The position numbers and the translations under genes are program-made. From the IMG/VR virus record IMGVR_UViG_3300042360_000498, positions 1 through 30,586 of that record: a stretch of 30,586 bases of DNA. One strand, 5' to 3'. The stretch is from a virus. Taxonomy: Duplodnaviria; Caudoviricetes. The notes under the pieces were generated by a model that worked only from the letters and a program-made list of their open reading frames with translations, was not told where the DNA came from and did not search any database. This document shows positions 1 through 30,586 of this stretch, piece after piece (position 1 is the first letter of the stretch; the number at the start of each line of letters is the position of its first letter).

Positions 1-1696
1 TTATTTTTATAGTTGCCGGAACAAAATCAAAATTATCGTATTTCTCGTCATCTTTAAAGTTTTCAAGTAATATATCTTTAAAGTAGTTTAAATTTTCATT
101 TTCTTCACTAGATATTAATCCCTTCATTAAATCAAATATTTCATATGTCATTCCTAATGAAGGATATTTATCATTTGTAATTACACCAATTATTTCAAGT
201 ATAGCAAGCAAATTACCAATAAGGATTTCATAATTCAGAATATTATTTACTGTAATAATTTGGATATCTATTAGTGAACCTAAATCTATTTCGATGTTAT
301 CCAGTTCTTCTCCAAAGAACTGCATTCCTGCAGGATGCAGAAGTTTCTTAACATTTAGAGCATAACTGTCAAATGGTAAAGATGTTCGCAAAACGTAAGA
401 ATAATCTTGATAGTAGAGGGAATCTATAAGATATTTTTTATCACTTAAGAACCCATCTTGATTTATCCAGGCTCCAGAATATTCACAAAACGAACCAGAA
501 ACACTTGTCAAAACTGCATTTCCATCACCTATATTAGAAGCATCTATAACTGGTGCAACGTCATAATTTATTCCAAAATCAATGATATTGATAGATTTTA
601 TTCCACCAATCTTACTACCTTGCGCAACAAGTGAAGCACCACTCCCATTTACAGTATTTACTGTGATATTAGGAAAATCTTTATAGTTAAACCCAGAAGA
701 TAATAATGTTACCCCTGTAATTCCTCCTGCTCCATTAACTTGCGAAATTTTAGCTATTGCAGAAGTGCTACCTAGCACATTTGAAAATATTAAAGATTCC
801 CCTACTGCATAGTTAGAACCTCCATTAATAATTGAAATGGATTCTATAACTCCTTTAGTTATAGAAGAAACAGATGCTCTTGCACCAATTCCAGAAAATG
901 TATTGCCTATAACAGTATCTGCTGTAAATATTACGTTATCTGATTTAATTAATGTTGTGTCCGCATATCTTACATTACTATTTTGATTAACTATATTAAT
1001 TATATCACCAACAGAATATCCAGTTCCCGGGTTATCTATATTAATAACTGACATTACTTCTAAAAGATTAGATTTTTTTAGAGGATCGATTTCAACGAAT
1101 ATTTCTTCTGCTTTTAAAAAATTTCCTTTAATTTCTGTTAAAAATAATTCAATAATCCTAAATGATGATACAAAATAAGAAACGCTGGATTCTACGATTG
1201 CTCTAGCACCAGAAGTAACACCTTGGATATAAAACCCTACAGAATTTAAAAAACTTTCATTCCCTTGATAAAATATTTTTACAGATTTTTGTTTCTTATA
1301 CTTACCATCACTAGCTTTTAATAAATCAACCTTGGGATAATAAAACTTTACTTTTTGATTGTAAAAGAATAGAAAAAATAATCTAAATGCTTCCTCACTC
1401 CCCTTAGAAGTATAAATCATGTATATTAATTTAAGGACTAATCTTTTATCTGCTTGTGGATTTTTAGGAAACCCATTAAGGAATTGATCGTAGTATGAAT
1501 TTATTAAGGAATCATCTACATCATTAATATTTCTACTCATTACTAGAAATTCTAATTGACTAAACGAATTTGTATCAACCCACTCGTAATAACGTTTTAT
1601 AAAGTTGGAAAATTCGCTGTATTGATTACTGATAAAACTTGGGAGTTTATCAGTAATTTTAGAACTTAGCAATGTCGGTGTATTAAAGCTATCCAC
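1..1696 (-). CDS. Baseplate wedge initiator, T4 gp7-like (runs off the left edge; not in ORF track)
   Basis: Hand translation from GTG at 1696: ..KLPSFISNQYSEFSNFIKRYYEW, YTSKGSEEAFRLFF and DSLYYQDYSYVLR..KKLLHPAGMQFFGE, motifs typical of gp7-like wedge proteins; N- and C-terminal motifs are in the same frame; follows gp6. Confidence 0.8.
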   Translation of the reverse strand, partial: MDSFNTPTLLSSKITDKLPSFISNQYSEFSNFIKRYYEWVDTNSFSQLEFLVMSRNINDVDDSLINSYYDQFLNGFPKNPQADKRLVLKLIYMIYTSKGSEEAFRLFFLFFYNQKVKFYYPKVDLLKASDGKYKKQKSVKIFYQGNESFLNSVGFYIQGVTSGARAIVESSVSYFVSSFRIIELFLTEIKGNFLKAEEIFVEIDPLKKSNLLEVMSVINIDNPGTGYSVGDIINIVNQNSNVRYADTTLIKSDNVIFTADTVIGNTFSGIGARASVSSITKGVIESISIINGGSNYAVGESLIFSNVLGSTSAIAKISQVNGAGGITGVTLLSSGFNYKDFPNITVNTVNGSGASLVAQGSKIGGIKSINIIDFGINYDVAPVIDASNIGDGNAVLTSVSGSFCEYSGAWINQDGFLSDKKYLIDSLYYQDYSYVLRTSLPFDSYALNVKKLLHPAGMQFFGEELDNIEIDLGSLIDIQIITVNNILNYEILIGNLLAILEIIGVITNDKYPSLGMTYEIFDLMKGLISSEENENLNYFKDILLENFKDDEKYDNFDFVPATIKI

Positions 1697-1711
1697 ATGA
1701 CTATTTAGCAC

Positions 1712-1819
1712 TTAAAAATGTCGGTTTATACTTTTATTCTTGCAGGAAACTCTTATTGAAATTTCATGAAGCGCAATATATATTATTCCAGAAGTTAAAA
1801 ATATCATAACATTAAACAT
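1712..1819 (-). CDS. Possible 35-aa hydrophobic peptide (MFNVMIFLTSGIIYIALHEI...)
   Basis: Fills the gap between two same-strand genes and overlaps the upstream stop; no other support. Confidence 0.25.
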   Translation of the reverse strand: MFNVMIFLTSGIIYIALHEISIRVSCKNKSINRHF

Positions 1820-2231
1820 TATAACTATCTTGTTCTATATCATATTGTTGTTCGGAATATTGATAAATCCCAACTGTTTCTAGTTCATCTTGGAAATCTT
1901 CAATATCAGCAAAATTCTTTTCTTCAAGTGATGCTGCTATTTCTTCAAACAATTCATATGCTTGTGAAATAGGATTTTCTAAATAAAAATAATATGCTTC
2001 TACTTCATCTGTTACAAATATTTGAAGTTCTGCTTGTGGCATATAATCATTCATATTGATATCTTGAAGTGCAGAATTTATTCCTACACTCATAGCTATT
2101 GTATATCCATCAAAATCACACATATATATTCTTACATCTGTAAGATTAGATATTCCGATAAAATCATAATCGTAGGGGTTATTTTCTAATTCATAAGTTA
2201 TCATTTCTTTATCCGTTAATTTTTTCTTCAA
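1812..2231 (-). CDS. Acidic hypothetical protein
   Basis: 139-aa ORF overlapping the gp6 stop, same strand. Confidence 0.6.
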   Translation of the reverse strand: MKKKLTDKEMITYELENNPYDYDFIGISNLTDVRIYMCDFDGYTIAMSVGINSALQDINMNDYMPQAELQIFVTDEVEAYYFYLENPISQAYELFEEIAASLEEKNFADIEDFQDELETVGIYQYSEQQYDIEQDSYNV

Positions 2232-3954
2232 ATATTAAAATATTTATATCATTATTGATTATTGTTAAAACTTGTTCCCGCACACCTACAATATTCTTAT
2301 TTTGTGGAGTTGATGTAATAGAAATTTGGGTTGATGTTGTAGAAAGTTCTGGGATAGTTATTAAACCAGAAGAATAATTTATAGTCCCGAAAGTGTTGTC
2401 TTTATATAGTTTTTGATTACTCACAATTTCATAGAGTCTCAAATTCCCTAATCCGTCATCATCAATATAATTATTAACCCCCGCTACAAGAAACGGGCTA
2501 GAAACAACAGAATTTACTTGTAATTGATTATTAAAATTTAAAATATAACGATTAAGTATATTAGGAGTTGTATTAATAATTAATTTACATTTCAATGAAG
2601 TTTCGTTAGATACTATAGAATTATCTGATTTATCTATAATGTTCACTAGTGTAGAATATAGGAATTTTTTATCAAACCTTTCTAAGTTTTCGTTAGAAAA
2701 CTGAATGATTTTCTGCTTAACATTATTCACAATAGCATTTGATGATAATGTAGTTTTATTTTTATCATAGTATAATTTTATTTCTGGGATAATATAGAAT
2801 ATTTCGCTATTTACTATTTCTGGAATAACAGTCGTTACATTAGCAGGTTTAAGAATAGTCTTAATTATATTTTCCTTTATGCTATCCGTAATAATAAAAT
2901 TTTCTTTAGGTAGCAATGCTATGAAAACTTTTCCGTATTGTTTAGGGACTGCGTCTTCACCTCCCCAAACTTTAGCGTCATTAATATTCGCATAATCTCG
3001 CAAAAGTAGATTCCTATAATCTTCTGTGGTGATTGCTCTGTTTTGTGTTTGAAATGTTTTAGGAGCAATTCTTTGTATTTTAGTTTTAGATTCTTTTTCA
3101 GAACCACCATTAGACTTTTCTGAAGTAGTGATAGTTATATTAGAATATCCAGATATAGAAGATGTCAACGTAAAAATAGAAATATTATTAGGATTATTTA
3201 AATTACTAACTATATAATCAAATTGAACGATACTTCCTATAGGAGGATTATTTCCTATAATATTATCACCGAAAACTACTTCATACTTACCTCTAGTATT
3301 TTCTTCAATGAAATATATTTTAGAATCGGGGTTTAAATTTTCAGAAGTAACAACTTTTTGATATATCGTAGGATTTAAACTATCTTGACTATCAAAAACT
3401 GTAACAGTAAGAGTAGAAATATCCACATTATCATTTGGAATTTCATAGTATAATTGCTGTTCGCTTACTGTGTATTTAAATGTAAGGACAGTTCCTTCTA
3501 TAATTTCTATATCATTTATTAAAAAATTATTATTCCTTAAAGCTGTGTAGTCTTGTTTCGTATAGAACCTATACGATATATTATCTTTAGAAGATAAAAA
3601 TGCTGTATTTTTAGGAATAAGAATTTGCGAAACTGTATCAGGAATTCCATTAAATTGAATATTTATCTTAGCTCTTGAACATCTTGCAGAACTAGGAATA
3701 TACCCTATAAGTTTTGCGGCAGAAACGATTGAAGAACGCAAGGTTGCGCTGTCCATAAACATTTCGTTCGCAATCATATTTGTGTAAAAACTTTGAAATT
3801 GTGTATTATATGAAAGAACATCTAGAAGAATATTCATAGTAGAACCTTCAAAGTCAAAATCTGAAAGTTCCGATTGATTTTTTAGGAAATTCTTTAAGGA
3901 AGTTTTAATTCCCGTAAAAGAAAGATCTGAAATATTTTTTACTGGTGCTATCAT
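2209..3954 (-). CDS. Baseplate wedge subunit, T4 gp6-like
   Basis: DFDFEGS..NILLDVLSYNT, NEMFMDSATLRSS, FGDNIIG, QNRAITTEDY, VWGGED, YGKVFI. Confidence 0.93.
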   Translation of the reverse strand: MIAPVKNISDLSFTGIKTSLKNFLKNQSELSDFDFEGSTMNILLDVLSYNTQFQSFYTNMIANEMFMDSATLRSSIVSAAKLIGYIPSSARCSRAKINIQFNGIPDTVSQILIPKNTAFLSSKDNISYRFYTKQDYTALRNNNFLINDIEIIEGTVLTFKYTVSEQQLYYEIPNDNVDISTLTVTVFDSQDSLNPTIYQKVVTSENLNPDSKIYFIEENTRGKYEVVFGDNIIGNNPPIGSIVQFDYIVSNLNNPNNISIFTLTSSISGYSNITITTSEKSNGGSEKESKTKIQRIAPKTFQTQNRAITTEDYRNLLLRDYANINDAKVWGGEDAVPKQYGKVFIALLPKENFIITDSIKENIIKTILKPANVTTVIPEIVNSEIFYIIPEIKLYYDKNKTTLSSNAIVNNVKQKIIQFSNENLERFDKKFLYSTLVNIIDKSDNSIVSNETSLKCKLIINTTPNILNRYILNFNNQLQVNSVVSSPFLVAGVNNYIDDDGLGNLRLYEIVSNQKLYKDNTFGTINYSSGLITIPELSTTSTQISITSTPQNKNIVGVREQVLTIINNDINILIFEEKING

Positions 3955-3960
3955 AAAAAC

Positions 3961-3977
3961 TATTTATCATATAAATA
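3961..3977. promoter_or_regulatory. Back-to-back T4-type late promoters (TATAAATA + at 3970-3977; GATAAATA - at 3968-3961)
   Basis: Match to the T4 late consensus TATAAATA directly before both divergent start codons. Confidence 0.7.
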
Positions 3978-3982
3978 ATTGC

Positions 3983-4381
3983 ATGAAAAGTTATAAAGAT
4001 TTTGTTAAAGAAAAAGAAGCTAATGACCCTTGCTGGAAAGGTTATAAACAATTAGGAATGAAGAAAAAGAACGGTAAGAAAGTTCCTAACTGTGTTCCTG
4101 AAGAAGCACTTGAAGAAAGTGAATACGAAGGCAAGAAAATAACTTTAAATAAGCCATTTAGAGTTAATGACAGAAAATCTAAGTTCGCTGTATATGTCAA
4201 AAATGACAACGGAAATGTCGTAAAGGTTCGTTTCGGAGATCCTGAAATGTCTATTAAGAAGGATGACCCAGAAAGAAGAAAAGCATTTAGAGCAAGACAT
4301 AATTGTGATACTGCAACAGATAAAACATCTGCTAAATATTGGTCATGTAGGAGTTGGAGTGATAATGAAGATTGGGTTTAA
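3983..4381 (+). CDS. Basic Cys-containing protein, probable capsid-internal protein
   Basis: N-terminus MKSYKDFVKE resembles the T4 capsid-targeting sequence MKTYQEFIAE; PCWKGY..VPNCVP and FRARHNC..YWSC motifs recalled from T4-like phages; late promoter. Confidence 0.65.
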   Translation: MKSYKDFVKEKEANDPCWKGYKQLGMKKKNGKKVPNCVPEEALEESEYEGKKITLNKPFRVNDRKSKFAVYVKNDNGNVVKVRFGDPEMSIKKDDPERRKAFRARHNCDTATDKTSAKYWSCRSWSDNEDWV

Positions 4382-4737
4382 TCTTTGATAACTAATTTTC
4401 TAAATTCTATAATTTCAAAACATCTAAATATGCTGCCGTATCGAGTTCCTGTTTCTAAATACTTGATATAAGAAACTAATTTGTTTTGAAATGCTTTTTC
4501 TGATTTACTTCTCATAAGTGCATTTAATTTTCTACATTCCATTTTTCCAGAAAGCAAATCAAATATCCAACGCTTATTAGGATATTGTGCTTGTAATTTA
4601 TTCAATATAGAAATAACTTCTTTATATTGTGAGGTTCGTTTGTCTACATCTGATAGTAAAATGTCCATACATTCATTATGTAATTTATCGCCGACACATG
4701 TAGGTTCTTTAATTTTTCTCAACATAACTAAACTCAT
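4378..4737 (-). CDS. Hypothetical early protein (start moved from 4920 to about 4737)
   Basis: The upstream part of the ORF crosses the early promoter and overlaps terminase; first ATG after the promoter is at 4737. Confidence 0.6.
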   Translation of the reverse strand: MSLVMLRKIKEPTCVGDKLHNECMDILLSDVDKRTSQYKEVISILNKLQAQYPNKRWIFDLLSGKMECRKLNALMRSKSEKAFQNKLVSYIKYLETGTRYGSIFRCFEIIEFRKLVIKD

Positions 4738-4749
4738 ATTAAATAACAA

Positions 4750-4810
4750 GGTGATGTTTATCACCGCCTCATATGAATATACTAGCACTTTTAAACTAAC
4801 TTGTAAAGCA
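4750..4810 (-). promoter_or_regulatory. Early promoter + leader hairpin, copy 1
   Basis: TTTACA (4807-4802), 17 bp, TAGTAT (4784-4779), then AGGC-GGTGAT-aaac-ATCACC. Confidence 0.85.
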
Positions 4811-4815
4811 TAAAA

Positions 4816-6465
4816 ATGATTTTTAAGAAAAAAAAGATAGATGATGATTTTGACGATATAGACGAAACCCCAGTCAAAGGATACATGAATAATCCTAGAC
4901 TTAAGAAAGTCGGGGAGCAAATAAAGTGGACTCCTAAAATGCTTGAAGAATTAGATAGATGTTCAAAGGACATTATCTATTTCGCAGAAACATATTTTAA
5001 AATTGTCAATATTGATAGAGGTCTTATTACTATTCCTCTATATGAATATCAAAAACAAATGTTACTACACTATCAAGAATCTAGATATTCACTTTGTCTA
5101 TGTGCAAGACAAATTGGGAAAACGATAGTTTCCACGATATTCGTTTTACATCATGTTCTTTTTAATGATTATAAAACTGTCGCTATTCTTGCAAACAAAG
5201 GAATGACTGCTAGGGAAATCCTTTCTAGAGTTCAATTAGCATACGAAAATCTTCCTAAATGGTTGCAGCAAGGTATTATAACATGGAACAAGGGGTCTTT
5301 CGAATTAGAGAATGGTTCTAAAGTTTTGTGTGCTGCAACTTCTTCAAGTGCGATTCGTGGATTCTCAATTTCTACTCTAATCTTAGATGAGGCTGCATTT
5401 ATTGGTAACTTTGAAGAATTTTATCGTTCTGTATATCATACTATTTCATCTGGTCAAAAATCTAAAATGATGATGATATCTACAGCAAATGGCTTCAATC
5501 ATTTCTATAAATTTGTTGATGACGCTAGGAAAAAGAAATCATCATTCAAGTTATTTGAAGTAACTTGGAGAGATGTTCCAGGAAGAGATGAGAAATGGAA
5601 ACAAGAAACCATTGCCAATACATCTGAAGAAGCATTTTTACAAGAACAAGAAAACATTTTCTTAGGGAGTTCTGGGACTCTTATCAATCACAATAAGATA
5701 GCATCATTGACCTACGAAACTCCAGTTATAATAAAGAACGATATCTATATCTATAAAGAAATTTCTAACGACCCAGAAGCGCAATATGTTATTACTGTTG
5801 ATGTTAGCGAAGGAATTGGTGGTGATTATCATTCAATATCAGTTTTTAGAGTTGACGAGTTACCTTACGAGCAAGTTGCAACTTACAGAAACAATAGAGT
5901 TTCCCCGACAATAGAACTCCCACAAATTATTAATAATTTATCAAAATACTATAATGATGCTTCTATCCTTATCGAAACTAATTTATCACTAGGAAACGAA
6001 ACTGCTAAGATACTATATGAAGAATTAGAAAATGAATTTGTTCTCATGACTTCTGCTAATGGCAAAGCAGGACAAGTTATTTCAGGAGGCTTTGGGAATG
6101 TTGCCAAGTATGGTGTTAAGATGACGAAAGCTGTTAAACGTATAGGATGTTCTAGATTAAAGGACTTAATAGAAGGCGATAAATTAATTATTAAAGACTT
6201 TAACACTATTGCAGAAATATCTACATTCATTAAAAAGAAAGATTCTTATCAAGCGGATGACGGAAATCATGACGATATGGTTATGGGATTAGTAATTTTT
6301 GCATGGATGACTTCACAACAATACTTTCAAGATTCTAACGATGCTTCTTCAAGAAAAAAACTTTACGAAGAACAACTTAGAAGAATTGAAGAAGATTTAC
6401 TCCCAGTAGGGATAATGTCAGATTCGTATATTGACACAAACGAATTTAAAACTTATTGGGATTGA
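4816..6465 (+). CDS. terL: Terminase large subunit, T4 gp17-like
   Basis: Walker A ARQIGKT, Walker B LILDEAAF, nuclease VDVSEGIGGDY and HDDMVM, WNKGSFELENGS. Confidence 0.97.
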   Translation: MIFKKKKIDDDFDDIDETPVKGYMNNPRLKKVGEQIKWTPKMLEELDRCSKDIIYFAETYFKIVNIDRGLITIPLYEYQKQMLLHYQESRYSLCLCARQIGKTIVSTIFVLHHVLFNDYKTVAILANKGMTAREILSRVQLAYENLPKWLQQGIITWNKGSFELENGSKVLCAATSSSAIRGFSISTLILDEAAFIGNFEEFYRSVYHTISSGQKSKMMMISTANGFNHFYKFVDDARKKKSSFKLFEVTWRDVPGRDEKWKQETIANTSEEAFLQEQENIFLGSSGTLINHNKIASLTYETPVIIKNDIYIYKEISNDPEAQYVITVDVSEGIGGDYHSISVFRVDELPYEQVATYRNNRVSPTIELPQIINNLSKYYNDASILIETNLSLGNETAKILYEELENEFVLMTSANGKAGQVISGGFGNVAKYGVKMTKAVKRIGCSRLKDLIEGDKLIIKDFNTIAEISTFIKKKDSYQADDGNHDDMVMGLVIFAWMTSQQYFQDSNDASSRKKLYEEQLRRIEEDLLPVGIMSDSYIDTNEFKTYWD

Positions 6466-6821
6466 AAATAATGCTTAATATTTTTTATTTCTTCAAGATG
6501 TATATTACAATGTTTTATAGAAATACTGTTGTTAGAATATATAAAACTTTGCGATCTCGAAGCCGCACCAGATAATCCAGGAATTTCAATTAAATTTAAT
6601 TTATTGTTAGTTAAATCACTTTTCGTTAAAAACAATATTTTATCTGTAATTTTCATTAAACTATCTTCAATACTTATTTTTATCGGGTTATTAGAAATAT
6701 TGACAAATGCTACATTCCCAACTATAGTTACATTAGAATAATATAAATCATTTTTTGTCCAAATTGTAAGATATTCTAAATCATTAATGGTTTCTAAAGA
6801 ACTCATATAATAATTTTTCAT
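6453..6821 (-). CDS. Hypothetical early protein (start 6821 or 6848)
   Basis: ORF convergent with terminase; AGGGA before ATG 6821; own promoter. Confidence 0.55.
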   Translation of the reverse strand: MKNYYMSSLETINDLEYLTIWTKNDLYYSNVTIVGNVAFVNISNNPIKISIEDSLMKITDKILFLTKSDLTNNKLNLIEIPGLSGAASRSQSFIYSNNSISIKHCNIHLEEIKNIKHYFQSQ

Positions 6822-6854
6822 TTTAATTTTATCCCTAAATATTTTCATTGAAAA

Positions 6855-6883
6855 ATTATAACATAAATAATTCAAAATAACAA
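6855..6883 (-). promoter_or_regulatory. Sigma70-type promoter overlapping a + strand late promoter (CATAAATA 6862-6869)
   Basis: TTGTTA, 17 bp ending TGT, TATAAT. Confidence 0.6.
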
Positions 6884-6900
6884 TATAAAAGAGATATAAA

Positions 6901-7788
6901 ATGACTACAGAAACGTGGAATCAAAAATTCACCTATAACACACCTCCAGTTCTAGGAGCGTTCCTTACTGAAAAGGGATGGGAACTTCCTCTTAAAGGAA
7001 CAGATCCTACAAAGGGACTTACAGAAGTTCTTATTGCATTTGCTGTATCTAATCCACAAACTGTCGCTGGTTCTGCAAATGTAGTTAAGATTGTTCCTCC
7101 TGCTAATGGAGCATATACTACTGGAGCAGTCCTAAGATTTAAAGTTCATTTCAATGAAGCTGTAACAGTTACAGGAACTCCTAGACTAGCACTTACTCTA
7201 ACTTCTGGAACTGTCTATGCTACGTATGTTTCTGGTTCTGGTAAGAATATCTTGAATTTTGATTATACAGTAGGAGCAAACAATATTGACCTAAATGGTT
7301 TAGTAATTGTAGATAATATTGATTTGAATAGCGGGGCAATTATTGATAAAGGAACAAATCCTGCCGTTAATAGTTCATTAACTTTTACTGGAGCAGATAC
7401 AGTAACTTCTGGATTAATTATTGATGCTGTAAATAGAACTATCTCATCTGTAACTCCTCCTGCTAATGGAAACTATGTTACAGCTGCAACTCTTACATTT
7501 ACAGTTAATTATAATCAACCCGTAAATGTTACAGGAACTCCTAGAATTCCTCTATTCGCAAATAATGGGACAACTCCTCTAACAAATGTTGGTGCAAATT
7601 ATGTTTCTGGTTCTGGAACTAGTGCTTTAGTGTTCACATATGTTGTCCCTGCTGGAGCAGTTCCTACCGGAATTAAAGTTGGTGCAGATGTTCTATTAAA
7701 CGGAGGAACAATTACAGCTTCTTCTGGAACTGCCGTTACAGTAACAAATACATTCACTCAAATTTCTACTACAATTACACTAAACTAA
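6901..7788 (+). CDS. Virion surface/decoration-type protein with two Ig-like beta-sandwich repeats
   Basis: Two repeats of PPANG.Y....L.F.V..N..V.VTGTPR..L....A.YVSGSG...L.F.Y.V; T/G/V rich; late promoter. Confidence 0.65.
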   Translation: MTTETWNQKFTYNTPPVLGAFLTEKGWELPLKGTDPTKGLTEVLIAFAVSNPQTVAGSANVVKIVPPANGAYTTGAVLRFKVHFNEAVTVTGTPRLALTLTSGTVYATYVSGSGKNILNFDYTVGANNIDLNGLVIVDNIDLNSGAIIDKGTNPAVNSSLTFTGADTVTSGLIIDAVNRTISSVTPPANGNYVTAATLTFTVNYNQPVNVTGTPRIPLFANNGTTPLTNVGANYVSGSGTSALVFTYVVPAGAVPTGIKVGADVLLNGGTITASSGTAVTVTNTFTQISTTITLN

Positions 7789-7797
7789 TTATAATAT

Positions 7798-7825
7798 TAG
7801 GGAGTGACTTCAAAATTACTCCCTA
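7798..7825. terminator. Hairpin between convergent genes, probable bidirectional terminator
   Basis: TAGGGAGT...ACTCCCTA inverted repeat. Confidence 0.6.
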
Positions 7826-7831
7826 TCTTCA

Positions 7832-8170
7832 TTAATCTATAACTATTAATTCTTTTTCTAGCTCTAATTTTTTAGCTTCTATTTCATCAATTTGATTTTT
7901 CAGTTTAGCAACATCATTATCTAAATTTCTAATTTTTGCTAATAATTTATTATTTTTAATTTCGTTATATTCTTTTTCAATTATTAACACTTTTTCTCTA
8001 TATTTGCTTTTATTACCAATTTCCCTACCAGTTTTCTTATTAAACTTATAAGCTACTTCGTTACTATCATTCCATGTAGCATGAATTTGTGTAGGAGTTT
8101 CTTTAACTAAATTTAAAGTTCTTGCTTCAACACCATAATTTGTATATTCTTTACAAAACACTGTAGACAT
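7832..8170 (-). CDS. Hypothetical early protein, small beta domain + C-terminal coiled coil
   Basis: SD AAGGA, promoter copy 2, heptad-like C-terminus. Confidence 0.75.
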   Translation of the reverse strand: MSTVFCKEYTNYGVEARTLNLVKETPTQIHATWNDSNEVAYKFNKKTGREIGNKSKYREKVLIIEKEYNEIKNNKLLAKIRNLDNDVAKLKNQIDEIEAKKLELEKELIVID

Positions 8171-8203
8171 AATATATTTCCTTATTTTAAAGTTTGATTA
8201 TAA

Positions 8204-8260
8204 AGTGATTATCACTGCCTCATATGAATATATTAGCACCTTTAACTACACTTGTAAAGC
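8204..8260 (-). promoter_or_regulatory. Early promoter + leader hairpin, copy 2
   Basis: TTTACA (8258-8253), 17 bp, TAATAT (8235-8230), AGGC-AGTGAT-a-ATCACT. Confidence 0.85.
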
Positions 8261-8312
8261 ATAAAATTACAAAAAACACTAAATAATTTAAAATTAAACA
8301 TAAGGAATTAAC

Positions 8313-10085
8313 ATGGCTGATTTATTGTCTCCAGGAATACAGATTAAAGAATTTAATAATACATTGTCTACTGCTACACAATCTTCTACTCTTGGTGGGT
8401 TTGCGGGTGCTTTTGTTTGGGGACCAGTTTTAGAACCTAGGCTAGTTTCTAGAGAAAATGAATTGGTTAATATTTTTGGAAAACCAAACGATACTGTATT
8501 TACTTCGTTCTTCACAGCTTCTAACTTTTTAGCATATTCTGGAAATCTTTTTGTAACTAGAGTTGTTGGTTCTGGTGCTACAAATGCTTCTTCAAGATCT
8601 ATTGCAACTTTTAGTGGAAACGCTACCCTAACGACATTTACTGTCCCTTGGACACCTGCTGCAGAAGCTAACATCATAGTAACGGTTGGTGGAAACGTTA
8701 TTGCAGATTCCCTTTACACCCTTACTGGGAATTCACTAGTTTTCAATACTGCTCCGGCGACTGGGACAAACAATATTACAGTTGCAGAAAAACAAGCTAT
8801 ACTTAATGATAATTCTTTTAGCTTATTGACAAACCTCCCATCATCTGTTTATGCTAAATTTCCAGGAACTCTTGGTAATTCTATAACAGTTATTCTTGCA
8901 GATTCTACAACATTTGCTAGTTTAACAACTCAAGAAAAAGCATTGTTTTCGGGAGCTCCAACTGGTCAAGAAGTTCACTTTGCTGTAATTGACACAAACG
9001 GTGCATTTACTGGAGTTGCGGGAACTCTTCTTGAAAGAAAAGAATACCTCTCAAAAACAACAACATCTCTTGCAATCAATGGTGAAACTCAATACTATAA
9101 ATCTTGGATTAATAGGAATTCTAGTTATGTTCGTTCTACTGGGACTCTTACTGATTTTGACGCTGGTAAGAAAACACTCATAGGTGGGATTTCTGATGAC
9201 GCTCCTTCTGCAGGACAATTACAGGCAGGTTTTGGATTATATTTAGAAAAAGAAAAATATGACATTTCAATTATTGTTACAGGAAACGTAAATTCTACAG
9301 TTGCCGCTTGGGTGCTTTCTAATGTTGCTGGAATTCGCAATGATATTGTAGTATGTATTTCTCCAGAATTAAGTGATGTTCTAAATGCTTCTGGTCAAGA
9401 AGCAACAAACATTATAGAATATAGAACAGCACTAGGGAGTTCTTCTTTTGGAATTATGGATAGTGGGTGGAAACTTCAATTAGATATCTATAATGATGTT
9501 GAAAGATGGGTTCCTCTAAATGGTGATATTGGTGGGATTATCGCTGAAAGTGATAGAAATAGTGCTCCATGGATTTCTCCAGCTGGGAGAAATCGTGGTG
9601 GTATTAAAAATGTTATTCGTCTTGCATGGAATCCTACACAAGCGCAGCGTGATGCTATATATTCTGCACAGATAAATCCAGTAATTAGTGAATTTGGAGT
9701 TGGGTCTTATTTATTCGGTGATAAAACACTTTTGACTAGACCTTCTGCTTTTGATAGAATTAATGTAAGACGCTTGTTTATCATTGTTGAAAAAACTATT
9801 GCAGAAACTGCAAAATTCGTTTTGTTTGAACCTAACAATGAATTTACAAGAGCTTCTTTTAGAGGAACAATAAATCCTTATTTGAGAAATATTCAAGGGA
9901 GTGGTGGTATAGAAGGCTTTATTGTTATTTGTGACGAATCAAATAACAACGAGCAAATTAGGACTACTAACCAATTTGTTGCTGATATTAAAATTGCTCC
10001 AACCTATTCTACAAACTTTATCACACTAAACTTTATAGCAACTCGTGATGGAATTTCGTTCAACCAAACAACTACAACTATCTAA
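8313..10085 (+). CDS. Tail sheath protein, T4 gp18-like
   Basis: SPGIQIKE, FVWGP, WISPAGRNRG, FGDKT, FDRINVRRLF, FEPNNEFTR; late promoter ACTAAATA 8278-8285 and SD AAGGA. Confidence 0.97.
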   Translation: MADLLSPGIQIKEFNNTLSTATQSSTLGGFAGAFVWGPVLEPRLVSRENELVNIFGKPNDTVFTSFFTASNFLAYSGNLFVTRVVGSGATNASSRSIATFSGNATLTTFTVPWTPAAEANIIVTVGGNVIADSLYTLTGNSLVFNTAPATGTNNITVAEKQAILNDNSFSLLTNLPSSVYAKFPGTLGNSITVILADSTTFASLTTQEKALFSGAPTGQEVHFAVIDTNGAFTGVAGTLLERKEYLSKTTTSLAINGETQYYKSWINRNSSYVRSTGTLTDFDAGKKTLIGGISDDAPSAGQLQAGFGLYLEKEKYDISIIVTGNVNSTVAAWVLSNVAGIRNDIVVCISPELSDVLNASGQEATNIIEYRTALGSSSFGIMDSGWKLQLDIYNDVERWVPLNGDIGGIIAESDRNSAPWISPAGRNRGGIKNVIRLAWNPTQAQRDAIYSAQINPVISEFGVGSYLFGDKTLLTRPSAFDRINVRRLFIIVEKTIAETAKFVLFEPNNEFTRASFRGTINPYLRNIQGSGGIEGFIVICDESNNNEQIRTTNQFVADIKIAPTYSTNFITLNFIATRDGISFNQTTTTI

Positions 10086-10102
10086 TATAAAGGATTATTG
10101 AA

Positions 10103-10624
10103 ATGAGAATACAAAATTTTACATCACGTTTAGGGGCAGGGGTTCGTCCTAATAAGTTTAGGGTGATTTGTCCTTTTCCGACATTTGCTATTATTGGTGG
10201 TGAAACAAATGATTTAACCATATTAGCAAAGGCTGCTGCTCTACCTTCTTCAACTTTAGGAGTTATTGAAGTTCCTTTCCATGGAAGAAAAGCTAAACTT
10301 GCTGGGGATCGTATTGATGACCCATGGTCAATCACTGTGCTTAATGACCCTGCGATGAAGTTAAGAAATGCTTTTGAACGATGGAATAATGGAATTAAAA
10401 CTCATGTATCCAATGTTGGGTTGACAAGTTTAAATGATTATTCCGTAGATATCCAAATTCAACAGTTAGATTTAGGTGATAATGTTATTAAGACATATAC
10501 TCTTATTAGTGCATGGCCTGAAAAAATTGGACAAATTGATTTGTCTATGGATTCTGAAAATGCTATTGAAGAATTTACTGTAGATTTTCAATTCCAAGCT
10601 CTATCTTCTGATACAATGTCATAA
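10103..10624 (+). CDS. Tail tube protein, T4 gp19-like
   Basis: GVRPNKFRV, LPSSTLG.IEVPF.GRK.KLAGDR..DPW.ITV.ND, AWP..IG.IDLS.DS.N.IEEF.V.F; follows sheath. Confidence 0.95.
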   Translation: MRIQNFTSRLGAGVRPNKFRVICPFPTFAIIGGETNDLTILAKAAALPSSTLGVIEVPFHGRKAKLAGDRIDDPWSITVLNDPAMKLRNAFERWNNGIKTHVSNVGLTSLNDYSVDIQIQQLDLGDNVIKTYTLISAWPEKIGQIDLSMDSENAIEEFTVDFQFQALSSDTMS

Positions 10625-10637
10625 TATATTGACAAAG

Positions 10638-10668
10638 AAAAAAGGGGAGAAATACTGCTCCCCTTTTT
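10638..10668. terminator. Bidirectional intrinsic terminator
   Basis: AAAAAGGGGAG-loop-CTCCCCTTTTT between convergent genes. Confidence 0.85.
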
Positions 10669-10685
10669 GTAATTAATTACAAAAA

Positions 10686-10979
10686 TTATCTTTTTACTGA
10701 AATTAATTCGGAATTTTCTGATAATAACTTTTCAAATTCTTCTTTTGTTATAATAACAGCTTTAGGGATTCCTTTATTACTAGACCCAGCAGCTCTAGGT
10801 AACACTTCTTGATTTGTTAATTTATCAAATTTTATTGTGAATCTACATTCACTATATGGTGTTTTATACTCTGCGTAAATATATTTTTCTGATTTGCCTT
10901 GAACTATATTAGCACAGCACACCTCGAATTTGTTAGCATATTTGTTAAATTCTTTGTAATATAATACATTGGTTGTCAT
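10686..10979 (-). CDS. Hypothetical early protein, likely paralogue of 7832..8170
   Basis: SD AGGAG, promoter copy 3, alignable by eye to 7832..8170. Confidence 0.75.
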   Translation of the reverse strand: MTTNVLYYKEFNKYANKFEVCCANIVQGKSEKYIYAEYKTPYSECRFTIKFDKLTNQEVLPRAAGSSNKGIPKAVIITKEEFEKLLSENSELISVKR

Positions 10980-11009
10980 AATATAAACTCCTAAATGTTT
11001 GTTTTATAA

Positions 11010-11070
11010 AGTGATGACTATCACCGCTTCATATGAATATACTAGCACTTTTAAACTTACTTGTAAAGCA
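11010..11070 (-). promoter_or_regulatory. Early promoter + leader hairpin, copy 3
   Basis: TTTACA (11067-11062), 17 bp, TAGTAT (11044-11039), AAGC-GGTGAT-agtc-ATCACT. Confidence 0.85.
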
Positions 11071-11120
11071 AAAAGTTTATAAAATTGAAATTATTTTATT
11101 ATTCTATAGTCACCTCTATT

Positions 11121-11210
11121 AAAACCATCAAAAAGTCACTTTTTAAACCTTATAAATCAATAGGTTACAGCACCAAAATTTTCTGACCCTTATAGGGGTA
11201 GCTTAGTGAA
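11121..11210 (+). repeat. 90-bp non-coding repeat, copy A (inverted relative to 22154..22243)
   Basis: 83/90 ungapped identity by manual alignment; IHF consensus AATCAAtaggTTA at 11155-11167 between two palindromes. Confidence 0.92.
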
Positions 11211-11274
11211 TTTTTAACTTTCTAAAATGGATAAAAAGTTACTTAGAAATGTAGGTAAATCAAGGGGTTAGGAG

Positions 11275-11766
11275 TTAACTCCGTATTATAATTATTCTAT
11301 CAAATCCTTCGTCGGATACATCTAAATTCATACTTGCTGATAACCTATTAACAACATATTGCGGTATCAATTTTCCAGTAGATTCGTATCTAATTTTTTC
11401 TCTATGATATCGCAAGTTATCTGGGATATCAAATATGACTGCAATTTTTTCGTAGTTACTTGGGACAACAGAAAGTTTTTTCTTTCTAGATTTTTTAGAA
11501 AGGTTCATTTGGTCTAAAATAACATTCTTTTCATCATTAAATTTTTGAATTAACTTATCTTTAAATTTACTTTCAATTTCCTTAAAGTCTAATTCTTTAT
11601 AAGCATCTTGATAGAATATTCCCTTAGCTTGCGCATACTCTTCTACAAACTCATCCGTAGAAACTGCTATAGTATCATTATCTGAATTTTCTAAAGCCCA
11701 TGTAGATTTTCCAGAAGCAGGAAGTCCTATTAGCATGTAGTATTTTTTATTCTTCGCTTGGTGCAT
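11275..11766 (-). CDS. P-loop kinase (AAA_33 / polynucleotide-kinase-like)
   Basis: LIGLPASGKSTW, VSTD, VILDQMNL..KSR. Confidence 0.8.
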   Translation of the reverse strand: MHQAKNKKYYMLIGLPASGKSTWALENSDNDTIAVSTDEFVEEYAQAKGIFYQDAYKELDFKEIESKFKDKLIQKFNDEKNVILDQMNLSKKSRKKKLSVVPSNYEKIAVIFDIPDNLRYHREKIRYESTGKLIPQYVVNRLSASMNLDVSDEGFDRIIIIRS

Positions 11767-11797
11767 AGTATTCTGTTCCTATATATTTTCTAATGTT

Positions 11798-12268
11798 TTA
11801 AACATTATTTTCTCCTATTAAATAATTTAATGCGCTTTGATATCTTTTATTTCTTTCTAAATCACTATTAGTAATTTTAGGAAGTCTACATAGTCGCATA
11901 TTATCATGAATATCACATATTTTTACAACTCTCGCAAGTTGATTATTTTTAATATTCTGAAGATACTGCTTATATGGAACTTCCCTACACTTTGTAAGAA
12001 TTACAACTGCATCTATAACTTCTTTAGAAAATCCGAATCGTTGTAAATCGCTAACTGTGCATGGAGTATCTTCAAGAATATCATGCAGCCATGCAACATT
12101 TTCGTAATCCTTATCATTTGGATATCCAAATTTGACATATTTAACAACAGTTGTAAGGTGTCCAGAAAAATAATCATGTCCTCCTCTATCAACTTGTCCT
12201 AAATGATAAGTTTGCGCTATTGTCTTAGCAGATATATCTATAAGTTCTGTTTTATTCATGATTTCCAA
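11798..12268 (-). CDS. HD-domain phosphohydrolase (SpoT/Mesh1-like)
   Basis: H.GQ.DRGG.DY..H, AWLHDILEDT, VKICD..DN. Confidence 0.85.
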   Translation of the reverse strand: MEIMNKTELIDISAKTIAQTYHLGQVDRGGHDYFSGHLTTVVKYVKFGYPNDKDYENVAWLHDILEDTPCTVSDLQRFGFSKEVIDAVVILTKCREVPYKQYLQNIKNNQLARVVKICDIHDNMRLCRLPKITNSDLERNKRYQSALNYLIGENNV

Positions 12269-12531
12269 TTCTTTTTAAGTTTTTCTATTTCTACTAAAAA
12301 CAATTCATTAATGAATGATTCTTGACGTTTCCAAAATTCAATTTTACGTTCTGCTATAGCTATTTCTTTTTTGGCTTGTCCTTTTTCTTGAAAAGTTCCA
12401 TTCGTTTCAATAAATTTTAAATAGAGAAAGTTCTCATAGTGTTTAATAGACATTTTAGTTGGGTCAATTTTACTAATAGAACTTTTACTAAAATTATTAT
12501 AAATATTTTTTTCTTCGCTATAAACTAACAT
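12256..12531 (-). CDS. Hypothetical protein
   Basis: SD AGGA; tight operon packing. Confidence 0.7.
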   Translation of the reverse strand: MLVYSEEKNIYNNFSKSSISKIDPTKMSIKHYENFLYLKFIETNGTFQEKGQAKKEIAIAERKIEFWKRQESFINELFLVEIEKLKKNWKS

Positions 12532-12538
12532 AATAATC

Positions 12539-12739
12539 CTATAATTTTACAATATTCTTAACTTGTTCTTTTTTGATAACGTATATTGTAGGAGTTTCCC
12601 ATTTTGGTTCGCTATCAAATTCTACTTTATATAAATTTGGACCATAACTCAATGCTTCATATTCACTCTTAGCTAAAAATACATCATTAGTATTAAAAGA
12701 ATCAAAGTTATTAGGTGAACCGTGATATGCTAGTGTCAT
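12539..12739 (-). CDS. Small protein resembling the N-terminal half of an ADP-ribosyltransferase (ART-PolyVal-like) fold
   Basis: AYHGS...F..F....VFL......A..YG..LY.V; SD AGGAG; promoter copy 4. Confidence 0.5.
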   Translation of the reverse strand: MTLAYHGSPNNFDSFNTNDVFLAKSEYEALSYGPNLYKVEFDSEPKWETPTIYVIKKEQVKNIVKL

Positions 12740-12761
12740 AATATAAACTCCTAAATTGTAA

Positions 12762-12820
12762 AGTGATGATTATCACCGCTTATAGAATTACTATAACATT
12801 TTTGATTATACTTGTAAAGC
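12762..12820 (-). promoter_or_regulatory. Early promoter + leader hairpin, copy 4
   Basis: TTTACA (12818-12813), 17 bp, TATAGT (12795-12790), AAGC-GGTGAT-aatc-ATCACT; -35 lies inside the end of the upstream CDS. Confidence 0.8.
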
Positions 12821-13756
12821 ATAAAATGATAAAATCAACTTATTTTTTTCTTCATAGTTAGGAAGTTCTGGGAGAGTAGATAAATTTTCTGCTTCTTGAA
12901 GCTGCATAAATCGTTCTTCAATTATCCCAGCAACATAATTATAGTGGAACTCACCTTTTTTAATTTTTGTTAAGAACTCCCTGTTCTTTAGAGGAAACTC
13001 AATGTTACCAGTGGTCAACAATTCAATAGCTTCTTCTGTAATCCTAACAGCATGATGGAGGGCTTTAAAATCTATTCCTTCGTTTCTTTCTGCCATCAAT
13101 GCTCTAGAACCATAATTATCGACGAGTTTCTGTGTGGTGTTAATTGCATACTTCACTTTCAAAGTTTTCTGATATTTTTTACCACAACAATCAAAAACCC
13201 ATTCACCTTCTGATTGTCTTGTAGGAATAAAAGTAATTTCGCAATGTTCTGTATCATCTACAAATTTTTCTAAAATATACCAATAATATTCTAGCGGGTG
13301 ATTATCGTTAAAATCTTTTAACAGTTCTAAAAATTTTCTAGAAGCAGAAACTCTAGAACCCTTAATTCCATATTTGGAAGCTTGTTGATATGCGTATCCG
13401 ATATATGGTTTAATATTCCTTGAAATAAAGTGTTCTTTATAAGATCTAATAATATCCCAATGCTCTGTTTTTTCTATAATCATACTATCAGGAGCAAAGA
13501 ACATATCCATTGCTACAGCTTGACCTTCAAGAAGCATCTTGAGATATTTGTGAAGTGAAAAATATTCGTTATCCACATCATTTGCAGAATTTTTAGAATT
13601 GCCGTTTCCTGTGCTAGTGCTGATTGTATTAGTATTTTTCTGTAGTATTAAATCTTCTATAGGAGGTAAGAAAACAGATTTATAGTCAGTATCAGAATTT
13701 TCTGTATTTGTTCCATAAAGGTGAGAACCAAATAAGCATTTAAGAATTGTTGTCAT
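12806..13756 (-). CDS. Pol-beta superfamily nucleotidyltransferase
   Basis: GSHLYGTNTENSDTDY; C-terminal KALHHAVR..L..IKKGE. Confidence 0.88.
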   Translation of the reverse strand: MTTILKCLFGSHLYGTNTENSDTDYKSVFLPPIEDLILQKNTNTISTSTGNGNSKNSANDVDNEYFSLHKYLKMLLEGQAVAMDMFFAPDSMIIEKTEHWDIIRSYKEHFISRNIKPYIGYAYQQASKYGIKGSRVSASRKFLELLKDFNDNHPLEYYWYILEKFVDDTEHCEITFIPTRQSEGEWVFDCCGKKYQKTLKVKYAINTTQKLVDNYGSRALMAERNEGIDFKALHHAVRITEEAIELLTTGNIEFPLKNREFLTKIKKGEFHYNYVAGIIEERFMQLQEAENLSTLPELPNYEEKNKLILSFYALQV

Positions 13757-13822
13757 GTATCATTATCCTATTAATATATTCAGAAATTATCCAATAAGGG
13801 AGTGTCATAATCATTGCGTAAA

Positions 13823-14281
13823 TCATTCGTTATTTCCCATATAAGTAGATGTAAAGTGTCTATCAATATTCGTTAAATTATTATCTTTTAATTCCCATTT
13901 TATAATTATTCCTAAGTATCTATGAACATATGATTCTACTAAAAATCCATCTTCAATAACTATTTCTGGAAGATAATCGTAATATTTTTCAAAAGTGGCA
14001 AAGCAAGTCACCAAACCAAAATCTTTTCGTAATTTGTTTATATTTTTATCATACCTGAAATCTAATCTTTTAAACCACTCATTTAATTGGATTAGTTCTA
14101 ATCCACCATCATCCCGTTTTAAGAATGTTCTGTGTCCATGAAATTTACCATTACAAGCATTAGCCCCTTTCCATAGAGGACTAGCTCCATCCTTTAATAA
14201 AATTTCTTGTTGTGCTAATTTTACAACTTCTATAATGTCACAAAATGGTGCATAATAATCACTACTGTAATATACTTTCAT
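13823..14281 (-). CDS. Hypothetical protein
   Basis: 152-aa ORF in a minus-strand run. Confidence 0.6.
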   Translation of the reverse strand: MKVYYSSDYYAPFCDIIEVVKLAQQEILLKDGASPLWKGANACNGKFHGHRTFLKRDDGGLELIQLNEWFKRLDFRYDKNINKLRKDFGLVTCFATFEKYYDYLPEIVIEDGFLVESYVHRYLGIIIKWELKDNNLTNIDRHFTSTYMGNNE

Positions 14282-14284
14282 ATT

Positions 14285-14470
14285 TCAATTCTTATGATGG
14301 GTATGATGATTAGTATCTATTGGTGGAAAAGTCAATACCTTTCCTATTTGAGAATTGTCAATATGAACTTTATGAGAAGGAGTTTCTTGCATTTTAATGA
14401 AACAAACTCCTGTTCCGACTGCACCAATAATTGCACCAGTAATAGTCCCTGCTATAAATTTACAATCCAT
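14285..14470 (-). CDS. Small membrane protein
   Basis: Gly-rich hydrophobic segment FIAGTITGAIIGAVGTGVCFI; SD AGGA. Confidence 0.6.
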   Translation of the reverse strand: MDCKFIAGTITGAIIGAVGTGVCFIKMQETPSHKVHIDNSQIGKVLTFPPIDTNHHTHHKN

Positions 14471-14477
14471 ACAATTC

Positions 14478-14654
14478 CTATATTTGTTGTGATATAATTT
14501 TTATTGTTTCTTCAACAGTTCTTCCCATAGCTATATGATTACAAAAATGATTGCATATTTTAGCAACTAATTCTTCATTTTTTGATGGGAGTGAAGTTTG
14601 AATAGCAACACATTGTTTTCTTAATGTGTTGAAAGTTTTGATGTCAATATCCAT
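14478..14654 (-). CDS. 58-aa hypothetical protein (MDIDIKTFNTLRKQ...), not in ORF track
   Basis: SD AAGGA with the same spacer as other early genes; fills the gap exactly. Confidence 0.7.
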   Translation of the reverse strand: MDIDIKTFNTLRKQCVAIQTSLPSKNEELVAKICNHFCNHIAMGRTVEETIKIISQQI

Positions 14655-14671
14655 AATATATTTCCTTATAG

Positions 14672-14995
14672 TTATGCAGTTTTCTTATAGTGTCTAACAG
14701 CTTCAATTACAATGTCATTTAATTGATTTTCAATGACATTCTTATGTTGTTCTGTGACAACTTTTTCCGTGCATCTTTTGTGATTTGAAGAAATTATAGT
14801 TTTGCTAAAATCACTACAAGGAAAATAACTAACAGTATTTTCAGAAGTTGTTCTCATTACTGTTGCTGTAGTAACAAGTTTTCCAGAATTTCTTTTTGTA
14901 GTAACAATTTCAATATGAAGAACTTTATCTAGTGGATAAACTGTAACACTTTTATAGTTACCACGAAAATCTTTATAAGTTTTAAATGTTGTCAT
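14672..14995 (-). CDS. Hypothetical early protein
   Basis: SD AGGA; promoter copy 5. Confidence 0.75.
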   Translation of the reverse strand: MTTFKTYKDFRGNYKSVTVYPLDKVLHIEIVTTKRNSGKLVTTATVMRTTSENTVSYFPCSDFSKTIISSNHKRCTEKVVTEQHKNVIENQLNDIVIEAVRHYKKTA

Positions 14996-15027
14996 GATAT
15001 AAATTCCTAAAATTAGTTTGAAAGGTT

Positions 15028-15082
15028 GTAATAATTACTGCCTTGAATAATAATATAACACTTTCAAACTAACTTGTAAAGC
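15028..15082 (-). promoter_or_regulatory. Early promoter + leader hairpin, copy 5 (divergent)
   Basis: TTTACA (15080-15075), 17 bp, TATATT (15057-15052), AGGCA-GTAAT-t-ATTAC. Confidence 0.8.
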
Positions 15083-15185
15083 ACAAAATTACAATTTCGT
15101 ATGATTTTCTATTTCTTTATCATGTTTTAATTTTTCTTCAGATGGAATTGTTTCTAATACTGGAGCTCCTGGGAGTTTCTCATAC

Positions 15186-15518
15186 TTACTTAATTTCCAT
15201 GATTTTTTTGATAGGTTTGGAATACAAATCATATGCTATAATTGCTTCTTCAACTTTTCTTGTTTCAATATTAGATAAGCTATTACGAGGCTTTTTGCCA
15301 TATAAAACCTTCATTGCACTTCCATCAAAATCATTTTTTAATTTTAGATAATCCTGTCTAAATGCTTTTTTGTCAACTTCAAAACTTGAATTATTAATAA
15401 TTTCCAAGGCTCTTTCTAAGTGGATATTTTTGTGACATGTAGCTTTTGATTGGGAAAAATCCATTGCATCTCCCATCAATTCAAATATTTTAGCAACTTT
15501 GCTTATAAACCCAAACAT
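15186..15518 (-). CDS. Hypothetical protein (start MFGF at 15518; possibly frameshifted near its 3' end)
   Basis: SD GGAG before ATG 15518. Confidence 0.6.
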   Translation of the reverse strand: MFGFISKVAKIFELMGDAMDFSQSKATCHKNIHLERALEIINNSSFEVDKKAFRQDYLKLKNDFDGSAMKVLYGKKPRNSLSNIETRKVEEAIIAYDLYSKPIKKIMEIK

Positions 15519-15552
15519 AAAAACTCCACGAATGTTGTTCACCGATTAATTG

Positions 15553-15708
15553 TTATAATTTAGACATTTGTTCGCCAATCTCAAATGCTCTCTTATATAA
15601 TTCATTATATTTATTATCATTAAAGTATGGATTTTCTAATATTTGATTATTCCAATTTTCTGATAAGAATAAAGACATATGTAGTATTTCATGTAGTAGA
15701 TAATTCAT
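15553..15708 (-). CDS. 51-aa hypothetical protein (MNYLLHEILHMSLFL...), not in ORF track
   Basis: Starts 2 nt after the phosphoesterase stop and fills the gap. Confidence 0.5.
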   Translation of the reverse strand: MNYLLHEILHMSLFLSENWNNQILENPYFNDNKYNELYKRAFEIGEQMSKL

Positions 15709-15710
15709 AA

Positions 15711-16262
15711 TCAACTATCCATCATTTTATATCTATTGTCAATATTAATTTTCAATTCACCAAAGGAAACTGGTTCTAGATTCCAATTTTCTATGGACAA
15801 ATTAACATAACGCTTATCTTCATTTCCATAATTATCTTTAACTTTCTTGCTATGAAGATGTCCGTGAAGATTAAAGTCATATCTATAATCTAATTGTGAA
15901 GTATGCACTGGGATATGTGTCATTATAGTTTTAATTTCGCCAAAGTGTTTTTCTACACATCCAAATAGTCTATCGACAACAGTTAGAAGTTTCACAAAGT
16001 ATTCTTGATTAAAATTGTCATGATTTCCAAGAACAAGAAATTTTCTACCATTTAAAGATCCTACTTTTTCAAGATTTTTCTTGTTAATGACAAGGTCACC
16101 AAGAATCCAAACTGCATCTTCAGCTCCAACTTTATTATTCCAACGCTTGATAATCTCGTCATCATGAGAATCTATATTAGGAAAAACTCTGTGTTCTAAT
16201 TCGTATTGTAGAATGTTAGAATGACCTAAATGTAAGTCAGAGCAGAAAAATGTATCAGTCAT
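15711..16262 (-). CDS. Calcineurin-like metallophosphoesterase (start MTDTFF at 16262)
   Basis: SDLHLGH, LGD, GNHD, THIP, HGHLH; SD GGAG. Confidence 0.9.
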   Translation of the reverse strand: MTDTFFCSDLHLGHSNILQYELEHRVFPNIDSHDDEIIKRWNNKVGAEDAVWILGDLVINKKNLEKVGSLNGRKFLVLGNHDNFNQEYFVKLLTVVDRLFGCVEKHFGEIKTIMTHIPVHTSQLDYRYDFNLHGHLHSKKVKDNYGNEDKRYVNLSIENWNLEPVSFGELKINIDNRYKMMDS

Positions 16263-16608
16263 AATATTTCTCCAATTCTTGTATAAGTGCATTCGCATAA
16301 TTAATAGCTTGCTTTGCACAATCATTTTCTACAGAAAAATATTCATAACTAGGATTACTTAACATACCTTGCATCATCATAGAAGCATAATGCGCTCGAT
16401 CTTTATGTTTTACAATCGTATTAAGGGCAAATTTCTGACTATTTATAATGTCATTTAATTCACTTATTTCCTTTTCTAATTTTTTTATGTGTTGAAGGTT
16501 TTCTTCATATAGAAGATTTTGTGATTCTATAGAATCTGTAATTTTTGTTTTCATTGGGGGGTTCCATAATTTTAGTGAGTTGATTCTTTCAAACATTGGA
16601 TACTCCAT
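16255..16608 (-). CDS. Hypothetical protein, coiled coil plus a common phage helical motif
   Basis: DRAHYASMMMQGMLSN...AINYANALIQEL resembles the widespread RDYFA..AMQG....A..ADA motif. Confidence 0.6.
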   Translation of the reverse strand: MEYPMFERINSLKLWNPPMKTKITDSIESQNLLYEENLQHIKKLEKEISELNDIINSQKFALNTIVKHKDRAHYASMMMQGMLSNPSYEYFSVENDCAKQAINYANALIQELEKYYD

Positions 16609-18253
16609 TTAAATAAACTATTGATAATTCACTATTACATATTTCTTGCTGTTTGTCAAGTAATTTATATTCGCCATCTTCAATAACTACTCTCAATTTT
16701 CCTACAGCAGAATTCTTAGTTCCATTATCTGTTTTTGGTTGTTTGAAAATTTCACGAGGTTTACCATTAACTTCACCATAGGTAGATTTTACAGCAAATC
16801 CATGTGTATCCCTAGTAACATAATTATATGCATAACTACCAATTCCCAGAACAATATTTGTAGATGCGAATCCTTTAGCTTTCAACTTATTCATAATGTC
16901 AAGAGTTCGTTGAGGAGTAATGGAATCACCATAAATTAATCCAATGTGACTATCTAAAACTTTGTATCCTTTAGAATTTATTTCACCACCAAATATTTCC
17001 CATAGACATTCTACAGCACCTTTTTGTTCTGGTGTCAATTCAACTTCTTTAAATTCTAATACAGAAGATTCTTCAATATAGTAAAAACGCTTGTCATAAC
17101 GACCCCATTCAATTTCTACAGTGCATGAATAATATTTGTCGCCATCTGTAAAAATTAAAGAAGCTTCTGTATCACCTTGTTCACCATGAGGAGTTTGTTC
17201 GTGAAATAGATCTACAATATAATCTCTACAAAATGACTTCATAGAATTAATATCAGATGTATCTACATATTGGGCAAAAGGAATAGCAGAAATGTTTCCG
17301 CAGATAATATCTACAGGATCCCCCGAGTCTGGACGAATCACAAGTTTTCCATCACGTTGCATAATGATGTCTTTTAATTCAGAAACAATATTAGTGCATA
17401 CATTCCAAAAGTCCCATGTATCAGAAACAATAGAAACGATACCAGTAGGATAAACTTCTGTTAATAATCTTTTAAAGGTTTCACTTTCGCTTTCTTTACC
17501 TCCCATACACATTACAGAATGTTCTGTTGATGGGACACTTCCTCCAATAAAGCCTTCTTTTCCATAGTATTGTTTTAAGAATGAAATTGCAGGAATGCTA
17601 TCTGTCCCTTTAAAGTATTGCAGGTGCGCTGCTCCGCTAATTGCAGAATCAAGAACATTAGACATTCCTCTCATAGAAAAATCATGTGCTTGGAAATCTA
17701 CGAATTCTGGAGTATCGCTTGTTTTTTGTGCAAATTCTTCAAGACATTTTCTATACCATCTTGCAGTTGTTGCGCTTGTGCATGGTTTCCAAAGTGTTGC
17801 AGAAAGAGCAGTTTCTATATAGTTAGTCAACCAATAGAATTCTGGAAGAGTATTATGAATTGTCATCATAGGAACTTTATATGAAACAGCAGATAATTCT
17901 GGAAGTGCTCTGAATTCTAAAGGAAGATATCCTAAATTATGTAACGATTCAATGTGTTCAAAAGTGATAACATCTTTTCCAAGAGCAATTTCAATAAGTT
18001 CTTTATATTCATTAACAACTTCTTGCTTATCACGATTAAAGAACCCTTCATTCCAAGTTTCTTTAAGATAATCCTCAATGAAGTATTTTAATCCAAAGAA
18101 AACTACCTTGTCATCATTGAATTGTTTAGGAAGATTGGAAAGTTTCCCGCTTCTTGCTGTGAGGTTGCTATAAACCATTGTAGTTTCTTCTGGATACTGT
18201 CTACGATGGTCAACTTTGTAAAAATCTGTTTCTAGTAGAGGATTTCTTTTCAT
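16589..18253 (-). CDS. Nicotinamide phosphoribosyltransferase-like enzyme (NARP1 Namat-type)
   Basis: TDFYKVDH, HDFSMRG, TEHSVM, SIVSDTWD, VIRPDSGDP, LIYGDSIT, RDTHGFAVK. Confidence 0.92.
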   Translation of the reverse strand: MKRNPLLETDFYKVDHRRQYPEETTMVYSNLTARSGKLSNLPKQFNDDKVVFFGLKYFIEDYLKETWNEGFFNRDKQEVVNEYKELIEIALGKDVITFEHIESLHNLGYLPLEFRALPELSAVSYKVPMMTIHNTLPEFYWLTNYIETALSATLWKPCTSATTARWYRKCLEEFAQKTSDTPEFVDFQAHDFSMRGMSNVLDSAISGAAHLQYFKGTDSIPAISFLKQYYGKEGFIGGSVPSTEHSVMCMGGKESESETFKRLLTEVYPTGIVSIVSDTWDFWNVCTNIVSELKDIIMQRDGKLVIRPDSGDPVDIICGNISAIPFAQYVDTSDINSMKSFCRDYIVDLFHEQTPHGEQGDTEASLIFTDGDKYYSCTVEIEWGRYDKRFYYIEESSVLEFKEVELTPEQKGAVECLWEIFGGEINSKGYKVLDSHIGLIYGDSITPQRTLDIMNKLKAKGFASTNIVLGIGSYAYNYVTRDTHGFAVKSTYGEVNGKPREIFKQPKTDNGTKNSAVGKLRVVIEDGEYKLLDKQQEICNSELSIVYLNGVSNV

Positions 18254-18255
18254 TT

Positions 18256-19116
18256 CTATAGTTCCTTATTTGTTAATAATTCTACTTTGTTAATATAAAT
18301 AGTTTCCCAGTTTGCTTTGGGATATCTAATATAGTTTATATCTTCAGTTTTACATTGCTTTAAACTGTTAGTATAATAAATTGTATCTATAATTCCTTTG
18401 AATACATCAAAACCTTGCGAGAATATTCCATGTGTTACATAAAGACTTACTTTTGCTGCTCCTAAATATTTAAGAACTTTTCCTAGTTCTATAAAAGTCA
18501 TACCACCATCGCAAATATCATCAACAATCAAGCAATGTTTGTCTTTAACGTCATCATAGAATTTTGTGCATATAATATTTCCAGTTTTCGTATCACGAAG
18601 TTTGCTAGCAGTATATTGTGGAATATTTAAATATTTTGCGCAATCAAATGATTTCTTGACTGCTCCCGCATCTGGAGAAATTATACATTCAAAAGTTTTA
18701 ATTTCTTTAGGATATTGTTCGCCTATTTTTTCTAAAAAATATTTTTGCGAGTAATTAGTAACATTTTTTAGAAGTGCTGGAGCAACATCACTATGAGAAT
18801 CGTAAATAATTAATTCTTCATAATTAATTGTATTAATTAGATTACATATAGTTTTTAATGAAAACACAGAATCATCATTCATTAATCTATCTTGTCTAGC
18901 GTATGGGAAATAAGGAATATATAGTTTTTTGATGTGTTCTAAATCACCTGCTAATAGCAACAATTCTATAAGAGCTTTGTTATCCGTAAAGATAACTTCT
19001 ACATCATTAGCAAATCTATATCCATTAAAAATTTGGACTTCCCCACCAGAAAAGTAGAAAACTTGTAGAGGTTTCCCATCAACTGTAATATATTTCGAAT
19101 CTTGTTTCTGTAACAT
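18256..19116 (-). CDS. Ribose-phosphate pyrophosphokinase-like enzyme (NARP1 Adps-type)
   Basis: FSGGE, PYFPYARQDR, SPDAGA, IVDDICDGGMTF, VTHGIFS. Confidence 0.92.
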   Translation of the reverse strand: MLQKQDSKYITVDGKPLQVFYFSGGEVQIFNGYRFANDVEVIFTDNKALIELLLLAGDLEHIKKLYIPYFPYARQDRLMNDDSVFSLKTICNLINTINYEELIIYDSHSDVAPALLKNVTNYSQKYFLEKIGEQYPKEIKTFECIISPDAGAVKKSFDCAKYLNIPQYTASKLRDTKTGNIICTKFYDDVKDKHCLIVDDICDGGMTFIELGKVLKYLGAAKVSLYVTHGIFSQGFDVFKGIIDTIYYTNSLKQCKTEDINYIRYPKANWETIYINKVELLTNKEL

Positions 19117-19143
19117 TTTCTACTTCCTTTTATAATGAAATAT

Positions 19144-19172
19144 AGTTTAACAAATTATTTGTAGAATGTCAA
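19144..19172 (-). promoter_or_regulatory. Sigma70 promoter for the Prs-like/Nampt-like operon
   Basis: TTGACA, 17 bp ending TGT, TAAACT. Confidence 0.75.
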
Positions 19173-19218
19173 TTATTAGTTTGTAAAAATTTATCTAATA
19201 TTTTTTCATAATTAACTC

Positions 19219-19491
19219 CTAAATATTTTTTAAAGTTAATTTTGCAATATCAGTATCTAGCGCAATATCTAAATTGAAATTCTGATAAATTGTTTGTTGT
19301 ATTGCTCCAAAATAAAAAAGAAATTGTTCAAAATCTTTAATACTATCAGCTAATATATCAGGAATTTCTTTATACTTACTTCTTATATAAATTTTAGAAC
19401 AATCTACAGGAATATCGTAGAATTTACTTAATATTCCTGTAGTTCTAGATAATTTAGTAAAAAAATTTTCATCATTAATAAAGTTAAACAT
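19219..19491 (-). CDS. Hypothetical protein
   Basis: SD AGGA; operon packing. Confidence 0.6.
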   Translation of the reverse strand: MFNFINDENFFTKLSRTTGILSKFYDIPVDCSKIYIRSKYKEIPDILADSIKDFEQFLFYFGAIQQTIYQNFNLDIALDTDIAKLTLKNI

Positions 19492-19500
19492 GTCATAATC

Positions 19501-19872
19501 CTAATGGTTGTAATTTTCTATAATATAATTTCTTAACATTTCTTCTAAAGAAAAATATAGTGGGCTGCATTCTTCACATTCTCTAGGAAATTTAGCATTT
19601 TCTGTAGTCATATCAAAAGTTTCATCTAATTGACAAAGTTCATCTAACATTCTATAGTCATCAACGAGTTCATTTACAACGTCATAACTATAGATTTCAT
19701 CTTCAAGATCATCAAATTCTGTTATAAGTTTTTTAATATTATCATCATTAGATTTTATTTCATTAAATAAATTTTCAATTAGTTCCTTATTCTTTTCAAC
19801 AAATTTTACTTGCTGTTCTATTAAATTAGTAATATATTGATTTCTTTCTGCATAATAATTTTCGTCAAACAT
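19501..19872 (-). CDS. Acidic hypothetical early protein
   Basis: SD AAGGA; promoter copy 6. Confidence 0.7.
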   Translation of the reverse strand: MFDENYYAERNQYITNLIEQQVKFVEKNKELIENLFNEIKSNDDNIKKLITEFDDLEDEIYSYDVVNELVDDYRMLDELCQLDETFDMTTENAKFPRECEECSPLYFSLEEMLRNYIIENYNH

Positions 19873-19907
19873 AATATAAATTCCTTACTTTGAAAGTTTG
19901 TTATTAA

Positions 19908-19967
19908 AGTGATGATTATCACCGCCTTATGTAATTACAATATCATTATTTCATGAATTTGTAAAGC
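19908..19967 (-). promoter_or_regulatory. Early promoter + leader hairpin, copy 6
   Basis: TTTACA (19965-19960), 17 bp, TATTGT (19942-19937), AGGC-GGTGAT-aatc-ATCACT. Confidence 0.8.
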
Positions 19968-20011
19968 ATAAAGTTACATATATTTGAATTATTTTCGTGA
20001 TAAATAACTTT

Positions 20012-21586
20012 ATGCAACAGTTATTTTTTGGAATTGTAGAATCCCGTGAAGACCCTCTAAAAATTGGTAGATGTCAAGTTAGAGTTTTTGGTGTTCATAC
20101 CGATGATAAAGAATTACTACCAACAGAAGACCTCCCATATGCTGTTCCTCTACAATCAGTTTCATCTGCAGGAATTTCTGGAATAGGGATTTCCCCTATA
20201 GGGTTAGTAGAAGGGTCAACAGTTGCCATAATATTTGCAGATGGTGAAGATATGCAAATACCAGTAATTCTTGGTTCACTTTTTGGAATAGGAACTCCTC
20301 TAAAAAACAATCAGCGAGGATTTACTGATAAGAATGGAATATTCCCCAAAGCAACTTTTTCTGGGAAATCAGAATTACCAACTCTTGCATCTAGAGAAAA
20401 TGAAAGTGACGATGAAGAAGTCCAAGAAACTGTTTCGTCAGGATTAATAGATGATTGGAAATCCCCTCTAAATTCTTATGACGCACAATATCCATTTAAT
20501 CAAGCAACAGTTACAGAATCTGGACATATTATGGAGTTTGATAATACACCAGATAAAGAAAGAATTAGGATAACACATAAAAATAAATCAGAAATAGAAT
20601 TCCAACCAGATGGAAATTATGTTAATAGAGTTACAAAGGATAGATATTCACTCATAGCAGGTAACGATTTCTTATCTATAAAGGGTGATTGTAAAGTTAC
20701 TGTAGAAGGCAACATTCAAATTCTATGCAATTCAAATGTTGAATTAGTAACAGATGGAAACCTCTCAATGAAAGTTGGTGGGAATTTTTTATCAAGAATT
20801 CAAGGAAAAGCTGTAATTCATTCTAGTGATGACTTATATCTTGTAAGTGATGGTAAAGCTGTTCTAAGAGGTTCTACTACACATCTTAACCCAATTTCTT
20901 TCGGTTATCCGAACGATTTAGCTCCAGAGTTAGAAATAACTGCTCTTGATGCACAAACACAACAAGATGAACCAGAAACAGATCCTGGGATATCAGACGA
21001 TAAATTTAACGAACTAAAAGAGAGGTCAAAGGTGACAGATTATAAAGGTGAGAGTGGAGCAGTTGACAACACACCACCAGCAACAGAAGGTAGACAAGAA
21101 GAAATTGTTACAGAAGGAAATTTAGAATCTACTAGTGAAGATACAATTCTTGCAGGAAATTGGAAAATAAGGGATCTAACAACTGGAGCAGTTTTCCCGC
21201 ATAAGTTACGAGGACAGGTTGGGCTTACAGAAAAACAAATTGCCGATAATTTACAACACATAGCTACAAATATCCTTCTCCCATTAGAACGAAAATATGG
21301 AAGAAAAAACATCCAGATAAATTCAGGATTTAGAAGAGCCAATGATAACTCTCAGCATTCGAAAGGTGAGGCTTTGGACTTAGTATTTAGGAACGCTAAA
21401 TCCCAAGATGACTATCAAGAAATTGCAGCTTGGATACGTGACAACTTAGCATTTGACCAACTCATAGTTGAAAGAGGAAGAAATTTTTGGATACATGTCA
21501 GTTCAACTAAACGACAAAGCAGAAAACAAGTATTGACTAGAATTAAAAGTGGTCGTTATGTTCCGGGAATAGTAGATATTATTTGA
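20012..21586 (+). CDS. Baseplate central spike, T4 gp5-like, with C-terminal M15-type Zn peptidase (start revised to 20012)
   Basis: OB-fold GIVESREDPLKIGRCQVRVFG, YPFN....TESGH..EFD.TP..ERI, beta-helix repeats, then SGFR..SQH..G.A.D..WIHVS; GATAAATA 5 nt before ATG. Confidence 0.9.
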   Translation: MQQLFFGIVESREDPLKIGRCQVRVFGVHTDDKELLPTEDLPYAVPLQSVSSAGISGIGISPIGLVEGSTVAIIFADGEDMQIPVILGSLFGIGTPLKNNQRGFTDKNGIFPKATFSGKSELPTLASRENESDDEEVQETVSSGLIDDWKSPLNSYDAQYPFNQATVTESGHIMEFDNTPDKERIRITHKNKSEIEFQPDGNYVNRVTKDRYSLIAGNDFLSIKGDCKVTVEGNIQILCNSNVELVTDGNLSMKVGGNFLSRIQGKAVIHSSDDLYLVSDGKAVLRGSTTHLNPISFGYPNDLAPELEITALDAQTQQDEPETDPGISDDKFNELKERSKVTDYKGESGAVDNTPPATEGRQEEIVTEGNLESTSEDTILAGNWKIRDLTTGAVFPHKLRGQVGLTEKQIADNLQHIATNILLPLERKYGRKNIQINSGFRRANDNSQHSKGEALDLVFRNAKSQDDYQEIAAWIRDNLAFDQLIVERGRNFWIHVSSTKRQSRKQVLTRIKSGRYVPGIVDII

Positions 21587-21629
21587 CGAATACTATTCCC
21601 GGAGTCCCTATCATAACTTTTAAAATAAT

Positions 21630-22067
21630 TTAAAAATCAATAATTCTTATAATTTTATTGAATTCGTCATCAAACGAATACATCCTAGTTGTTAATACTA
21701 GATTATATTCGGAATTAACTATTTGTTTATATTCATTAATACTTTCTATATATTTTTCTAAATTATTTTCTATATATGATGTTAATATATTTTTCCCAAT
21801 TATACTCTTTTTTGTGGGAACATTAGATTCATTAGAATTTCTTATATATTCTATTAAAGAGTAATATTTTGCAATCGAATCGAAATAACAATCTGATTGA
21901 GTTTCTGTATTAATATATTTACCTATTAATACGCTCCCATTAATCAAATATAAATCACAAGAAATTTTCTTTTCTGCTTTATTATAATTATATTTTACTC
22001 CATTAATCAAATCTGTGATATCTGATGTATATGATATAAGAGTTTTTAAATCATGATATTGTCCCAT
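21630..22067 (-). CDS. Hypothetical early protein
   Basis: SD AAGGA; promoter copy 7. Confidence 0.7.
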   Translation of the reverse strand: MGQYHDLKTLISYTSDITDLINGVKYNYNKAEKKISCDLYLINGSVLIGKYINTETQSDCYFDSIAKYYSLIEYIRNSNESNVPTKKSIIGKNILTSYIENNLEKYIESINEYKQIVNSEYNLVLTTRMYSFDDEFNKIIRIIDF

Positions 22068-22094
22068 ATAATTCCTTATGTAATTTGATTAATT

Positions 22095-22125
22095 ATATTA
22101 GCACATTTAATAACACTTGTAAAGC
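22095..22125 (-). promoter_or_regulatory. Early promoter copy 7 (no leader hairpin)
   Basis: TTTACA (22123-22118), 17 bp, TAATAT (22100-22095). Confidence 0.8.
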
Positions 22126-22153
22126 GAAAAGTGGGCATTTTACCTTTATAAAT

Positions 22154-22243
22154 TTCACTAAGCTACCCCTATAAGGGTCAGAAATTTTAGGTGCTGTAAC
22201 CTATTGATTTACAACAATAAAAAAGTGACTTTTTGATGGTTTT
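22154..22243 (-). repeat. 90-bp non-coding repeat, copy B (inverted relative to 11121..11210)
   Basis: Reverse complement matches copy A at 83/90; IHF consensus at 22209-22197. Confidence 0.92.
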
Positions 22244-22256
22244 TATCTATAAAACC

Positions 22257-22694
22257 CTAAGAAACTTTCTGTAACAATGATGGGAATACTTCTTCAATCA
22301 CTTTTCTAGAAATCCCTTTTATCTCACGCTTCATAGAAAACATCCCAGAAAGTAATTCAATTTCACTCTTGTGCATTCCTTCTAAAATAAAGTATAATTT
22401 TTCTAACTTTTTCTTGTCATCTATTACAGAATCATTTAAAAACAAATAAAGAATAGGTATAATATCTCTAAGATGTGTTCCGGCAAAATCAATATCAATT
22501 TTTGATGATAGTATCTTGTAGTCTTTAGGAAGAAAATCACAAAACCATTTCCATCTTTGTGTATCATATACATAGCATAAGAAAGTTGTTAGAAACCCAT
22601 CATTCACATGTTTCTTTAATTCTTCAACTTTTTCTTCATGCTTTTTCTTACTAGCAACTTCTTTCAATATTAATCCAAAATGTTCTTTTCTCAT
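22257..22694 (-). CDS. Conserved T4-like hypothetical protein (DUF6433-like)
   Basis: ILEGMHKSEIELL..GISRKVIEEVFP.L pattern and position after RNase H; family recalled, not searched. Confidence 0.6.
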   Translation of the reverse strand: MRKEHFGLILKEVASKKKHEEKVEELKKHVNDGFLTTFLCYVYDTQRWKWFCDFLPKDYKILSSKIDIDFAGTHLRDIIPILYLFLNDSVIDDKKKLEKLYFILEGMHKSEIELLSGMFSMKREIKGISRKVIEEVFPSLLQKVS

Positions 22695-23575
22695 TAAAAT
22701 TCCCCGACTTTTTCTAATAAATTTATTAACTGCATTTTGATAAAATATTTCTTTATCAATGTATTATTCCGTTCTTTATTATCAATATAACATTTTCTGA
22801 CTTCTTTTTGAAGATCCATAGGAATTTCTGAAAGGTCAATTAATTTTTTGTTTCGTAAAAAATTCCTACTTTCAACTACTGAATATTTATCATGCTCCAA
22901 ACTCATGAAATAATCTTTTTTCTTTTGTGTCATCACACCTTGTCGCTTTTCTTTAATGATAAAAGTATCATCATCAGAAAGAATATTAGGGATACCATCA
23001 CCTGCATCTCCACAAAGTATATGGAGTTTTAAATTATAATTTGGATTATCATTTTCTAACATCATTTTCTGTCTTGTGCAATAATTATAAACATTACTGT
23101 ATCGTTGAAGTTGTAACATATCTTTATCTGCAGAAACTATAATGTGTTGCTGTGTATTGTCGTATGAACATATAGATGCAATAATATCATCTGCTTCCAT
23201 CTTTTCAACTTTCAAAACTTTGTAGGGGAATATCAAGTCAATTTCCTTAATTATCCTATTGTAACTTTCAAAAACATCATTCCATGGAACTGTAGAATTA
23301 TCTCTAGCTTTTTTTCTACCCTGCTTGTAGTATGGGAATAAATCTTTCCTCCAAGTATTCCCAGAATCTAAACAAAGCACAACGTCACCATATTTTCTAT
23401 AAAACTTACTTCTATACATTCTTACAGAATTTAATATTAGGTGACGCAACATGTTTTCTGAAAATCCATTCTCAGAATATTCCCACTCACTAGAAACATT
23501 TCTGTTCTTAGCGTTTTCAGTAATAACAGAAACACTAGCGTGAAGAATAGCAGATAAATCAATCAGTATAGACAT
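22694..23575 (-). CDS. rnh: T4-type RNase H / 5'-3' exonuclease
   Basis: ILIDLS, WRK..FPYYK..R, EADDIIA, SADKDMLQL, GDAGDGIPNI. Confidence 0.93.
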   Translation of the reverse strand: MSILIDLSAILHASVSVITENAKNRNVSSEWEYSENGFSENMLRHLILNSVRMYRSKFYRKYGDVVLCLDSGNTWRKDLFPYYKQGRKKARDNSTVPWNDVFESYNRIIKEIDLIFPYKVLKVEKMEADDIIASICSYDNTQQHIIVSADKDMLQLQRYSNVYNYCTRQKMMLENDNPNYNLKLHILCGDAGDGIPNILSDDDTFIIKEKRQGVMTQKKKDYFMSLEHDKYSVVESRNFLRNKKLIDLSEIPMDLQKEVRKCYIDNKERNNTLIKKYFIKMQLINLLEKVGEF

Positions 23576-23581
23576 ACATAA

Positions 23582-24238
23582 CTATTCCTTAAGTTTAATT
23601 AATTTTTCATAGAATCTTTGATGTGCTAGATTTATTGCATCTGTTGATTTGAGGTCACTCTGTTCTAATCCACGATATTTAGGGACTTCGCATTCATCAG
23701 AACATGCTGTAATAATACTATAGTCACTTAAAACTAAAATGCAACAAACTTCTTCACCTCTTTTTTCCATTATCATATTTTGAATAGCAAGGCTTTCGCC
23801 ATTCTGCAATTCGTCAAACGAAATGTTTTCTAACTGTGATTTAACCATAGCTTCTATTTCTTCTTCAGATAAATCTTCAATATTTTCAATAGTAATTTTA
23901 GAAACTCTAATAGGTTTCATAACTGTCCTAAGAAAACTTACCGCAGGGTGTTCTTGGTCTCCACAATCTCTAATGATTAATCCTTCTAATAAGTTGATAA
24001 TGATATCTAATTCTAGAGGAACTTTATAATTATCACTTTCTGCAAAATACATATGGAAAAAATATAGAATTTCTTCTACGAGATATTCAAAATCTTCGCC
24101 TATATTATCACCTGTTAGTATTGTGTTGAATTTTTCAAAGTTGGGAGTTTTCAATTCCCCGCTTTTTTTAAGAGCATTTACTTTTTCACGAGCTTCATGA
24201 AATTGAATTATATTTGATTTGTTATTTTCAGATTCCAT
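23582..24238 (-). CDS. Acidic hypothetical protein
   Basis: 218-aa ORF, operon packing. Confidence 0.7.
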   Translation of the reverse strand: MESENNKSNIIQFHEAREKVNALKKSGELKTPNFEKFNTILTGDNIGEDFEYLVEEILYFFHMYFAESDNYKVPLELDIIINLLEGLIIRDCGDQEHPAVSFLRTVMKPIRVSKITIENIEDLSEEEIEAMVKSQLENISFDELQNGESLAIQNMIMEKRGEEVCCILVLSDYSIITACSDECEVPKYRGLEQSDLKSTDAINLAHQRFYEKLIKLKE

Positions 24239-24240
24239 CT

Positions 24241-25332
24241 TTACATCACTCTTAATATTATTGTGTTATTGTCAAATTTTAATTGCGGTGGCTTTTTCTT
24301 ACTCTTTATTTCATTATCAATAAATGAATCTAAACTATTTTTATTCTTACCTATAATATTAGGGAGTTGTTCTTTAGGGTTTCTTAATATTAATGAATAT
24401 GAATTAACAGTATCAACATTCGTTATTTTTTTATTCAATTTTATATAGTCATCACCTTTATATATTACACTAAGATTCCTACTAATATTATTATATATGA
24501 TTATTTTTTCAATGTCAATTCCGAAACATTTTTTAAGTGGGATTGACTTGATAGCATATTCTTCAATTTGCAAAAGTAATGGAATATCAGGAATATTCTT
24601 TATTTTTTTATTTTTTGATACTCTAACAGTTTTATTTACTATTATTAATTTATCTAATCCTTCTAAAAGTTGCTTGTAAAAATCAGTTGAATTCTTGATT
24701 TGTTTTTTGGAATGATTTCTAAATGCTTCTTGGAGTTGCTCACAATTTTTAATTTCAAGCATTTCATTATAGAGTTCTAAAACTACTCTTCTACATTCGG
24801 AATATTCCTTTGAACTCAATTTCCAAGAAATTAATTCTTCATGTATATTATCAGGTGTGTGATAATTCAAATAGAAATTTTCTATATAATCATCTAACTT
24901 ACTCATTGCATGATTATCTTTCCAGTGATTAGGAATTTTGTATTCTTGTTCTACTTTCATTCCTTTAGAATGGTTACAAAGTTTTTCTAAAGTAGACTTA
25001 AAGCGTTCAAGCATTTCTTTTGGAATTTTATCACAACCATTAACGAGCATTCTAGAAACCCAACCAATCCATAGAGGAACGTTAGTTTCATCTAATTTGT
25101 TAATGTTCTTACAGAAAGACTTATCGTAATTTTCTTTACAGTAATCTTTAAGAAATTGGAATGCTTCTTTATAAGAATATAGATAATTATAGTAATTAAA
25201 AGATTTTGTAATATCAACAGAATAATTCTTATTGTCGAAAAGAACATTTTTATTAGCGTTATTCACCCACCATTGTGGTTCATTTTTCCCAAATAATACT
25301 TGGTCTACATTCTTAATCATTTCTTTTCTCAC
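24241..25332 (-). CDS. Conserved T4-like hypothetical protein
   Basis: FNYYNY, GWVSR, YN...R.L..Y, LRNPKEQL patterns recalled from T4-like phages. Confidence 0.7.
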   Translation of the reverse strand: MRKEMIKNVDQVLFGKNEPQWWVNNANKNVLFDNKNYSVDITKSFNYYNYLYSYKEAFQFLKDYCKENYDKSFCKNINKLDETNVPLWIGWVSRMLVNGCDKIPKEMLERFKSTLEKLCNHSKGMKVEQEYKIPNHWKDNHAMSKLDDYIENFYLNYHTPDNIHEELISWKLSSKEYSECRRVVLELYNEMLEIKNCEQLQEAFRNHSKKQIKNSTDFYKQLLEGLDKLIIVNKTVRVSKNKKIKNIPDIPLLLQIEEYAIKSIPLKKCFGIDIEKIIIYNNISRNLSVIYKGDDYIKLNKKITNVDTVNSYSLILRNPKEQLPNIIGKNKNSLDSFIDNEIKSKKKPPQLKFDNNTIILRVM

Positions 25333-25363
25333 GATTTAAATTACAGAATATATAACTAAAAAT

Positions 25364-25389
25364 TGGGGAGGGTTTTTACAACCTCCCCA
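25364..25389 (-). terminator. Intrinsic terminator
   Basis: TGGGGAGG-loop-CCTCCCCA followed by ATTTTT on the minus strand. Confidence 0.7.
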
Positions 25390-25398
25390 TATTGTGAA

Positions 25399-25644
25399 TT
25401 AAACTTTACTATAAGAATTAACTCTTGTCAAGTCAAAACTTTTCCAAGTTTTACTATCAACATCAAAAACACTAATAACATTTCCATTAACAGCTTTTTC
25501 TGCTTTTAATGAATCTACATATTCTTGATTAAGTGTAGCATTGATTTTTCTAACTTCACCATTTTTTTTAGTAAAATCAATGGCAACTATACTATTTTGT
25601 AATTGTGTAATAATTTCTTGTTGATTTTCAATAATTGCGTTCAT
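25399..25644 (-). CDS. Small SH3/WYL-like protein (DUF2693-like)
   Basis: FTKKNGEVR...ATL, VFDV....WKSF; SD AGGAG. Confidence 0.75.
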   Translation of the reverse strand: MNAIIENQQEIITQLQNSIVAIDFTKKNGEVRKINATLNQEYVDSLKAEKAVNGNVISVFDVDSKTWKSFDLTRVNSYSKV

Positions 25645-25663
25645 ATTTTATATTCTCCTAATA

Positions 25664-26527
25664 TTAAATTTTATGTGTATCGTATTCTTGATCGTAAGAT
25701 TCGTTTTCGTCATTTTCTAATTCATCTTCATTTTCTTCATAGAAACTCCTGTGTTCGCTATAGTTTTTAAAAATGTCATCATCTTGCCAGTTTTCAACTT
25801 CTCCGATGACTTCATATCTGCAAGTTCTACCCTTTGTATTATTATAATCACTTGGGATAGAAACTACATCTTTTGGATTAATCTTAAGGATAACAACTCT
25901 AGAACCTCCGAAATGCGCTAGGTATGGATAAGAACAAAAATGAAATCCATAAGAACATGTATTATCACGCTTATCATCTACTTTATTCCTAGGCATTTTA
26001 AGAACTTGACCTACAGAATTATCAAATTTTCCAGAATAGATATCACGATAATCACCTGTAACTTTTTTATATGCTAAGAAATGCCCATCGTCAGTAATTG
26101 GGAATTCCCCACTTTGAATAAATAAGTAGAGTTCTTCAATAGCAGTTGCAGAAGGATTTTGCATAAGATTTTCAACAAACAGAGCAAATCCTGTAATGTC
26201 ATACCCTGTTTTAATATCATTCAATAATTTATATTGTAGTGTAGAAGGTATTGATTCGCCATCATGCAAAATTTCTTCATTTTCAGTTATTGTAAGGTTG
26301 CTAGAAATTTGTTTTGAAAATGCTTTAATTAAAAGATTTGTATTTCCATTTATAAGGGATTCTAACTGGTCATACTCTTTTGTAACTAATAGAATATTCT
26401 TGATTGTTTCAAAGTTAAGATTATCTGATTGGATAACAGTTGGTTTATTGTTTAGTAACATAGATATACTTTTATCAGATATTACCATTCCTATAGGTTT
26501 AGACATTAGATTTTTCTCCGTGTTCAA
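25664..26527 (-). CDS. rIIB: RIIB-like protein
   Basis: LYLFI..GEFPITDDGHFLAYKKV, MPRNKVDD, CSYGFH, NPKDVVSIP.DY...KGR.C.YEV; follows rIIA; likely start MSKP at 26506. Confidence 0.88.
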   Translation of the reverse strand: MNTEKNLMSKPIGMVISDKSISMLLNNKPTVIQSDNLNFETIKNILLVTKEYDQLESLINGNTNLLIKAFSKQISSNLTITENEEILHDGESIPSTLQYKLLNDIKTGYDITGFALFVENLMQNPSATAIEELYLFIQSGEFPITDDGHFLAYKKVTGDYRDIYSGKFDNSVGQVLKMPRNKVDDKRDNTCSYGFHFCSYPYLAHFGGSRVVILKINPKDVVSIPSDYNNTKGRTCRYEVIGEVENWQDDDIFKNYSEHRSFYEENEDELENDENESYDQEYDTHKI

Positions 26528-28646
26528 TAATTAATTTAATTGATTCTAAAATTTTATTCTTATATTCTTCAGGGTGTCTATCAAAATAATAGTATCCTAA
26601 TTGTAATGAATATATTATAGGGTATTTTTCCTCATAATACAAGTTAATTATTGTAGAAATTGAATTATAATCACTTTTATTATATTGTAGATAAATATAT
26701 TCAAACAATCGTATTTTAAATTCGTGTGCATGTGTTAATTTGCTATATTGGATTATGATAGAATTGTTATTTTCTAATTCTAAATATTGTTTTTTTAGAG
26801 GAAGTTCTATATCATTAATAATTTTAAATAATACCAATATACTAGAGTTAATATTATCATTTAAAGCATTTGCAGCTTCTTGTGCAAATGCTTCATATGT
26901 TGGATATTTCTCAATTATTTTCTCAGCAAAAACATCAAAAACATTTTTAGAATTAGGATAATTTTTAGAAACATTTTTTGCATATGTATTATTAACAAAA
27001 ACTAAATTTTCAATTTCTAATTCCCTACAAAAACTTTTCAGATTATCAACACGAATATCTATATCTCCTGGAAAATATATTTTCTCAGCTCTCACTGGTA
27101 TATAGCAAAAATCAACAGTTTTTAATTCTTCTGGGATAAGTTCTAAATTATTCTGTAAAAAATTAGTATTTGAATAATTCCAAAACCATCTACCTTTTTC
27201 TGATTTATTTTTAGAAGGAATTGTAACTGGTTTTTCTAATTCAGAAACATATATGATAGAATCCCAAACGTGTGAAGTTACATCTAAAAAGTATTCAAGT
27301 GATTCTTTATTATAATTTTCTATTACGATATACTGATAAATTTGATTTTTATTAATATGCAATTTAAACTTTTGTTTCCATGAAGATTTTTTGTCAACAA
27401 TGAAAAGTGTTTTTTGATTTTTATATGATACTCTTAAAACTTTATCACTAGTCGGGAGTAAGTCCTCACCAAGAATTGTTTGAAGTGAAAAATTACTATC
27501 TTTATTAGTTATACTTATCGCTTTAATTTTTTCAACATCAATCTTTATAACTTCATCTAGAGTTTCTCCAAATATTTCCTTAACAGCTTTATATGCAGAT
27601 TCTGTGACTTCTGTCTGATAGTTATACGAAAAATACTTTTTAGAATCAGCAATAACAGAATACATTTTTCTAGTGCATAACTTAACACTATCTCTATTTT
27701 CTAAACAATAATTTTCAATTTCACATAACATCTTAGTTTTCAAGTGTTCTGCTTTGTCATTTAATAATTGTAAGATATATTCTTTATTAGAGTCAGAATT
27801 TGTTACTTGTTCCCTATTAGTAGAATATTCTATGGAACCATTATCAACTAAGAAAAATAATTTAGAATAAATATTAAATGGCGAATTTCTATCGATAATG
27901 TTATTAATGGGATATGCAATATTTGACTGTAGAATATAAGAACCAGAATAATTAGGCATACTAGAAATTTCGCAATATACTCCATCAATCAGTTTTTCAA
28001 ATCTATCTTCAACTTCCTTTATTTTAAAATCTGCTCCAATAAGTTTAGGAGTCGTTTCTATAAAACTGGTAAAAACTTCTTTAGCTTTATCTTGAAATTT
28101 ACTGATATCTTTTTCCATGACAGAAAACATTATCTTTAATCCATTTTCTTCAACAGTAGAAATTTCACTCACAAGCCTATAAGATATTTTTTCATTTTCG
28201 TTAAAGAAAATAGAATATGTATATTCAAATCCATCTTGATACGAAATCACCATAAACGAATCTGTGTAAGATAATGGAGTTTTAGAACCTAATCCAAACA
28301 TCCCATTTACATCATTAGAATTTTGCTTGTCACTATTAAAGAATTGTGTATAAACTTTTCTTACTTTTTCTTTAGATAATCCTGTTCCATAATCCCTTAC
28401 ATAGAAAATTGGATTAATTACCGTAGGGAGCTTAACTTCAAATTTTTTATGTTTGTTGTCCGCCATGATATGAGAATCCCAAGCATTTGTTGAGAGTTCT
28501 CTTATGATAGCTTTTACTGTATCGGAATATATTCCTCCACATAGAATAGAAAAAGCTGCTTTATTAGGAGTGATTGAAAATTCGCCCTCTTCAATAAATT
28601 CATTTTCTGTGTATATATTATTTTTCGTTTGTTGTATTGGTATCAT
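26499..28646 (-). CDS. rIIA: RIIA-like protein with N-terminal GHKL ATPase (start revised to 28646)
   Basis: IRELSTNAWDSH, VRDYGTGL, GMFGLGSK; SD AAGGA before ATG 28646. Confidence 0.9.
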   Translation of the reverse strand: MIPIQQTKNNIYTENEFIEEGEFSITPNKAAFSILCGGIYSDTVKAIIRELSTNAWDSHIMADNKHKKFEVKLPTVINPIFYVRDYGTGLSKEKVRKVYTQFFNSDKQNSNDVNGMFGLGSKTPLSYTDSFMVISYQDGFEYTYSIFFNENEKISYRLVSEISTVEENGLKIMFSVMEKDISKFQDKAKEVFTSFIETTPKLIGADFKIKEVEDRFEKLIDGVYCEISSMPNYSGSYILQSNIAYPINNIIDRNSPFNIYSKLFFLVDNGSIEYSTNREQVTNSDSNKEYILQLLNDKAEHLKTKMLCEIENYCLENRDSVKLCTRKMYSVIADSKKYFSYNYQTEVTESAYKAVKEIFGETLDEVIKIDVEKIKAISITNKDSNFSLQTILGEDLLPTSDKVLRVSYKNQKTLFIVDKKSSWKQKFKLHINKNQIYQYIVIENYNKESLEYFLDVTSHVWDSIIYVSELEKPVTIPSKNKSEKGRWFWNYSNTNFLQNNLELIPEELKTVDFCYIPVRAEKIYFPGDIDIRVDNLKSFCRELEIENLVFVNNTYAKNVSKNYPNSKNVFDVFAEKIIEKYPTYEAFAQEAANALNDNINSSILVLFKIINDIELPLKKQYLELENNNSIIIQYSKLTHAHEFKIRLFEYIYLQYNKSDYNSISTIINLYYEEKYPIIYSLQLGYYYFDRHPEEYKNKILESIKLIIEHGEKSNV

Positions 28647-28651
28647 GAAAG

Positions 28652-28784
28652 TATTCCTTAATAAAATTAAAATGTGGTGTTCAAACAATTTTTACAGCTT
28701 ATGCAAAATAGCAAATTGATTCTGCATTGTTTATACGTCCTGTTACACCACAAAACAACTTTAAGGAGTATCAATTTGCTTCAT
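28652..28784 (-). ncRNA. Putative structured cis-regulatory 5' leader of rIIA with a 7-codon uORF
   Basis: Four nested complementary pairs plus an 11-bp crossing pair (see findings). Confidence 0.6.
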
Positions 28785-28844
28785 AAAATAATATTACATA
28801 AAAGAATAATAAAAGCAATATATAAAACATTACAAATTTGTAAC

Positions 28845-28873
28845 TTGACATAAAATTTTGAAATGTGTATAAT
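28845..28873 (+). promoter_or_regulatory. Perfect-consensus sigma70 promoter
   Basis: TTGACA (28845-28850), 17 bp, TATAAT (28868-28873). Confidence 0.85.
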
Positions 28874-29150
28874 TTTTTTTAAAGTCTTTCTTAAAATTAT
28901 TTCTTTTAAACATTTTAAAATTAATTTTTATAAAATAACTCTTAAAATAATTATACTTAAAACTATTCTTAAAGTAAAGTGTTTTATAAGTTTATAAACA
29001 TTAAGTTACTTAAAATTATTCTTAAAGTTCATTATCAATAATTATTGATTACTTAATGTTAAACTAAACATAAAATAACCTTAAAGATAATTATACTGTT
29101 TGAAATAATGAATAGTTATGTTTAAAAATAGAATTACTAATAATATAAAA
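28874..29150. other. Extremely AT-rich non-coding tract with CTTAAA iterations; candidate replication origin
   Basis: Repeated CTTAAA units and two pairs of longer degenerate repeats; no ORF. Confidence 0.4.
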
Positions 29151-29164
29151 TATACAAGGAAAAA

Positions 29165-29314
29165 ATGAAAGTTTTAAAAGTTATTAAAGAAATTTTAAGT
29201 ATCATAGCCATTATAGGGACAATAACTGTTTCATATAGTTTCTGGCCGTTTTATCTATGCAAACATAATGAAACATCAAAATATTTTATGTGTGACATTA
29301 TAGTTATTGATTAA
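29165..29314 (+). CDS. 49-aa membrane peptide (MKVLKVIKEILSIIAIIGTITVSYSFWPFYL...), not in ORF track
   Basis: SD AAGGA; single hydrophobic segment. Confidence 0.55.
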   Translation: MKVLKVIKEILSIIAIIGTITVSYSFWPFYLCKHNETSKYFMCDIIVID

Positions 29315-29426
29315 AATCATAATATTGCATATTTTCCCAATCGGGTGTTTCTGAATTAAAAGCTAATTGGTTTTCATGTGAACACCCTGCTAGCAATAAT
29401 AAAGATATAAAAACAAAATATTTCAT
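29304..29426 (-). CDS. 40-aa lipoprotein (MKYFVFISLLLLAGCSHENQ...), not in ORF track
   Basis: Basic N-terminus, hydrophobic core, canonical lipobox LAGC; AATAAATA just upstream. Confidence 0.65.
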   Translation of the reverse strand: MKYFVFISLLLLAGCSHENQLAFNSETPDWENMQYYDFNQ

Positions 29427-29464
29427 AGTTTATTTATTCAAAATTATAGAAACTAAATAATTTT

Positions 29465-30061
29465 ATGACACTTCCTGGTTCTCTTTTAGATCGTTTTCTT
29501 GACCTCGCTGATAATGCTAGAATAGAAAGAAATACTCCTGCTTCTAGAAAATGGTTTATAGACCAAGCCAAAAAGTTTGCTAGTGGTTACACTTATGGAA
29601 AATTTGAAAGGGAAGCACAAGGTAAATTTAAACAGCGCATGGCGATTGGGAAGGTATATATGTTCCAATATGACCCGAAATTTAAAAAAGAATTACCATA
29701 TTATGACAAATTCCCTCTCATAATTGTTTTAGATATCACAAAAGAACATTTCTTAGGGTTGAATTTACATTATCTTCCTCCTAAAACTAGAGCAGTTGTC
29801 CTAGCAAAACTTTTAGAAATTACTTCTTCAAAAACTCTTGACGAAAGAACAAAGTTTAAATTAACTTATGGAATGGTAAAGAGTCTATCACAATTCAAAT
29901 TTCTTAAACCTTGCATTAAAAAATATTTGAAGACACATAGAAAAACTAAATTGATACAAATAGATGCAGACGAGTTAGAAGTTGTGATTGCGTTACCTCT
30001 ACAGAGCTTTCAAAAGAAATCTGATAAAGAAGTTTGGAATATTAGTAGGAGTTCAGTATAG
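29465..30061 (+). CDS. DNA end-protector protein, T4 gp2-like
   Basis: GKVYMFQYDPK.K..LPYYD.FPL, GLNLHYLPP..R, PCIKKYL. Confidence 0.92.
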   Translation: MTLPGSLLDRFLDLADNARIERNTPASRKWFIDQAKKFASGYTYGKFEREAQGKFKQRMAIGKVYMFQYDPKFKKELPYYDKFPLIIVLDITKEHFLGLNLHYLPPKTRAVVLAKLLEITSSKTLDERTKFKLTYGMVKSLSQFKFLKPCIKKYLKTHRKTKLIQIDADELEVVIALPLQSFQKKSDKEVWNISRSSV

Positions 30062-30586
30062 TGTTTATAACTAATGAAAAGAAAAGAGAAACTATATCCA
30101 AACAAGGGTTATCATCTACCTATAATTGGGAAGTTCATATCACAATTCCTAATATACTTAGAAACAAACTTATTGGAGTAGATTATTCTGAAAGGTTATT
30201 AATAGCTTGTGAAGAAAGTGATGTCCCGGGAACTTCTATATCAGTTGCAGAAAGAAATGAATATCAGAATCCTAAAAAAATACCCTTTGGGTTTTTTATG
30301 GAAGATGTTTCTATGACCTTTAGAGTTTCTGATGATTATGCAGAAAGAAAGTTTTTTGAATCTTGGAGGAATCTAATCATAAATCCAGAAACAAGAAATT
30401 TTGCATACTATGACGATATTGTTTCTGATGTCAATATAAGACACTATGACCATAAACTCAAAGCTGTTAGACACGACATAACTTTAAAAGAAGCATTCCC
30501 ATTTTCAATCCTACCTCTAGCAGCTGCACAAAGTGGAGAAACACCATACTATAGACAAACAATAGGGTGGAAATATAGAACTTGGG
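30061..30586 (+). CDS. Baseplate tail-tube initiator, gp54/gp19-fold (runs off the right edge; not in ORF track)
   Basis: GTG start with SD AGGAG; CEESDVPG, VSMTFRVSDDYAERKFFESW, YYDD, LKEAFP. Confidence 0.75.
   Translation, partial: MFITNEKKRETISKQGLSSTYNWEVHITIPNILRNKLIGVDYSERLLIACEESDVPGTSISVAERNEYQNPKKIPFGFFMEDVSMTFRVSDDYAERKFFESWRNLIINPETRNFAYYDDIVSDVNIRHYDHKLKAVRHDITLKEAFPFSILPLAAAQSGETPYYRQTIGWKYRTW

Follow-up and report, generated by a model that had tools for sequence, protein, structure and literature searches.

Why does the rIIA gene of a T4-like phage lie behind an unusually long and structured leader, and what could such a leader do? The window analyzed here, a virus contig of 30.6 kb (30,586 nt), belongs by gene content to a T4-like myovirus and encodes a terminase, tail sheath and tubes, baseplate, a gp5-like hub, an exonuclease, a gp2 DNA end protector, rIIA and an rIIB-like protein. 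The rII unit occupies the minus strand and comprises rIIA (26499–28646; 715 aa with an N-terminal GHKL-type ATPase; PHROG 612, E 1.5e-90), the rIIB-like gene (25664–26506), whose start overlaps the rIIA stop so that translation of the two is likely coupled, a likely third gene for an 81-aa WYL_2 (Sm-like) protein (25399–25644; PF10902, E 2e-11), and a closing terminator-like hairpin (25356–25389). The closest cultured phages share 24–37% identity in rIIA and about 41% in gp2, and near-identical DNA occurs in lake and freshwater metagenomes, with at least half of the sampled words present in 7 of the 24 listed runs (one of the 7 possibly the source run). The rII genes are a classical pair in counter-defence whose mode of action is poorly resolved: they defeat RexAB in diverse phages and are needed against it (PMC11879866), and rIIA has been characterized as a GHKL protein of counter-defence that is little understood (PMC7824862). 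From the early promoter to the rIIA start codon the leader measures 138 nt. We compared this with 80 rIIA loci from IMG/VR, which gave 64 distinct upstream regions and, after 17 without a promoter call were left out, 47 homologues; 44 of these have leaders of at most 60 nt, with a median of 32 nt. Typical rIIA leaders are thus short, and the one studied here, about four times the usual length, carries about 100 nt of extra structure. The only homologue with a comparable leader (134 nt) showed no similar fold.

The earlier note, made from the sequence, had not recognized the element as a known riboswitch or ribozyme class, and this held when Rfam 15 was searched: no family matched at gathering score in the whole window, and the best score over the element was manA-II at 16.3 bits against a threshold of 100 (E 7.1). 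Small self-cleaving ribozyme cores (hammerhead, twister, pistol, glmS, HDV-like), sought with rough motifs and a hand-written double-pseudoknot descriptor, gave no match on either strand, and no tRNA or tmRNA was found. Blastn returned one short chance match in phages and 13 chance matches of 30 nt in plasmids, pattern scans yielded 14 and 5 matches that were all judged to be chance, and rIIA patterns in IMG/VR yielded none. A single-sequence covariance model, of low reach, found only itself in 94 sources and nothing in 93 loci or 49 virus records, and nhmmer over 228 loci found nothing. At the protein level, the best other rIIA protein was 30% identical over its full length and about 50% over the N-terminal 200 aa. 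The gp2 loci in viral, metagenome and genome collections reached at most 43% over most of the protein, none of them with rIIA beside it; seven gp2 proteins at 48–60% identity exist. Among metagenome contigs from 8 runs, five cover the element wholly or partly without a single difference and are too alike to inform; two of these five runs also contain a second type of contig, which has 28815–28879 in common with the window. Since no homologue was found, there is no covariation to draw on. The leader is likely an orphan: relatives that would confirm its function were not found in these collections, and that function is a prediction.

We then analyzed the pairings themselves, all on the minus strand. 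An anti-Shine-Dalgarno (anti-SD) strand (28761–28770) pairs with a segment containing the rIIA SD (28652–28661) at nine of ten positions, with one C-A mismatch, forming helix P0. All eight positions of P1 pair (28745–28752 with 28673–28680), and the seven pairs described earlier for the P3 hairpin (28701–28727) around its 9-nt loop can be extended to nine in the rod-shaped best fold. The perfect 11-nt complementarity between strand A (28770–28780) and strand A' (28710–28720), the latter overlapping P3 and its loop, was likewise confirmed. Two smaller elements of the earlier note fared less well: the seven pairs of P2 exist but are absent from the minimum-energy fold, which uses another register there, and the ACAG/CUGU pairing exists but is short, both being AU-rich and without statistical support of their own. 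Together, the four helices first proposed score −19.9 kcal/mol, compared to −31.0 kcal/mol for the best fold. The minimum energy of the leader is low relative to shuffled sequences, with z −3.1 for 151 nt (1 of 200 shuffles as low) and −2.8 for 141 nt (2 of 200), or −2.7 to −3.1 overall; in a further run it was matched by 10 of 1500 shuffles. Two main segments are unpaired in the best fold, a 5' tail of 17 nt and the apical loop of 9 nt, and they are perfect complements of each other. Watson-Crick complementarity over 9 nt that links two segments left free by the best fold, and crosses that fold, arose in none of 1500 shuffles and in one of 1740 contig windows on both strands, that one being the rIIA leader itself, and a crossing complement of at least 7 nt in none of the 64 distinct rIIA-homologue upstream regions, figures that overstate significance because the statistic was defined after the element had been seen. 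Any perfect 11-bp helix occurred in 18 of 1500 shuffles. That the pairings arose by chance in AT-rich DNA and serve no function is highly improbable in our judgment: the statistics are post hoc, very many windows were read and the searches above found no conservation, but several measures agree and the leader far exceeds the usual length.

The mismatch in P0, a G-U on the plus strand, had also suggested an antisense or DNA-level role; on that strand the helix is complete (11 of 11, with two G-U pairs). Fold energies, z values and G-U counts instead favor the mRNA strand: z is −2.8 on the minus strand and −2.0 on the plus strand, the second fold discussed below reaches −23.2 compared to −17.4 kcal/mol, and the mRNA strand has five G-U pairs in the rod and four in the nascent fold, compared to three on the plus strand. 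A role of the inverted repeats as protein sites, as part of a neighboring origin-like region or through a plus-strand function would fit the divergent consensus promoter and the 14% GC repeat array that adjoin the leader. Against this, folding is poorer on the plus strand and offers no second fold of similar stability there, the strong promoter of that strand is directed away, the contig contains no further copy of the 11-mer (a match at 10 of 11 positions occurs once, inside a gene), and DNA folding yields only −14.8 and −13.0 kcal/mol, so that we regard such a role as very unlikely. The analysis supports a leader structure that is non-random, minus-strand and two-state; it is real as sequence, and its use is a prediction.

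The predicted early promoter, TTGCTT-16-TAATAT (28791–28818, minus strand), was compared with seven minus-strand early promoters of one family in the contig, TTTACA-17-TAnnnT, counted after plus-strand pattern matches at 8148 and 18347 had been set aside as chance. Six bases behind the −10 box, four of the seven start with AT(G/A)A(A/G)GC, one has a one-base-shorter version and two differ. The rIIA leader has AUGAAGC (28778–28784) at the same distance, identical to the motif at 11032 and matching the pattern at 8223, 4772 and 19930, which supports a putative +1 at 28784; the −35 box and 16-nt spacer of the rIIA promoter, however, are unlike those of its sisters. When six sister cassettes were folded together, the start-motif bases formed the 5' arm of a 5' hairpin, with compensating changes in three of ten pairs. 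These observations bear on an upstream open reading frame, MKQIDTP* (28761–28784, minus strand), which is present as the earlier note had reported, six nt behind TAATAT (28796–28791), and whose stop codon is part of the anti-SD strand. Because the start motif is common to the sister promoters, the leader AUG comes with the promoter family; it is not kept there as a codon (the +1 triplet is AUG in three of the seven and AUA in two) and is paired in the 5' hairpin, and the frame as a dedicated part is not supported. Its peptide has no run of sensing codons, and 43% of frames in local non-coding DNA close within eight codons, so a short frame is not unusual. It is probably incidental and needs no function of its own, although co-option is conceivable. 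The frame is in frame with rIIA but closed, and read-through from it into rIIA was rejected, as a second stop follows six codons later.

To follow the structure as the RNA grows, we used nearest-neighbor folding, which models the dynamics without pseudoknots or real kinetics. In the growing RNA, strands A and A' form an 11-bp helix together with H2 (28737–28756, minus strand; a predicted 7-bp hairpin occupying some of the 5' arm of P1), H3 and H4 (28690–28708, minus strand; a predicted 7-bp hairpin occupying the 3' arm of P3). This nascent fold has a probability above 0.9 from +75 to +110 and an energy of −22.5 kcal/mol. The rod takes over at +112 (−24.5 kcal/mol), where the modeled probability of P1 is 0.93, and at full length it reaches its −31.0 kcal/mol with P0 formed, P0 having a probability of 0.99 from +130; the probabilities of both folds are nearly unchanged at 15 °C. 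The two folds have no pair in common. The lead of the rod grows from 2 kcal/mol at 112 nt to about 8 kcal/mol at 141 nt, and the refolding barrier, calculated without pseudoknotted intermediates and hence an upper bound, is about 20–22 kcal/mol. Of 1000 shuffles, 6 at 112 nt and 31 at 141 nt had a second fold that was as stable and had none of its pairs in common with the best fold, and both folds were as stable in 3 and 1 of 1000 shuffles, respectively. Elsewhere in the contig, one of 642 GC-matched windows had an equally stable second fold, and it lies inside a coding gene.

The 11-bp complement had been proposed to give a pseudoknot or an alternative fold. An H-type pseudoknot needs a loop long enough to cross its stem, which limits how short the loop can be. 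Here the full helix takes two bases of P3 and the whole loop, leaving 0 linker nt with a full P3 and 4 with a 5-bp P3, and the length of the rod separates the loop from the tail. The 11-bp helix is therefore more likely an alternative fold than a pseudoknot standing beside P3, for which the helix geometry gives no support, and at most a partial contact between tail and loop is expected. Another explanation is that only the rod matters, whether by stabilizing the 5' end, by blocking the SD weakly and constantly or by offering a site to a double-strand nuclease, with the 11-nt complement a relic of the 5' hairpin carried by the sister promoters. The rod is indeed the global minimum by 6.6–7.8 kcal/mol at full length, and the hairpins formed by all six sister cassettes have inner pairs, UGAU/AUCA, that are the inner four of the 11-bp helix. 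This shared core is only four pairs, however, and a relic is unlikely to be perfect over 11 pairs and to coincide precisely with both segments that the rod leaves unpaired (0 of 1500 shuffles); we consider this explanation unlikely.

Two possible outputs of the folds were assessed: access to the SD and passage through the leader. The SD-sequestering stem of the earlier note stands in so far as P0 forms with probability 0.99 on long transcripts, but strong sequestration was not supported: the SD opens at a cost of 4.9 kcal/mol from the rod, 2.8 from the nascent fold and 2.6 without the 5' arm, so that the modeled block is modest, about 2–2.5 kcal/mol. Among 28 starts the rIIA SD is not an outlier, with 5 of the 27 others costing more and 2 the same; for genes close to a promoter this comparison took in upstream DNA that is not transcribed, and their values may be too high as a result. 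As to an RNA thermometer, warming from 5 to 45 °C lowers the modeled cost only from 6.7 to 4.4 kcal/mol. Directly behind P1 lies a U-rich tract (28663–28672, minus strand; 8 of 10 U), overlooked in the earlier note and a candidate pause or termination site; comparable tracts make up 0.13% of the positions in the window and 0.6% of those in local non-coding DNA. With the polymerase at +120, the end of the tract, the two folds stand at 0.45 to 0.55 in the model if 9 nt are protected and at 1.0 to 0.0 if 14 nt are. As the tract follows P1 and the folds are about equal there, attenuation is possible; the 8-bp P1 stem closes 64 nt, however, compared to loops of 8–12 in the contig's three clear terminators, and the tract also pairs within the rod and so is not independent evidence. 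Promoter, stable rod and U-tract could also bound a discrete small RNA of about 120 nt, terminated by P1 and the tract and acting for instance as a decoy against host defence, with rIIA-rIIB made from read-through; in such an RNA, tail-to-loop pairing between two molecules would be possible. In favor of this idea, homologous rIIA genes lack such a unit, but the anti-SD arm would have a partner only in the read-through RNA, no Rfam family matches and the putative terminator loop is long, making a separate RNA quite improbable.

Taken together, the reading that we favor, at a probability that we put at roughly 40%, is a leader that switches by the timing of its folding and would thereby limit the amounts of RIIA and RIIB, permissive as it is made and blocked once relaxed. 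In the emerging RNA the 11-bp helix would close a three-way junction with H2 and the small H3, followed by H4. This nascent state would keep the anti-SD off the SD and stop P1 from forming, so that transcription proceeds through the U-tract and ribosomes can load. When the 3' arm of P1 becomes available, the RNA would relax into the rod (P3, P1, P0) and the SD would be covered, giving each transcript a limited translation window, while transcripts that fold early into the rod may stop at the U-tract. Through translational coupling rIIB would follow, and no outside signal would be required. A possible motive for capping comes from E. coli work in which RIIB was toxic and triggered gasdermin defence (bioRxiv 2023.05.28.542683), so that its dose should matter. 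Points against such a timer are the lack of homologues and covariation, the weak SD block, the indirectly placed start site and the −35 box unlike that of the sisters. The case concerns one self-contained element of 138 nt, seen as a single sequence in a single phage population.

The same balance of the two folds at the U-tract would also suit an attenuator gated by a signal, in which covering strand A would lead to the rod, with transcription terminated and the SD blocked, and leaving it free would allow read-through. Strand A could be covered by a ribosome on the leaderless AUG, by RIIA, RIIB or the WYL_2 protein, or by an antisense RNA, or a ligand could decide the fold. Blocking nt 1–16 in the model removed the nascent helix and sent the RNA to the rod (P3 0.97 at +84, P1 0.99–1.0 at +112), an AUG lies at the putative +1, and the Sm-like WYL_2 gene ends the rII unit. 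However, the AUG is not kept at the +1 of the sister promoters, leaderless loading would probably need to outcompete a helix that is in place when about 75 nt have been transcribed, and no ligand pocket can be named without conservation. WYL_2, moreover, was found in 13 of 46 rIIA-bearing records and directly behind rIIB in none of them (positions were compared with ranges by hand), and the idea that it is a conserved partner of rII was rejected; the phiM12 copy is located close to RNase H. We consider gating by a signal the main rival of the timer, possible but doubtful. The blocking result implies that a ribosome on the upstream frame during transcription would switch the operon off. On a completed transcript, a ribosome that reaches the stop codon of the frame would free the SD for a short time. 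A special case, in our view rather improbable, is a translation-sensing switch, in which a ribosome on the leaderless AUG would lead to the rod and a stop at the U-tract, and the absence of ribosomes to the 11-bp helix and rIIA-rIIB expression. If this were true, rIIA-rIIB would be on only when host defence slows translation, and an anti-defence system with toxicity of its own, one that also sets off defence, would be expressed conditionally.

Several known leaders are comparable in part. In the two-fold leader of lambda cIII and the leader-peptide pseudoknot of IncI repY/repZ, alternative folds or a loop-pairing strand control SD access; these serve as leads only, as they differ from the rIIA leader in polarity and parts, and no antisense RNA gene is evident here. 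The system that works most alike, and of which the leader is not a member, is the maturation gene's 5' UTR in the levivirus MS2, similar in leader size, where an upstream complement pairs over a long distance with a 7-nt SD and a metastable early fold hides that complement, permitting transient translation of a protein needed in low amounts (PMC4615214). In the rIIA leader an anti-SD hidden in an early metastable fold and a final fold that blocks the SD are found in models only. In MS2 the end state is a cloverleaf and the metastable element a small hairpin, in contrast to a rod end state and an early three-way junction closed by 11 bp; the rIIA leader, furthermore, belongs to a DNA phage, has a possible terminator and shows no sequence relation to MS2. 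With trp-type ribosome-mediated attenuators the leader shares a short ORF over the 5' helix, alternative folds and a stem with a U-tract (PMC4615214), but it lacks sensing codons, its AUG is not kept in the sister promoters and its candidate terminator stem closes 64 nt.

Closer to home, the early transcripts of T4 e, soc, 49 and I-TevI hold the SD in an intramolecular helix, and according to a 2010 review these are single hairpins released by a late promoter inside the hairpin (PMC3014915), in contrast to the two folds here. In this contig the late motif TAAATA stands at 7 of 11 structural-gene starts and is absent from the minus strand between 28650 and 28800, the nearest sequence being only TATAAACA at 28735; a late promoter inside the 5' arm, of the T4 gene e type, was therefore rejected. 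The review also states that no riboswitch had been functionally characterized from T4 (PMC3014915), and our literature search, of limited reach into older T4 work, found no paper on a structured rIIA leader. SD-hiding phage leaders are known; the one on rIIA-rIIB is two-fold and an orphan, with a U-tract behind P1. As to its origin, PeSL cassettes of T4-type phages are described as a repeated sigma-70 early promoter, stem-loop and SD before ORFs of unknown function (PMC2839356; PMC4122927). In these cassettes the stem-loop acts as a terminator and is placed upstream of the promoter or inside it, whereas in the phage studied here the hairpin follows just behind +1, and the 5' end of the rIIA leader looks derived from the phage's own promoter cassette.

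Back to back with the rIIA promoter, the plus strand carries a promoter that fits the consensus perfectly (TTGACA-17-TATAAT) and directs transcription into an array of 14% GC with repeated TTTTAAG units that precedes late genes. From its sequence, this region (28845-29130) looks like a promoter-primed replication origin. A second contig type, found in the metagenome sequencing runs X5 and X6, was aligned to the window at 28815-28959 and is probably a related phage. It has the back-to-back promoter region in common with the window, with 9 differences in 65 nt; the rIIA leader, a predicted two-fold RNA, is absent from the common part, and the downstream DNA of this contig type could provide comparison sequence.

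Behind rIIA, the rIIB-like gene (25664-26506) is short, and its product of about 280 aa aligns with the C-terminal part of PHROG 609; a relative lies close by in 76 of 80 rIIA-homologue loci from IMG/VR. The gene directly behind rIIB, before a terminator-like hairpin, encodes WYL_2 (PF10902, Sm-like; 25399-25644); other records do not have WYL_2 in this position.

Early-promoter cassettes recur seven times on the minus strand (starts 4772, 8223, 11032, 12783, 15045, 19930 and 22088), running from a TTTACA-17-TAnnnT promoter through a 5' hairpin, in which compensating changes are present, to an SD. Small unknown ORFs lie downstream, several of them inserted head-to-head between structural genes. 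The cassettes resemble PeSL, the early promoter, stem-loop and SD units of T4-type phages; however, their stem-loop lies behind the +1. Several late genes have TAAATA just 11-15 nt upstream of the start codon and no SD (3954-3983, where two divergent late promoters overlap, and 19997-20012), which suggests near-leaderless late transcripts.

The genes for nicotinamide phosphoribosyltransferase and PRPP synthetase (16589-19116) are an NAD+ salvage pair; phages use such pairs against NAD-depleting defences. Finally, a 112-nt minus-strand stretch inside the exonuclease gene (22915-23026) also has two near-equal predicted folds (-25.3 vs -24.6 kcal/mol); in this coding stretch they are probably due to chance.
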